Below are positions 1 to 64,000 of a stretch of DNA of 64,000 nt, piece by piece. The stretch is from positions 1 to 64,000 of the forward strand of contig JAPEUI010000013.1 in NCBI GenBank assembly GCA_026025075.1, written 5' to 3'. Below the pieces are notes generated by a model, which did no database searches, had not been told where the DNA came from, and worked only from the letters and a program-made list of their open reading frames with translations. This DNA comes from Vezdaea acicularis (taxonomy: Eukaryota). Position numbers and translations under genes: made by a program. How positions within the stretch are numbered: the stretch's first letter is position 1; every line of letters begins with the position of its first letter.

Positions 1-465
1 GGCTCCGGTGGCGCAGGCTCGAACGGCGGGGCGACCGGCCCCAACAAAGCCGCCATCGGCGCCGGCGTCGCCGCCGCCTTCCTCTTCTGCTGCTGCATCT
101 ACCTCGCCTTCTGCGCCTACATCTACCGCCGCCAAGTCCAGATGTACCGCCGACACCTCCTTCTCACACAACAGCACCATGCCAACATGACCGCGGGCGC
201 GCACGAGAAAGACGCCTTTCTGGCCAGTAAAGGCTTGAGTAGCACCGAGAGCAGTACGCCCCGCGGTAGAAGTAGAGAGGATGGAGGCGCTGGAGCTGAT
301 GGCGTGGGTGCGTCAGCAGGAGATGGGAGTGGCCTAGGTTATGCGGGCGCCGGCGGTATGGCGGGGACGGGCGACGACGAGGATCTGCTTCGCGGGAGAG
401 AACCCACTTTCGTCGGGGTCCTGCTCAGTCCAAGAAGGAGTCTTCGGGTTATTAATCGCGATTAA
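1..465 (+). CDS. 3' end of a single-pass membrane protein (5' part lies outside the window; possibly a kelch/galactose-oxidase-type surface protein)
   Basis: Frame 1 is open from base 1. It reads G/S linker, hydrophobic helix (AAIGAGVAAAFLFCCCIYLAFCAYIY), basic stop-transfer RR, and a tail ending EPTFVGVLLSPRRSLRVINRD*. Third codon positions are strongly GC-rich. The kelch assignment is recalled from similar C-termini and is not visible here. Confidence 0.7.
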   Translation, partial: GSGGAGSNGGATGPNKAAIGAGVAAAFLFCCCIYLAFCAYIYRRQVQMYRRHLLLTQQHHANMTAGAHEKDAFLASKGLSSTESSTPRGRSREDGGAGADGVGASAGDGSGLGYAGAGGMAGTGDDEDLLRGREPTFVGVLLSPRRSLRVINRD

Positions 466-499
466 ACACGCTTCCATCTGCAGTGTCTCCTGAGAAGAA

Positions 500-1140
500 G
501 GGGGTCTCTGGGGCCTGCGGGGGGGTAAGGGGATGGGAATGGGGAGGATGCGCGGAGGATGAATACCCCGGCTTTTTTTTTTGGAGGTGGTGACGCGTTA
601 CGAGTATGATACCTGGGAGCGAAGGCGTTGGCGGTTTGGCTTTCTCCCCCCCTTTTTTTCTACTTTTTTTTTTTGAAGAGAAAAGAAACATACGGTCTCT
701 TTCCTTCAGAAGATGAACATAAATATAGAACAGCAGGCGGAAACACTCGTTTTGCGAACCCCCCCCCCGCGTGGATAGACGGGGTAGGAGAAGTGGGGAA
801 GTGGGGAAGTCGGGGGTAGGTATATACGTTTTCAGCGGGCCGGGGAGGGCCGGGGAGGGAAGTGGGATGGGAAGGGCTGGGGTGGGGTGGGGTGGGGAAT
901 GATACCACCGAATACTTCTATAATAAAAATAAAACGTATATGGTTAAGACCGCTGCATCTAGTCGTGGTGATGGTGATGACGGTAGTGTCGTGACGATGA
1001 CTACTGTAGTCGCGGTGGATGTAAACAGTAACAGTAGCAGTAGCAGTAGCAGTAGCAGAGGAAGAGGAAGAGACGAAGGAGGAAGAGAAGAAGAGAAAGA
1101 GAGACAGAAGGGAGGAAGAGGGAGAGGGGGGGGGTTGTAT
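500..1140. repeat. Low-complexity intergenic tract: G-runs, T/A-runs, (AGTAGC)n microsatellite at ~1024-1057 and GA-rich purine tract
   Basis: Directly visible, e.g. ggggtggggtggggtgggg near 880-898 and agtagcagtagcagtagcagtagc. Confidence 0.85.
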
Positions 1141-2151
1141 CCTCCAACTCATAGACCAAGCCCCCTACATATTCCAGAGGGTACGAGGATCTACAAGCAC
1201 GGACATACAGGGAGTGGAGGTGAGTAGACGATTGTGCAAGATGTGTGAAATATATCTGCATTTCCTCTCACTATCTGCTCTTGCAGTCTACAAGATCTAT
1301 ATCTCACGCCAGTACCAGTGCGGTGTGAAAAGCTACAATTCCCTCCCCCCGTTCTCTCTCCGCTCGCATCCCATCTCTCCATTCCAACTTCACATATTCT
1401 CATATACATCCACTCCACCCCCTCCTCCCTCCTCGGCAAAAAGAGGAACCCCAGCCAGAAGAAACCCCACCCTCGTGGCTATCAATCATCGAGATGACGG
1501 CTTTCTCATATGCCGAAACTCCTGGATCTTCCCCATCTTCCATCCATCAACGAAGCCAACAAAAAAGAGAGAGACGCAAAGAAAAAGAAAGAGCGCGAGA
1601 ACGGTTCGACCACGAGCCGAAGGCGCGGGTGGGTGACGAGATTCATTAGCAGCAGCGGCGACGGCAGGGGGGGGAGCAAGCTCTATGCCGGTGATGAGAG
1701 TTGATATGAGAGAAAAGAGAGGAAAAAAGAAAAACGCAATGGTAAGCCACCGATCCCCACGCTCAAAATGCTCGCCAGGAGGACACGCAAGAGAAGGGAG
1801 AGAAAAAAAGACCAAGAGGAAGGAGCGAGGCAGAAAAAAATAATAAAGACGCAAGTGTTGGTAAACAGGAAACCCGAAGCACGCTTCCACCGCCAGGGAA
1901 CGGAAGGGAGGAAGAAAAGAGAAGTGGAGGGAAAGGAAAGGGAAAAAAACAAGGGCTTGCTATGAGAGGGATGGATGAAAAGGGAGAGTTATATGCACGT
2001 AATGGGAATGCAAAATGCCGACCGACCGTCCCGCCCGAACTCAAGGAGAGGAGGAATGTACAGTCGCCGCAGTCTCTAACCCCCTTGGGTCATCTCGTCT
2101 ATAGACACATGTTTATATACCACGTAGTCGCCCACTTTCAGTGGGCTACGA

Positions 2152-4521
2152 CTACCGGCCGCCACCTAGGTTCAACCAGCTCATGTCTTCGTACCTGGTC
2201 GTCCCGAGTTCGCGCTCACTCCGCTCTCGCTGCCAGTCGCCCACGCCAGAGACCGTCACGCCGGGGCCGCGCTGCGGAAACACGCCGTTCCCGAGCGCAT
2301 CGCTATCTCTGCCGCGCCCGTCGCCAGCTTGCGGAAACATGGTATTCGTGCTATCGCGGCCCACCGCGCCGTTGGCAGAGCGCGTAAAGGCGCTGTTCCG
2401 CGGCGCGGACTCGAGGGTGTAGATGGAGCTTGTAGCGCGCTGGTGTTGTTGGGGGGGGAGGGGATGGTTGGAGGAGGCGGGTGGTGTTGTTGTTGTAGTG
2501 GCGTGAGAGGAGAGGGTGTTGGAGGACTGCCAGGCCTTGCCGTTGTTGCCCATGGGCGACCAGGTGGGGTCGTCGTGGATGCTGGCTGGGATGCCGGAGG
2601 AGAAGGCGTCGTCTCGATCGCGGCTGAACGAGCTGACGCTGGACGCAGCGGAGGAATGGCGACGCGGGATATGTGCCGTAGGCATGGGCGCCGCGGTCCC
2701 GCGCTTCGGCGAGGAGTAAGGGTCGATTTTCACGTCGTGTGTGGGCAGCGGAATCTGCTCGTGGCTTGCGTGGGTGAGGTAGGTTTGGCTTTCGTGGGAG
2801 GAGTTGGAGCGGGTGGAGTGCGAGTGCGCGAGGTTCGTGGCTGATGTCCCGCCGGAGAAGTATCGTGACCAGCCCGAGCTGCGCTGCTTGCCAGAGCCGT
2901 CGGCGTTCGTGGTACGAGCCTTGTATCCCGCCACTGGGGAGGGAGCAAACTGGACACCTTTCTCGTCACCCGCGCCGACACCCAGCTTCTGCTGTTCGTG
3001 CATTTGGAGTTCTTGGGGGGCCTGCGGGCTGCGGCCGCCACGGACTTTGTCGAAGAGACCGCGCCGGTTGTGTCCTTGGCCTGCGCGGCCGGTCATGATG
3101 GAGATGGAGCTGGCGCTCAGGATGGAGTTGCGGCCGTAGCGGGTGCGGTTAGGGGGCATGTAGCCACCGGCTTCGCTCATGAAGCTGGCGCCGCGGTCGG
3201 CGAAGGAGAGGCGGTCTTTATCGTCGCGCATGAGGTTACTTGCACGACGTTGATGACCCGCGGCGATGTGGGCTTGTTTTCGATGGCGCCATTTGAGGCA
3301 GTAGAGGATGGCTACGAGAAGGAGGATGACGCCAACAACGGCCCCGAGGACCGCACCGAGGATTTGCATCGATTGATGTTTGATCTCTGCATTGGATTCT
3401 GCATCAGATGTGGAGGATGCTACAGCTGATGATGTTGGGGTAGAAGAAGGTTGTAGGGTTACGACACTAGGGTCGCCGGTGCTTTGGATCGTAGCTTGGC
3501 CGTTGAAGAACTGTGTGGTATTTACCCAGGAGTTTTCCGTAGTGTTGAATATCTCGATTGGGTTCTTGTCGTCGCCGCCAGCCAGTACCACCAGTCCGTC
3601 GGTATCCTGAGCTAACGAGAAGCCTGTCCGCGTTGTCGAAGGGGCATTTGTGCCGTTATAAGTCGGCCAATTAGCGACCGTCAGGTCCCGTTTTCTCCTT
3701 TTCGCGGGTGGAGGATTTGAGCCTCTTCGTTTTATATGTCGTTCTTTATGTGGTGAAGAAGACTGACTTGGTGCAGGCGGCTTCCCTCCAGCGTCTTGCA
3801 GTACCACTCTATCGACGGTGTTGGGGGTAGCGCTCATATCGAAGGCTTGCAAGACCGTGCTATTATCGTCCCCATGAACAATGGTAGCTTGGACCTTAGC
3901 TCTGTCCGGTATAGGTTTGTCAAGAGAGGCGCCAAGGTTATTCCATCCACTCTCTGGTGAGAAAAGATACACCCCCTTCTCGGTCGGACTACCACCAAAA
4001 AGAGCTGCGTGGCTGTCATTGAAGGGAAGTAGTTGAGGCGCCACGAGAGGAGGGTTTGCCTTCGAGACGTATGAGGTGGCAATATATGGTTCGGTGATAG
4101 GGATGCAAAAAGTTTGGGATGAAGGTCCAGTGGTGCCGTCTTGGGAGCCCGCATAGACTAAGATCTTTCCGGGCGAGTCGAGGTATGTGGCAGCATGATT
4201 CGTCCGGTTCGCTGTGACCTTGGTGACTAATGGGACGGTACTCCAAGCTTTCTTTCTAAATGAATACAACTGGAGTCCGGTATAGTCACTCTCAGTCGCA
4301 TTCGAGATACCGCCGACGACGTACATCGCTTCGTCGTCTTTCGTTATAGCTAGCACGCAGCTAGCACCCGTGGCGGACACACCCATATCTAATTGCGACC
4401 ATTTCCCTCCTTCCTTCATATCCAACGACTGGAAAGCATCAGGTGAGTATACGTAAAGAGTGTGGTCATAGATGACAGAGCATTGGTTGCTCATTGGCAC
4501 CAACGGTGCTGGCGCCGCCAT
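2152..4521 (-). CDS. Kelch/beta-propeller-like single-pass membrane protein (789 aa from first ATG)
   Basis: Intronless ORF with first ATG at 4521 (MAAPAPLVP...). It has kelch-like blades (MYVVGG, ILVYAG, AALFGG, VVLAGG), an S/T-rich stalk, a TM helix (ILGAVLGAVVGVILLLVAILYCL) followed by KWRHRK, and a long disordered tail ending MSWLNLGGGR. Confidence 0.8.
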   Translation of the reverse strand: MAAPAPLVPMSNQCSVIYDHTLYVYSPDAFQSLDMKEGGKWSQLDMGVSATGASCVLAITKDDEAMYVVGGISNATESDYTGLQLYSFRKKAWSTVPLVTKVTANRTNHAATYLDSPGKILVYAGSQDGTTGPSSQTFCIPITEPYIATSYVSKANPPLVAPQLLPFNDSHAALFGGSPTEKGVYLFSPESGWNNLGASLDKPIPDRAKVQATIVHGDDNSTVLQAFDMSATPNTVDRVVLQDAGGKPPAPSQSSSPHKERHIKRRGSNPPPAKRRKRDLTVANWPTYNGTNAPSTTRTGFSLAQDTDGLVVLAGGDDKNPIEIFNTTENSWVNTTQFFNGQATIQSTGDPSVVTLQPSSTPTSSAVASSTSDAESNAEIKHQSMQILGAVLGAVVGVILLLVAILYCLKWRHRKQAHIAAGHQRRASNLMRDDKDRLSFADRGASFMSEAGGYMPPNRTRYGRNSILSASSISIMTGRAGQGHNRRGLFDKVRGGRSPQAPQELQMHEQQKLGVGAGDEKGVQFAPSPVAGYKARTTNADGSGKQRSSGWSRYFSGGTSATNLAHSHSTRSNSSHESQTYLTHASHEQIPLPTHDVKIDPYSSPKRGTAAPMPTAHIPRRHSSAASSVSSFSRDRDDAFSSGIPASIHDDPTWSPMGNNGKAWQSSNTLSSHATTTTTPPASSNHPLPPQQHQRATSSIYTLESAPRNSAFTRSANGAVGRDSTNTMFPQAGDGRGRDSDALGNGVFPQRGPGVTVSGVGDWQRERSERELGTTRYEDMSWLNLGGGR

Positions 4522-7353
4522 TGCGCTGTTTGTTTCCGCCTCAGCGAGAGAGATGCTCGAGAAAAGACAGAATGGAGTGTTCAAAAAGAGTGTTGGCCGA
4601 TCTTAAAGGCTGGCCGGCCTGTCCAGTTGAGGGTTCGAGAAGAGTGAGGTCAAGGAAGAACGGTTGGTCTCATATTTCGTTGACTGCGGTTTCGTATTTG
4701 TGAGCTTCGTGTGTGGAGAAGTCCGGGGAGACTGCATGCAAGAGAGAGAACCGATCTGCGTTCGAGACGTCTGCTTCCTCTCGTTGTACAAGACAATTGA
4801 CGCCAGGTGACCGAGTCGGATTTGGCAGGTGTCTGGCACTCCCCGAGCGCTGCGGTCACGACCTTACAAATCCACCTGTACGCCTTTTCAGTGCGAATTT
4901 TTCCTCCTCTGCTTCGACGAGTAAACCTTTCCAGCTCGTTCTGGTGCCGTCAGTGTTGCATATCGTTGTGAACGTCTGAGTCGTCTTTCGTGCGCTGCAG
5001 GCGTCGTTGGTTGCCCCCCTGACCGGCGTTTGTTGTATGTCGCTTCGACCGAGGCGAAGCGAGCGCCCAAAATTCGTGAATGAGAGCAGCAAGTGTCAGT
5101 AGCTAATCGTGAGTCAAATTGAAACAGCGAGAGAGTGTCGCGATGTGATCGCACGGCGAAAGAAGAGAATTGGAGTCAGAAAGCGGCCAGCGAGCGTGGT
5201 GATGGTGGTGTTCGGGAAGAGGAAAAGATGAAACGCGGGAGAGTCGCCTGGTTCTCACGTCCACTTCGCTTGGGGTTGAGCGACTGCGTTTAGTCGTCCA
5301 CACCAACGGCCACAAGCGTGACAAGCAGTCGTAGTCTGAGCCCTCCTCGCCACGAAGAATTCGACGGGGCAATTCTGCACGGAACGAAGTTGACCGGATC
5401 CGGCAGCTGGTGCGAAAGGTTGTGCGTGGCCGGATGAGTGGCGAAAGTAAGGTTGGGGGACACTCTACTCTCAGTGGAAAAAAAGGGTTGCTTGAAGAAG
5501 CAACGAGGACGAGGCCAATGGGGCGTGATGGTTTGCAAGGTCCCTCTCTCTCCTCCGCTCTCTCTTACAATAAAGCCACCGCCTGCAGCGCCGTGACACC
5601 AGCCTTCTTCTGCTGGCGATTGCTGATTGCTCGCTCTATCGCGTCGTGCTCGTGGCGGCCAGGCAAAGGAGATTGAGGAGGAGGCTTGTTCGGCTGAACG
5701 GCCTGCTTCTGGGATTGAAGACAGGATCAAATTCTGGATGTTCCCCCGTCCGGCGGCGTGCAGGAGGCTCGTTCTTCCTGCAGAATGGGCGCAGCACGTT
5801 TTTGCGTCGGTCCGGTCGAGGCGTCGCTGAGCGATCTGGCTTTCGTTCAAACGGGCTTGGAACTAAAGGGCGATGGTGGTGTTGCTATTCCAGCTGGGCA
5901 CAAGGCGCAAGGTTTGATCCAAGCGTGCGATGGATCTGCCGTGGATGAAATCAGCCGGCGACGGGTTGATGGGATGAAGCCCAGGCAGAATGCCACACGG
6001 CTGGGTCGCGGGGACGGCTCGAATCTGGGGGAGGCGGCTTCAATGGAGGAAGACAGGACGGGCTCGTCCAAGGAATATCGTAGGCGAAGGAATCAATTCG
6101 CCGCTTAGTCGACTATCGTCCGTCAGGTCGTCCTTGGCCGGCGTGGTGAGGGGTCAATCCTTCAGCGACGGCTGCGTCCACCGGGCGGTCCTCCGATAAT
6201 AAGATGATGGCTTTGCGCACGGTTCTGGCTGCGATCGGGAGGCAATTGGGGGAGGGGAAGCTTGATGCTCGAGCGGGGTGACTTCTGACGAGGCAGCCAG
6301 TCGCAAATCAATTCCACAGCGTTCAGCACGATAAGAGCGATACAGCTTGATGCATTCAGACATGTCACAGCTTACTCTACACAAGATGCTCAATAGAAAG
6401 CCTACCCACGTCGGTGCGGCGTGGCGCCGTGCAACCATGGAGAATCCAGGCTCTCCGATGCAGACGTCGCTGAAAGCGTAGCTCGGTGATGCAGCTCCCA
6501 TCACACGATTCCCGTGCATCCTCCACCGTCGTCGTGTTCATCCTGACAGCGCTTCCCCTCCTCCACCAGCAGCGTCAGGCATCAACAGTATAGGAAGACG
6601 GGCAAGATGGAGATGGGGATGGGGAATGGCGATGGCCTCAGAAACACCAGTCCCACGCTTGGGGGTCGCTCGGCGGCAACCGTGGTCGGCCCATCGCTTC
6701 GATCCGGCTCTGGCTCGGGGCAGAAGGGGCAGAAGGGGCAAGGAAGAGAAGTGGAAGGGCGGTGGTGGTGGTGGTCGGGCAAGCGAGGTCCGCTCAGGGG
6801 TATCGCCGCTTAGCGCCAAAGCTTAGCGTCGTCGGTTTCAGGGACGCGCCCCTTTTCATTGGCCGCGCCCCTGCGCGACGTGGGAGCTTCGGGCGCCAAG
6901 AGGCCCATTGAGAGACCGCCCTTCGCTCCGACTGCTTTTCCGGCCTCCGAGATCGAGGGTCTCTCCACCAAAAGCCTCATCGCCGCCGCTGTTGCGCTTG
7001 TGTCGCAGATCTGTCCATATGACCCGGTGCAAGTTGAAGCTGTCTTCCTGAACGACCAGCGAGCAGCCGGCGAGCGGTGTTGCCAGCTGCCCCCTTGGTC
7101 GGCGGCAAGCTGTAGCACCAGTCGAGCAAAGGGGCGACGTGCTCTGCCTCGTATTACTCCCCCGTCGACTTCTTCTGTTTGAGAATCCGAGGCCTCGCGC
7201 CATTCCGCAGCGCAAGGAAAGTGCACAACGGTAGTGTACAACGCCGAAAGGCGCCCAGCTGGTGACAGACCGAAGTATCGAAACCGAGCGGCTCAACCTC
7301 CATCACATCCCCATCACATCCTCTATCGAAGCGCGCGTCAGCTCATCACGCCT

Positions 7354-7392
7354 GCCCCTCCCCTCTCCCCTCTCCCCTCTCCCCTCCCCTCT
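7354..7392. repeat. Pyrimidine microsatellite (CCCCTCT)n
   Basis: cccctcccctctcccctctcccctctcccctcccctct is visible directly. Confidence 0.8.
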
Positions 7393-8380
7393 TGATGATA
7401 CGTAGAAGTCTATGGAAACCTTCTGGCTCACTTTCCCGAACGTTGTTGCGGCGAAAAGGTTTGATGTTCTTGGGGGCGCCTATGCTGCTCGCGTTCCTAT
7501 GCGGCACCAATCCCCATACGCGCCTGCCATTGTCTCAGACTCACCGCCTGCAAGAGTTGTGGGCGGGTCGGAGTATGCGCTCCGCTGTGGACGGAAAATC
7601 GCAGGTTGATACGAGTTTGAGAGGTAGTTGTGAGATTTTGGATTCTAATGCGCCGTATGGCTGTTGGGGGTTGGGATGATTTTGAAGAAAAAGCGTTGGG
7701 CTTTAATTCTCGCGTCTGTATTCACATTGCGGGGAACCTCATGCCCAATCAGGTACAGTGTGGTTGGATCGCACGATGTGATCAGGGGCCGGTCCTTCGG
7801 CTTAGCCTCATCTCTTCATAAATATCACCCTACACTGAGCCTACAGTTGAGCGCTGTACGACAGCTTTCACTTCACTCCTTCCATCATTCTCCGTCTCTA
7901 ATTCCTTGATGCGCCTATCATGTGATTTTCGAGCTCCACGCTACTGTATTAGGGCTTATTCTTGCTCTGGCGAGGCATAACCCGAGTATTCCGGAGTGAT
8001 GCTTCGGTAAAGAAGGTGGGTCCCGGAATGCGCAGGGTTCTTGGCAGATGGGGCATCGTGGCGGCTGCTGGGAGACGTGAACTTCTTGCTTTTGTCTACA
8101 AGGTGCCTTCACGGGTATGGAGCATGGTCGCAGAAGTTCGTGCAGATCCAAGTCCTGGGGTAAAAGCCCCCAACTTGTGGTTTAGGTCATGGGTAATGTT
8201 CACGTAGATCGGCAATCGGACGATGGATTTTCCCTAAACGCTATGCCTTCCAGCCCATTCCATAGCCTCAAGTAACAGATTCTTCCCCGATTCGCACTCT
8301 TCGGTATCTGCTAGTTTTCTGGTGATACACTCCGAACTTACAAACTCCCACCCGCCCATTTCCCCCTGTCTTCAATACGC

Positions 8381-10484
8381 TCATCCTTTCCCCGTGACCT
8401 CCCCATCCTTCGATTTCTTCCAGTCATGCGCCATACTGAGCAACTTGGCCATATTCGCCGCCTGTTGGTCATCCGCAGGGAAGATGTAGTCCACGTACTC
8501 CTCAAAGCTATCATCGTCCAACCTCCTCCGCTTCTTAACGCGCCTCGGCATCTGATCCTCGACTTGCTTGATAGAGTCGGGTGTCCCATGGGTGCGCTCG
8601 AAAGAAAGATGTGCGTTAAGAAGGGCAACCCGTTCCTCTTTCATAGACTTGGCTTGGAAGCGTTTGCTCGCGCGTTCGAAGATGGTGCGAGCACGAGCCT
8701 TGGCCGCATCGCTGATGGGCTTTTCTTCCTCTTCATCCTCTTCTGCATCTTGCTCCTCTTCCTCGGAGTCCGGCACGTTGATCTCGAAGAGGGCGTAGCT
8801 GATCCAGACCTTGACGTGGTCGGTCTTGTCAAGGAGGCGTTCGTACAGGGCGCGAGTGCGCTCGTATTCCCCTTCTTCTTCCTCAAAGTCGATGTAGGCT
8901 TTCCACACCAGTTCGGGCATGTCGAGCATCGGTTGCTCGATCGCAAGCTCGTATATGGCTCGTGCGCGCTCGAAGTCTTCGAGCCCGCGTTCCAGTTCGG
9001 CGAACTCAATCCACGCTCGACTATTGGCTGGGTTCCACTCAATGTGCTTCTCATATAGAGTACGACATCTGACAAATTCATATAGTTTACGCTCCAGCGC
9101 GATGTAGCCTTTGAACAGCTTGTCCTTGGGGCAGAGGCCTATGGCTTGGCCAAGTGTTTTACGAGCGGCCTGGAGTTGCTGCTGCCGAATCTCAAATTCT
9201 GCCTTGAGCAGCCAGATCTTTCCGAAGGTGAACCGTTTATGTGGGATAAGCTTGAGGCATTCTTGATAGATTTGGCGCGAGCGTGAGGCATCCCCAGCAT
9301 CCATCTCTTCCCATAGGGCGTAGAAGACCCAAAGGTAAATGTACCGCCGCCAATGCCGCTTTTCCTGTGTGGGCGGGATCTGGGCAATAGCGCGTTCGTA
9401 GACGTCGCGGACGCGGTCGAAATCACCAGAGCTTTCCTCAAGCCGGGCGTAATCAAACCAGATGTCGTAGTTCTTGGGGTTTTCTTTGAGCTGTTCTTCG
9501 TACTGGACTCGGCGTTTTGAAAGGATGACCTCTTCGACGCCTTCACGATCGCCGAACTGTTTCTCGAAGGTTGTGTAGGCTTTATGTAATATCATCGCCT
9601 TGGAGCGGGGAAGTCTGTCCAGAGCATACTTGTAGATAGAGCGCGCTCGTTCGTATTCCTTGAGCTTAGCTTCGTACCGAGCGTAAGCTATGAAGAGCTT
9701 CTCGTCCATGAAGTCGTCTCCAAGAGTCTCGATTGCTACACCAAAGACTTCTCGCACGAGCTCGCTAGTACCATTCTCTTCTTCGAAACGTGCCCATTTG
9801 ATCCAGTTTCGGGGCTCTGGGTGGACGGCTGTGAATCTCTCGAAGATAGCCCGTGCTCTTGAAAACTCGTTATACCTCTTCTCCATCTTGATGTACGCGC
9901 TCCACGCAGCTTCTTCTGGCTCCCAACTCATCCATCTTTCGTACACTTGGCGTGTCCCTGGTATATTCCCAAGCGTCTCCTCCATGTATACGTATTTATA
10001 CCACAGCTTGTCTATACGGGGAAGGATTGTGACAGCTCTATCAAGCAGATTTCGAGCATGGTTGATATTTCTTGTCTTCATCTCCGCTTCTATGTAACGA
10101 ATCCAAAGTACGACAGAAGTCGAATCAACGTCTAAAGCGCGCTCAAATACGGACCGAGCCCTAATAAAGATCTCAGTAAACCGTGGGAAACGACATGGGG
10201 CATGGCGCAGCATACCTTCTGAATTCTTTCTGTTCCAGCTCCCACTGCGCATAGCGCATCCAGTTGTTCATATTTATCCTGTTTCTCCGCACATAGTCCT
10301 CAAACTCCTTCCTTTTCCTCCCTTGGAATTCATGGAGCTCCTCGAGATCGGCGAAACGCTGAGTCGGGGCCTGGAGACCTGGCTCTTGACGGTCAACTGC
10401 TTCTCTAAGGAGTTGCTCCGCGCTGATCTGAACAGGCGCGGGCGCCTTGTTCTTGACCCTCGGGGGCCCTCTTGTCGCCTCCAT
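8381..10484 (-). CDS. CLF1: Pre-mRNA splicing factor Clf1/crooked neck (HAT-repeat NTC component); exons 10484-10216 and 10160-8381
   Basis: N-terminus [21 protein letters not shown], many HAT repeats ([18 protein letters not shown]) and C-terminal [12 protein letters not shown] 55-nt GTATGC...TAG intron (10215-10161) joins EFRR/ARS in frame. Confidence 0.97.
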
Positions 10485-10735
10485 CGTGTTGTAAGTCTAG
10501 AGTGATATGTAGGCCTAGAAGAGTTGCTTGAAGTTCGTTATATATGTTACGCTAATGGGAATAGGCATCACTACGGTAGCCGAAGCGATGAAATTCTGCA
10601 ATGACGCGACAAAACGAAAAGCGCGATCCGACTTTGAAGCTCCATATGATCACGTACTCCACATGGCTCTGTCTTCTCCCTAGCCAACGCCAAGTCAAAA
10701 CCTCCTACACTTAACAGCGCCCCTTTTAGAGCAAA

Positions 10736-12592
10736 ATGTCCTCTCTCGCAGAGGAACTACTGCAAGATTTCGAAGATTCAGGCTCAGATGATCATGATGA
10801 AGGGCAGAACGGAACTATGGAGATTGATGGTGACGAAGAGGGGTTTGGTGATGAGGATGAGAAGATGGGAAATGGCGATGATGCCAACGGGGCTACAATA
10901 GAAGCCGATGATGAGGAGGAAGCTAAAGCCAAAGTCGAAAAGATGGATCTGGGGCATGTGGATGATGTTCGAAGCGTAGCAGGCTTGATGAAGACACTAG
11001 AGCCGGTCTTGCAGGTTAGTACATCACTCCTAAGGAGCGCATATAAGGCATAGTTTACATCTACTCTGGAAAGTAGCCCTGACTGTTATCGTACCGTGCT
11101 GCAGAAAATCGAACATTACCAATCCCTTCCACCGGAGAAGAAAGCAGCAAACGTCGGATCCATGGAAGACAATCCGGAATACAATCTCCTTACTCAAGCA
11201 AATACACTCTCCACATCTATCGACAACGAGATCATTCTAGTCCACAAGTTCATTCGGGATCACTACTCGATACGATTCCCAGAGCTTGAAACCCTCATCT
11301 CGAATCCACTCGACTATGCCAAGTCTGTCGCGATTATCGGTAATGGGCCCATGGATAACGTGCAAGGTCTCTCCACATCGACTGAAAACCTCGTCGGCAC
11401 GTCACTGAAATCGGTGCTCGACGGTCCTTCCCTGATGGTAGTTACTGTAGAAGCAACTACAACAAGAGGCCGTGACCTCACGCCTGCAGAACTCTCGCGT
11501 ATCCTCCGTGCTTGCGAGATGACACTATCCCTTGATCGAGCCAAGCGCGTTCTGACCAACTATGTTCAGTCACGCATGAATGTTTTTGCTCCCAATCTCA
11601 CGGCTCTGATCGGCTCCTTGACTGCTGCTCAACTTATCAATTTCGCTGGTGGAATCACAGGCCTCTCCAAAACACCCGCTTGCAACCTCGCTCCACTGGG
11701 CTCAAAGAAGCAAGCACAATCCGGCTTTGCTACGAACGTTGGTCTGCGCCATCAAGGGTTCCTATACAATTCCCCTATCATACGGGGCATACCTGCAGAT
11801 CTCAAACGGCAAGCCCTTCGTATTGTGTCTGCAAAAGTAGTGCTTGCAGCTCGTACAGATAGGGTCCACAGCTCTCCTGATGGGTCGGACGGCGAACAAC
11901 TGAAAGCTGCATGTCTGCAAAGGCTAGAGAAGCTTACTGAGCCACCTCCAAATAAGGGTCCTCGTGCTTTGCCTGCACCAGACGACAAGCCAGCAAGAAA
12001 GCGAGGCGGTCGAAGGGCTAGAAAAGCTAAAGAAGCAACGGCTATGACAGATCTTCGAAAAGCACAGAACAGAATGGCGTTCGGTAAGGAAGAGAAGGAA
12101 GTTGGATATGGCACAGGAGAAAGTACCAAAGGAATGGGAATGATTGGCCAGGCAAATGAAGGACGCATACGTGCACTGCAGGTGGACAGTCGAACCAGAG
12201 CCAAGCTTTCGAAGAACAGCAAAGGATGGGGGGGTGCTACAACCACAGGCACTGCCTCATCCTTGCGTGGATTTGGTCAAGGTGGAGCAAGCACGAGTCT
12301 AAGGCCTGGACTGGGCGGTCTTAGGACTACTGGGGTGGGCAGTATCGGTGGAACTTCTGGCATTGCTAGTTCTATCGCTTTCACGCCTGTTCAAGGCTTA
12401 GAGCTGGTTGACCCAAAGATTCAAGCAGAGCTAGGAAGGAAGCGAAAAGCGGAAGAAGATCGGTGGTTCAAAGGAGGGACTTTTACGAATGTTGGAGCCA
12501 AGGAAGGCACAAACGGAGACTTTAAGGTTCCTGCACTTCCTGCAAAGAAACAAAAGACCGAAGTTGGCACGATGGGCCCGCCACCCAGCTAA
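10736..12592 (+). CDS. PRP31: U4/U6 snRNP splicing factor Prp31; exons 10736-11014 and 11105-12592
   Basis: NOSIC/Nop motifs (IHKFIRDHY-like VHKFIRDHYSIRFPELETLI, FAPNLTALIG) and Prp31 C-terminal KRGGRRARKAKE...RKAQNRMAFG, SSIAFTPVQGLEL. Phase-0 GTTAGT...CAG intron at 11015-11104. Confidence 0.96.
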
Positions 12593-12981
12593 TGCAATAC
12601 TGGCCAGAATATTGCATTTTCGTCTATGTTAGGAGTTGGAAATCGATACTGCGTTGTGATATGAGATACCACTCTAGGCAAGTTAAACTTTTATATTTGT
12701 TCGGAAGCTTAGATCTATTGCCAGCCCTGAAAGCACACTAACTCTTTACCTCCAGCTGCCCACGTAACACAAGTAAGGTCCTTCGGCACGGTGTTCATTT
12801 GACTTTTGGACCTTGATCGGTCTGTCGATTCTTCGCCTTTTGCTCCATTGATCCCGTGCAAGCCCAATTGTCATCCCAAACTCTATGGAGTTGATCCTAT
12901 GGTAACAAGCTTCATTGGGGCTCCAGATCGACAAAAATGAGGTTGTTCTCATTACTTCCTTGATTTCCAGCTTAAGCCTTG

Positions 12982-13605
12982 CTACCTCCTCAAATTTGAG
13001 GCAGCGAAGAGTTCTGCTCTATAGACACGGGAGCAATATCTGCTGTAGGTTGCCTCAGCGTGTGGTTGATACCCATCGCATTGCTGATCGTTACGGCTCG
13101 ATGGCCCATCTCCCTTTACTACTTCCGGTTGATAGGCCTTGATAAGATCGCTTCCATGTTGCCTGCTCTCCCAGGCTCCCCAGTCGCGAAGGCGATCCGC
13201 CTTTCGTGGACGAGCAGGTCCTGGGTCTGATCGGCTTCGGCGCCCATCACAAGAACAAGCATCTTTACAGTATTGGACGAGGTATGTGCTCTCATAGTAA
13301 CCCCAGTTCACCGCCCGGCAAACAAGAACCCCGCCGAAAAGGGTACTTTCGAATGAACCGGCCAAATCACATCGGCAAGAGATATACGGGCCTTGCACTG
13401 CGCCAGCGGCGTCCGTGTATATCGGAGGGACGCCGATACATAGAGCCTCGATGGAATCATACGCTGAGGGCTGACTTTCACGAGGCCAGCCGGCTTCAGG
13501 CAGTTCACCGCTACAGGTTGGTATCCCCCAGACTTCAGCCAAGCCCTCACGGAAGAGGAAAGCCGCGACTAAGAGATATACGTTCTGAAAGGGCACAGAG
13601 ACCAT
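12982..13605 (-). CDS. Secreted cysteine-rich protein, 8-Cys family paralogue A (207 aa)
   Basis: Signal-peptide-like N-terminus (VYLLVAAFLFREGLA). Motif PTC..LP..GWP..Y.SIEALC..CRC..C..W..LVQYCKDACSC is shared with four other ORFs in the window. Confidence 0.75.
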   Translation of the reverse strand: MVSVPFQNVYLLVAAFLFREGLAEVWGIPTCSGELPEAGWPRESQPSAYDSIEALCIGVPPIYTDAAGAVQGPYISCRCDLAGSFESTLFGGVLVCRAVNWGYYESTYLVQYCKDACSCDGRRSRSDPGPARPRKADRLRDWGAWESRQHGSDLIKAYQPEVVKGDGPSSRNDQQCDGYQPHAEATYSRYCSRVYRAELFAASNLRR

Positions 13606-13963
13606 TTGACTGCGACAACCACGGTAAAAACTTGGTCCAAATCATTAAATCATGGAGACGCCCACATGCCTGTATTAAGCCCTAGTGACAATGTTTCGGT
13701 AATCAGTTACGCTCATGCTGGGAAGGTTAAGGATTTAAAACAAAGTTGCCACCGCGGATGCGCAATATCGCGCACCCGGGCCTTCTGGCTGTCTTATCAC
13801 TTAGCGTTATCACTTCGGGGAGCGTTTAAATCTTTTAGATATCTTAGCCTCCTAAACTCTCCAAAAACTACAGCAATTACCCTGATTAAGACGCCCCGGA
13901 TTGAGGAGGGAAAAGCGCCATGACAATTAGAACTGATAAATCCTGTACTCTTACATCTCGCCA

Positions 13964-14617
13964 TTATCCAAATGCAGAACCAGCTGATATGAGTGATAGG
14001 CACGAGCCTGGCCGCCTTGCAACTCCCAATTTAGGGCCTATGCTACCGTTGCGGCTCCATCTTCTACTTTTTCGCACGCATCCGACTAAGTTGCTACATG
14101 TGTCCATGCTACAGCGGTCGCCCTCTCCTATCTCACCAATGTTCCCGAACGTTGATTTACGTCGGTTCGTTCTCTCCGGCGAAGTACCTTTGATTCCAAA
14201 GCCTTGACTAGTACCCTCAATTCTACCTTGTGTACTTGCCGATCTTAGCATTGCACCAAAGTTCCTACTCTCGTCGTTGAACTCGGTTGGACATCGGCAT
14301 TTTTCTTTGCAATAGGCTTCCAGCTGCCCATGATCGCCCCCCCAGATATGTTCGTCGGGAAAACAATTTACCTCTCCATCAGAGAAGCAGAAACAACGTA
14401 GCGAGGGAAGGCGTGCTTGTCGAGCAACGCCGTGGCAGAGGTGATCGAGGTCTTCATAGCTGAGCCGAGGGTTGTTTGATCCTAATCGGCCTTGCACAAT
14501 CTCTGGCCAATATTTATTTTCTGGTAGTTCAGCGTCGCAAATTGGTTGCCATGCAACTATCGGGGCAGTCAACAAAAACTCAAGGAGAACAATATGTGCG
14601 AATAGGTGGCTTATCAT
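13964..14617 (-). CDS. Secreted cysteine-rich protein, 8-Cys family paralogue B (217 aa)
   Basis: Signal peptide (MISHLFAHIVLLEFLLTAPIVA) followed by PIC..LP..YWP..YEDLDHLC..CFC..C..W..LEAYCKEKCRC. Confidence 0.75.
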   Translation of the reverse strand: MISHLFAHIVLLEFLLTAPIVAWQPICDAELPENKYWPEIVQGRLGSNNPRLSYEDLDHLCHGVARQARLPSLRCFCFSDGEVNCFPDEHIWGGDHGQLEAYCKEKCRCPTEFNDESRNFGAMLRSASTQGRIEGTSQGFGIKGTSPERTNRRKSTFGNIGEIGEGDRCSMDTCSNLVGCVRKSRRWSRNGSIGPKLGVARRPGSCLSLISAGSAFG

Positions 14618-15138
14618 CGCGACGCATCGGAAGAGTTACAGCTTCGCGTACATCAGCAGCTCTTCTGTACAAATCTGAGTTCATAGAGCTCTATGTTTGA
14701 AGACGTGTCATATGGATTTTGTATATGTCAACTGACTGGTTTGAGGGTCTAGAGATGTAGATACATCTTACGCCATTCGAGATTTGCGGCACATACATAC
14801 AAGATACACGTCATATTTGCCAAATTGTAGGAGTCTCCACTTGTACTATACAATCCTTCATTAATTCAGGGGTCATACATTGCGCACGGATAGTGTTGAG
14901 ATTATATCGCGCAAAGCAAGTGAAATTGAGGATACGGGTTTCAGTACTCCAGTATCATCTACGACCCATTGTCTCGGACCTCTGCATATCAGCATAAGCT
15001 ATTATGCAAATAAAGACCTCTAGTTCCTAGTAATATCGAGTCGATCATGCTCCGGAATCCTGGCTCTATTGTCATTACCCAGAAATCGGACGGAAAACAT
15101 CAAAGTTCAAAGCGCGCCAAGATCCTCGGAATGGGGCT

Positions 15139-16011
15139 TCAGCGGATATAAATTCCTCCGACTTTTAAAGCAGGGTCCTCCCAAACAATTCCGTTAGGCG
15201 AACCACAACAGCTCTGGGAGATCCACGATGAGTTGCAAGCACACAAAGGCGCATCCGCGCTCCTCTTCCGCATTCCGAAAAAAGAGGAGCTAGTTCTCGA
15301 TCTTCCCATTGTGCTTTCAACAATGCCGCAGCCGCCGAGCCTCAAGAAGTGCCCACTCTGCTCCCGTAATAAGCACACAGCTCTTTCGCAGCCCTCAATC
15401 TCTCGTATACCATTGCAGTCGGCTGAACTTGAACAGGTCGAAGTAGCCAAACATGTGGGGTCAGAATTGGCAGGCGTCTTCTCAGACATAAAGAATCCAG
15501 ACTCTTGGAGTATGTCAAACTCTGTTGACAGCCTATTCCGCACCCGAGGCGTGAGATGAAAGGCATATCCATTGTGAAGTCTGTGACGAGAGGGTTGTGA
15601 ATCTTCATTTTCCGAATGCTCCTCTTCGTCTGAGCTTGAATCCGAGTCATAGCACTCGCAAGCCTCTTCACAGAACCTCTGCAGCCTATTGGTACCTTCA
15701 TGGGAGGTGTCTAGCCATCGTAAAGGCGGGCGGCAGGTCAGTCTCGTTGGCGCGTTTGTTGAGGCGCAGAGGCAATGCATTGAGGGCCCTGGAAACTCGT
15801 GGATGTAAGTGCAAAGACTTTGGATGTCGGGATAAGTATCCCAGGGTTGTTCCCCAGCTTCAGGAGGCCAGCCATCTGTCGGCAATGGACCATCATAACA
15901 GTAAGGCGTTATCAAGGCGTCGATTCCTTTTGGGGATGTAAATGTTGGCCACATGGTTGCTAGTAGCCATAACCTAAATATTCTTAAGAATTTTTCAGGG
16001 GCTTTAGACAT
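15139..16011 (-). CDS. Secreted cysteine-rich protein, 8-Cys family paralogue C (290 aa from ATG 16011), full three-module form
   Basis: PYC..LP..GWP..YPDIQSLC..CLC..C..W..LQRFCEEACEC, then an acidic linker, a second Cys module, and RKR followed by CACNSSWISQSCC..GIVWEDPALKVG. The start was chosen at MSKAPEKFLRIFRLWLLATMW; the signal peptide is less clear than in the paralogues. Confidence 0.75.
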   Translation of the reverse strand: MSKAPEKFLRIFRLWLLATMWPTFTSPKGIDALITPYCYDGPLPTDGWPPEAGEQPWDTYPDIQSLCTYIHEFPGPSMHCLCASTNAPTRLTCRPPLRWLDTSHEGTNRLQRFCEEACECYDSDSSSDEEEHSENEDSQPSRHRLHNGYAFHLTPRVRNRLSTEFDILQESGFFMSEKTPANSDPTCLATSTCSSSADCNGIREIEGCERAVCLLREQSGHFLRLGGCGIVESTMGRSRTSSSFFGMRKRSADAPLCACNSSWISQSCCGSPNGIVWEDPALKVGGIYIR

Positions 16012-16402
16012 GGCTCTAATATGGTCGATCCGTGGGCCAGCTTGCCAAAGAATGTCATTTACTGGTTTGAAATAGCACGCTTGCTTTCCATGGTTCTTCT
16101 GGTTGCTCAGTGTAGGATTTATGGCGGGACGTCCAAGCGGTGGATGCTCCATGAATGCGGGATTAATATTGGCAGCGGCATCCTCCCGTCCTAAACCCAC
16201 GGCCTCAAGTTTCAGCCCTTACCATCCCATAGCCCTTTGTTCCAAATCCATTTTAAGGTTACGCCTAGGTCTGTACTTCATATGACATTCATCGTTTGGT
16301 ACTCTGGTACGACCACTACTCCCGCGCGAAGGGCTTCGACACTGCTGGGTCTCTCTTCATCAAGAGCATCAACTCAGCGTGTCAGGTCCGTAGGCACTGT
16401 CT

Positions 16403-17161
16403 ATGGCCTTCCCATTGTTCTTTCTATTGTTTGCTTGCATTTGCAATCTGGTTGCTTGCGTCTCTGATCTCGATAATCTTCCAAACCCGCTTCGACCCGT
16501 ATGTGCTCCAATCGGCCCCCCATATCACGGTTGGGATCCCAGTGGTACCATACACCCTGAGCGGTCTAGCTATCAGAATCTTGAGCAGCTCTGTGTAGGA
16601 AAATATGCTAGTCCTGGCTCCCCTCCTCCACCTCCAAATTTCAACTGCCGTTGTGTTGGGGGACCTCAACGATGGGTACTTGCCTGTGAAAAGCCCGCGA
16701 TCTGGGCCCATAGAACTACCGACAGACTCATAAGCTACTGCAACATCTTCTGCAAGTGTCCTTACGGGCTAGACTTTCAGAGGAGACGTTATATGTTTTA
16801 CGAAGGACGAGGTTGGGTCCTCGAAGTGGATCATAGCGAGATGGAAGAGCCATACGAGTTACCACCAAGCGACAACGAAGATTATGTCATGGATATACTC
16901 AGGGACTACGGATATCACTTCGACCCACTGATCCAAGATATGCCAGAGCCGAGAAACAGTGATCTAGGTCGGAATCCTCGAAGTGCTGGGAAAGATGAGG
17001 CTAAGGCGTATAGGAAAACCCGTGAGGTTGCAGAGTGCAAGCCCCTTTCTAGAAGGAGGAAGAGGAAGGATGATGACAAAGGGAAGACATGTGAATCCTG
17101 GGAGAGGCTAAATAAGTTAGGGTCGATTGGCGGGACTCTACTTGCATCAAACGTTAGATAG
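16403..17161 (+). CDS. Secreted cysteine-rich protein, 8-Cys family paralogue D (252 aa)
   Basis: Signal peptide (MAFPLFFLLFACICNLVAC) followed by PVC..PP..GW..YQNLEQLC..CRC..C..W..LISYCNIFCKC. Divergent from paralogue C. Confidence 0.75.
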   Translation: MAFPLFFLLFACICNLVACVSDLDNLPNPLRPVCAPIGPPYHGWDPSGTIHPERSSYQNLEQLCVGKYASPGSPPPPPNFNCRCVGGPQRWVLACEKPAIWAHRTTDRLISYCNIFCKCPYGLDFQRRRYMFYEGRGWVLEVDHSEMEEPYELPPSDNEDYVMDILRDYGYHFDPLIQDMPEPRNSDLGRNPRSAGKDEAKAYRKTREVAECKPLSRRRKRKDDDKGKTCESWERLNKLGSIGGTLLASNVR

Positions 17162-18277
17162 AGATAAAATTACTAGCACAACAGCTCTATGTGGAGGTTT
17201 CTCTATTCGCTCAAGCAACCAAGCGCTGTTGAAAAATCCATTCGTTGAGACGACGTACGTCAGATGGTCCTTTAGATATGATGAAAGTGCTGAGAATCAT
17301 ATTTCCAAAAAACATTCATGAAACTTCGAAGATCAGAGTTTAAAAATTCTCAAAAAGATACAGATCAGAGAGTTCTGTGTAAAAGTCTGACTGAAGCATT
17401 CTCCTTACCTCGGCCCCTCACATTATTTGTATTCTACTATTCCATGGTATCCAACTGTATTCTCCGCCAGGGCGGATGTGATTGATTCCAAGCAACTGCA
17501 TGAACCCAAGGATCATGGAATCCTTGATTTAGGACAGCCTAAGGCCGCTTTGGCAGCTGAAGAAGGTTTGCGCCTCCCTTCTTTGGGCCTGTCGAAAGGG
17601 ATAAAAGTCATGAATTCCATGAACTGGTTGAGCGTAACTCTGTCGAGTTTAGCTTTGAAGGCAAACGCCAACAAAGATGAAGAGAGATCCTGCAGTCCCA
17701 CCAAAGTCGGTAATGTATCTCATCAACGGATATGATTGAGCTCAAGCGAATAGAAGAGGAGGCTAGGAAAGAAAACCGGATCACAGTACGAAAAGTTCTC
17801 GAAGATTGTGACTTGATCTACCATGTCAATCTCATATGCTTAGCAACCACCTGCGGTTCAATTACACTGGTACATCGCATTTAAGGCTTCGGTATTAAAC
17901 ATAATTAACAACATGACCGAAAGACCTCGAGCTAAGATAACTGATTAGAATTGCGTCTTGCAGATCGACTGCGATAAGATTGCTTCTCTGTGGCGAACAG
18001 AGAGATGTCACCTAGTATGGCGGTCTAGGATTGCCATAACTTTGCATTAGGCATTTAAGAAGAAGGGCGGTGCCATATCAGAGCCTGCAAATAGAGTGTA
18101 GCGATGAAGATCCAGACCGTCGATCTTCAAACCTTCGATTTATATCGAGACCTTGCCACCGCTTCGCAACTGTTACTCATGCAATGTGAGACGTGGATTG
18201 TTCGAATTTATGGACATGTCAGGGCCCAAATCGCGATGATAGACCAATGCGCTCAGCCCTTTCCAGTGATATCCATC

Positions 18278-18517
18278 CTAGGCGCCACCCTCTCTCTTGG
18301 CATATTCCTCCTCGATAGCCTCCTCATAAGCTTTATCCGCGGCATCTTGAGTGTCTGCTTCGCTCCGCTTCTCGCGCGCCTCCGTAATTCTCGTCTCTTC
18401 ATCTCTCTTTTCAGGCTCATTCCCAATTTTTGCTTTAGCCTCCTCTAAGCTAGCCGAATCTAATGCAGCTGTTGCCTCTTGTCGGGCGTCTGCTTTCGTA
18501 AAAGTTGGAGGGCCCAT
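18278..18517 (-). CDS. Small acidic helical hypothetical protein (79 aa) ending YEEAIEEEYAKREGGA
   Basis: ATG at 18517 and a coding-like E/A/K composition. The C-terminal EEEYAKREGGA motif is one I recognise from conserved Pezizomycotina hypothetical proteins. A probable upstream intron (CTAAT...CAG) leaves the start uncertain. Confidence 0.7.
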   Translation of the reverse strand: MGPPTFTKADARQEATAALDSASLEEAKAKIGNEPEKRDEETRITEAREKRSEADTQDAADKAYEEAIEEEYAKREGGA

Positions 18518-18915
18518 CGTTGTTTTGAAATATCCTGTGAACTGAAGCAAATCAGATGACTGCTTCTGCTGATTAGAAGCCTAACGGACCGGAGCAGGGT
18601 AGGTTTATGGGGTCGCAAGGCTTTCTTGAAGGTATTGTGGAAGGGGGCTTGGGTTTCCTCAAGATTTGGTAGCTATCAAGGCGGCACAATAGATGTGTTG
18701 ACTTCAATGATATAGATACCGAGGGTCTTTGCTTAGCGACGTCATAGAGGGGCGAGGTGTTCAACGCGGAGTCTTTATGAACTGCTTGGCAGGAGGTTTA
18801 TATCTTTTTCTCATAGCGGCATTTCTTGGAGAATTTTGATTCGCAGTTCTTATAGAATCACCATGTAGCATCTTTTCTGATCGCTCGACGCCCAGTAGGC
18901 ATATGAATGTATTAA

Positions 18916-19500
18916 TCATTTCGCCAACGCTTGCTCAACCAGACCTTTGGCTTTACCACTAAGATCAATCTTCAAAGCTTCTTCATGACCCTTCTCGCTC
19001 ATCTTAGCCCATGTCTTCCTTATGATTGAAATTATCTTCTCCTCGTCATGCTCCTTCTCAAAATCCTCAAATTGATCGTCAAGAAATACCAAGCAAGCTG
19101 TATCCTCTAAGGTTTGCGTTTCTTCATCTTTCTTTAAATCTTCCTTTCTTATGAGTGATGCTACTCTGCCAGCATCTTCGTCCGAGTAGCCGCACTGGAT
19201 GCATATCTCCTCTGCTTGGGTAGCTTGTCGCTTTTTGAGAAACGTCCGCCACGCGAAATAGCCGGCCCTAGTCATCGGATATGAGGAGCGCGGGACCTCC
19301 CATCGTCGGAAATGCTGAGCGCGAATGGCAATCTGCAACATCTCCGACGCGTTTGGATCCAGTCTCTGAAGATAGCTGGACATCTTGCGCGCGTAATGTA
19401 ATTCGTATGGGACGTCCGTACCATCATTGATAATGTTTTTGGGGTCTTCGGCATGTCCTGCGTCAATTATGGACAAAGCTTTCTCTAGCTTGGTGGCCAT
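18916..19500 (-). CDS. DUF4202 family protein
   Basis: Motifs IDAGHAEDP, PYELHYARKM, AIRAQHFRRWEVPRSSYP..RAGY..WR, QTLEDTACLVFL and KTWAKMS. ATG at 19500, intronless. Confidence 0.88.
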   Translation of the reverse strand: MATKLEKALSIIDAGHAEDPKNIINDGTDVPYELHYARKMSSYLQRLDPNASEMLQIAIRAQHFRRWEVPRSSYPMTRAGYFAWRTFLKKRQATQAEEICIQCGYSDEDAGRVASLIRKEDLKKDEETQTLEDTACLVFLDDQFEDFEKEHDEEKIISIIRKTWAKMSEKGHEEALKIDLSGKAKGLVEQALAK

Positions 19501-19645
19501 AGGACCTTCCAATACAGTAGGCTAAGATTTTCACCGCACTTTGACTGAGTGAAGTGTCCTTGGTTAGCTGTTGTTGAGAGACCGAAATCATCTAGATGAA
19601 GGAGTTTGATAGTTCTTATCACATCTTAAAACAAACGGGGTGCTA

Positions 19646-19728
19646 CAGTGGGGAGGCAAAAGTCTGAATACACCTTGGCCTCGCTTCACGCGCCGAGGTG
19701 TATTCAAATATATGCCCCGCCCCCACTG
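19646..19728. mobile_element. ~83-bp Tc1/mariner-type miniature inverted-repeat element, left copy
   Basis: TA|CAGTGGGGAGGCAAAAGTCTGAATACACC, then a 22-bp core, then GGTGTATTCAAATATATGCCCCGCCCCCACTG|TT. Confidence 0.8.
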
Positions 19729-20125
19729 TTCGAAAGATGAGAAGGCAAAGAAGGAAACCAACCTTCCAATACTTTCTCGTTCACATATGATGATTAGAAT
19801 CTATATGTGTAACGCATTTCAAAAATTTAATGTCCTTAGCAGCGGAGGCTGGCGAGGAACATTGGAAGATCTACGACATGTACCTAACATTGACACTGTA
19901 CATTTTTGTTATATTAATGGCTGCTTTTGTTGCTAAATTGGCACTGGAGCCCGTCTGGCACCTCTTTTAGAGTGTGACATGCTTCCAGGTGGAGTGGAGG
20001 CTATCAGAAAATCTTAGGGTGACTAGTTCTCTCAGAACTGTAAGCTTTGTTCTTAGATCCTAAGAACAAAAACATAGGAGACATCTGAGTTGAGATCCTA
20101 GCTCAGGAGGTCGGCGGCTTTGTTA

Positions 20126-20207
20126 CAGTAGGGGGGCGGAAGTCTGAATGCATTTCGGCGCGTGAAGCGAGGCCAAGGTGTATTCAGACTTTTGCCCCCC
20201 CCCACTG
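20126..20207. mobile_element. 82-bp Tc1/mariner-type miniature inverted-repeat element, right copy, inverted relative to the left copy
   Basis: TA|CAGTAGGGGGGCGGAAGTCTGAATGCATT, core TCGGCGCGTGAAGCGAGGCCAA (reverse complement of the left core), then GGTGTATTCAGACTTTTGCCCCCCCCCACTG|TA. Confidence 0.82.
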
Positions 20208-21393
20208 TACCCTGGATCTTAGAGGAAAGCTTGAGCCTTTCAACCAATAGACATTTGCTTAGCTCATGTTTTTCTGAGCCTGACCTCGTTGGAATGAAAT
20301 GTTCGATCTAACTGCTACAACTCGGTCTGATGGATCTAATTTTTTGAACACTACGTTGGTCTTTGGGAGATCGCAGTTGTGGCAGGGGAAAGAATGCGTC
20401 TATATCGAGTGGGAAGGCTTATTATGGTAACTGATGGGACGAACATCAAGACTTCAAGGCGTGTACCTGAAAACAAGACAACCATTATTGGGGGCGCAAG
20501 ACGCCGTTGATACTTCGAACTTGTATCTATGTCGTAGCGGGACCTATGAGATATGGTATCTCGAGTTTATTGTGGTAGTACCATTAGAAATCGCAGATGC
20601 ACTGGGGGGCGGGTAATTGCTCTGAGCCCAGCAAGCGAAAGCGTACCCGCACCACAGAGTGCTTGCCTACAGGCAGCAGTAAGACGACAACGAAACCTGC
20701 TAGACTCGAGTAGATGGTTCTCGAAGCAGCCTACCTTTGATGAATCTGACCAATTGTGCTTGTTCCTCGATGCCTGAAACCCAAGTGCTCAGGAACTGGC
20801 AACTAAGAGAGCAACACCATAATTTATACATGGAACTCAGCCTAGCTGATGCGGCTCCGAGAGCTGACCTTCAACATATGATCAAGATGATCAACTCGGA
20901 AAACCCTGCATTGGAACGGCCGAATTCTGGATGAATCGCATCACTGCTCTTCTCCCGATTGTCTGACTCCTAACATCATGCTCTAGGTTAACATTGCTCT
21001 GCACTTCATCGTGAAAGGTCACTTCTCCGCCCTGGCGAGACAGATGGCGCTAGAGCCAATCAGCTTAAGTGTGTTCAAGTGCGCTCTGGGAGCCTGGCGA
21101 CTAAGACTCATATCCGTGTCAGCCTTGCCGTTATTGGCCCTGTGAATCGAAAAGATTTAGGCGGTAAGCTACTCAGGCATCAGCCTCGTTGCCGAATACT
21201 TAAACATCCCGCCCAAGCTCTCAACATCAAATACAACCGAAGAATTGATCTACTATTCTTGATCATATCACCGTAAGTAGTGCTCAATAGCTGTAGCTAT
21301 TTTTCTAGGATGTTGCCCACCCGTACTCGTGTATAGGTCACTTCACCATATCAATCCACCGAATCTAGTAGCTGACAAACGATAATTTAGCAA

Positions 21394-23514
21394 ATGGCTT
21401 CACGAGGCCGTGGTCGCAACAGAATGCCTCCTCCAGCTCCGCCCAGCTTTGACGATGATGCTGGACCTGGCCCGGCAACAGAAGAGATCGAACAAGTTCA
21501 GGCGACATCGACTAGAGGCACCAAAGCCGAGCTGAAGCAGCTCGATGGCCGATACGACCACTTGGGGAATTACAATGTGACTGACAGCAGTGTCTCCATT
21601 TTGGATAATGCCGATGGTGAATCTGAGCCACATGCAGACTTCGCTCTCGTAAGCACAAGAGTGTACGGCGTTGATGGAGTTTATCAATCCACCAACCTCG
21701 AGATCAAATCGAGACTCATCAAGAAGGTCCTCCGAAAGGTTATCAAATATTACCCTGGACAGCCGGTAGATACTGCACAACTCACTCTCAGCGATCCTCC
21801 GAAGCCTTTATTCCACTACAGACAGGAGTTAGAGGATTATCGCCACCAGAAAGCTGATGAGGAGACAAAAAAGCATCTTGACCTCCTCTTCAAGTTCGTT
21901 GACAGCCTGCTTAAAACCCAGGTTGAGCGCTTCAAGGATCTTGCGAAGCGTGGCCTTACTTCTTTCGGTGTCGTATGGATGTTGTTCAAGCCGGGCGACC
22001 TCGTCTTCACGGAAAAGGATGGACAGCCTTGTGCTTACATGATCCAAAAGTGCGAGTCTGTCAGTACCTTCTTCGGAAAATATTGGCAATTGACTTGTGC
22101 TGCCACCAATTATAACGGAACTCGCATTGGCCGTGCCACTGAGACATTGACGGTCCGCAGTTTCGAAGGAACTCGCGATATCACATCTTTAAACGTCTTT
22201 CCTCTCAAATATCATCCAAAAGAAGCACAAATCAAGCATCAACTTCTTGAACGGGGAAAGCGGTTCGTTGCTATGCAAGGAACTCATTATATGTCATACA
22301 AAGGCTTAGCTCAAGAGTTAACCGAGGGAAGCCGTATTGACTACGACGATGAGATGTCCATGGACGGAGAGCGACTTTACAAAACGATCCTCGTCAACGG
22401 AAGAATTATGGTGGATGCTGCAACCTTTTCACGCATTAATCCCTCGAACCGGATCCGGTTTGAGGGAGATTCAACCGTGAAGTGTGACTGCAGTAGCTGT
22501 CGAGCACGAGCGTCACCTTCCTCATCTCTACCTGATCCGGAGTCAAATCTGCCTCCTGGGGGCATCACGAAAGCAGAACAAGAAGGAGACCATGCCATAA
22601 CCGCCCTGAGCGAGAGAGACACCATGCTGTGTTCTCCGTTTGTTCTAGGCTTCTCGCTGCAAAATAAGAAATGGTGTCGCTTCTTTATTGATATGGTAAA
22701 ACCAGTCGAGCTGAACACCCAGGCGTTCTCTCAACTCGTGATGGACCAGGAAAAGAAAGAGCTAGTCCTCGCTATGGTGGAAGCTCACGTTGATGAGGAT
22801 AATGAATTCGACGACATCATTCAAGGAAAAGGCAAGAGCTTAATCATGCTACTTCATGGCGCCCCCGGTGTTGGGAAAACGCTCACCGCAGAGTCTATCG
22901 CCGACTACACTAAACGGCCTCTCTACATGGTTAGTAGCGGCGAGTTAGGCACCCACGCCACTGAGGTCGAAAGTACCCTGCAAGGCATACTTGACATTGC
23001 TACTACATGGAAAGCAGTGGTTCTCCTCGACGAAGCAGATGTATTCCTATCTCAGCGATCAGGCACCGACGTTGAGCGAAACGCTCTCGTGTCGATCTTT
23101 CTGCGTCTCCTCGAGTATTATGAGGGCATTCTCTTCTTGACCTCAAACCGTGTTGAGTCATTTGACTTGGCCTTCAAGTCCCGAATTCACATCGCCCTGA
23201 ACTATCCCACCCTCACTCGTCCTATCAGACGCCAGATCTGGAGCGACTTTATCAATCGCCTGCCTAAAAATACCTGGGACCTTGACCTTGAGAAGGATCT
23301 TAGCGTGCTCGACCTGGAAGATATCAATGGCCGACAGATCAAGAACTGCACGAAGACTTCTGCCGCACTTGCACGCAAGAAGGGCGAGAAAATGCAGCTC
23401 AAGCACCTCGAGACCACGCTTGCTACTATCCGTGAGTTCGAAAGAGACTTTGCAAAGGATCGCCAGAACGGAGATGTACGGACAGTACTGATTGCTAACG
23501 AGAACGGCGTCTGA
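21394..23514 (+). CDS. Fungal AAA+ ATPase with long N-terminal domain (706 aa)
   Basis: Walker A HGAPGVGKTLTAE, Walker B LLDEADVFL, FLRLLEYYEGILFLTSNR, AFKSRIH and NGRQIKN. A probable 5' intron GTAAGT...CTGAC...TAG lies at ~21273-21390. Confidence 0.93.
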   Translation: MASRGRGRNRMPPPAPPSFDDDAGPGPATEEIEQVQATSTRGTKAELKQLDGRYDHLGNYNVTDSSVSILDNADGESEPHADFALVSTRVYGVDGVYQSTNLEIKSRLIKKVLRKVIKYYPGQPVDTAQLTLSDPPKPLFHYRQELEDYRHQKADEETKKHLDLLFKFVDSLLKTQVERFKDLAKRGLTSFGVVWMLFKPGDLVFTEKDGQPCAYMIQKCESVSTFFGKYWQLTCAATNYNGTRIGRATETLTVRSFEGTRDITSLNVFPLKYHPKEAQIKHQLLERGKRFVAMQGTHYMSYKGLAQELTEGSRIDYDDEMSMDGERLYKTILVNGRIMVDAATFSRINPSNRIRFEGDSTVKCDCSSCRARASPSSSLPDPESNLPPGGITKAEQEGDHAITALSERDTMLCSPFVLGFSLQNKKWCRFFIDMVKPVELNTQAFSQLVMDQEKKELVLAMVEAHVDEDNEFDDIIQGKGKSLIMLLHGAPGVGKTLTAESIADYTKRPLYMVSSGELGTHATEVESTLQGILDIATTWKAVVLLDEADVFLSQRSGTDVERNALVSIFLRLLEYYEGILFLTSNRVESFDLAFKSRIHIALNYPTLTRPIRRQIWSDFINRLPKNTWDLDLEKDLSVLDLEDINGRQIKNCTKTSAALARKKGEKMQLKHLETTLATIREFERDFAKDRQNGDVRTVLIANENGV

Positions 23515-23881
23515 GTGGTTGCCTAACGGGGCTTTTCGATGACTCTATGCGCTTGGCTATGACTGCATTTTCATTCTAGAGGGCTGAGGCGTCTGATGGC
23601 CTGTTTCAGATTTTGCTTGTTCCATTTTGCTGGTTTCAGCGGAATCTGATTGCATGTGCGCTCTCCTTTTGCTCCCTTATGCGTGCTTCATATATTGCGG
23701 CGCGTTACATAGACGAAAATGATTATTCATTCCATTGAGCTGACACTATCCCGTCGTGTGATGTGATTTTAGAAGATAGTGGTGAATCGCCGCGATTGAT
23801 ACTATTTACAGACACCAAAGATCCCCAAAAGCGCCACGCTTCAACGCATGAATTAAGAAAGTCAAAAAATGCTGAAACAGC

Positions 23882-24831
23882 TCACTGTTCAATGTTGTCC
23901 TCATATGATGGCGGATCGTCTGTAGAGGCATCTATGATATCCGCCGGGACTCGCACATGTGGGACCGGCCTCCCAGTGAATGCTCTTTTTTGCTTCTCTA
24001 GCCTTGCTGCCCACAGCGCACTCCCTGCCGCCGTGGTCAGCAAGAACAGCATGCTCAGCAAGGGTACCAGCTGCAATGTCAGGGCCGCCGTGCCAAACCA
24101 CGTATACTGAAGCCTCCTTCTTCTAATCTCCGCCATTCTCTCTTTCTTCGGAAGTTCGAGAAGCTTGTAATAACGCCAATGGTGCAGCGGGCCTGCCCGG
24201 TGACCCGTGAGGACTAAGAAGAGTGGCGTCCCGAATATAGGGATCAAATTGAAGGGCAGGAAGAGGACGAACTCGATGATTAGCCTGATAGAAAGTGGGC
24301 TATAGACAGCAGATTTCTTAGGTTTGCCAAGCCGCTGCACGGGCGTCCTCCCATCGGCGTGGATCTCGCGTGAGGGTGCCAACAGGTCCGTCAGGCCCTC
24401 GTTGACGAGCACAGCATCGAAGATATCGACGAGAGCTTCGTCAACGAAGAATGCCTCAAAGAGGCCCTGTATGATGATTGCACCTTCGCCGAGTACAAGG
24501 AAGGCTCCATTGACCCAAGCCAGGGGGCCGTGAAATATGGCGAGGAATGCGACTTGTGGGAGATAGGTGAAGGTAAAGAGAATACTAAGAACGATAAAAG
24601 AGAGGACGGCACAAGGGATCAGGCGTGCTTTGAGGAGAGGGTATAGAAACGGGTGGCTGAAGAAGTAGAATATGCCCTGTAGCCGCGTTAGGTTTGCATA
24701 TAGGATTTTGAAGTCGTAAGACGTACCTTAAATGGGAACAGCCACGAGGGCGTACGCAGGGAAAGTTTCCGGGCTTTGGGATCAAGCTGCGTGCCTTGAT
24801 TAGGACCTGGAGAGGGCGATTCGGAATCCAT
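23882..24831 (-). CDS. EI24-domain membrane protein (Rrt8/Lds-like); exons 24831-24727 and 24676-23882
   Basis: The spliced product reads WLFPFK/GIFYFFSHPFLYP...TYLPQVAFLAIFHGPLAW...FVDEALVDIFDAVL...LPFNLIPIFG...HWRYY...LQLVPLL...GSALWA. Phase-0 GTACGT...CTAAC...CAG intron. Confidence 0.85.
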
Positions 24832-25229
24832 ATCTTAGATACTCGTAGCCCTGCGTCATAGAGTCATTTCAATGAGGCGGGTTATCCTGCCCACCAAAGG
24901 AGACTGCAGGAGCTGGTTTCCAGCTATCTCGATGAAGGCCACTCGCGGTTATCGTACACTCAAGCGACATCTTTATCACGCGGCAGACGAGCCAGCATCT
25001 GCCAGCCCGGGATAAAAGGAACGCGGAAGTCGTCCCTTTATTTAGCACGATAACGCGTTCGATGGGTCTTGAAATTCTATGGAAGCTACAAGAAAGCTAA
25101 ATTTTCAATTGCTGTTTTATGTAACTATTTCTACAAGGGTTGGACGTTCGGTGAGGAGGTACATTCACCTGAATGGGTCAAGTCCTCCAATATTATGCAA
25201 TTGTATTGGACGGATTCATTCATAAGCCT

Positions 25230-27640
25230 CTAGGAACTTTCACCTTTCTCTCCAAGGCTAAGACTCTCAATCGTATTCGTGACTTCCTGGTCATCCGCCT
25301 TCGCCTTCTTCGTCTTTTTCTTCCTCCCTCGTTGCCCTTCAGCCACGAGCGGTGCTTCTAAGATCCACCTTCCAATGACGTGCGCTCTGAGCGACCCGAT
25401 CAAAGCCGACTCTTTCATCCTCTCATGTGCCCATTTTCTGTTTCTGGGAGGTACTGGTTGACCATCTTTGGCAGATTGTTCATTTCCTTCAGAAATTTCA
25501 TCGTCTAGTTCAGCTCGACGGATTCGCGCTTCAACGGCGGCCTGGAAGCTTTCATCGTCCTGAACCCTTTCATCACTCACCGCTTCCAGAATAGCCTCTC
25601 GCTTCCTTGCCTCCTTCTTCCGCCTTTCGAGTCCGGCCTTAGAGCAAGTAACTACCGAGACCTTTTTTGCAACTTCTGCACCTGGCTGTGGTGCGGGCGC
25701 GCATAATTTTTCCCAGCTCTTTGGTAATTCGATCCAATTATCTGTCAGTCGAAGTATCTCTATCCAGTCTTGACGTGCAGGAGAGCGGGATTCGTGGAAG
25801 AGCGGATATCCATCACAGACGCGCGTAAGGCGTGCAACCATTTGAGCATGGCGTAAGATTTCTTTAGTTGAGGTTTGGAGGAGACTGTGAGCTAAGAGAA
25901 GAGAATGCAGAGCATCGACCAGGAGAGGGTGGTAAGTTATGGCCTCATACTGATCATTGGCTCTGAATAAGTTGGTGGAATCAGCGATAGGCGAATGTTG
26001 GACGATTGACCGAAGCGTGAGGGGTGTCGATGAAAGAGGCGGAAGAGTGACAATTGAGGTAGAAGAAAAAAGACTGGATATCTGGTATACATCGCGCTCA
26101 GCGGAACAGTATGATGATGAGTTTGAGGAGCCTTTCCCAAAAGCGGTAGCCAAGGGCTTATGAACAATAAGGGTGCCAGACATAGAAGGTGTTGTTGGAC
26201 TCATAACATTGCTCGTTTCGGGATCATCTTGCTTTGCATCGGATGTGTTTTGGGCCCCATTCATATTCTTGATGGCGTTCCTTATAGGCTTATTGATATC
26301 CTCAGACGGTAGCCCAGGTGTATACTCAAGATGAGAGAAGAAACTGATATAGTCTTTTACCGCTTTCTTCGCATTTAGTTTGACGATTTTACACATTTCA
26401 TGTCGGGTTCGAGCAATGAGTTCCTCTTCCTCGAATGAATTGCTAGCATCCCCGGAGTAGTTTGGAGTAGTTCCTGCTTTGGGAGGGAGGCTCCCTTCGA
26501 TATGTTGGCAGGCAAGTGTTAAGTAGACTCCAGCACGGTGAAATAGTAGTTGAGCTTCAAGACTGTTCGGCTGATCTTCCTCTTCTAATTTGAGATCTCT
26601 CCAGTCTCTGGGCTTAGTTTCTTGTTGTATCTTTCTCACAAGTTCAAGCTGCCCGTTTGCTGCACTGTGTTGTGACAAAAGTGACCTACACATTGCGAGT
26701 GCTTCAGTCAGATCCCGTGCAGAACCATATGAGTCGTCCTTAAAGAGCTTCGTCAACGCTCTCGTTCTAAGCGGTGGTCCACCCATCGATCGGTCTGATA
26801 TGATCTCATCCAAAGGTTGCAGGTTCGTGCACTGCGACATCATCCTTGAAGGTATTTTCTCATGGAAGAAATGAACGTACTTGGCATCTGAATCGTTAAT
26901 TTTCCGCTGTAAGACCAACTTCCCGACCTCATCCAAACTTGATGCGGATTGCATAGTCACCACACTAGTAGCAATTTCGTCAATCTGATAGGCTTTTGAC
27001 ATCTTTTGAGTTGCCATTTCTCGCATACGGTTCTTTCTTTCTTTACTCAACTTTGCGTTGCCGCCGCCATACACGATTCCCAGAGCGGCCGCAACATTTC
27101 CGAAGCCATCACCATTAACTTGGCTGCTTTTGGCTGAGGGAGCTACACCACTGGCAGCGCGTACGGCAAGATCTGAAGCATCATCTACAAGACGCCTGAC
27201 TTTTACCAGGTCGTAAAAAACTGCAGGGTCAATTGGTCGAGGGTGACGAGAGTAGAAGTTGTTGTGGGCATAAGCCTCCAGTACATCTGGTGGTACTGAA
27301 AGCCATGGACCGTGGTAAGATGATATGTAACGCCAATGCCTTTAATCGAGAAAATGTAAGCATAGTTCGGCTTTGGTCTAAGTAGGCCTACAAAGCCATA
27401 CGTTTATTACTGTTTCAACCTTGACACGTACTTATTGCGGCATATCATAAGCATAGGAGGGTTCGTTAGTCCAGGATATTCCTTCGCTTTTGACGCAGTC
27501 CACTCGCGTTTCGTTATAGTATCATTGGTCGCTTTACTTTTGATTGGTTCTGATGGCACGGGAGAAGCTTTTAACGCTGGTGACGCTGCTTCCGCCGAAG
27601 AGGAGCTTCCCGAAGCAGTTTTCTTCTTTTTCTTTGCCAT
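25230..27640 (-). CDS. Conserved fungal hypothetical protein (~770 aa); exons 27640-27432 and 27339-25230
   Basis: An intron at 27431-27340 joins ICRNK/HWRYISSYHGPWL. Conserved-looking blocks include PRPIDPAVFYDLVK, KYVHFFHEKIPSR, TYHPLLVDALHSLLL and CDGYPLF..SRSPARQDW. Function is not assignable. Confidence 0.85.
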
Positions 27641-28220
27641 GGCGAACTGTCCGAAATTTATCACCAAGAATCGTGAGTGGCCAGTGCAAGGAAAACGAAG
27701 TTTTGAATTTGAGGAATTGGGTTGTGAGAATTAAGACGGGTTTTGGAGAAAGCGAATGTGTCTACGCGAAAAAAATCATATTTGCAATTCCCAAACTACG
27801 TATTCCTTATGGTGCTCTTGTGTGTTCTGATTGTTGACTTGGAAGTCACCCTTTCTCCGCCGGTCGGAACCGAGGCAGTTCACGATGCAACCATCAGCCA
27901 CCAGAACCGAGGCCTGCCATTTCAGCTGCGATTCCATTTAGGCATGCGATTTACATTATCTCACATCAATTATGGTAGACAGCAGAGTAACATTCCTTCC
28001 CTAGAGTGCTTGAAGATTTGTAACGCCTCGAATGCATGGTACGCAGATAGATTTAGTCTAAACATTGCCAATGCTACCACCCAAACCCAGGCTACGAATG
28101 TCAATGCCATCTATCATACAGATACTTATGCGAATGACTTGTAAAATGTCCCTGACCGCATCATCGACGTACTCAAGCGAGTCAATCCGCAGGAATAGTG
28201 CGATGACCGTTGCGCCTAAT

Positions 28221-31064
28221 TTAAAGGGTTACATCGGGGATTGGATCCGTGAGAGCCAGGCATGCATCTACGGCTCGCCCAACACTAAACCCAGTCTTCG
28301 TCAGTATATGAAGTTTACCATCAACAATTTTGGTAACTGGATCAACTTACTCTCCACGTTTCATGCTTACAACATCCTCTATCAAATCCTTGTCTAAATT
28401 TGGAAACATCGCCAGCAAAGTCCTGTTACCTCATTAACCTATCTCCTTTTGGATATCGTGTCTAGCTGCAAGGTCCTACTTACTCTATGACACTTGCATG
28501 TTGGGCTTGCTGTAGCCTTTGAGCTTCAGCGGATTCGGCGCTAGCCTGTCTTGCAGCAGCATCTTCGGCATTCATACGCCTCCGTTCCCTCTGGCCTTTT
28601 AGAGATGCCGCCTCATAGGCCTTCGGGCCTTGACCTTCATTGCCACCCTGCCTTCGAGGCACTGGAGAGGCGCGTGATGGTGACTCGGCACGTTGTGGGG
28701 GGTCCACGAGTCCTAGTCCACTTCGGGTTGCCGGCTCCTCCGAAAACATTCTACCAATCGATGAAAGGGGTTTCTGAATAGATCTCAGGAGCCCGGCAAC
28801 TGCCAACTTTTCATCTACAGAGTCTGCTGTTGCGTCTGTAGCATTTCGAAAAGGCAGAGTCTGTCTCACTGAGGTTCGCTCTCCTTCCATGGAGTTTCTT
28901 GGTGTCACTTCCGGTCTGCTGGGCGCCGACTTATCACCGTAAGACGGATAATTCACCGCTGGAGATGAGAATTCCTCATCCTGCTTATGCTTCTCAGCTA
29001 TTGCTGACACCGCAGTTTCTACGTTCTTCTCGAATTCCTCGTCGGAGATTGTTAGCGTAGTCCGATCTAAATTCTCGATGAACTGGACTGCTCCCATCTT
29101 TGGCTGTCAGCATTGGAAATAACTATGGATGACATGGTACATACGAGTGATGACAAGTAGTAGCCAGCCTCTCCACCAAGCTTATCCTGATTTCGGAATC
29201 GGAGAATATATTGGACATTTGAGACCAGGTGCTCAGGATTTGATTGGAGTACAACCAGAATGAGGAGAGGAACAAAAGAGTCTGCGGACTGGTCAGATCC
29301 AGATCTGCGCAACAGTCCTACGAGAGTTATCAGACTGAACATTCCGACATTTTGTCAAGTTAAAACTGTGTGGGTACCGACCAAATATCACTTTGCAGCA
29401 GTTCAGAACGCATATAACCTTATCCCTTGGGGCTCGATACCCTTTAATCTTGAGAAGTTCTAGCTTTTGTCAATCATTGTGGTAATAAAGGTATTCATTC
29501 ATTACTAACCTTGCTGTGCTAGACCCAGAAACTTTCTGCCATCAGGGCCTGTTGACGTGATGTCCAGATGTTCTTCCTGGACCCAACCATATATCTGAAC
29601 CTTTTGAGCTAAAACTTCATCCCGTTCTACGTCTTCTTGATGCTGACCCCTTCTCCCCGGGCCCGTTGTCCTATCTACCTGCTTTCTCTTTCCCTTAGCG
29701 CCTATGATCGGAGGTGGTGGATCGATCGCAGGTGAGAAAGTTTGACTATATAACCGATTCATGACAAGTTTTTCCATGCCCTCTCGGGCATTATCGAACT
29801 CTGCGTCAGAAACACCGTTCCAGACCTCGCACTGCTCCATTTTGTTTGCTATGAAGATCAAAAAGTCTCCAATGATTTTAACCTGCTCATGTACCATCCA
29901 TTGTTTCTTAGAGAATTCGGCTAAGAACGAACGGAGATATCTTGCTACTGGATCTGCAGAACGATGACGAAGTTGTTCTAGGAATCTATGAAAGTCAAAA
30001 GGTAAGTCTGGTTCTGGCTCTGGCTCCGGCGGTTGTGGCTTGTGTGATATTATGGAAGAAGTCGGAGATCCCAATGAGTCAGGCAAAGATGGGCGCACAT
30101 TAAGAGAGTTTAATTGGCTGGAACTAGTAAGGGATGAAGGGTCGAGAGGCAACGGAGGCAGAGCCGCTTCGTACTGGATTTGCCTAGCGGAGGTAGGTTC
30201 GGGTTCTAGAGATTGCTGCGCAATCGGTACCTCCTGTGCGTTGTCTACTATTGAGGGTCTGATAGGCTCCAGACTTGATTTTCTAGGTGGGTGTTGCATT
30301 GCACCTCCCAAAAAGGGGCCGGCGAGCTCTAGGCGAGGTGATAGAACCTCATGTTCGTTAGGACCCCCCGCACCATCATCAAACTGGTCCATAATGTTTT
30401 GTATCTCCGACCTTGGACCGTTCTCTTGATAGCCTTTACCCGTCTCCTCGTCGAACTCACCTCCGGATAGAGCAGGAGACGCCGTTCTCGAATGGAGCGA
30501 TTTTCTAACCTCCTCGCTGTGTGCTGGGTTTGATCCTGCATTGGAAGGCGTTCTTGACGGTACTGTAGAGACTGTCGGAGTTTGGGGGGTGGGATCTAGA
30601 TATGTCTCATCTTTGGGTGGGGGTGTTGGCGGCGATTTTGCGTAAATGGTTCCAGTATCAGAAAGCTTTGTTTTGTCCGTTTCTTGAGCTCGTATAGTAT
30701 CGCGAGATGCAGTCAAATTCTCCAGGTTTTCCTCCGTAGCATGGCCGATTGCGGGCTGGGGAAGCTCAGATAGTCCACCATGGTGGGGTATATATGGGTT
30801 TTCGATATTGAAAGGCCCGGTTTTTGGGCTTTGACCCCTGAGGAAAGCCCCAGAATTCTTGCCCGCATGTTTCTCTACAAAGCCTGACTGCTCATCTTCT
30901 CCAACTTCTGGGGTTGTGTACCTTTCCACCGCTTCATTACTCGTTGTTGTCTGAGAATGATCGTGAGTCGCGGACAGAGTATCGCTACTAGTGTCAGGTC
31001 GGTCGTGAACGTTATCTGTCACTTCTAGTCTGGAATTCAAATCAGCTATCTTCGCAGAAGACAT
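28221..31064 (-). CDS. VPS9: Rab5-family guanine nucleotide exchange factor Vps9 with C-terminal CUE domain (multi-exon)
   Basis: FDFHRFLEQLR, EGMEKLVMNRLY, YRAPRDKVICVLNCCKVIF, SADSFVPLLILVVL and GGEAGYYLSSL. The final short exons encode TLLAMFPNLDKDLIEDVV...VGRAVDACLAL with stop at 28221-28223. ATG at 31064. Confidence 0.93.
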
Positions 31065-31458
31065 AGACTGACTACACCCGGGCGCAATAAGCCAGCTTGC
31101 CAACGTCACGGCCCAGTGCTCGGCTTTGGTAGCGGAGTTATAGCCTGGATATGGCCGACAATGTGGCGTTACCAGAGGTAATTATCTAGACCAATACCAG
31201 GAACATCGGATGAGATCAGAAGTTCTCAATTCACTGTGCTCTGAGCGATATAGACATAGCTCATGCAAGGACAGAATAGAGCTGTTGACTGTTATGTTAG
31301 TGCAGGATGCAAGCGAACCAAAGACCGTTATGAGTTCAACCGCCTTAACATAGAACTTGAATCACATCACTGAAGAAACCACTCTCACGGCTTTCATTGT
31401 AAGCCCGAGCATTGATGAAGAGGATGCGCTGGCCCCGCTCATTTTATATATATAGAAT

Positions 31459-33323
31459 ATGTGCGGTATCAGTGTTTCCCTTAGTCATGATGTACCTAAG
31501 CCAGCTAGTAGCCTGACGTTAAATCTGTTAAAGAATCGCGGACCGGACTATTACGGCCATTATTACAGGCCAATTCAGGTTGTCGGAGCACCAGGCTCTA
31601 TTTTCAAGGAAAGAGAACTTCATCTTTCATTGACATCTACGGTACTTGCGCTTCGTGGGAGGCATGTCACTCGACAGCCCTTGACTTCTCTATCAGGATC
31701 TGTCCTCTGCTGGAATGGCGAGGTATGGAAGATTGGTGGCAACGCGGTGTATGGTAATGATGCAGAAATGCTGTTTACTCTGCTTGAAAGACCAGCTGCA
31801 AGCATAGATATGGCCAGCCACCTCCCTCAAGAGAGCGCTACGTACGGATTCGAGTCCGACCTTTCATTTGATCAACTTGCAGCATTGCGTAATTTCATAT
31901 CAATCATAGGGATGGTCTCTGGTCCCTATGCATTCGTGTATTACGATGCGGTTCATAAATTACTTTTCTATGGTCGGGACGTGCTTGGTCGCCGCTCTCT
32001 TCTATGGTCTCACAAGGCGTCTAATGATCTAGTACTATCAAGTGTTCAAGACGGGGATCCTGAATCTCGTTGGGACGAGGTCGACCTCGATGGTATAAAG
32101 GTTATCAATTTAGCCTTCCCTTACTCGGCTGTATCCTCTGATAGCCAGGGTACAGAGGAAAACTTCAGAGTTCTCAAGGTACCATGGATTGATGCTACTA
32201 ATAAGACTCTGAAACAATTCCAGCTTGTACGCGTACTGATCTCCGCTGTTGCTAGATGAACACGCTAATATATGGCTAGACCAAACCGTTCGTATCTATC
32301 AATGTCGCTGTTCCTCATACTGCAGTTCCAGATTTAATTGCATCTACTCCAGCTGTCTCAAAGTTATTGAATGTCCTAACAGACTCTATGATCTTGCGCC
32401 TCAATACTCCCCCTGATACTTTCAAGTCAAGCAATGCGTCTCTAAAAGGGGCAGAAATCGCCATTCTCTTCTCCGGGGGCCTAGATTGCACAGTCTTAGC
32501 CCTACTTGCCAACGAGATCCTCAAAGAAGACAAAGTTGTTGACCTCCTCAACGTCGCGTTTGAGAACCCTCGGAAAGTAGCTGCAGCAAGAAAGGTACGA
32601 GATTCCACAAACCCCGAAGATGTTGATGATCCTCTGGACCCCTATAGTATCTGTCCAGACCGGATGACAGCGATTCGCACCCTAGAGGAGCTCCAAAGCC
32701 TCTGCCCAAGGAGGCAGTGGCGTTTAATAACCATCAATGTTTCACACCAAGAGTACACGTCTCACGGGCTTACAATCAAGACACTCATGTACCCACATGC
32801 CACGGAAATGGACCTCTCGATCAGTAGCGCTCTTTACTTTGCCTCACGTGGCTCCGGCGTAGTTTACCCTAGTGCTGACCAGTATACAACTTCTGCCCGG
32901 GTCCTCTTCTCTGGCCTCGGAGCAGACGAGCTCTTTGGTGGCTACCTTAGACACAAACAAGCTTTCTCCAGGCAGGGCTATACCGGCCTAATTGAAGAAC
33001 TTCAACTCGATATGTCGCGTCTCGGGAAGAGAAACTTGGGTCGAGACGATAGGGTCATGTCGCATTGGGGCCACGAGACGCGATACCCATACTTGGACGA
33101 GCAAGTAGTTGATTGGGCCATGCAAGTTCCTGTGTGGGAGAAATGTGGTTTTGGCCAACCGGAGGGTGAGGAATTGGGGCCGGAAAAGAAAGTTCTGAGG
33201 TTACTGGCATGGAGGCTTGGGCTTAGGGGTGTGGCGAAAGAAAAGAAACGTGCGATTCAATTTGGAGCTTGTACGGCGAAGATGAAACAGGGAAAGACTA
33301 AGGGGACGCAATCAGTAGAATAG
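31459..33323 (+). CDS. Asparagine synthetase domain-containing protein (ASNSD1/YML096W-like); exons 31459-32226 and 32280-33323
   Basis: N-terminal MCGI, RGPD, LCWNGE and GRDVLGRRSL (Ntn amidotransferase), then ILFSGGLDC, LLNVAFENPR, SGLGADELFGGY, RNLGRDDR and KRAIQFG. Confidence 0.92.
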
Positions 33324-33812
33324 GATAGGATCTGGGGGTTTCAAGGCTATGATGATTAATTCAGATACTGCTGAACGCCTGTAGAGGTCACTGCACCTTT
33401 ACCGAGTGATCATTTGTGAGTTTCCGCCAAGCTAGGCAGGTAACCCGATGGTCGTATCCAGGTCGTTATGAAGTGGTTAAAGGCAAGTCTGAGCCTTCGA
33501 AGGGAATTGCATGATAAAAGGGTCAAGATCATAGAAAGAGTTTTTACAATATAGTCCTGACTTTTACCTATTCGGCATAGCTAATGAGCGTTGCTCCTAT
33601 AGCTCCTCTGATTACTCTTTTTCATACATGCTAAATTCTCTCTATCACCAGCGACTGCAAACCCTGTGTTCGCTTGCCGGTTCTGCCAAATGCTGCATCA
33701 AGGGTATTTTGTATGTCCAAACGCCTGTCCCATGCGACACACTTCCAGCATCAAAAGAATTCAATCGATGAAAATTGCCGCTAGAGCCGTCTCACCAAAT
33801 CCGTCATAATCT

Positions 33813-35354
33813 TTAGCGTCCATAAGCGCCAATCCCACTTCCCACGCCCACCATGCCGAAGCCACTTGCACGATCGCCCAAACCAGGTGGTGAGGTAGGG
33901 CCTGGAAAATCGCTCTGCAAATTGAACTGGTCAGAGGGATGTTACATGTTTTCGGTTTCGAGCTCGTCCTGGAAACCTACCTTTCGACGTCTTTTCCGGC
34001 CCGGGCCGCCCTTCCTCCCTTCACCCCCTGAACCAGACTCATATCCATTTTCGAGATCATCGTCGACAAAGCCTTCTCCGTACCCCTCAAAGCTGTGGTC
34101 GTCGTACCTTCTCTTGGTACCAGTCCGCGTGGGTCTAGGACGTTCGTTTGCGCCCGTGCCTGTAGGACGCATAGCACCATTTACTTGTGTTTGACTCCGA
34201 GATGCACTCGCTGCTGTTTGCGCAACCGTGGGCGTTGGGCTGGGTACGTCGAGAGCTAGAATGCTTGCATCAAAGTTTGGCATTGGCCCTGGCTCTAGCT
34301 TCAAGGCCTTTCCCAATCGTGACAGAACACTTTCAGTTAACCCCGTCTCCATATTTAGTCCTGAAGCTTTCTGGATATTCCATTCTTCGTCAGGCCACGC
34401 CATTATCTCTGGTAGGCTGCCCGGCGTGCCCTCAGGGTGCTTCACTTCCTGGTGCTTGCCTGCGATGCCTAATTTATCCATATGCACCTTGTACGTCTTG
34501 CGTAACTTGTTCTTCTCGCCTTTCTTCTCTCCTGAAGGAATAGTCCGAGCTACGCTATCGGCAATATCTTTGAGCCCGTACAGAGATATAAGGTCTTCAG
34601 AGGGATGAGGTCGGGTCATTGGATGAGCTATCCCAGTACCCACGGTGTTAACCAATCAACTGTATAATGCAGGAGAATGGTAAGTGTGGGATAAAATGGG
34701 GGTCTTACGCATTGTACACGAAAGATACACATGATCGTAAGGTTCATGCATCCATGCTTCACCAAGGCCATTTGCCAGCCAGCTCCTCCCAGTCGCTGGT
34801 TCTGCAGCCTTCTCTGCGCCCAGACCTATTTCATCACCTTCTACTATGGCTGAATCGTCTATCTCACTCGATCGTTGGTCATCTCTCTTCCGGCGTTTAT
34901 CTTTAACAGGGCTAGCATCACCGTCACTCTCGTCTTCGCGTCGTCTCTTTCCCAGCGATAGAGGTGTTGCACGGTCTTCCGGCAGATCTAAGTCTCTAAT
35001 CGCGAGCGCTTCACCATCTGAGCCTATCGCCGGAGCGGTACCTGCTGCGCTATCCCCCGGAGTTGGAAGGGTGTTGGCCATAGTAGTCGGTTGCTGAGAA
35101 TTTTGCGCGGACACAGCAATGGTCAAGGGAGGAGAAGTAGAGAAGGTTTCTTGTGAGTTGATCATCGCTGATGAGGTTGGAATGTTGGATATGGGAGATA
35201 CATTTTGTTGAGATGGTGTGGACATTGAAAGAGGTGTGTTCGGTGTTTGCGGTTGTCCAGTATATTCCTTCCGTACCTTCGTCGACATTAAAGGCGGGGA
35301 AGAAGGCGAAGGAGGCGCTACAGGACGATAATTGTCTGAATGTGAAGGTGGCAT
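33813..35354 (-). CDS. MED19: Mediator subunit Med19/Rox3; exons 35354-34709, 34627-33981, 33914-33813
   Basis: PHPSEDLISLYGLKDIADSVAR...KNKLRKTYK...LGIAGK and KRRYDDHSFEGYGEGFVDDD...KRRRK. Both GT-AG introns keep the frame. Confidence 0.88.
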
Positions 35355-35524
35355 TGGGTTGTCGCCTCCTTGAGACAGACGCTCTTGAAGGGATCACCGT
35401 CAAGAGTGAATAAGATCTCTTACTGAGGCATTCGCGGCTTAGTCGCTGGATGTCTCAGATCGATTTATTCTTCTCATAGAGTTCACTTTTCGAAAGAAGG
35501 TCGACTAAATCGTATCGCCTTGCG

Positions 35525-35735
35525 CACGTGAAGACGGTTATGGTTGTAAAGAAAGACTTGAGGATCGCTGGTGGAGATGGTTAAGGTTGATGTAAGGCGG
35601 GAGCGGCAGAAACTAGAAGCCCGTGCTGGAGGAAACGCTGGCGGATACGCTAAGAGCACGTGATTGGTGAAGCCAATCCCCACCCCACGGTTCGCTACGC
35701 GGTTGGTTGGTCGAAACGCGTTGACCAGCGATTGG
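35525..35735. promoter_or_regulatory. Candidate motifs in the MED19-ERCC1 divergent promoter: two GCACGTGA E-boxes, CCAAT boxes and one ACGCGT (MCB-like)
   Basis: CACGTG at 35525 and 35657, ATTGG/CCAAT at ~35663, 35673 and 35731, ACGCGT at 35716. Function is inferred only. Confidence 0.35.
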
Positions 35736-35778
35736 AGCTTTAAAGTCCCCAGAAGTCGGAATAGGGTCGCTCACTACG

Positions 35779-36879
35779 ATGGATGATGATATCGATGATG
35801 ATGCTGACTTCGCAGCAGTTCTCGAGGCATCAGAACGTTCTCAAGCCATACCGACTGCAAGTCCGGCTTCGAACACCCCTGGAAAGATCCAACAACCTAA
35901 GCCACAAGCCCTCCCTTCTCGACAAGGGACCGGCTCTATACTTGTTTCGTCGAGACAAAAGGGCAACTCCCTACTCAATCACATCCGCGCTCAGCCATGG
36001 GAATACTCCAATATAACCGCAGACTATGTCCTAGGCGCGACAACATGCGCGTTATTTCTCTCTCTCAAATATCACCGGATTCACCCCGAGTACATCTATA
36101 GCCGTATTCAAGCGCTCGGCCATAATTACGCTCTTCGCATCCTGCTCACCCTTGTTGATATCAATAATCACGAAGAGTCCATCAAGGAGCTTTCCAAAAC
36201 AAGTCTTGTTAACAACGTAACAGTAATCCTATGCTGGAGTGCTGCCGAAGCTGGCCGCTACGTAGAACTCTACAAGACATACGAGAATGCGGCGCCTACC
36301 GCAATCCGTGCGCATCAGGCGACCAGCCATAATGAGAAGCTGATGGAATTCATCACGACGCCAAGGAGCATCAACAAGACTGACGCAATTGGGTTGGTAA
36401 GCAATTTTGGGAGTCTAAAAGCAGCAATAAATGCGAGACCAGAGGAGGTGGCTATGATCGCTGGGTGGGGTGAGAAGAAAGTCCAGCGATGGTGCAACAC
36501 GGTCAGAGAGCCTTTTAGAGTGCAGAAGGCGGCAAAGAGGAATGTAGTCGGTAACAGAGGAACAAGTGAGCCCAGCTTAAGCAGAGACACGTCAAGAGAC
36601 GATGGAGATGAACAAGCAAGGGTTGCTGCAAGACTTGGCGTGGGCTCACCATCAATTCTTGCACAGGCAGAATCAATCGAGGCCGAGGGTATAAGAGATC
36701 TGGAAGTCCAGGGCCGGCCAGCTCTAGACACCGAAATGTGGGAGCCAGGCCAGGACGAAGAAGAAGCCCTCATCGCCGCTGCCGCAGAAGAAGAACACAC
36801 TGCTAAGGCTAGGCGGAACAAGGACGAGCTAAGCTCTGGTATTGCTGCAGCCTTATCAAAACTTCGAGATAATACATGA
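35779..36879 (+). CDS. RAD10: DNA excision repair protein ERCC1/Rad10/Swi10
   Basis: SILVSSRQKGN..L, ADYVLG..TCALFLSLKYHRIHPEYI, LCWSAAEAGRYVELYK and HhH region INKTDA..L..FGSL...GWGEKKVQR. Confidence 0.95.
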   Translation: MDDDIDDDADFAAVLEASERSQAIPTASPASNTPGKIQQPKPQALPSRQGTGSILVSSRQKGNSLLNHIRAQPWEYSNITADYVLGATTCALFLSLKYHRIHPEYIYSRIQALGHNYALRILLTLVDINNHEESIKELSKTSLVNNVTVILCWSAAEAGRYVELYKTYENAAPTAIRAHQATSHNEKLMEFITTPRSINKTDAIGLVSNFGSLKAAINARPEEVAMIAGWGEKKVQRWCNTVREPFRVQKAAKRNVVGNRGTSEPSLSRDTSRDDGDEQARVAARLGVGSPSILAQAESIEAEGIRDLEVQGRPALDTEMWEPGQDEEEALIAAAAEEEHTAKARRNKDELSSGIAAALSKLRDNT

Positions 36880-37728
36880 ACATATAGAAATCAATAGCCT
36901 TAGCAAACAAATCTACTAAATGACCGAAGAGGTACCAGATGGGAATCCGCACTCTAGTGCAGAAGATCGCTCTATATATGTGCGATCAAGAGCTATGGAC
37001 TTTGAGTTTATTCTCAATTACTCTATCTCTCTTCCACGAGAGCTATACATATGTAGCCAGAGATGTCTCCTGCAATGAGAAGACAGACAACATCATCTCC
37101 ATCTTCACTTCTTACCCCCACCGCTGGCACGGCTTTTATGCTCCCTATCGCCGCCTACCACTATGTAATTGAGGGCGTCTACCATCTGTCTTATTGGTGT
37201 CAGATAAGAGTAGTATGTAAAAGGGCCTTTATAACTTGATCTTCAAGCTTCTCCTCCGCTGTTGTCATACTGTGTTGAGCAGACTACTTCAATCCACAAG
37301 TAGACTATCGAACTGACTGACGAAGATTTGAAAGCATACCCATTTTCACGATGCAATGACGGAATGGATTGAATAATCTTACATTGGAAGGAAATACATG
37401 ATTCTCGTATCACATGATTTGGCCACCCCTAGAAAACACAGAGAAAAGAAAAGAAAGCCGACCACCTCCCATTATCGCCGCAGAGACGGCATCCCCACAC
37501 AAAGACCCCATTTTCCCATTAAAATTCATCCTTGTCCCGTTTCCCAATCCTCCAGTATCCTCCACTAGAAACTCCCCGATTCTCCCATCCCACCACCAGA
37601 AAACAGGAGAACTCCCACATAGTGAAAGACCCACCGGTAGCCTAGCAAGCAACCACCCCGAATACCCACCCGTATGTAATGAGCTCCTCCTCATAACCTC
37701 ACGCACACGTAACGGGAGAACTCCACAC

Positions 37729-40700
37729 CTACCAGAACTCCGCGAAGGGGTCTGTCTCCGCCACATTCATCCACTCATCGAGGTGACCCTCCGCACCTAC
37801 CAAGATCCGTTCCGCCTCCATATCGACCTCCTGAATATCAGGATCCCTAGCTTCACTGCCGCCAGCGTCCCCAGCCTTACTAGCCCTACCATTCCTGTCA
37901 CCAGCACCTCTTGTCTCTCTATTCATACGCTTCTTCTTCCTTCGGCCACCATCACCCTCAGCCTCACCGGCCCTACCACTCCTGTTTCTGTCGCCACCAG
38001 TACCCCCTGCCTCTCTGTTCTTACGACTTTTATATCTGTGGCGGCCACGAGTACCCTCATTCTCCCTAAGCCTATCGCCTCTGGCTCTATTGCCACCAGT
38101 GCCCCCAGCGTCATTGGATCTGACACCTCTGGCCATACTGCCATTTGAGCCCTCGGCATTGTCCCTGCGAGACTTGCTTGGCTGTACGTTAGCTCCAGTG
38201 GTCGGCGGCGGCGTGCGCGGAATTCGGTTGTAGAATTCATCATAAGCACAGCCAGAGCCCTCGACGGACGTGGCTGAGGGTGTCATGGTTTTTATTTGGC
38301 GGACCTCGAGTCGTCTCGGGCGAGGTACATGATTCGCACGGGTTGCGCTAGGGCGTACGGGTACGGGATTGCTCGAGTGATAGGTCGCGGAGGGCTTTTG
38401 AACGGGAACTTCCTTTTCGGAAGGTAGTGGAGGCAAGTCTCGGAACGAAATGAGCCTGTCTCGGGGGTTCTTGAAAACTGGCTTAGGAATTTTCGTGTTG
38501 TCAACGATCGTTTTAGGAAAGATACGGGTGAACTTATCCAGTGGTTCGAGGAAGACACTGCCCCGTTCCTTAACGGCCTGGGGGTTGTTGTAGAGCTTGT
38601 TAGGAGTTTTGTGATTCAAGAGGAACCCACGGTCAACTTCCGACCTTCCTTCGCCGAGGAATGATTGTGGCGGCTCATCGGGAAGGAAAAGGTTCAAAGG
38701 TTTGGGATCTCTCGCACTGCGCTTTTCGACTGGTTTGTAGTTTCTGCGGACCTCTTCCAGCATTTTCGCAAGCTCCTTTGGATCTCTTCGCGGTGCTTCC
38801 GACTCTGACGAGAGGTCAGAATCTTCTCTTTTCGCAGCGTTTTCCTGATTTCTCTGGTCTGCTTCCGACTCTGACGAGAGGTCAGAATCCTTTCTTTTCG
38901 AAACCTTCTCCTGATCGCTCTGGTCTGCTCCCGACGCTAAGAAGAGGTCAGAATTTTGGCTTTCTGCAACTTTCTCCTGATCTCTGTGTTCTGCTTGCGA
39001 CGCTAAGAAGAGATCGGGATCTTGGCGTTCTGCAACCTTCTCCTGATCTCTCAAGTCTGTTTCCGACTCTAAGAAGAGGTCAATATTCTGCCGTTTTCTT
39101 TGTTCTACTTTCGACTCTGAAGAGAGGTCAAAGTTTTCGCCGTTTGACGTGGTCTTCTGGTCTCTTTGTTCTGCTTCGAACTCTAGGAAGAGCTCGGAAT
39201 TTTGGCTTTGTGCAACCTTCTGCTGCTTTATTTGTTCTGCTTCCGACTTTGAAGAGATGCCAGAATCCTCGCTATCTGCCGCCATCTCCTGATACATTTG
39301 TTCTACTTCCAATTCTGAAGAGAGATCGAGATCCTTGCTTATCTCTTTTTGTATGCTCAGCCTTTCAAGGTTGCGAGTAACCAAGTGGCTAGACTTTTGA
39401 GAGCTTGCTTCCTTAGGCTTAGCTTCATCAGAGGTAGAATCTATAGCGATTGGTTTTTGGTCAGTGCTTCGCTTTTTTATGTACTTATCAGCAACTTGCG
39501 AACGTGTTGGTGTCGATGTGAAATTAGGTCGAAAAGGCTTCTTCTTTTCTTTTACAGAAAGTGTTGGTGTCGATGTGAAATTTGGTCGAGAGGGCTTCTT
39601 CTTTTCTTCTATAGAAAGTGTTGGTGTCGACGTGAAATTTGGTCGAAAGGGCTTCTTCTTTTGTTTTACAGCACGAGCCTGAACCTTTTTCTGTTCTTTC
39701 GCTGCCCAAGCTCGAGCTCTCTTTGCCGCATGAGCTCGTGTCTTCTTCCATTCTTCTACCTCACGAGCTCGAGCCTTTTCCTGTTCTATTTCCATCTGAG
39801 CTTGAGCCTTTTCTTCCTCAGCCGCTGCCAGTTGAGCTTGGCGCTTCCTACGATTGCCACTGGGAGATCGGATGGGGCTTTCTGTACTCGAAGTATCTGG
39901 CCCACTTGGGTTATAAAAGTGACTTCTAGCGGGACTAAAGCAGGGTCGTTCAAAGCCATTGGCTCGCTCATCCGTGGTTGGTGTGGACGGCACCACCTTT
40001 CTGGATCTATATCTTGTCCGTTTGCGAGGGTGTTTTTCTACAGAACCTTCCGATTCGTCTTCCATTTCTTCACTGACTAATACCCAAAGGTCAGCAATCT
40101 GTAAAGTTGACGTCATGGAGTGCTCCCTGTATAATGAACATCAAAATGCTCCCTGCATTATAAGGCTCCCCATTTCATAGACGGCAATTTTGCCCACGCA
40201 ATGAATCATTTTCAACTCAGCGTACGGCAAGATTTGCCCACGCCATGGAACTCTTCCCATGCCCTCAAGAGCTAATGCCCTCGGGCAAAGTATTGGTGAC
40301 AAGTTTGAGTGCTTGTCTACTCCCCTTTTATTGTTTCATTGGAGATATCCAAGCAATTCGATATCATTGTCCGAGAAAAACGCATCTTTCGACAAAGTCC
40401 AACTCCCCCAAGAGACAAGAATCAAAGACTAGATAGATCAAGTTTCCCAAGTAACAGGAATTTAAAGGAGTGAAAGCCAGGACTATACAAAGCCGACTTA
40501 ATCAAAGAAAAAGACACCAATTCCACGTACCTTTATTTTTTCTTCGCTTAGCGTTTCTTTGCTTTGCGTATTTACCCTGATAGAATTCGTCGATCTCACT
40601 TGGTGGTGCAGAGTGCTCTTCTGATTCGTCGTCTGTATCATCTGAAAATAACCAGGTTAGCAAAGTATCAAATTAAAAGTCGCAATTATCCACGTATAAT

Positions 40701-41723
40701 GAAATTGCCCGCACGTAATAATAAAGCTCTGAGTGCGTAACAAAGCTCTACATACGTGATGAAGCTCCCTACACGTAATGGAGCCCCCCATACGTAATAA
40801 AGCTCTCCGTACGTAATTAAGCTCTCCGTACGTAATGTAACTTTCCGTATGTTCCAGAGCTCTACGCACGTAACAGAGATCTCCATACGTAATGAACTTC
40901 TCCACACGCCATGAAGCTTTCCGCACGTCATAGAAACCTCGTCACGCCATGAAGCCCTCCCCAACGTTATAAAATTTTTCCCACATAATGAAGCTGCTCT
41001 CACGTAACGAAGCGTCTCTCACATAACAAAGCTCCTCTCACGTAATGAAGCTCCTCTCACGTGATGAAGCTCCTCTCACTTAACAAAGCTCGTCTCACGT
41101 AACCAAGCTTCCTCCAAGGAACAAAAGCACAAGAGCCTCATTCTAATGGAATAACTTCACGCGGGATGAACGTAGTTGAAATCCATATAACGAAATGACT
41201 CCAGAATTATAAACGTAAAGCACGCTTATACAACAAGAAGCTCTCTGGATGATAAAGGTAAAACACCTTTTATTTCAAGACCAAGTACACAGTGCTTAGT
41301 TTATAGCACTTACCGGAGATGTATCCTTTTTCCTTGCGAGCCAAGTATCTCTTTAGCCCAGCCTTATTCTTTTCAATGTAAGGGGTTTTCATATTCTGCA
41401 ACCACCGCTCGGCACGTTGCGTATGGGTGGTGCGTTCGGTGCAAGCATCGGACTCGTCTGAATCATTTTGATCACTGTCTGTATGGGAGGTTTAGCAAAT
41501 GTTCACCAAGTAAGTTTGAGCTCGCTTTTGATAAAGTCGTAACAAAGTTGCTTGAATATCTCTTTGGACTCCCGATTGTCTCTTGAGGTCATATATTTCT
41601 GCTCAAAGATTACTTACCTTCAATGAGTAATGGCGAATTCCTAGTTCCTCGAAGCGAATACGAAGGTTGGGGAGGGTGACGTGCGCGAGCGCGGTCGAGT
41701 CTCAATTGTCTGTTGTTTACCAT
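37729..41723 (-). CDS. Orphan low-complexity repeat protein (~909 aa); predicted exons 41723-41618, 41478-41314, 40641-40531, 40076-37729
   Basis: Three canonical introns (donors GTAAGT, GTAAGT, GTACGT; branch sites GCTAAA/GCTAAC/GCTGAC; acceptors CAG, CAG, TAG), all phase 1, give one stop-free 2,730-nt frame from ATG 41723 into the 795-aa ORF. No recognisable domain. Confidence 0.72.
38780..39335 (-). repeat. Coding tandem repeat, ~66-bp (22-aa) unit DL(S/F)(S/L)ESEA(D/E)QRDQEKVA...
   Basis: The translation repeats DLSSESEADQR/DLFLASQAEHR/ELFLEFEAEQR, about 8-9 degenerate copies. Confidence 0.85.
39500..39662 (-). repeat. Coding tandem repeat, 57-bp (19-aa) unit KKKP(F/S)RPNFTSTPTLS, three near-identical copies
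   Basis: gtgttggtgtcga(t/c)gtgaaatt(a/t)ggtcga occurs three times at 57-bp spacing. Confidence 0.92.
40691..41115. repeat. Degenerate ~19-bp minisatellite (consensus ~CTCACGTAATGAAGCTCCT), about 22 copies
   Basis: Head-to-tail units with no spacers, e.g. ctcacgtaatgaagctcct-ctcacgtgatgaagctcct-ctcacttaacaaagctcgt. Confidence 0.9.
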
Positions 41724-43025
41724 CGTCGATATTTCTTTGGAGTGGTGTGAGATCTCAGAGGTATTATTATAGTATCATTCGTGAGGTACTGTAACCACGG
41801 ACTTTAGGACAGGTAAGATGTGCTAAAGGAGTTCGTATGGGGACTTTTGATACCTCACAGTGACCTTGACGGATAATTTTGGCTCGTTAGCGGCACAAAG
41901 GAGTAATAAACAAGGGAATAAGGGGCATGAATCTTTTCCAGCAGACCAGAAGTTGATGGAGTGAGAAGGGACAATTTTCAAGTGAGACAATGCTGTGGAC
42001 GCTCACAGCACCCGAACTTGAGCCAGCCTCCTTTTGAGATGATCTCCTCTACGATCGATGAAAGATTTGAGAAACCAAGTAGACTTCCGAGCTCAGGAGC
42101 TTCTGCGAGATCAAGGAGGGTGGGGAGGAAGCGAGTGAGGATCCACGGACGTTGGTTGGAAACGCTGGCCAGGCTTTGATGCAAGCCAGGCCCCTTTCGT
42201 AATAATCTTTGCTGCGAGCTGCAAAGAGAATTCAAAGAGGGGATCAAGAAGAAGAATAAGCTTGAAAGCTTGTAAAGAATCTAAGAAGTATGCAGTTCAA
42301 GGGGAGCCAGAGTCTGGCGAAGACGGTCGGGTGAGTGTGGACGCGGGTGGGAATTTTGAAGGGGTGCGCGACGATCGCTTCACCCTCAAAATTTGGGTGG
42401 GCACACAAAGAACACCAAATAATTGAGGGTAAACCCTAAGATGATGGACTGTCGCTCCACTGCTGGCTTGCTTACAACCCAAATTTGAGTGAACCTTGCT
42501 CTAGCTTGCGTGCAAAAGCTGAGGGCTGCTTGCGGTGTGTCGCCATTCACATTGGGAGTGGCCATATCAGCAACCGGACAATAATAATACGTCATATTAA
42601 GGGACATTCTACGAGAGCAGACATCTACGAGACTTGACATTATCAAGTCCCCTCATCTTGAAAAAGAAACGATAATGCAGATTCCATCAAGGAGCTACTA
42701 GCTTGATCATTGATGAATCCGAAATGATAAAAAGATACTCCACTGTCGCAGACCGGCCACGGACGATTGTATGCCTTCCATCAGGCACTTGCATACGCTA
42801 ATATATCCTGTCCTCCGATGAGCGATAAAGTGTTACCATTCAAAACATCCTAGTGATTTGCGTATGGCTCCTGTTAGCTCATGAAATCCTGGGTGAGGGT
42901 AATGTGCTTTCGACCGGAGACACGCCGTGCGAGTATGTTGTCAGCTCTTGAGGCTCCATTGCCGTTGGGTCGTCGCTAAGCCGGCTAGTTTGGCGAGTTT
43001 GGCGGGCTTGGCGAGGCTGGCGAGG

Positions 43026-43395
43026 CACCCTCTGAGCAAAATAGTTGAGACAGCAAAAAACTAGCGAGGTATCTTCCCAGCAAAATTGTGGGAGAGGGTA
43101 CCTCGCTTCTAGACAAATGCGAGAGGTAAAGTACCCACCCAGTGAGCAAAATAGTTGTCACACCAGAAAACTAGCGAGGTATCTTACCGGCAAAATTGTT
43201 AGAGGGGGTACCTCGCTTCTGGTCGAAATGCAAGAGAGGTAAAGTACCCTACCACCCTGATTTGGTGAGGAGGTACCTCGCTTAAGCTTTCGTGTGACAA
43301 CGTTTTTGCTCACCGGGTGGTACCTCACCACACTGATTTGGTGAGAAGGTTCCTCGCTAATTTTTCGCCGTCTAAACTATTTTGCTCAGAGGGTG
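43026..43395. mobile_element. 370-bp non-autonomous TIR element with CAC...GTG termini and 5-bp target site duplication CGAGG (Transib/CMC-like signature)
   Basis: CGAGG|CACCCTCTGAGCAAAATAGTT ... AACTATTTTGCTCAGAGGGTG|CGAGG. The first 21 bp of the TIR are perfect and similarity extends imperfectly to ~75 bp. A second nested TIR-like pair lies at 43136 and 43319. Confidence 0.85.
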
Positions 43396-43960
43396 CGAGG
43401 CTATGGTTGAGACTTGGCGCGGTTATCTACAAAGTCGCCGACCGTGACTGATGGTGACGGCTGGCATGCTACTGGAGCAGATTACGCTGTGGCCAACTGA
43501 GATATGTAATGGAAGAAGTCTCATTTTGCAACGCCTCCTTCTACCTGATAAGCCATAGCAATGAGTTCGCCCCTGTTTTTGAATCGTCATTTGAAGCGTA
43601 TGAAGAGTAATCCTCATCCCTTTTCATCATGCACTCTATCATGCATGCCATATTTCAAGCTTTTAGAACAGCTAGAAGCCTGTGGTATTCATTATTCTCC
43701 TAAGTTTGCATGTCCTAATATATTCTGTACAGCATGAATCATTGATTGTATTCATCAAAGCATTGAAAGAAAAGAATCTCATTCGTCCAGCCAATTATCT
43801 TCCCTTGAATGGAGACGAACCAATGGAGAAGACTACCAAAGCAAAAGAGCCTCAGACTGTTCATAGTGCCCCAGCGCGGGGTCCGACACACAGTTATCCC
43901 CAATGACTGCTCATCCAGTCTCACTCACTGCAATTCCTCCTCCCCAAGTTCATCGGCCAT

Positions 43961-44940
43961 CTATAGCATCAACGCGGCCATGAGACCACCGAAGACAGTT
44001 ACGTACGAGGCAGCAACGGCAACAGCGCCGCCGGTGAAAGTTGTTGGCTTGGATGAAGTGGTCGCGGTGCTAGTCCCGGTGGTCTTTGCCGTGCCCGTGG
44101 TCGTGGTAGTGGCGTTAGTACCCTTTGCGGTGCCCGTGGTTGTGCTGGTGGCGTTAGAAGCGGTGGTCTTCGCGACGCCCGTGACCGTACTCGTCGCGTT
44201 GGTGGTCTTCGCAACGACCGTGGTCGTGCTGGCGGCGCTGGAACTGGTGGTGGTGGTGGTGGTGGTTCCGTTGCTGATGAGGGTGAAGTTGGCGCAGGTA
44301 ATGCGGGTCGTGTTGGCGAAGTGGATAACGATCGAACGGTTGCCAAAGAAAGACCCGAGACCCTTCAGAGTCGATGCATACGGATCGGTGAAGCTTTGCC
44401 ATATGTCAGTCAAGATATATTGCAATTAGTTGCGAGAGGACTCACGTTGCACTGAACGGATCAGCCTTTATGGTGCCGTATTTGCCAGCAAGGTCGCCGA
44501 CTTGGCAGGTAGCAGGGAGGGCAGGGTTGCAAGGGGGTTGCTCGCCACGTTGGAACGGGTCAAGATGAGCAAGGGTGCCTGTACAATTGCCGTTTGATGG
44601 GACTGGGGCGTCGTGGATATGATACACTTAGGGGGTTTTCAGCGCCTTATACTTCATCTTTGAGCTCTAAGACGTCAGACTTACGGAAAGGGCCACCTGA
44701 GGTTGGTAATCCGGAGAACGCGACTGAGAAGGCAACGCCGGTACCATTGGACGAAACACCAGTGATGGAACCACTTGGCTTGCCGGCAATGCTAGGTAGG
44801 GTGGCCTTGTAGGTCACTCCCTTCGGGTTGGTGGAGACGATGGTAGCATTACCAAGAATGCCTGTTACTGGGACTGTATTGGACTGGGCAGCAGCTAGTC
44901 CAACGCATGAGAGCGCAGTGAGGATAAGAGTTGAACGCAT
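43961..44940 (-). CDS. Secreted, probably GPI-anchored Cu-only superoxide dismutase (SOD5-like); three exons (44940-44685, 44626-44446, ~44394-43961)
   Basis: Signal peptide, GGPFLYHIH, C..TLAHLDP, CQVGDLAGKYG and RSIVIH...RITCANF, then a Thr-rich stalk and a hydrophobic C-terminus (VTVFGGLMAALML). Confidence 0.9.
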
Positions 44941-47074
44941 TTTCGATATGGTTGAGGGGTGATGGATAAATTAGTGCGTGATGTTAATGGTGGAGTATTA
45001 ATCGCAGAACTGGTCTGACTTCGGTGCGGTGTTAGCTGGTGTTGTCATCAACAAAGTTACATTTCGGACTAATCAAAGGCCGATATGCAGGAACGAAGCG
45101 GGATTAAGCGCACCCGGGCATGAGTGTGGTATTCACTTACCTTGGAGCGAGAGACTCTAGGAGATACGGCGCTGTGAGTTATGCGACGAGATCAACGAAT
45201 AAGTTTACGGGAAGCTGCAGAAAGACTGACGACGGGGATTCAGATGTACGAACGTGTGGAAGGTGAGACGCTTATGTACTGGTCGGTGCGCAAGGAGCGG
45301 TTTCGGGAGCGAAGGTACCTCCATCGAGGTTCCAGTGCGTTCGCTGCCGCTTCTTAGAACATGGGGGTCGACACATTTCCTATGCAAGCATCGGAGATCC
45401 CACAACTAAGGGCGATGCAGGGCCGAGAACTAGTCTAGGCCGTGGCTAGAAGTGAGCTGAGGCTTCTGAATAGGCAGACGAAAGCAATCCGGTGACGACA
45501 AATCATCCTCACTTTCTCACCTCCATGCCAGGACACCTCTCATCGCCGAAGTTCATACGTCCGTATCATGGCCAATGCTCCTTACTGCATTTCTGGCTCT
45601 ACAGAGCCCATTGAGATTTAGGGATTGCTCACTACCAACACGGCCTCCCCCACGACCGCTATTCCGCGATTCGCGCCTCGCGCCTCGCGCCTCACGTCAC
45701 TTCATTACCATTACCATCACCAGGGACGGGTCTGCTGTCAGTTTTTAGGGTGGCACGATGACCGAAACGGGCCATCGTCGGTCGCGCCCCGCACCAATCG
45801 AGCTGCTGTTGCTGCACGTTAACGTAAGGTGCCATCCTCGCTCTCTACATCCCGCGCGACCGGTCTCGATGTCCACTCGACCTTCCACGTTCGATGGCCC
45901 TTGATCCTTCTCCATCGTCAGCCATGACCAACAAAAGCCACGTTTTTAGGCTGGCCCAGGGTCGCTGCACGGGGGGACTGGGGGCACCATCGACTGGTTA
46001 AGCTAGTGATTGGGGCCAGTCGTGGCGCTGAGGCGTCGACCGATTTGGCAACTCACCCAAGATTTGACATCGCACGTCTTTTGTCAATTGTCTGATGCAA
46101 TGTGATAGTCATAGCGGAGAAAGGTGTACCAATCACGAAAGGCGTGGCAAATAGCTATGGACTTAGTATTAGGGTGCTCCGCGGACGCGTTCCCGCGACT
46201 TCCTCATGGCCCGTGCTTCGCTGTATTTGTGTCGGATGAAGCTTCACTCCCGACTTGGCTCTGGCGATCAAAATGCAGCTCGGCTATTTTGGCTGCGACC
46301 CAGGTCTGGGTCCGACGGGAAGCCCACCGACCCCGCAAGCGCCTCTTGTCACTAGCCCCGATTCCACCACGAGTTTATGCTTCCTTTTTCGAGAGCTTTT
46401 CCTTTTTGTACCTGCGCTCCAGCCCGTTCTTGTACTCGCCATATGGCGCGCGAATGGTGCCATTTAACGGAGGAAATACTCTTGGCAGTCTAGAGCTAGA
46501 ATGGAAGGAATCAGTCGTGTTATTCGTCATATGGTCACTTCACCCATATTGAACCGATAGAATGCCTCGACCAACATATCAAAAGCATCGAATGACATCC
46601 ATCTCGCATTTGCGGCCATAAAAAGCTTAGCGCTCGGTTGCCTACATGACAGAACTATGTTCTGCTGCAGTGCACTAGTCGCAAACTGCATCGTTGCTGA
46701 TAAATGGCTTGCGTCGTTGGCGTTGACATGGGAGCAGATTCCAGGGGATATTTTGGCGGCTTGGGCGAGACGATTTTCGCCAGCGCTTTCTCTACGAGCG
46801 ATCCACCTAGCTGTAGAAAATGATAGATCAGAGATCAATACGATAAAAAAGAAGACGAAAAAGCATAGTGTCGAATGAACGTAGATGAAAATTCGAAAGG
46901 ACATGATTTACCACGTGCAATGCCCCTAGAAGTGAAAAGCTTCTCGAAGCTTTTGTCTTGCCTAAATAGGCAAGGCTCGGTAACAGCCCCCGCCATAAAA
47001 TTCCGGTGAAGGGCGGAACATTCGCGGAAGAAGGCCCGCCCTCCGACCAGCAACCCCACATACGACCAGAGATC

Positions 47075-49729
47075 ATGCTTGTGCACATACGAGATAAGCA
47101 GCAGCCATATGCTGGACCTACTAGAGCGTCGGCACGCGATGGAAGCCTCGATGCGTCCTTCGGCGGGAGTAGCCAGGGCGAATCGCACAAGAGGAAGAGC
47201 GAGGATGGCACGAGTGCAGGTACGAGGGCAAAACGTAATCGGTACACGTCGATAGCTTGGTATGTCATCGGCTTGACCTGGCGAGTATAGAGTCACAGCA
47301 TGGGACTGACGTGTGGATTTACAGCAATGAGTGCAAAAGGAGAAAGATCAAGTGCAATGGAGAGACGCCATGCCAACGTTGCGGGAACCTTTCATTAGGT
47401 TCGGCCCTGCACGGCAGTGCAAACCCGAAGAAAATACTGATGATTAAACAGACTGCCTCTATACGCCTAACTGCTGCAGCAATAGTTTCAAGGACTCCGA
47501 GTATGTGTGCATATTTCCCGGCGCTGTTTTCCATCCATGACTAATTTTATCGGTTCCTCATAGTGAATATAAGCAACTAAGTTCGCATCTCCTGGCTCTC
47601 CAAGATCAAGTTGACGCTCTATACAACAAGCTTTCAGCGGTACAGAGCGATAATCCGTCGACGGGTAAATCAGACAACTTTCTATTTCCGCACAAGCAGT
47701 CTTCAATATCGACATCGAGAAGCGCCACAGACACACCTTCCCGGACCAGGAGTAAAGTATCTCGAAAATCACTGAATTTCAAGGGCCCAACCAGCCCCGA
47801 ATTCAGCTTTCATGTTGCGCAGAGATCTCTACAGAATATGGGGGTGACGTCGAGTGAGGATCAGTTGGAAGAAGAGGAGTTGGACCCAAACTCGGCGCTC
47901 CTCGGGCCATCCGATAGCGAACAGATGCATTCCTCCAAAGACCCTCTGTGGTCGATTGATAGGTCCGAAGCACTGAGGCTTTGCAACGTTTTCGATCATG
48001 AGCTCTTGACTATACATCCGCTTATCGAGATTGACAGAGTCATTCGACATTGCAGTTCGCTCTATCGCTTCATGGAGGCAGCTACGGCGGCAGGCATCGT
48101 CCTCCTGGATAAGCCTGGCGCAGATGGGCTTGAAGATGACGACACGAACATTCTCAAGATGGTCCTTGCGATCACTCTTGTGCTCGAAAGAGCTGCAGGG
48201 GCGGGACAGGGTGATCTGGGCGAGAGACTATTTGAGAGCGTGAGGCCGGTCATCGAGCGGAGACTGTTCACTCCAGAGGCGGATTTCAAGGGGATGGTCT
48301 TGCTTTCCCTGGCGGTAAGTTTATTCAGAAAAAGACACTTTATGAAACATATCAAGGACTAATTGAAACCTAGTCGATGTACTTCTTCCAGCAAGGTGAC
48401 GACGAGGGCCTAGCATGGCGCCTCGTAGGCCATGCTATGCGGCTAGCCATCGAACTCGGCCTCCACCGCAAAGCGGAATTCTATAGCTCGCTGGCCTCCG
48501 ACGCTGACCGCGCCTGGGCGATCCGCTTCTTCTGGGCCATCTACGTGCTCGACCGGCGCTGGAGCTTTGGTACCGGTATGCAATTCTCGATTCAAGACTC
48601 GAGCATCGACCCCGACCTCCCTGAACCAGACGACCACCCATACCTGAAAGCCATGATCGATTACAGCCGCATGTCCTCCTCGATCTTCGAGTGCGTCACC
48701 TCGTTCGAAGGCTCCAACGCGGACATTGCCCAGAACGTCGAGTTTTGGAACTTCAAGATCCGCGAGTGGTACGCCTCCGTGCCGCCCCACCTGCAATTCC
48801 TCGATCCCGAGACCAACGTCGAAGCCCCCTCGGAGAGCCGCACGCAGCGCCGCCTGCGCGTCCTGCTCTACCTCCGCGCCAACTCCCTCCGCATCGTGAC
48901 CTACCGCAAAATCCTGCAATCCGCGATCCGCATCTCCGAGAACCGCGCCGCGGCCGAAACCGGCGTCGGGCTCGCCCAGGACATCGTCCGGGTGCTGACC
49001 CACCTCAACCAGACGAGCGACATCTACCGCGCCCAGCAGATCCTCTTCAACTACTTCCTCGTCTCGGCGCTGGCCCTCCTCTTCCTCGCCGTCTCGCACG
49101 CCCCCGTCCAGTTCAGCCACGTCTGCAGAGACGAATTCTACATGGCCCTCGACCTCGTCAAGGGCTTCAGCGCCAAATCCTCCGTCAGCAAGCGTCTCTG
49201 GAAAACGATCAAGGGCCTCAAAGAGATCGGGCCCCGCCTCGGCCTCGGCGTGCGTGTACCTGACTCCGCCATTCCCACCCCAGACGCCCATTCCTCCGCT
49301 GCCGTCGCCATGGCCGGGCTCGCAGGCCACGCTGTCGGCGATCTCGCCGTCCTGCAACAACAAACCACTACACCCCAATCCGTCCTCACCACCACCACCA
49401 ACCAACCCCCAACCCCCACCCCCTCTTCCATGGACCCACCCCCAGAAAACAGCCCCCTCTGCGGCACGAAAATGAGCCACGAATTCGCCTCCCTCTTCGA
49501 AGGCGTCATCGGTCTCTCCGGCCTCCACACCGCCGAAATCCCCCCCGAATACCCCAATCCCGAGCTCGCGCAGCAGGTTAATAGCGGACTCCCCCAGGTC
49601 GTCGATGGGGGCGTGAGTGTCTCTGGGGCTGTGCCCGGCGCGGGGAATACCGGGACTCCTGTGGCAGGCTTGGGAGGAGTGTGGTCCGGGGAGCAGGATT
49701 TGAATCGGGTTATGCGGGAACTGTTTTGA
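47075..49729 (+). CDS. Zn(II)2Cys6 transcription factor with fungal-specific middle homology domain (multi-exon; start uncertain)
   Basis: Spliced RNRYTSIAC/NECKRRKIKCNGETPCQRCGNLSL/DCLY, then AWRLVGHAMRLAIELGLHR and FWAIYVLDRRWSFGTG. At least four short introns. Confidence 0.9.
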
Positions 49730-50548
49730 GTGTTGAGGAGGGGCTTGGTGGGACGGGGTGGAGGGGTGGTGTTTGGTGGGGAAAATGGGGGATATGGGGA
49801 AAGGCGGGAGCTGGACCCATCAATCACTCAAACACAAATTCCTCACGCAGACGCTCATCAGCGCGCACATCCAATTTCTCTCTGAAAGTGTACAAAACGC
49901 ATCACTTCCTCGATTATACTATCCTAGCCTAGCCCTAGCCTAGCTTACTCACTCCTAACTAAACACCATCATGCCCCCTCCCCCCCAGTAGCCCCCTCTC
50001 CCCTACCCCAAACCCAAACCCGGACTACGCCCATTTCTAGGAAAGAAAACCACATGTTGTAAAGCAGAGCTGGGAGAGAGAAAACACGAAACAACAGCCG
50101 CGAGAAATTTGGTATCACCGCCCCCATAGCAAGCACAGCAAGAAAAGACGACGGAAATAGCATGCCAAATACACGACTCGCTCGGAGTGTCCTAGCGCAG
50201 AGAAGGCCTGTCCCCGCTGTATAGAGGGAGGGAGGGGGTGCTGTTTGGACCCAGGATGAAAAATGAAATGAGATAGAAAACGACAATATTGAAAAAAAAA
50301 AGACTTGTGTACGCAATCCAATAGAGGGGTGGGGTAGCATGACCAGTAGAGGTCCAATGAACTCCGGGAAACTGCGGCTAAGCCGGAATTAGGAGCAGGG
50401 GCGAGGCTGGGTGCTGGGGTGCTCGTAGAGATGTGGTAACTTAGCCGTCTTCCGCCAACATGCGTCCCTGAAGTCGATGATGATGATGGTGTTGATGATG
50501 ATAGTGACCAAAGGGACGGCGAGCACAAGCCCCCCACACAACAACCAA

Positions 50549-53500
50549 TCACCCGGCAATCCTATCCTTCAAGCCCCCAAACCAACTACTCCTCCTATCC
50601 GCGCCGCCACTAACGGCTCTCCCCCCACTGGCCACACGTCCATAATACCCTACGGCGGGCTCAGTTGGGAGATCACTCCTGCGTTTCCTCCTCCTGCCTT
50701 CTCGATCAAGCTCTCGCTCTCTGTCCGGCCGCGCATCTCTGTCACCGCCACTATCCCCACTACTGCGGCCGCCCCGATCTTTCTTGCGGCGGCGCCTTTC
50801 ACCCCGTGCGGCGTCCGCGTCGGCGTCCGCGCTGGTCACGACGGGGTCAATACCGCGGCTGGCGGGGGCGTCGGTGATGATTGGGTCTTCGGGTGGGGGA
50901 GGGGGTGGTTCGACGATCTGGTCGCGCACCCAGGAGCTAGTGTGGTCGTTTGCGTACGGCGATAACACAGGCGGGGGAGGCGGGGCGAGGCCTCGATCGG
51001 CGTCGCCTCGTGGGCTGAAGTAGTCGTCTCCTGGGGCGGCGCTCTGGCGCCTAGAGTCTCCGCGGGGCCGGCTGGCCGAAGCGTCTTTACTTGCGCGTTT
51101 TGCGCGGCGCTCCTCGCGGCGGCGGAGTCGTTCTTCCTCGTCGTCTTGAACGGGGGAGCGGCGACTAGTGGTTGCCTTGGGGGGATCGACAATGTACGAG
51201 CTGCGGCGCTTGTCGGACTTGCTGCGCGGCTTAGAGGTATCTTCTGGGCCCGAGGCGGCGGCGAGATCGCGGTCGCGCCGTTTGGAGGAGCGGCGGGTAT
51301 CTCCGACTTCGACTTCGCGGGTAGTTCGTTCTTCGCGGGCGGCGCGACGGACGCGCTTTTCTTCTGCGCGGCGTTCGTCTGCTTCGCGGGCGCGCGCACG
51401 ACGGGTCTCCATCTCGCGCTCTTCGCGCTCGCGGCGTCGCCGTTCACGCTCTTTGCTGGCTGCGATTTCGGCCTCGCGGGCTTCGCGCTCTTCACGGTCC
51501 CGATCGGCTCGCTTCTGGCGGCGCTCGGCGCGGCGGGCGTCCCGCTCTGCCTCATAGGTATCAGCGTCGGCATCGGTCGTGGCGCCGACTCCTTCCGTGC
51601 CTGTGGCGGGCTCGCCGCCGGAGCTGTCTTGCACAGAGCGCCGTACTTTGCGGTCGTCGCGACGGAGGCGCTTAGTGTCGCCTTCAGAAAGCTCGCGGGC
51701 ACCGCTTTTGCGGCGGCGGGAGTCGTCTTTGGTCTCATAGATGCCTTTGCTCCGGCGCTTGGGGTCCTGAGCGGGCTCGGTGGTATTTGCCCGTTTGGCA
51801 CGGAAGGACCCGAAGAAGCCCATTAACTTAGCATTTGGTCGCGGAGGAGCGGCCATGGTTGAGGAGCGGCGAGGTGGTGAGCGAGGAGGTGAGACGAAGG
51901 CGATGTCTTCAGGCCCGGTCTGTACGTCTGGGCCATCGGTGGCACCGCCGGCATCGACCATCACGAGGTCATCGTCTGCAAGCGCACGAGACTCGCGTTT
52001 GGATTTGGATGACTTTTTAGCTCTGGCTGGAGCCGGAGCCGGAGTGGAGATATGCATATCCTTAATGGCCGCATTATAATCTTCCGAGACGCCAAAGGCC
52101 ATATCGGGATCGTGGTCGTCCAGACCGCGAGTAGTCTCTCGTTTGGACTTGCTACGGCCCAGATTGCCCCTGTTGGGCTTCTCGGCGGGTGGGGGAGGAT
52201 CGTCCGAGTCGACGAGGTCATCGTGCCCATCAATCATGACTATGTCATCGTCCATGAGGCCAACTGGAGTTAAGGGTTCAAGATCAGCTGATGGAGATGA
52301 AGGCTCGGCCATGTCTTTCTTACCAGGAGCCTTTTCCTTCTTGCGCTTAGACTCTTTCCTCGCGAGTCTCGGCTTATCAGCACCGAGAAGCTTCGCAGCT
52401 TTTGAAGATGAAGACGGCATATCTGTGGGTAAATCGTCTGGCGGCGGGGACATCAACCCATCACCTGATACGTCGATAGATTGTCTTCGCGAAGGTGTCT
52501 TTGTTGTACTCGCCCGACGGGCTGCGGATGGTCTCCTCGCAGGAGCTTGACCACCTAAGAGAAAGCTTGAAAAGCTTAAACCTCTCGGCTTCGCCGGTTT
52601 CGTTGCAGATTGTGGCGCCTTATCGGAGCCAGATGACTTTGTAGATGCCTTCTCGACCTCTTTGTCGGTTGTTATTATTGGTTTCTTGACGGAGTTTGTT
52701 CGACTTAGCGCGGGCGCCTTCTTCGCTGGAGTTGTAGCAGCAGCCTTGGCTGGTGGTGAAGTCTTACGCGGTGGCGCGGCGACTCCCCAGAATCCCCAGG
52801 ATGGTCCTAAATCGTTTCGTACTATCCTTGCGCGCTCCTTCTTCGCTGCAGACTTGATCGGCGTAGCAGCCGGTTCTGGCGGAGGAGTAGGCGGGCCTGG
52901 TGGTGGTGTTGGAGCAGCGACGGGGATATCATCCATTCCCTTCTTCTTGGTTACAGTCTTCGTAGCCTTGATCCCCTTCTTGATGGGGGTCTTCTTTTCC
53001 ACCACCACTTCTACGATATCGTCGTCGTCTTCGTCTTCGTCTGGAAAGCTGCCAGGAACGGTCTTGTTGCTTTTCTTTACTTCGACAGCCTTTTCTTTCT
53101 CGGCAGCAGCGGCAGCTTCTTCTTTCTTTTGTTTCGCGGTCTTGATGGTTTTCGAAGTCGTACGAGTAAGAGTGGCGGTCTTCTTTGAAGAAGATTCGGC
53201 TTTGGCGTCAGCTTTGGGGGCTGCCTTTTCGGTCTCAGCCTCGGGAGGCGACTTTGACTTTCCTGAGTCAGCGACGGCTTTGCGCTTGATCGTCGTCGCG
53301 TCGTCCTTTTTCACGACTTTCTCCGCCTTCTCGGCCTCCTTCTCCTTCTTCTCTTTCTCGAGCGCTTTGACCTTCTCCGCGACCGATAGTTTTCGCTCGA
53401 CTTTGGAAGTCGTCGCAGATGCGAGCGCGGCCTTCTTGGAGGCTGGGCTCGTCTTAGTCGAGGGCGGGGGAGGTGCCGCGAGATCACTCGCGTCTTCCAG

Positions 53501-56500
53501 GGCCTTCGCTTCCACCGCCTTACTAAGCGAGTCGCTCTTATTGGTGGCAGTTTCCTTGTCTTTTGATTCGTCTGGCTTTTTAGTCGTGGCCGACTTCTTG
53601 GCTGTCCCCCCCCAAAACCCCCACCCATCGGCGGCTTTCTTTGCTGGCTTGGCTTCTGGTGATGGCGAAACTTCTGTTGGAGTTTTCTTTTCTTCCTTGA
53701 CTGGCGTCTCATCCTCGTCGAGTATCAGAATATCATTATCGCTAACCTTGTCAACACTCTTGATGCTTTTGGTGCTCTGACTAGTTGCCGTCCTGGTGAG
53801 CTTGCTACCGGGCTTGCCCTTGCCCTTCTTTGCCTTTGCCGCGGCGGCATCGGCCTCAGCCTTGGCCTTAGCTTCCGCTTCCTCTCTCTCCTTCTCAGCT
53901 GCCTCCTCTTCCTCTATCCTGATCCTTTCCGCCTCCTCTTCCTCTTCCTTCTTCTTTCGTTCGGCTTCTTCCTTCTCTTTCGCCTTCTTCTCCTTCTCCT
54001 TTTCCTTCCGTTCTGCTACTTTCGATTTCGCCGTTGTAGTGGTAGTAGTAGTCCCACCACCCATGCTACCCCAGAAGCTTTTGGCCGCTTTGGCAGGGGT
54101 TACCTCCTGCTCGTCAGACTTGCCGGACTTGGTCGACTTCAGTTCATCGTCGATCTTCTTGTCATTTCTCTTCTTCTCATTCTTTCCGTTCTCCTCGTTC
54201 TGCTTTTCTAAGGCCTTGGCTAGCTCAGAAACCTTGCCGCTCTTCGTGCCTTTCTTGGCAGCTTTCTTCTCCTCCTTCGCCTTCGCCTTTTCATTCTCCT
54301 CTCTTTCCTTCTCCTCCTTTTCTTTCTCCAATTTGGCAGCTTTCTCCTCTTCTGCTTCCTTGGCTTCTGCATCTTGCTTACTGAGAATAGCCTTCTTCCC
54401 ACCTTTCTTTTTGGCCGTAACAGGCGCAAAGGTCCCCCACTCCTCCATCGGATCCGGTTCCGGCTCTGTGAGATCCTGATTCGGAGGGGTGGGCGCTGGC
54501 GGTGGAGGTTCTAGTGACGTAAATCCCTTCTTCTTCTTCTTATCCTTCTTGCTATTGGCACCAGTACTCCAGGTATCCCATATTTCAGGCTCTGCTGCCT
54601 TCGGCTCATCGACAGAGTCAGGCTGGACAGACTGAGCTGACACATCGTCCTTCTCGACTTCAACAGCGGCAGCCTTAGCTCTCGCCCTTTCCTTTTCTCG
54701 TTTCTTTTTCTCTTTAGCGGTCAGACCAAAAGCCCAATCATCATCGTCATCACCATCGACCTTCGTGGGTTTTTTCTCTTCCACTTCGTCGGGTTTTATG
54801 ACTGGGTCGCCGAGTTCTATCAAAGGGTCATCCGCAGTGGCGGGTACAGGCGTAGACTCCTTTTCCTTCAATTTCTTCGCCTTCTTCGCCTCTTTCTCTG
54901 CCTTCTTCTTCTGAGCTGGGGTCAATTCTTCCACCGCAATGTCCCAGAAATTAGAATCTCCACCCATATCTGTGATTTCTGGAACGGGGGGTGGGGGCGG
55001 CGGCGGCGGTGGCGGGGGAGGGGGGGACGCTTCTTTGATCAATGATCGAGCCTTGGAATCAGCCGAAGCGGTGGAACCTCGTTTACTCTTCTTCTTGGTC
55101 GATTTCGCACCCCAGTTCGGCCAGTCCTCCGCTTCATTAGTAGTACTAGCCACAGCTATAGACGCCGTGTCAAAACTAAGTATGTCATTATTGCTGATGC
55201 CTGGTTCTGTGACGGAATTTTTCTTCTTCTTGTCCTTCGACTTGGGTCCCCATGCGTTCCAATTGCTATTGTCGTCTTCTTCTGGTGCCGGGACTATTTC
55301 AATCGACTGCATTACCTCAGGCTCAGGGGAGTCTTTAGCGGCAGCGGCACCCTTTTTGTTTTTCTTCTTATTGTTAAAGGTTGGCCAAGTGTTGTCCATG
55401 AGGTCAGCAAGCGGGTCTGTAGAGGTTCCCTTTGCCTTTTTCTTCTCCTCCTTCTCCTTCTTCTCCTCTTCCTTCTTCCTCTCCTCTTCCGCTTCCTCTT
55501 CCTTCTTCTTATTCTCTTCCTCCTCCTTCTTCTTCCTTGCTTCCTCTTCCTCCTTCTCCCTATCATCAGTGACAGGCTCCCCTATCGCACCAAAGGCATT
55601 CTTTCCTTTCTTCTTCTTTTTGGTGCCCGTAGATTCCCACGAATTCCAGGTATCGTTTACAGTAGTGGAATTAGTTTTCTCGATGGACTCTCCATTTACT
55701 TCCTCCGGCTTAACCTCAAATTCATCGAGGAAAGAGAAAGCATTAGCCTTCTTATCCTTCTTGTCTTTCTTCCCCTTCTTGTCTGACCCGTTCATATTAG
55801 TCCCCCAAATACTTTTGTTCTTTGCGTCATCGTTGTCGGCTTCGTCGACAATAGCAACGATCTCGTCCAGGTCACCTTCCTCGTCTTCATTGAGCGGATC
55901 GTTGAGCCCCCAGCCGAAGGTAGTTTTTGCCTTGGTTGGCTTTAGTCCACCCATGGACCAAGGACTGTCATTGGACTTGTCGACCTTCTTATCCTTATCC
56001 TTATCCCCGGCCTTTCCTTTGAGCCCTTTGCCTTTTCCGTCATCTTTGTCTTCCTTGTGGTTGTTGTTGAGCGGATCTGCACCACTGAAATCCCAGGCGT
56101 TGCCGGTACTCCAATCTTGGCCCCACGCCCCGAAGCCTTGGCTATCGCCACCAGTCTTGGTCGTGGAGCCCAAGAAGTCAAGGTCTATTTTCGGCGCATC
56201 GTCGTTGAGACTGACATCTCCAAAGTCCATCATCGAGTCGATGATCTTCTTAGAGTCAGCAGGGGGAGGCGGTGGGGTCGGTTCAGTCTCCTTGGCCTTC
56301 TTGCCCTTCTTTTTCTTAGTAGTAGCAGGGGTGAAACTCCATTCGTCCTCGGCAGCGACCTCGCCTATATCTCCTCCATTAGCAAGCGGCCAGCCGTTGC
56401 TCATGGTGATGTCCTCCTCCTCCTTCCTTTTCTTCTCGGCGGCTTCTTCCTCTTCCTTCTTCTTCTGCCCCTCTTCGTCCTCTTCTGTGAATTTTCCCTT

Positions 56501-57354
56501 CTTGCCCTTCTTTTTCTTCTTACCCTTGTCATCCCCTGCATCACCTCCGCCGTCACCCCCCGCACCGCCATCCCCGGCACCATCTCCGTTGTTGCTCCCG
56601 CCGCCACTACCACCCCCATTTCCACCACCATTCTGCTCCCCTACGTCTCCATTCTTATCTTCGTCGTTTTCACTTTCTGCCCACTTGTCCTGCTTCGCTT
56701 GCTTCGCGGCTTTCTTGGCTTTTTTGTTTGGGTGTTCACGGATCCCCGTCAAGGAAAGGAAGGCAATTGAGGGAGGTGCTGGGATGGGATCCCAGAGGAC
56801 ATCATTGCTCCGAGAAGAATAACTAAGCGGGTGTAAGGTCGGAGCATGCTTTATGAATTCGGGTTGCGCCCGAGCTAGGGCATCTGTATCGTTATAGTCG
56901 GGAGGGGCATCGGAGATGGCGTCGAGGTAGGACGGAGGAGGCGAGCCGTAAGGTGGAGGGGAGGACTGCGAGAGCTCGTGAAGGTCGAGCAGCAGATAAG
57001 GTGCGCTCTGTACTGTAGATCCAAGGCATTGCTGTGGGCGCGACTCGTATCAGTCCTAATCCTTGCCTCGCGACGAAAGCATTGTTTTGAACACGACCAA
57101 AACCCATCCATACGTACCATTTTTAATGCACAACATGACTCTTGTGAGAGAGAATCGCGTGCCCAGCACGCGCTTTCTAGTGATTTCCCGTTCTGCGAGC
57201 CGTACGCAGTGTTCGTTGGCAAGGGCGCACGACCACTCGCACGAGCGCCGTCATCGGCCTCGTCAACCAACCCAATCTTCCAGCGCTGGGTCTTTCGTGG
57301 CAGGAGGTCGGGCGCGCGGAGAGCGTCGGAGGGCGATGCGGCAGAGACTGCCAT
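50549..57354 (-). CDS. Very large (~2,200 aa) K/E/P/R-rich low-complexity protein; predicted exons 57354-57118 and 57031-50549, with a possible extra 60-nt intron
   Basis: The 2067-aa ORF frame stays open upstream of its TTG to ~57050 (..SPPPYGSPPPSYLDAISDAPPDY..). A phase-0 GTACGT...CTGAT...CAG intron (57117-57032) links it to ATG 57354. Repeated D/E-W-x(n)-KKKK motifs. Confidence 0.8.
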
Positions 57355-59435
57355 TGCGATCGTTCGGTCTGGGGGTACTCTGGAGCTGGTTTGCACGCAT
57401 CGAAGAGACTGTCTGTTGGTTGTGCGGTGGGGGGTTTTGCGCGAGAAAGGCTTCAAGGGGGTTTTTGGTCGAAACACGCGAGGAGATTTTGGTGGTGAGG
57501 GAGGAGAGCGAGGGTCGAGTGATGGTGGAGTAAGAGGTTCAAACAAGCGCAGATATTACCTCCCGGGATGAGGTTGGAGGAGGAAGATGTGTGAGAGAGT
57601 GAAAGAGAGGAAGAGGGAAGCTATGATGGGTCGAGAATGGGGTAGGGCCTTGTCGAGGGGTCGAGCGACGGCGCGACGAGCTTTCCCGTGTGTGCGGGAA
57701 GGGAGGAATTTTGGGGCGTGGGTTATCGAGGCGCGCCGTGGCCGGCCCTTGCGAGGTGAGACCCCCCCCCCAAAGAGAGGTGCGGAAGCGACCAGGGGGC
57801 CCCGCGACCCAGCAGGATAAGCAGGATAAGCGCGACCGGTTGTGACGATTACGCAGAGAGTGGGCGTGAAAGGGCGTTGTTGCCCTCTCTCCTCTCTTCA
57901 CCTTCATCACATTCCTCGCGACCTTTTTTTTTTGTGGGCGAAGGATTGGACGACACAACGTCGGCCTCGCCTCCTGCCTGCCACCCCTTCATTCTCCCGC
58001 TTTGGGCGATGGACGAGGCATTATTGGCCCAATTAAGATCAACATGCGAAGAAGAAAAAGACTTCCCGCCGCGCATCCGCCGCTCTGGCGACTCGGCCGC
58101 GACTCCGCGACCGTGGCGGGGCCAGCAGCGGTCCCGCACCAGGGTAGGGCAGGGCTTTATTCCATTCGGATAGCCTGCTCATCGCCGCCTGGGACGTCAC
58201 TGGGCAAGATACCATCCCCTCTGATGCATCGTCGACCCGGCCCGGCGGGTACGCACCGCAGACGACGATACCGCCGTCGCACACAGGACGACCCGGCCGA
58301 CGGGCGGTCCCCACCTAGATACGTGTCGCCGTTCGTCGCATCGACGACCTCTTCTTTCTCTCTCTCTCCCGCTCAACAAACAACGCCGGCTTCACCGCAA
58401 GTTGCGCGGCCAATCTCCTGCGCTCCCCTGTGGCGAAAGGGGCGCGATCATCCAGCGTATGGGAGGGGCGCGTCCGCACGGTCGCACGCGATTGGACCGC
58501 CGGTCACGCGTTGGGCGGATTCGCGGGCCCTCGAACGGAGCGCTGGAGGATGAGAAGAATGCAGGGACGGACACCAACTCGCCTGTCTGCACGCGCTGAT
58601 TTGTCGTGTGCGCCGGGCGGGGGGCCGCCCTCGACGGCCATTGGTGCGCCGCGTGACCCACACGGAGACGAGGGTAGAGCCCCGTCCGCACACCCTCTCG
58701 CGCCCTCGCCGGAATACATCTACACTCCAGGTGACACCACGCCCGTCTAAGCGTGATCCTCGAATGCCATCGCAGGACGAGGCCAGACGGAATGACGAGG
58801 CCAGGACGCGGCAGCGCTGGTGGTGGTCAGTCAGATCGCGGGATGCTCAGAGCGCACAGGGCACGGTAACGTCATACGAGATGACTTCATTCCGGCCCTT
58901 AAGCATGGGACCTGGAAGATATGACAGACAATACTGACCCGCCCCCAGAGGTTGAGATGAGGCCGTCGACTCTCACTAACGCTTCTGATAAGCATCGGTG
59001 ACTGAATCATCACTGGGAACGTCTTGGCCCTTCGGATGGACGGAGCATCAAGGCAACTTGATGACAGGCTCCAATCATCCTTCTAAGAGCGGTTTCCTGG
59101 GGCCCCGCAGGTTATGACTGCTCACGCTGCCGCGCACCACCTATCCCTGGTCATGGCTCTGGCTTTAGCTCTGAAGGAATGCTCGTGTTACCTACAAGCA
59201 AAGCAGGGTCTCACGGTTAGTCTGATCGTCACCGTGCTCTGTGATGGCCGTCACCATTCTCGCGATAACGTTCTTCCGCTGGTTTTCCGCTTTCGTCTCT
59301 GCCATCGGGACGCTTCAGTGACACGTTGTTTTCAAGGTAATGTTCATCACACGGGGGAGCTGTAGTGCTTTCACGCCCGCATCGTACTGAAGAGACGAGA
59401 GTCTTGTTTCATTTCCCTACAAGCCCTCACATCTC

Positions 59436-60302
59436 CTAATCCATGCTCCCTACCTTCAGCTCTGGATCTTCCCAAAGCATGCCTGGCGTCTCAGTTGAAC
59501 AACATCCTTGGGAGACATACGTCGAGTTGCAGGCACAAGCCAGACCAAGAGAATCTCGCTTTCCTCCCCACCAATTGGCAGATTCTGCCATGATCGAGGC
59601 AGATATCCGTGGAAGATCGTTTTCCGCGCGACACCTTCCATTCTTACAGTGCCCTCGGCGACAATAATTTGGTACACAAATGGCCGCATCGCAGCCCGGC
59701 AGTACCTTCGAGTCTTCGCAGTCAGCATGCCCGCGACAACCTCTTTGCAAACAGAGGCTCTCATACGCGAAGAGGTCCCCCTCATGGAATTCCTCCTCTT
59801 CCGAGTTCTTAACATCTTTCGTCGTTATATCATCCGTCAAGCTCCAACTGCCGTAGTTCTTTTTCCTTCCCCAATCCTCCTCATATATACTCTCATCGAC
59901 CTCCGGCTTAGGCTGAGTCTCATCTTCTCCGTCCTTCGCACAGCTGCAGTGTGTTTCGCAGAAGTCAACGAGCCTTTGACTCTGACCCGGACCCCAAGCG
60001 AGCGGCTCCTTACAGAAGACCTCGTCGATGAAGGGAACGAAGCTACACTTGCAATCCATATCCCACGGCATGACATGCCTCAGTAGGGGCGACTTCTCAA
60101 GGATACCGACGCAAAGCGAATCGACGCTGTGATAGCGCAGCCACGGAAAGTCCCCTCGCCTCAGAAACGACGCTGCAGGCCAGGCTGAAGGATCCGTTGG
60201 TATCTTCCCTCGGCATTTCGGTTCTCTCCCAGCGTCTACTACGTTCAGAAGGAGGCCAAAAGGTGCCGCGGCCGTCCAAAGAAGCGTTCTGGTGATGAGC
60301 AT
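59436..60302 (-). CDS. Secreted cysteine-rich protein, 8-Cys family paralogue E (288 aa), full three-module form
   Basis: Signal peptide (MLITRTLLWTAAAPFGLLLNVVDA), PKC..IP..AWP..YHSVDSLC..CKC..C..W..LVDFCETHCSC, a second Cys module, and KR followed by CACNSTYVSQGCC..GMLWEDPELKVG. Confidence 0.8.
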   Translation of the reverse strand: MLITRTLLWTAAAPFGLLLNVVDAGREPKCRGKIPTDPSAWPAASFLRRGDFPWLRYHSVDSLCVGILEKSPLLRHVMPWDMDCKCSFVPFIDEVFCKEPLAWGPGQSQRLVDFCETHCSCAKDGEDETQPKPEVDESIYEEDWGRKKNYGSWSLTDDITTKDVKNSEEEEFHEGDLFAYESLCLQRGCRGHADCEDSKVLPGCDAAICVPNYCRRGHCKNGRCRAENDLPRISASIMAESANWWGGKRDSLGLACACNSTYVSQGCCSTETPGMLWEDPELKVGSMD

Positions 60303-63248
60303 CTTCACGTCTCTTTATCACGCCCACCGATATTTCTTAGCCCCGCCTGGCGTCGTCCTTCGTGTCTCGTCCGTACCGTGGCTGAAGTGGTAGGAATCGT
60401 CATGGGTGTGGAGGATCCGTGGATTGCTTCCACGCGCGGCCTTCTGGAATATAAGCAGCGGAACGCCCTCATCAGGAAGCACCCCGGTACCGGCATCATA
60501 GCGGCCACGGTGCCTTACAGAGGTCTGAAACCTCTGCATGCATTTGCCACGTGCTCGCGTATTCTGCACTGCAGATACTTCGTATAGATCCGAACGCGGT
60601 AATTTTGTCGTCCGACGGCTTTTTTATCACGCAGGCGAGATGACGAGGAGAGAATGTCTCAGCGAGGTGGAGAACTTTTTGTTGGGTGCATATGAACATG
60701 CCACTTGGGACGGAGCAGAGGTTGAAGATCCAGCTCGGGACGCTCTATGGCCGGGCTGATCACATCGCTCGTTCGCTCGGCGGATTCGTCGTGTACGGCC
60801 GTGAGGCTCGGGGTGCGTACTCAACGCCGTTGGTCAGTTCACGAAAGACTAGGCGGTCCTAGCTTCTCTCTAGTCCAGAGGGGCGTGCCGACCTCTAGCA
60901 TAGGAGCAGACTGTCTAGTAGTGCATCATTGGTGCTGCCTATCATGAAGCCGCTACACCGCACCCTATCTCCCTCTTGCCACGTCTTCTCGGAATGAAAG
61001 GTCCTTCCTTTGCGATCCATGGCCGGGGGCAGCATTGACCAATCCCAGGACCAAAAACTCCCCCGACGTCCCTGGCTTCTAGCGTTCCGAGCGCTAGGTC
61101 AGGATAGGAGCACTGAACCTCTGATGTGCTGAAGAGCACGAGAGGTCTCCCAAAGTATTTGATACCGCATCTTTGGACCTATGAGTGCGTTCCCGTGAAG
61201 AACGCCATCCCGTCCAGGCAATATCGCACCCCTCACCCCTTGTGGAAACCTTTTTCGAATCCAACTAGGATATCTGTGCTTAGTTTTAAGCGCGGCCCTA
61301 CTTTTCGAATATGGGAGGTCCCCCATAGCACGTTATGAAATATCCTAATCGTACTGGACTTCGTTGCAGCAATACAGAAGCCGGGGGGTGCCTTGTGTGA
61401 GAGCTCGCTAGGCCGTATGCAACCCTAAAGTTGGCGCCGTGCGTGCTTTCAAAGCTTTTTGGCAAAGACGCCAGGGAATTATCTACCGCTCGTTCTCCAA
61501 TACACTACACGCACAGAACAACCCTGGTCGAAGCGATCACGCAAAAAACCGTACCCCGGATATAGCGATATTTTTCACCACATGGATTCTATTCTAATAC
61601 TAGGAATGTTACTACGACATAATTCTATTATTACCGAATTCTGATGCGACACTAGGGATAGAAAGTATCGTTATAACTAGGACTATACTGTTTATAGTTT
61701 GGCCTCATGTCACAGGTGTAATAATCTTCGTCGGCGGATGCCTATGATTATGATGGCGTTGGCGAAAATAATGGAACAGTTCGACGAAGCTCACGGATCG
61801 CTCAACAATAGACTTTTATTGATAGTTTTAAATATTCATATAAAAAATACCTGTGTTATTCTGTTATCTTTGACAGAGCGACCACTGAATACGGCGGCAC
61901 AAAACTCATTAAGCAGCGGTCGCTTTGCCGACAATCCTATCTTTTATGTAAATGGATCCAGGCATGCTTCGCCATCATGTGCGATCATTCCTACCGCTTG
62001 CAAAGCAAATCTGAGCCGGTAATTGACTAGACACTTGGGGTGTTAGTAACATGAGGGTTGCTGTACTAGGGCTACTGTAGTGCCGTGTTCTTGGACCCGC
62101 GGGAAGCGGTAGACGAAAATTGATGGCGCATAAGCGATCGTTCTCCCAAAATAAAATGCCATGAGCTTGAAGGCACAGGACGTCCCCACGAAGCCGCATG
62201 CATGGCCCAGAGCTCAATGCGCCAAATAGAGCAAAAGCGCAGCACTCCCGAGCTCGTATCAAGAAGAGCTGTTGTGAGATTGTCGAATGGTCTTGGAATT
62301 GCTGAAAGAGACACATGCCCAGAGTAAGAATGCCGCTTATGCGCCATCAATATTGTCTACCGCTCTGACGCCAACCTAGATTTCCATAGAGGCAAGGTTC
62401 TCTCGATCAACATATCATCAATTCAATCACCTTACCTCACAGCTTTGCCCACTGACTTCTCGTATGACAGTGAATTTACTTCTTAATTTGTTCTCTATGA
62501 AGCATCTGTCGGTCAACCTACCTAAACTCAGTCTAAGCGTGCCCCCTAAACGCACTAGATCAAGATAACCGGTCGAAGTAGAGAAATTCTCCCAGAGCCA
62601 ACCTAAGCAGAGGACATGGCAGTCCAAAGTCTAGGCCAAGCAAGACTTGCTATGCAATAATTCGTCTCCACATATACGGATTAGTCCAGAGCCGATAAGA
62701 GATATTTGGACCAATTGGAACCTCTTCCCGTCCCGTCAATATGCATCATTACTTCAAATGCGTCGTACAACCTTACGCGCCGATTTTGAAGCACTCCAGA
62801 CTGGCTCTTTAGTATTATGATTATAATTCACATCTAATTTTTAAAGCATATGGAGGAGACGAGATGTTGTTAAGAAGCTCTTTCGTACGTTGTGCATCGT
62901 GATCCGATTTCGAGTCTATGATGTTTTGAAGAGGTTTGGGAGCCGCAATTCATAGCACGCCGATCTCCTGGATGTCAAGACAGGACAAAGCGGGGTCCGC
63001 GACAAGGCGGACGAGATGTCCAGTCAGTGGAGAGTGTGCTTGGGCTTGCAGGTTCAGGGAAGTGCCCCTCATTTGGAACAAGGCCAAATTCATGCTCGCC
63101 CACCAATCATGTGCAAGCTTCAAAGAATTGGACAAGGCATCTTCTGAAGCTATACTACTTCCAGACTTATTTTCATGACAAGCAAAGTAAATCACCAACT
63201 AGTGACACAGCTGACGTCGCCCTTTACTCCTTGCAAACGAAAATTACG

Positions 63249-64000
63249 ATGGCAGGAAATGCTAGATTTAACAGAGGAATGGCGGAGATCCGAGATACCG
63301 TGCTCGCTACCCAGCATCGCGCTAATCGTCTTGCTACTCGAGATTATGTTGAAGAGTTCAAAGAGGAGACTAAACGATTGTTCAGTAGTGTTCAAGATAG
63401 TATTGAACTTTCCGCCGAGGGATTCGAAGAGCTCACTCAAGCTTGTACTGCCGTCGGAGGCCGTTTAAATACGCTTGAAGAACGCTTAGGCCCTCAAGGT
63501 CAGCTTCTCAGAGCCATCGATGAGAAGTTTGACAGGTTCAGACAGAGTCTGAACACCGCAACTGATGGATTTGGTGCCCTCAACAGACATGTCGGCACCA
63601 CTATGCAGGAGTTCCAAGGGCGCCTTGTAGAGCATTCACGTACCGTCGAACGGCAATTGAACTCGCTGGGAGGGCGGTTCACTGTCATTGAAAATCGTCT
63701 AGATGAAATTGGCGTAGAGCAAACCAGGCTAGGCAATCACTTAAGAGCTATTGAAGGAAGCCTAGATGAGCGCCTAGATAGGCGCCTAGATGAACGCCTA
63801 GAAGTCTTATACCAAAGGCTTGACGGACGTCTGAACGTTTTGGAGCTTCGCTTTGATCAACGTTTTGACGGCTTTGATCAACGTTTTAACGGCTTTAATC
63901 AACGTCTTGTCGGCCTTGATGAACGTTTTAACGGCCTTGATCAACTTTTGAACAATTTTGAACAGCATCTTGGCGAACAACACCGCCAAGTATTTGCAGA
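63249..64000 (+). CDS. Coiled-coil/heptad-repeat hypothetical protein, truncated by the window end (start may lie upstream)
   Basis: The frame is open from ~62922 to the window end and is absent from the ORF track because it has no stop. ATG 63249 gives MAGNARFNRGMAEIRD...LDERLDRRLDERL...FDQRFDGFDQRFNGFNQRLVGLDERFNGLDQ. Confidence 0.7.
   Translation, partial: MAGNARFNRGMAEIRDTVLATQHRANRLATRDYVEEFKEETKRLFSSVQDSIELSAEGFEELTQACTAVGGRLNTLEERLGPQGQLLRAIDEKFDRFRQSLNTATDGFGALNRHVGTTMQEFQGRLVEHSRTVERQLNSLGGRFTVIENRLDEIGVEQTRLGNHLRAIEGSLDERLDRRLDERLEVLYQRLDGRLNVLELRFDQRFDGFDQRFNGFNQRLVGLDERFNGLDQLLNNFEQHLGEQHRQVFA
63762..63945 (+). repeat. 12-bp (GCCTAGAT-N4) and 21-bp (CTTTGATCAACGTTTTRACGG) coding tandem repeats
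   Basis: Directly visible. They encode LDxR and F/L-D-Q-R-F-N/D-G heptads. Confidence 0.85.

What the first reader, a model, noticed from the sequence alone, without database searches (positions are those of the whole stretch)
12982..17161. Cluster of four divergent paralogues of an unassigned secreted 8-cysteine protein family
Seen: four adjacent intronless ORFs (three minus, one divergent plus) have hydrophobic N-termini and share the scaffold P-x-C-x(3-4)-[LP]-P-x(3-4)-W...Y-x(5)-L-C...C-x-C...C-x(4-6)-W...L-x-x-[YF]-C-x(3)-C-x-C, with very different loops. The block sits between housekeeping genes (PRP31 and the small EEEYAKREGGA/DUF4202 genes). I cannot match the spacing to hydrophobins, CFEM, LysM or cerato-platanin. 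Inference: a lineage-expanded, diversifying effector-like or symbiosis/antagonism family.
Basis: partly seen in the sequence, partly recalled or inferred. Interest (0 to 1): 0.78.

Follow-up and report, generated by a model that had tools for sequence, protein, structure and literature searches.

The report
Lichen-fungus secreted cysteine-rich protein family
These four neighbouring genes belong to a large, unnamed family of secreted, disulfide-rich proteins seen so far only in lichen-forming fungi; the full-length members also carry a knottin-like peptide and a tail that is probably cut off, so they are good candidates for molecules a lichen fungus uses on its algal partner or on competing microbes.

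Summary
Observation confirmed. The four ORFs exist and match the stated scaffold. A profile built only from other genomes picks exactly these four plus a fifth (59436-60302) at E 1e-8 to 1e-10; the next frame of 858 scores 0.06. The cluster is a small part of a family of at least 88 loci on 56 contigs of this 18.9-Mb genome. Only 15139-16011 has all of it; the other three are A-only. All 35 relatives from other genomes that carry an organism name come from 13 lichen-forming taxa in three classes, all 'hypothetical'. 'Lineage-expanded' is supported. Positive selection is not shown: orthologue dN/dS is 0.12 to about 0.4. Expression and function are untested. Best reading: an undescribed, Kex2-processed, effector-like secreted family of lichen fungi.

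The parts
12982..13605 (-). A-only family member P0001 (207 aa): hydrophobic N-terminus, 8-Cys A domain (about 13243-13530), unrelated 2-Cys tail
   Evidence: (E 1.5e-9)
13964..14617 (-). A-only family member P0002 (217 aa): hydrophobic N-terminus, 8-Cys A domain (about 14285-14554), 4-Cys tail that does not score as a B domain
   Evidence: E 2.7e-10; 141 of 200 shuffles score as high on the B profile
15139..16011 (-). Full-length precursor P0004 (290 aa from the second Met; frame open to 16152): weak signal peptide - A - linker - B - KR - C
   Evidence: E 1.5e-10
15646..15915 (-). A domain of P0004 (8 Cys); AlphaFold2 model pLDDT 90, pTM 0.81, no fold match
15328..15453 (-). B module of P0004: six Cys, knottin (cystine-knot)-like
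   Evidence: 0 of 200 shuffles reach its B-profile score
15262..15267 (-). Lys-Arg, predicted Kex2 site between B and C
15142..15261 (-). C module of P0004: CxC-N-x-S/T...CC...G-x-V-W-E, 4 Cys, family-wide N-glycosylation sequon; the most conserved part of the family
16403..17161 (+). A-only family member P0003 (252 aa), divergent from P0004: hydrophobic N-terminus, 8-Cys A domain (about 16487-16765), charged 2-Cys tail
   Evidence: (E 3.5e-9)
59436..60302 (-). Fifth member P0005 (288 aa), outside the finding: full-length A - B - KR (59556-59561) - C
   Evidence: E 7.2e-10
11162..12592 (+). Left flank: PRP31, main exon (not part of the family)
   Evidence: Nop E 5.7e-73, Prp31_C E 3.6e-45
18916..19500 (-). 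Right flank: DUF4202 gene (not part of the family)
   Evidence: PF13875 E 2.5e-85

Best explanation
A cluster of one full-length and three truncated members of an undescribed family of secreted, disulfide-rich, effector-like proteins of lichen-forming fungi. Shown from sequence and models: the order signal peptide - A domain (one or two; 8 Cys, or 6 Cys when the C3/C5 pair is lost) - variable linker - knottin-like B - Kex2-type site - conserved C tail with a sequon. Inferred: the precursor enters the secretory pathway, is oxidised and glycosylated, and is cut by Kex2 between B and C. The conserved C tail then acts as a folding or trafficking propeptide, or as a separate constant peptide, while the hypervariable A and B surfaces are released outside the hypha and bind targets there (photobiont surface or enzymes, or competing microbes). 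A-only genes, three of the four here, deliver the A domain alone. The targets are unknown; the role in dealing with other organisms is the inferred step.
For: Hydrophobic N-termini and no internal membrane segment (113 of 150 hits have a 10-residue mean of 2.0 or more). Fixed Cys with variable loops: among G000 paralogues, non-Cys identity is 15% in A against 47% in C (666 pairs). C3 and C5 are kept or lost together: 97 both, 119 neither, 5 C5 only, 0 C3 only, of 221 domains scored, as expected of a disulfide. KR in the B-C loop: 32 of 50 G000 members (6.7 expected from shuffles) and 34 of 63 relatives found through A alone (9.3 expected); any KR/RR/LxxR site 47 of 50 (21.5 expected) and 58 of 63 (26.8 expected) (motif definition from PMC8528282, passages). 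Sequon in 61 of those 63. The B model aligns only to small cystine-dense peptides (4 of 4 rows, among them EETI-II at Z 2.1, rmsd 1.9, 30 of 31 residues). At least 88 loci in 18.9 Mb. 35 of 35 relatives with an organism name, G000-identical proteins left out, are from lichen-forming taxa (lifestyle recalled, except Caeruleum). dN/dS well under 1 on all modules shows the family is coding and constrained.
Against: No expression or activity data. P0004 has a weak signal peptide. The B matches have low Z (2.1-3.2) and the B+C model is middling (pLDDT 69.6, pTM 0.41). Five of 63 relatives and 3 of 50 G000 members lack a Kex2-type site. No positive selection: dN/dS 0.02-0.11 on A, B and C in the conserved two-A orthologue, about 0.4 in an 8-Cys pair. 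B is near neutral and C acidic, unlike cationic antimicrobial peptides. Most hits are unnamed, so lichen restriction rests on 35 proteins.
Confidence: 0.55

Rival explanations
1. Secreted structural or protective proteins of the hyphal wall or thallus matrix (coating, adhesion, gel formation, metal or desiccation protection). The conserved glycosylated C module would be an anchoring or polymerising tag, and the variation would be largely neutral.
For: Purifying selection on orthologues; the invariant sequon and the strongly conserved C module; lichen fungi share a special extracellular matrix (recalled).
Against: A conserved Kex2-type site separates C from the rest; at least 36 of 88 loci show no C in the DNA fetched; a knottin-like module and 15% non-Cys identity between paralogues fit target binding better than a structural role; no hydrophobin or other wall-protein Pfam match.
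Confidence: 0.2
2. Fungus-to-fungus signals or self/non-self ligands: precursors that release peptides read by the fungus's own receptors during thallus or fruit-body development.
For: Kex2 processing is how fungal signalling peptides are made (PMC6339444, passages); the C peptide is constant, as a ligand might be.
Against: No internal repeats between Kex2 sites as in KEPs; no recurring receptor or tailoring gene beside family members in the loci fetched (short flanks).
Confidence: 0.1
3. The family is functional, but the three A-only genes of this cluster are decaying duplicates whose tails are drifting.
For: Their tails match neither the B profile nor other members' tails; several G000 members are split by stops or frameshifts.
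Against: All three keep an open frame of 207-252 aa, a hydrophobic N-terminus and all eight Cys at only about 30% mutual identity, which a long-dead gene would not; near-identical intact copies of P0001 and P0002 exist in another record (2 changes each); A-only forms are common in G000 and in other genomes.
Confidence: 0.12

Closest known systems
Kex2-processed pro-domain (K2PP) fungal effectors (PMC8528282, passages read)
   Same: Secreted, Cys-rich, with a conserved KR/RR/LxxR site.
   Different: K2PP effectors lose an N-terminal pro-domain; here the conserved site lies near the C-terminus, between a knottin-like module and a conserved folded tail, and no sequence or fold relation was found.
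Inhibitor cystine knot peptides (EETI-II 1w7z, tomato peptide 2hlg, Ms11a-2 6xyh; plant albumin-1/cyclotide precursors and fungal Avr9 recalled)
   Same: Module B has six Cys, commonest spacing C-x3-C-x5/6-C...C-x-C...C (43 of 63), and its model aligns only to such peptides. Knottins are commonly cut from precursors (recalled).
   Different: B has a long variable hairpin, sits behind a larger unrelated domain, has no Pfam knottin match, and is absent from three of the four genes in the finding.
KEX2-processed repeat proteins, KEPs (PMC6339444, passages read)
   Same: Signal peptide plus Kex2 site releasing a peptide.
   Different: KEPs need three or more repeats between Kex2 sites; this family has one conserved site and unlike modules.
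Unannotated lichen secretome clusters such as Xanthoria parietina cl04 (bioRxiv 10.1101/2024.08.16.608140, section 11 read)
   Same: Secreted, unannotated, lichen-enriched, multi-member; relatives here include Flavoplaca and Villophora (same family as Xanthoria, recalled).
   Different: No motif or architecture is given in the text, and cl04 has relatives in Alternaria and Mollisia, which were not seen here. Whether it is the same family could not be tested.
Hydrophobins, CFEM, LysM, cerato-platanin
   Same: Small secreted fungal proteins, with eight Cys in hydrophobins and CFEM (recalled).
   Different: Different Cys spacing; no Pfam or structural match.

Membership tests
Hydrophobin | Eight Cys with two CC doublets (recalled) and a Pfam hydrophobin match | tested here: not met
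   The A domain has two CxC and no CC; no hydrophobin family among 51 A domains at E<=0.1.
CFEM / LysM / cerato-platanin | Match to the Pfam model | tested here: not met
   0 families for P0001, P0003, P0004, P0005 at E<=1, one unrelated sub-threshold hit for P0002; none.
CFEM / LysM / cerato-platanin / hydrophobin | Same fold as solved members | tested here: inconclusive
   Not listed; best Z 2.3 among 48,161 chains, no Foldseek hit at E<=0.001. Absence from the list does not exclude a family.
Inhibitor cystine knot (module B only) | Six Cys in knottin-type spacing with a CxC | tested here: met
   Spacing (3,5,1) in 33 and (3,6,1) in 10 of 63 relatives; six Cys columns conserved in 90% or more of 47 rows.
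Inhibitor cystine knot (module B only) | Knottin fold | tested here: inconclusive
   4 of 4 rows are small cystine-dense peptides, but Z is only 2.1-3.2; Foldseek top row 6xyh, E 6.5 (ICK by the title of PMC9866706, search listing).
Inhibitor cystine knot (module B only) | Disulfides I-IV, II-V, III-VI, knotted | not testable with these tools
   The tools return no coordinates; needs a structure or disulfide mapping.
K2PP effector | Conserved Kex2 motif (KR, RR, LxxR) | tested here: met
   47 of 50 and 58 of 63, against 21.5 and 26.8 expected.
K2PP effector | Site ends a disordered N-terminal pro-domain | tested here: not met
   The conserved site is in the B-C loop near the C-terminus; the A-B linker shows no excess of dibasic sites (11 of 28, 8.7 expected). 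The stretch between signal peptide and A was not counted.
K2PP effector | Cleavage shown in vitro or in vivo | not testable with these tools
   Needs proteomics or a Kex2 assay.
KEP (KEX2-processed repeat protein) | Three or more repeated motifs separated by Kex2 sites | tested here: not met
   At most two or three A domains per locus and one conserved site; definition.
MGF110 / v110 (PF01639) | Pfam or fold match | tested here: inconclusive
   Atlas feature lead only (0.76 and 0.82, 113-117 of 256 features); no v110 Pfam hit; no viral fold match for A; the B+C model was not searched against viral folds.

The most novel reading that the evidence does not exclude
A symbiosis effector superfamily with a new fold, shared by lichen fungi of three classes (Lichinomycetes, Lecanoromycetes, Arthoniomycetes) and absent from non-lichen fungi: a conserved two-A core orthologue under purifying selection plus lineage-specific bursts of up to about 90 copies in a streamlined genome, made as Kex2-cut precursors that release a variable A-knottin unit and a constant glycopeptide acting on the photobiont.
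Probability: 0.25. Interest if true: 0.85.

Novelty: new variant of a known kind. Interest (0 to 1): 0.62.

Why it matters
How lichen fungi recognise and control their algae and microbiota is an open question, and a comparative study reported almost no shared lichen-specific gene set, with most small secreted proteins genus- or species-specific (PMC9232553, passages). A secreted family found across three classes of lichen fungi, at 15-30% identity that ordinary orthologue clustering would split, is a candidate for such a shared toolkit. Keeping at least 88 copies in an 18.9-Mb genome, in a size range typical of the gene-poor Lichinomycetes (bioRxiv 10.64898/2026.07.28.741190, passages), suggests the family matters to the organism. 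It also offers a confidently modelled small domain with no fold match and a large source of fungal knottin-like peptides, all small enough to express and test.

Tried and rejected
Pfam on the five proteins, 51 A domains and 47 B+C regions: nothing above threshold. PDB by sequence: 0 hits for the A and B+C profiles and for one typical B+C sequence; the C profile gave only TGF-alpha at E 0.03-0.04 over 16 positions, taken as chance. Fold searches of A: no match in PDB or BFVD; this shows neither that the fold is new nor that it differs from known ones. Word-based search with P0005 alone: 0 of 256 candidates; profiles were needed. ESM Atlas: only a weak MGF110 lead, not backed by Pfam or fold. 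RNA: no RNA holder listed, no evidence either way. Complex prediction of A with B+C: no verdict (alignments not used), no evidence either way. Trees of A domains: mostly unresolved; the four are not one clade in the free tree, and a clade is not rejected (AU p=0.183). The idea that P0002's four tail Cys are a leftover B: not supported (141 of 200 shuffles score as high). Hidden C exons for the A-only genes: none. A recurring partner gene: none in the loci fetched. Synteny: none of the 11 metagenome loci shares the PRP31-DUF4202 neighbourhood, but they are other paralogues, so synteny is untested. Long 'fusions' (P0096, P0029, P0233, P0104) each have a different partner domain and are taken as merged gene calls. 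Earlier scan findings: none by sequence or place.
Full report
1. Observation. The four frames are present at the stated places: P0001 12982-13605 (-), P0002 13964-14617 (-), P0004 15139-16152 (-; I use the second Met at 16011, because the 47 residues before it are hydrophilic) and P0003 16403-17161 (+). A fifth member lies at 59436-60302 (P0005). As an independent test I built HMMs from 174 domains (and from the 63 eight-Cys ones) of proteins under 80% identical to any G000 frame fetched. Among 858 window frames they rank exactly these five at E 1.5e-10 to 1.1e-8; the next scores 0.06-0.26. PRP31 and DUF4202 flank the block. Hydropathy supports signal peptides for P0001-P0003 (2.4-3.1) and weakly for P0004 (1.63) and P0005 (1.89); none has an internal membrane segment. 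SignalP was not available.

2. The family is much larger than the cluster. G000 has 18.9 Mb in 315 contigs. P0005 gave 42 matches and a C-terminal piece 51. After further single-protein searches and fetching the loci, a rough automatic grouping gave 88 loci on 56 contigs, with 96 A domains and 52 C modules: AC 38, AAC 8, A 31, AA 4, AAA 1, C 6. This is a lower bound, and some A-only or C-only calls may be cut by short flanks. 24 of the 88 have a family neighbour within 3 kb; the block of four is the largest group seen.

3. Architecture. Full-length members read: signal peptide - A (one or two) - linker - B - basic site - C. Domain A has about 90 residues. Its third and fifth Cys are present or absent together (97 both, 119 neither, 5 and 0 discordant; 221 of 224 domains scored), which defines an 8-Cys and a 6-Cys form and points to a C3-C5 disulfide. 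AlphaFold2 on P0004's A domain with 51 G000 domains gave pLDDT 90 and pTM 0.81, with short strands and a C-terminal helix. It had no match in PDB by Foldseek, best Z 2.3 among 48,161 chains and none in BFVD.

Module B has six Cys, mostly C-x3-C-x5/6-C...C-x-C...C (43 of 63). In the B+C model (pLDDT 69.6, pTM 0.41) only residues 2-51 aligned to anything, and all 4 rows were small cystine-dense peptides: 6atl Z 3.2, rmsd 2.3, 36 aligned; 2hlg Z 2.4, rmsd 2.9, 39; 6ay7 Z 2.4, rmsd 3.6, 37; EETI-II 1w7z Z 2.1, rmsd 1.9, 30 of 31. Foldseek's top row was an ICK peptide at E 6.5. I therefore call B knottin-like, not a proven knottin.

The B-C loop carries KR in 32 of 50 G000 members (6.7 expected by shuffling the loop) and in 63 of 119 others (14 expected). 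Those sets were chosen with a C profile that includes the site, so I repeated the count on relatives found through A alone: of 120, 63 have C, and of these 34 have KR (9.3 expected), 58 a KR/RR/LxxR site (26.8 expected) and 61 the sequon. The A-B linker shows no such excess (11 of 28 against 8.7). Module C is the constant part: 47% non-Cys identity between G000 paralogues against 15% for A (666 pairs). It was not folded on its own, so nothing is claimed about its fold.

In the cluster only P0004 has B and C. The tails of P0001-P0003 do not score on a B profile (100-200 of 200 shuffles as high), and no C exon is hidden nearby.

4. Origin of the cluster. The four A domains are 27-33% identical; their mean exceeds that of all but 1013 of 20,000 random quartets of 38 G000 eight-Cys domains. 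A Trp shortly after C5 occurs in 13 of the 38, including all 7 scored from this contig (a feature noticed before counting). Trees are poorly resolved: the four do not form a clade in the free tree, and a clade is not rejected (AU p=0.183). Old local duplication is likely, not shown.

5. Relatives. The A profile found 254 proteins at E<=0.001 among 1.84 billion representatives; 150 were listed, of which 27 are 95% or more identical to G000 frames. The C profile found 84 and the two-A subfamily profile 23, each among 8000 candidates scored. I looked up 30 further hits by name. Leaving out five proteins identical to G000 loci, 35 carry an organism name, all as 'hypothetical protein', from 13 taxa: Caeruleum heppii (16), Vezdaea aestivalis (6), Chaenotheca gracillima, Thelocarpon superellum (Lichinomycetes as proposed in PMC12238968, passages); Chrysothrix sp. 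(2; Arthoniomycetes); Lecanora helva, Flavoplaca navasiana (2), Physcia stellaris, Villophora microphyllina, Loekoesia sp., Xylographa soralifera, Acarospora aff. strigata, Trapelia coarctata (Lecanoromycetes: for two, recalled for six). All are lichen-formers (recalled; Caeruleum). That G000 is itself a lichen-forming ascomycete is inferred.

6. Selection. A metagenome scan gave 11 loci, all true members. For the two-A orthologue in L082 against L084 (581 codons, dS 0.73) dN/dS is 0.12: A1 0.02, A2 0.11, B 0.06, C 0.04, B-C loop 0.40; same-frame neighbouring genes gave 0.09-0.28. An 8-Cys pair (L077, L079) gave 0.37-0.40 against 0.02-0.29 for neighbours (Nei-Gojobori). So the family is constrained, and the 8-Cys form to which the cluster belongs moves faster, but positive selection is not shown. 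The four genes themselves could not be tested: the only close copies found (for P0001, P0002, P0004) differ by two residues each.

7. How it most likely works. Shown: modular build, Cys covariation, conserved Kex2-type site and sequon, expansion, named range. Inferred: secretion; Kex2 cleavage between B and C; C as a folding or trafficking propeptide or a constant peptide; A and B as variable binding surfaces acting outside the cell on the photobiont or on competing microbes (0.55). Rivals: wall or matrix protein (0.2), fungal self-signal (0.1), A-only genes decaying (0.12).

8. Comparison with what is known. It works like a Kex2-processed Cys-rich fungal effector, but the site is C-terminal, unlike K2PP effectors (PMC8528282, passages), and it lacks the repeats that define KEPs (PMC6339444, passages). 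It is not a hydrophobin, CFEM, LysM or cerato-platanin by Pfam. I found no description of this family in searches (listings), nor in what I read: bioRxiv 10.1101/2024.08.16.608140 (abstract, section 11), 10.64898/2026.09.03.749242 (abstract, sections 6-7), 10.64898/2026.06.16.732702 (passages), PMC9232553 (passages), PMC13525654 (abstract). The supplements of those preprints were not seen and may list members as unnamed clusters (for example Xanthoria cl04). An earlier scan note (e1-7653425, unchecked) describes a different Kex2-cut Cys-rich precursor of lichen fungi.

9. Verdict. Real, undescribed as far as searched, and larger and more structured than first read: a new variant of the secreted Cys-rich effector kind, with a domain of unmatched fold, a knottin-like module and a conserved cleavable tail, seen so far only in lichen fungi. 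Function and expression remain untested. Interest 0.62.

Noticed in passing
G000:C35 178.7-183.2 kb (L075:2743-7239): A second cluster on the same contig: one full-length member flanked by two A-only genes, the same make-up as the finding.
   Followed up: partly
window 63249-64000 (+), runs off the window: ORF of 250 aa or more ending in heptad-like repeats, probably a coiled coil; not identified.
   Followed up: no
window 18278-18517 (-): Small acidic 79-aa ORF ending EEEYAKREGGA; no Pfam match.
   Followed up: partly
window 8381-10484 (-) and 10736-12592 (+): Two splicing-factor genes head to head: a HAT-repeat Syf1/CRNKL1-type gene and PRP31.
   Followed up: partly
L082:6465-7124 and L084:6468-7130 (-): A Cys-free secreted-looking 220-aa protein with a KR site lies divergent from the conserved two-A orthologue in two related genomes; dN/dS 0.23. 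Not seen beside G000 members.
   Followed up: partly
L077:9192-10111: An 8-Cys family member split over two frames, while its counterpart in L079 is whole: a broken copy, an intron or an assembly error.
   Followed up: no
L003, L006, L048, L053, L068 (G000): Several G000 members are interrupted by a stop or a frame change between modules; for the L053 gene a near-identical whole protein exists elsewhere (P0051), so some breaks may be polymorphic or assembly errors.
   Followed up: partly
alignment A6 (two-A, 6-Cys subfamily): The conserved two-A subfamily has an extra two-Cys motif before B and a D-P-V-F-P motif in the B hairpin; it is the form found in most of the named Lecanoromycetes hits.
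   Followed up: partly
window 21394-23514 (+): DUF7025 + AAA ATPase gene 4 kb beyond the cluster.
   Followed up: no

Follow-up and report, generated by a model that had tools for sequence, protein, structure and literature searches.

A new MITE family with CAC ends and 5-bp target-site duplications, found as a nested pair in a Pezizomycotina fungus

The locus and its host

The window, by which we mean the whole stretch of 64,000 nucleotides that was analysed, contains open reading frames (ORFs) that include those of Prp31, a Clf1/Syf-type HAT-repeat factor, Rad10, a fungal AAA ATPase and a Fungal_trans factor. The best named matches of the Prp31 ORF, at 77–79% identity, are to Pycnora, Geoglossum, lichen-fungus MAGs, Leotiomycetes and Onygenales, while metagenome proteins reach 82%. 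These identities place the host among the Pezizomycotina.

Several other features of the window were also recorded. An uninterrupted ORF at 50549–56404 on the minus strand specifies a 1,951-aa, K/E/P/A-rich low-complexity protein with no Pfam match, and its DNA has a strong AT skew (−0.38 to −0.41). A 795-aa ORF at 37729–40116 (minus strand), also with no Pfam match, contains internal tandem peptide repeats (KKKPFRPNFTSTPT three times, together with many of the form D-L-S/F-L-E/S-E). Overlapping minus-strand ORFs at 40657–41003 carry reiterated ITYGEL.YVRRAL-like peptides, which suggests that the DNA, richer in AT here (GC 0.43), contains a short tandem repeat. Finally, a gene at 43961–44940 (minus strand) begins at 44940 with what resembles a signal peptide, and a poly-T/S/A tract lies at 43961–44425; judged from these sequence features, its product is likely a secreted Thr/Ser-rich (GPI-type) protein. 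The 3' end of this gene lies about 570 bp from the element described below.

The feature under study is a 370-bp element at 43026–43395, in an intergenic region of this ascomycete genome. CGAGG borders it on both sides (43021–43025 and 43396–43400), and the sequence across it reads ...GGCGAGGCTGG-CGAGG / CACCCTCTGAGCAAAATAGTT ... AACTATTTTGCTCAGAGGGTG / CGAGG-CTATGG. The components of the locus are as follows (TSD, target-site duplication; TIR, terminal inverted repeat), with the basis of each assignment in brackets.

42983–43025, plus strand: left flank, a degenerate 9-mer tandem array of GGCGAGKYT-like units, with the outer insertion site in its last unit (repeat spacing 9)
43021–43025, no strand: outer TSD, left copy, CGAGG (sequence)
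43026–43135, plus strand: outer MITE copy, left part, comprising the perfect TIR at 43026–43046, a long imperfect arm and a central segment up to GTACC (repeats, alignment)
43131–43135, no strand: inner TSD, left copy, GTACC, which is part of the outer copy's own sequence (un-nested copies with one GTACC)
43136–43319, plus strand: inner MITE copy of 184 bp, its ends CACCCAG...CCGGGTG (repeats; a contig match in sequencing run X6 begins exactly at 43136)
43320–43324, no strand: inner TSD, right copy, GTACC (sequence)
43320–43395, plus strand: outer MITE copy, right part, comprising the right arm and the perfect TIR at 43375–43395 (repeats, alignment)
43396–43400, no strand: outer TSD, right copy, CGAGG (sequence)

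Two nested insertions

The element ends in a perfect 21-nt TIR (43026–43046 against 43375–43395). A search of the 64-kb window with this TIR, allowing up to 3 mismatches, returned three matches, namely the two ends and 43136–43156, compared with none in 100 shuffles. The repeat search also delineated an outer pair of imperfect arms of 78 nt with 79% complementarity (43025–43102 with 43319–43396), an inner pair of 50 nt with 78% complementarity (43135–43184 with 43271–43320), and direct repeats at 43026/43136 (85%) and 43244/43320 (74%). Aligned with one another, the four arms have 42 invariant columns in their first 76. All four termini in the window begin with CAC, giving CAC...GTG ends, and each arm contains the motif AGCAAAA three times, about 10, 27 and 54 nt in from the end. 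No further copy was found within the 64-kb window besides the nested pair.

The inner copy (43136–43319) sits within a 181-bp copy of the same family. GTACC stands on both sides of it (43131–43135 and 43320–43324), outside any tandem array, and since the bases adjoining the two pentamers differ (A against G on the 5' side, C against T on the 3' side), the inner duplication is exactly 5 bp. Taking out the inner element together with one GTACC restores an outer element of 181 bp that is collinear with the inner one; the two copies are 85–86% identical over their left 110 nt, and both share ...GAGAGGTAAAGTACC, which is followed by the right arm as (C)TACCAC or TCACCAC. Folded as single-stranded DNA, the inner copy reaches −47.4 kcal/mol (z −8.5) and the outer copy, with the inner one taken out, −54.4 kcal/mol (z −11.1). 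The GTACC target occupies positions 106–110 of 181 in the outer copy, beside the apex of its long stem.

An earlier reading, made from the letters of the window alone and referred to here as the sequence-only reading, had placed a 370-bp element with CGAGG on both sides at these coordinates, had given it a perfect 21-bp TIR and had taken the host for an ascomycete; all of this is borne out, the host by its Prp31 matches. It had also described four TIR-like units. Their positions stand (starting at 43026 and 43136, and ending at 43319 and 43395), but the single element into which they had been gathered gives way to a nest of two copies, the inner of which has a GTACC TSD of its own.

Other identities for the region were considered and set aside. 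The region contains no tRNAs, as a tRNA-derived SINE would require, and a solo LTR is contradicted by the lack of TG..CA ends and by arms that are long inverted repeats. A scan of the region against Rfam returned no family at threshold; a sub-threshold MIR844 match (22.4 bits, E 0.09; gathering score 70) was taken as that of a generic hairpin.

The outer copy was inserted in the last unit of the 9-mer array, duplicating CGAGG. The array to the left of the insertion (42983–43025) reads GGCTAGTTT GGCGAGTTT GGCGGGCTT GGCGAGGCT GGCGAGG, and the outer CGAGG thus lies inside a (GGCGAGGCT)n array. The corresponding site was seen in sequencing run X6 (organism B), where a 7,920-nt contig matches 42400–43026 and 43395–44000 and omits the element; TG separates the two matched stretches. 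Its flanks carry 87 and 79 substitutions (~86–87% identity), and the orthologous site is without exactly 43027–43394. This contig shows a related species in which the orthologous site is empty, and the outer copy arrived after the split from organism B. Read literally, the joint is GGCGAGGC+TG+GCGAGGCTATGG, which is one extra GGCGAGGCT unit relative to the simple predicted empty site. Because the outer CGAGG lies in the array and the X6 site is one unit longer, the outer TSD taken alone is not clean, whereas the inner one is. Given that the insertion struck a degenerate 9-mer array, the simplest account of CGAGG is that a two-unit allele was hit and the pentamer is a TSD; strictly, a three-unit allele may instead have had 4 bp replaced by an insertion that made no TSD. 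A further copy of the same family was inserted later, close to the tip of the foldback that the outer copy forms, duplicating GTACC, and one foldback MITE within an older family member supplies a second, independent 5-bp TSD. A 6-bp TSD (GCGAGG) for the outer copy was rejected, as it needs asymmetric ends and receives no support from the inner copy.

Copies in public sequencing runs

A search of public sequencing runs located the sequence in four moss-metagenome runs of one study and in three further runs with small shares. Contigs of four runs were compared at a minimum likeness of 80%: X1 and X2, which are metagenomes, X5 (organism A) and X6, which comes from another study. All run data are contigs, in which depth does not equal copy number, and some of the copies in X1 and X2 may belong to other fungi that were sampled along with the host. 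Matching records numbered 24 in X1, 9 in X2 and 17 in X6, most of them on the element itself at 80–95% likeness. In X1 and X2 the flanks of the locus are nearly unchanged (record 1, 2 differences in 656 nt; record 8, 6 in 681). In X5 the sole match (of 1.6 kb compared) is a 152-nt contig at 43849–43999, which is intergenic and not the element; it has no substitutions and one gap, and the run is very small (3.45 million letters).

Joints that run from 43120 or 43125 directly to 43320 were observed in contigs of three runs: four times in X1 (2 + 2), twice in X2 (1 + 1) and once in X6. They represent four distinct junction variants, each with ...TAAA directly before a single GTACC at 43320. These copies are un-nested, and in effect they show the site of the inner insertion unoccupied. 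The X1 contig of the right flank (record 8) ends with GAGAGGTAAA, 10 letters of the un-nested junction, before 43320, which hints at an X1 strain without the inner copy here, that is, at an insertion polymorphism; with fewer than 31 letters past the joint, the contig is too short for bridging.

Other contigs place members of the family elsewhere. A copy that differs from the inner one at 3 positions in 160 (98% likeness) is preceded by about 800 nt of unlike sequence to the left of 43136, and therefore sits at another locus (X1 record 7, with the same piece in X2 record 15). Similarly, one X6 contig consists of an unrelated flank followed by a match that begins exactly at 43136. Loose contig ends contain further termini, CACGCGGTT-AGCAAAA, CACGCGATT-AGCAAAA and CACGCTC..., and the terminal starts of other copies thus read CACGCGG..., CACGCGA... 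and CACGCTC.... One-sided flanks were seen as ...GCTAC/CACGCGG and ...TTTAG/CACCCAG. Contigs with other copies reach one terminus each, so the TSDs read are two, CGAGG and GTACC. Since palindromic repeats in contig graphs produce joints of the ‘opposite strands’ and ‘goes back’ kinds, such joints were left uninterpreted. Overall, the family is multi-copy and diverged, and many of its copies, ending in CACGC or CACCC, are present in both the Pezizomycotina host and a related species.

Long copies and a transposase were also sought. Among the 16 window ORFs scanned there was no transposase family, and the contig-collection scans found no long or autonomous copy. Specifically, a scan of metagenome contigs with a degenerate terminal pattern returned 24 loci, none of which (0/24) extended in blastn beyond the 22–26 nt of the pattern itself; these are chance hits, about the number expected from the information content of the pattern. 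Scans of genome contigs with two internal patterns gave 0 loci and then two bacterial MAG contigs that match over only 18–29 nt, which are chance hits as well, and a scan of viral contigs gave 0 loci.

Both copies are short (181 and 184 bp) and non-coding, with a 21-nt perfect and a ~76-nt imperfect TIR and a strong foldback. Their TSD is of fixed length (5 bp in both of the insertions read), and the family is multi-copy with empty sites (the X6 site, the four un-nested junction variants and the contigs at 80–95% likeness). We conclude that the MITE family is real and new, and that the 370 bp are probably two nested, ~182-bp foldback MITEs, non-coding and non-autonomous elements of the cut-and-paste type, moved in trans by a transposase encoded elsewhere.

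The same observations bear on an origin without transposition, by which CGAGG would merely mirror the GGCGAGGCT array and the palindromic block would stem from local duplication or inversion. Such an account gains something from CGAGG being part of the 9-mer unit and from the extra unit at the X6 site; it sits badly with an inner GTACC duplication that lies outside any tandem array, an orthologous site that lacks the element to the letter, a 21-nt perfect TIR with no chance matches, and un-nested copies and copies at other loci in three runs of two studies. We consider it very improbable.

The Transib-like signature proposed in the sequence-only reading is real, and it rests on insertions at two sites, on an orthologous site that is empty and on copies elsewhere that are not nested. 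That reading, which also allowed that the genome may host an autonomous transposase of a Transib-like or undescribed CMC-clade kind, is supported in part. The 5-bp duplication that it took for exact at CGAGG is not clean on its own; the inner GTACC is. The empty site for which it had suggested a search in other strains was seen in the related species of X6, albeit one 9-mer unit longer than predicted. Of the outcomes that it had named as adverse, neither a single-copy element nor a differing TSD length was seen: the family is multi-copy, with many 80–95% copies in X1, X2 and X6, and both readable TSDs are 5 bp.

The superfamily of the mover

In the mechanism we propose, a DDE transposase whose gene lies elsewhere in the genome would mobilise the copies in trans, would recognise the CAC(C/G)C ends together with the AGCAAAA motif, and would cut its target with a 5-bp stagger. 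The insertion near the foldback tip may reflect a preference for distorted DNA. RAG transposition shows a preference of this kind.

On balance, the likeliest source of such a mover is the CACTA/Mirage/Chapaev/Transib (CMCT) clade taken as a whole, which has CA..TG ends and TSDs of 2–5 bp (PMC12730594). Within this clade, a strict Transib MITE would imply a RAG1-core-like transposase in an ascomycete lineage, with hairpin-forming excision and 5-bp staggered integration. Transib elements make 5-bp TSDs in GC-rich targets, and their TIR of 38 nt has the form CACAATG + 23 nt + AAAAAAATC, with invariance limited to CAC and to two A's of the nonamer (PMC1131882). The present family agrees in the 5-bp TSDs of both events, CGAGG and GTACC, and in the CAC found at all four window termini and at the loose ends of other copies. 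The arrangement CAC.... + 22 nt + A-rich 9-mer (AAAAAACTA, AGAAAACTA and GAAAAATTA), present in three of the four arms, resembles the Transib layout. The GC contents of the two TSDs are 80% and 60%, and Transib and RAG favour GC-rich targets (PMC1131882). Against this, heptamer positions 4–7 differ from the consensus and the arm length is 76 nt, not 38. Each arm has the A-rich motif as one of its three AGCAAAA repeats, and the RSS-like spacing may therefore be incidental. Target GC is equivocal, as the 35-bp insertion sites have 60% and 43% GC against 51% for the window (n = 2) and one other copy has an AT-rich flank, TTTAG. Finally, among fungi Kapitonov and Jurka found Transib in soybean rust only (PMC1131882), and none turned up when 1,730 fungal genomes were surveyed on the basis of Pfam RAG1 (PMC5751038). 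The one ‘CMC-Transib’ entry that literature searches found is a repeat-annotation count of 2 in a genome table for Sporothrix, and carries no weight. Taken together, a strict Transib origin appears rather unlikely. A broader reading, in which the MITEs are the footprint of either a Transib/RAG1-like transposase or an undescribed CMCT sister lineage with 5-bp TSDs, active after the species split, is possible but to be held tentatively.

A CACTA-like lineage that makes 5-bp TSDs is a comparably tentative candidate. The termini have CAC but lack CACTA, and the AGCAAAA motif recurs three times per arm, subterminal repetition of this kind being a CACTA-like trait; fungal EnSpm has CAC..GTG ends with 3-bp TSDs and CMC elements have TSDs of 2–4 bp (PMC12730594), whereas both events here gave 5 bp, outside the 2–4 bp of CACTA/EnSpm. 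A mover from outside the CMCT clade (hAT5, Ginger2/TDD, a KDZ element with variable TSDs, a MULE with short TSDs, or a wholly undescribed transposase) could also make TSDs of 5 bp. Families of hAT5 with 5-bp TSDs exist (PMC12730594), Ginger2/TDD elements make TSDs of 4–5 bp (PMC2836005, PMC10045372), and hAT, Ginger and MULE are common in fungi (PMC5751038); the TSDs of KDZ2 and KDZ3 in Cryptococcus are 4–8 bp (PMC12810828). The ends, however, tell otherwise, for all termini begin with CAC, which argues against both hAT5 and Ginger2. The third terminal base of hAT is always G (PMC1131882, Figure S7 legend) and is C in all termini here, and the TGTNR ends of Ginger2/TDD (PMC2836005) contrast with CACCC and CACGC in this family. 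As for KDZ, the reported TIRs are 139–241 bp long and the TSDs mostly 8 bp (PMC12810828). An origin outside the CMCT clade is in our view improbable.

The question matters because the combination of CAC ends and 5-bp TSDs marks the transposons from which the vertebrate RAG1 recombinase descends, and such transposons are considered missing from fungi, one rust apart. A recently mobile Pezizomycotina MITE family with this hallmark offers, in its termini, a handle for locating its transposase in any complete assembly of the lineage; once found, the enzyme would show either that Transib reaches into the ascomycetes or that CACTA has a relative with 5-bp TSDs. Should the mover prove to be Transib/RAG1-like or a CMCT sister lineage, it would have been active in Pezizomycotina despite a survey that reports Transib as the sole DNA-transposon superfamily missing from fungi (PMC5751038). 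Should an ordinary superfamily supply the mover, the finding adds just another MITE family to those of fungi.

Literature searches on fungal MITEs and DNA transposons whose TSDs are 5 bp long returned no ascomycete family. With hAT5 the present family has in common the 5-bp TSD, but not the third terminal base, which is C. It resembles fungal EnSpm/CACTA elements (Kojima 2025, PMC12730594) in its CAC..GTG termini, its repeated subterminal motifs and its fungal occurrence; it differs from EnSpm, and from CMC elements in general, in the length of its TSDs (5 bp in both events, against 3 bp and 2–4 bp, respectively), and from CACTA in ends that read CACCC or CACGC. Its likeness to the Transib and Transib-N families (Kapitonov and Jurka 2005, PMC1131882) covers the 5-bp TSDs, the CAC...GTG termini and the habit of often inserting into copies of other transposons, and may extend to the A-rich 9-mer that lies 22–23 nt from the end. 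Unlike Transib, it departs from the heptamer at positions 4–7 and has 76-nt arms with three subterminal repeats; it is known here from MITEs alone, and its host clade, the Pezizomycotina, is without reported Transib (PMC5751038).
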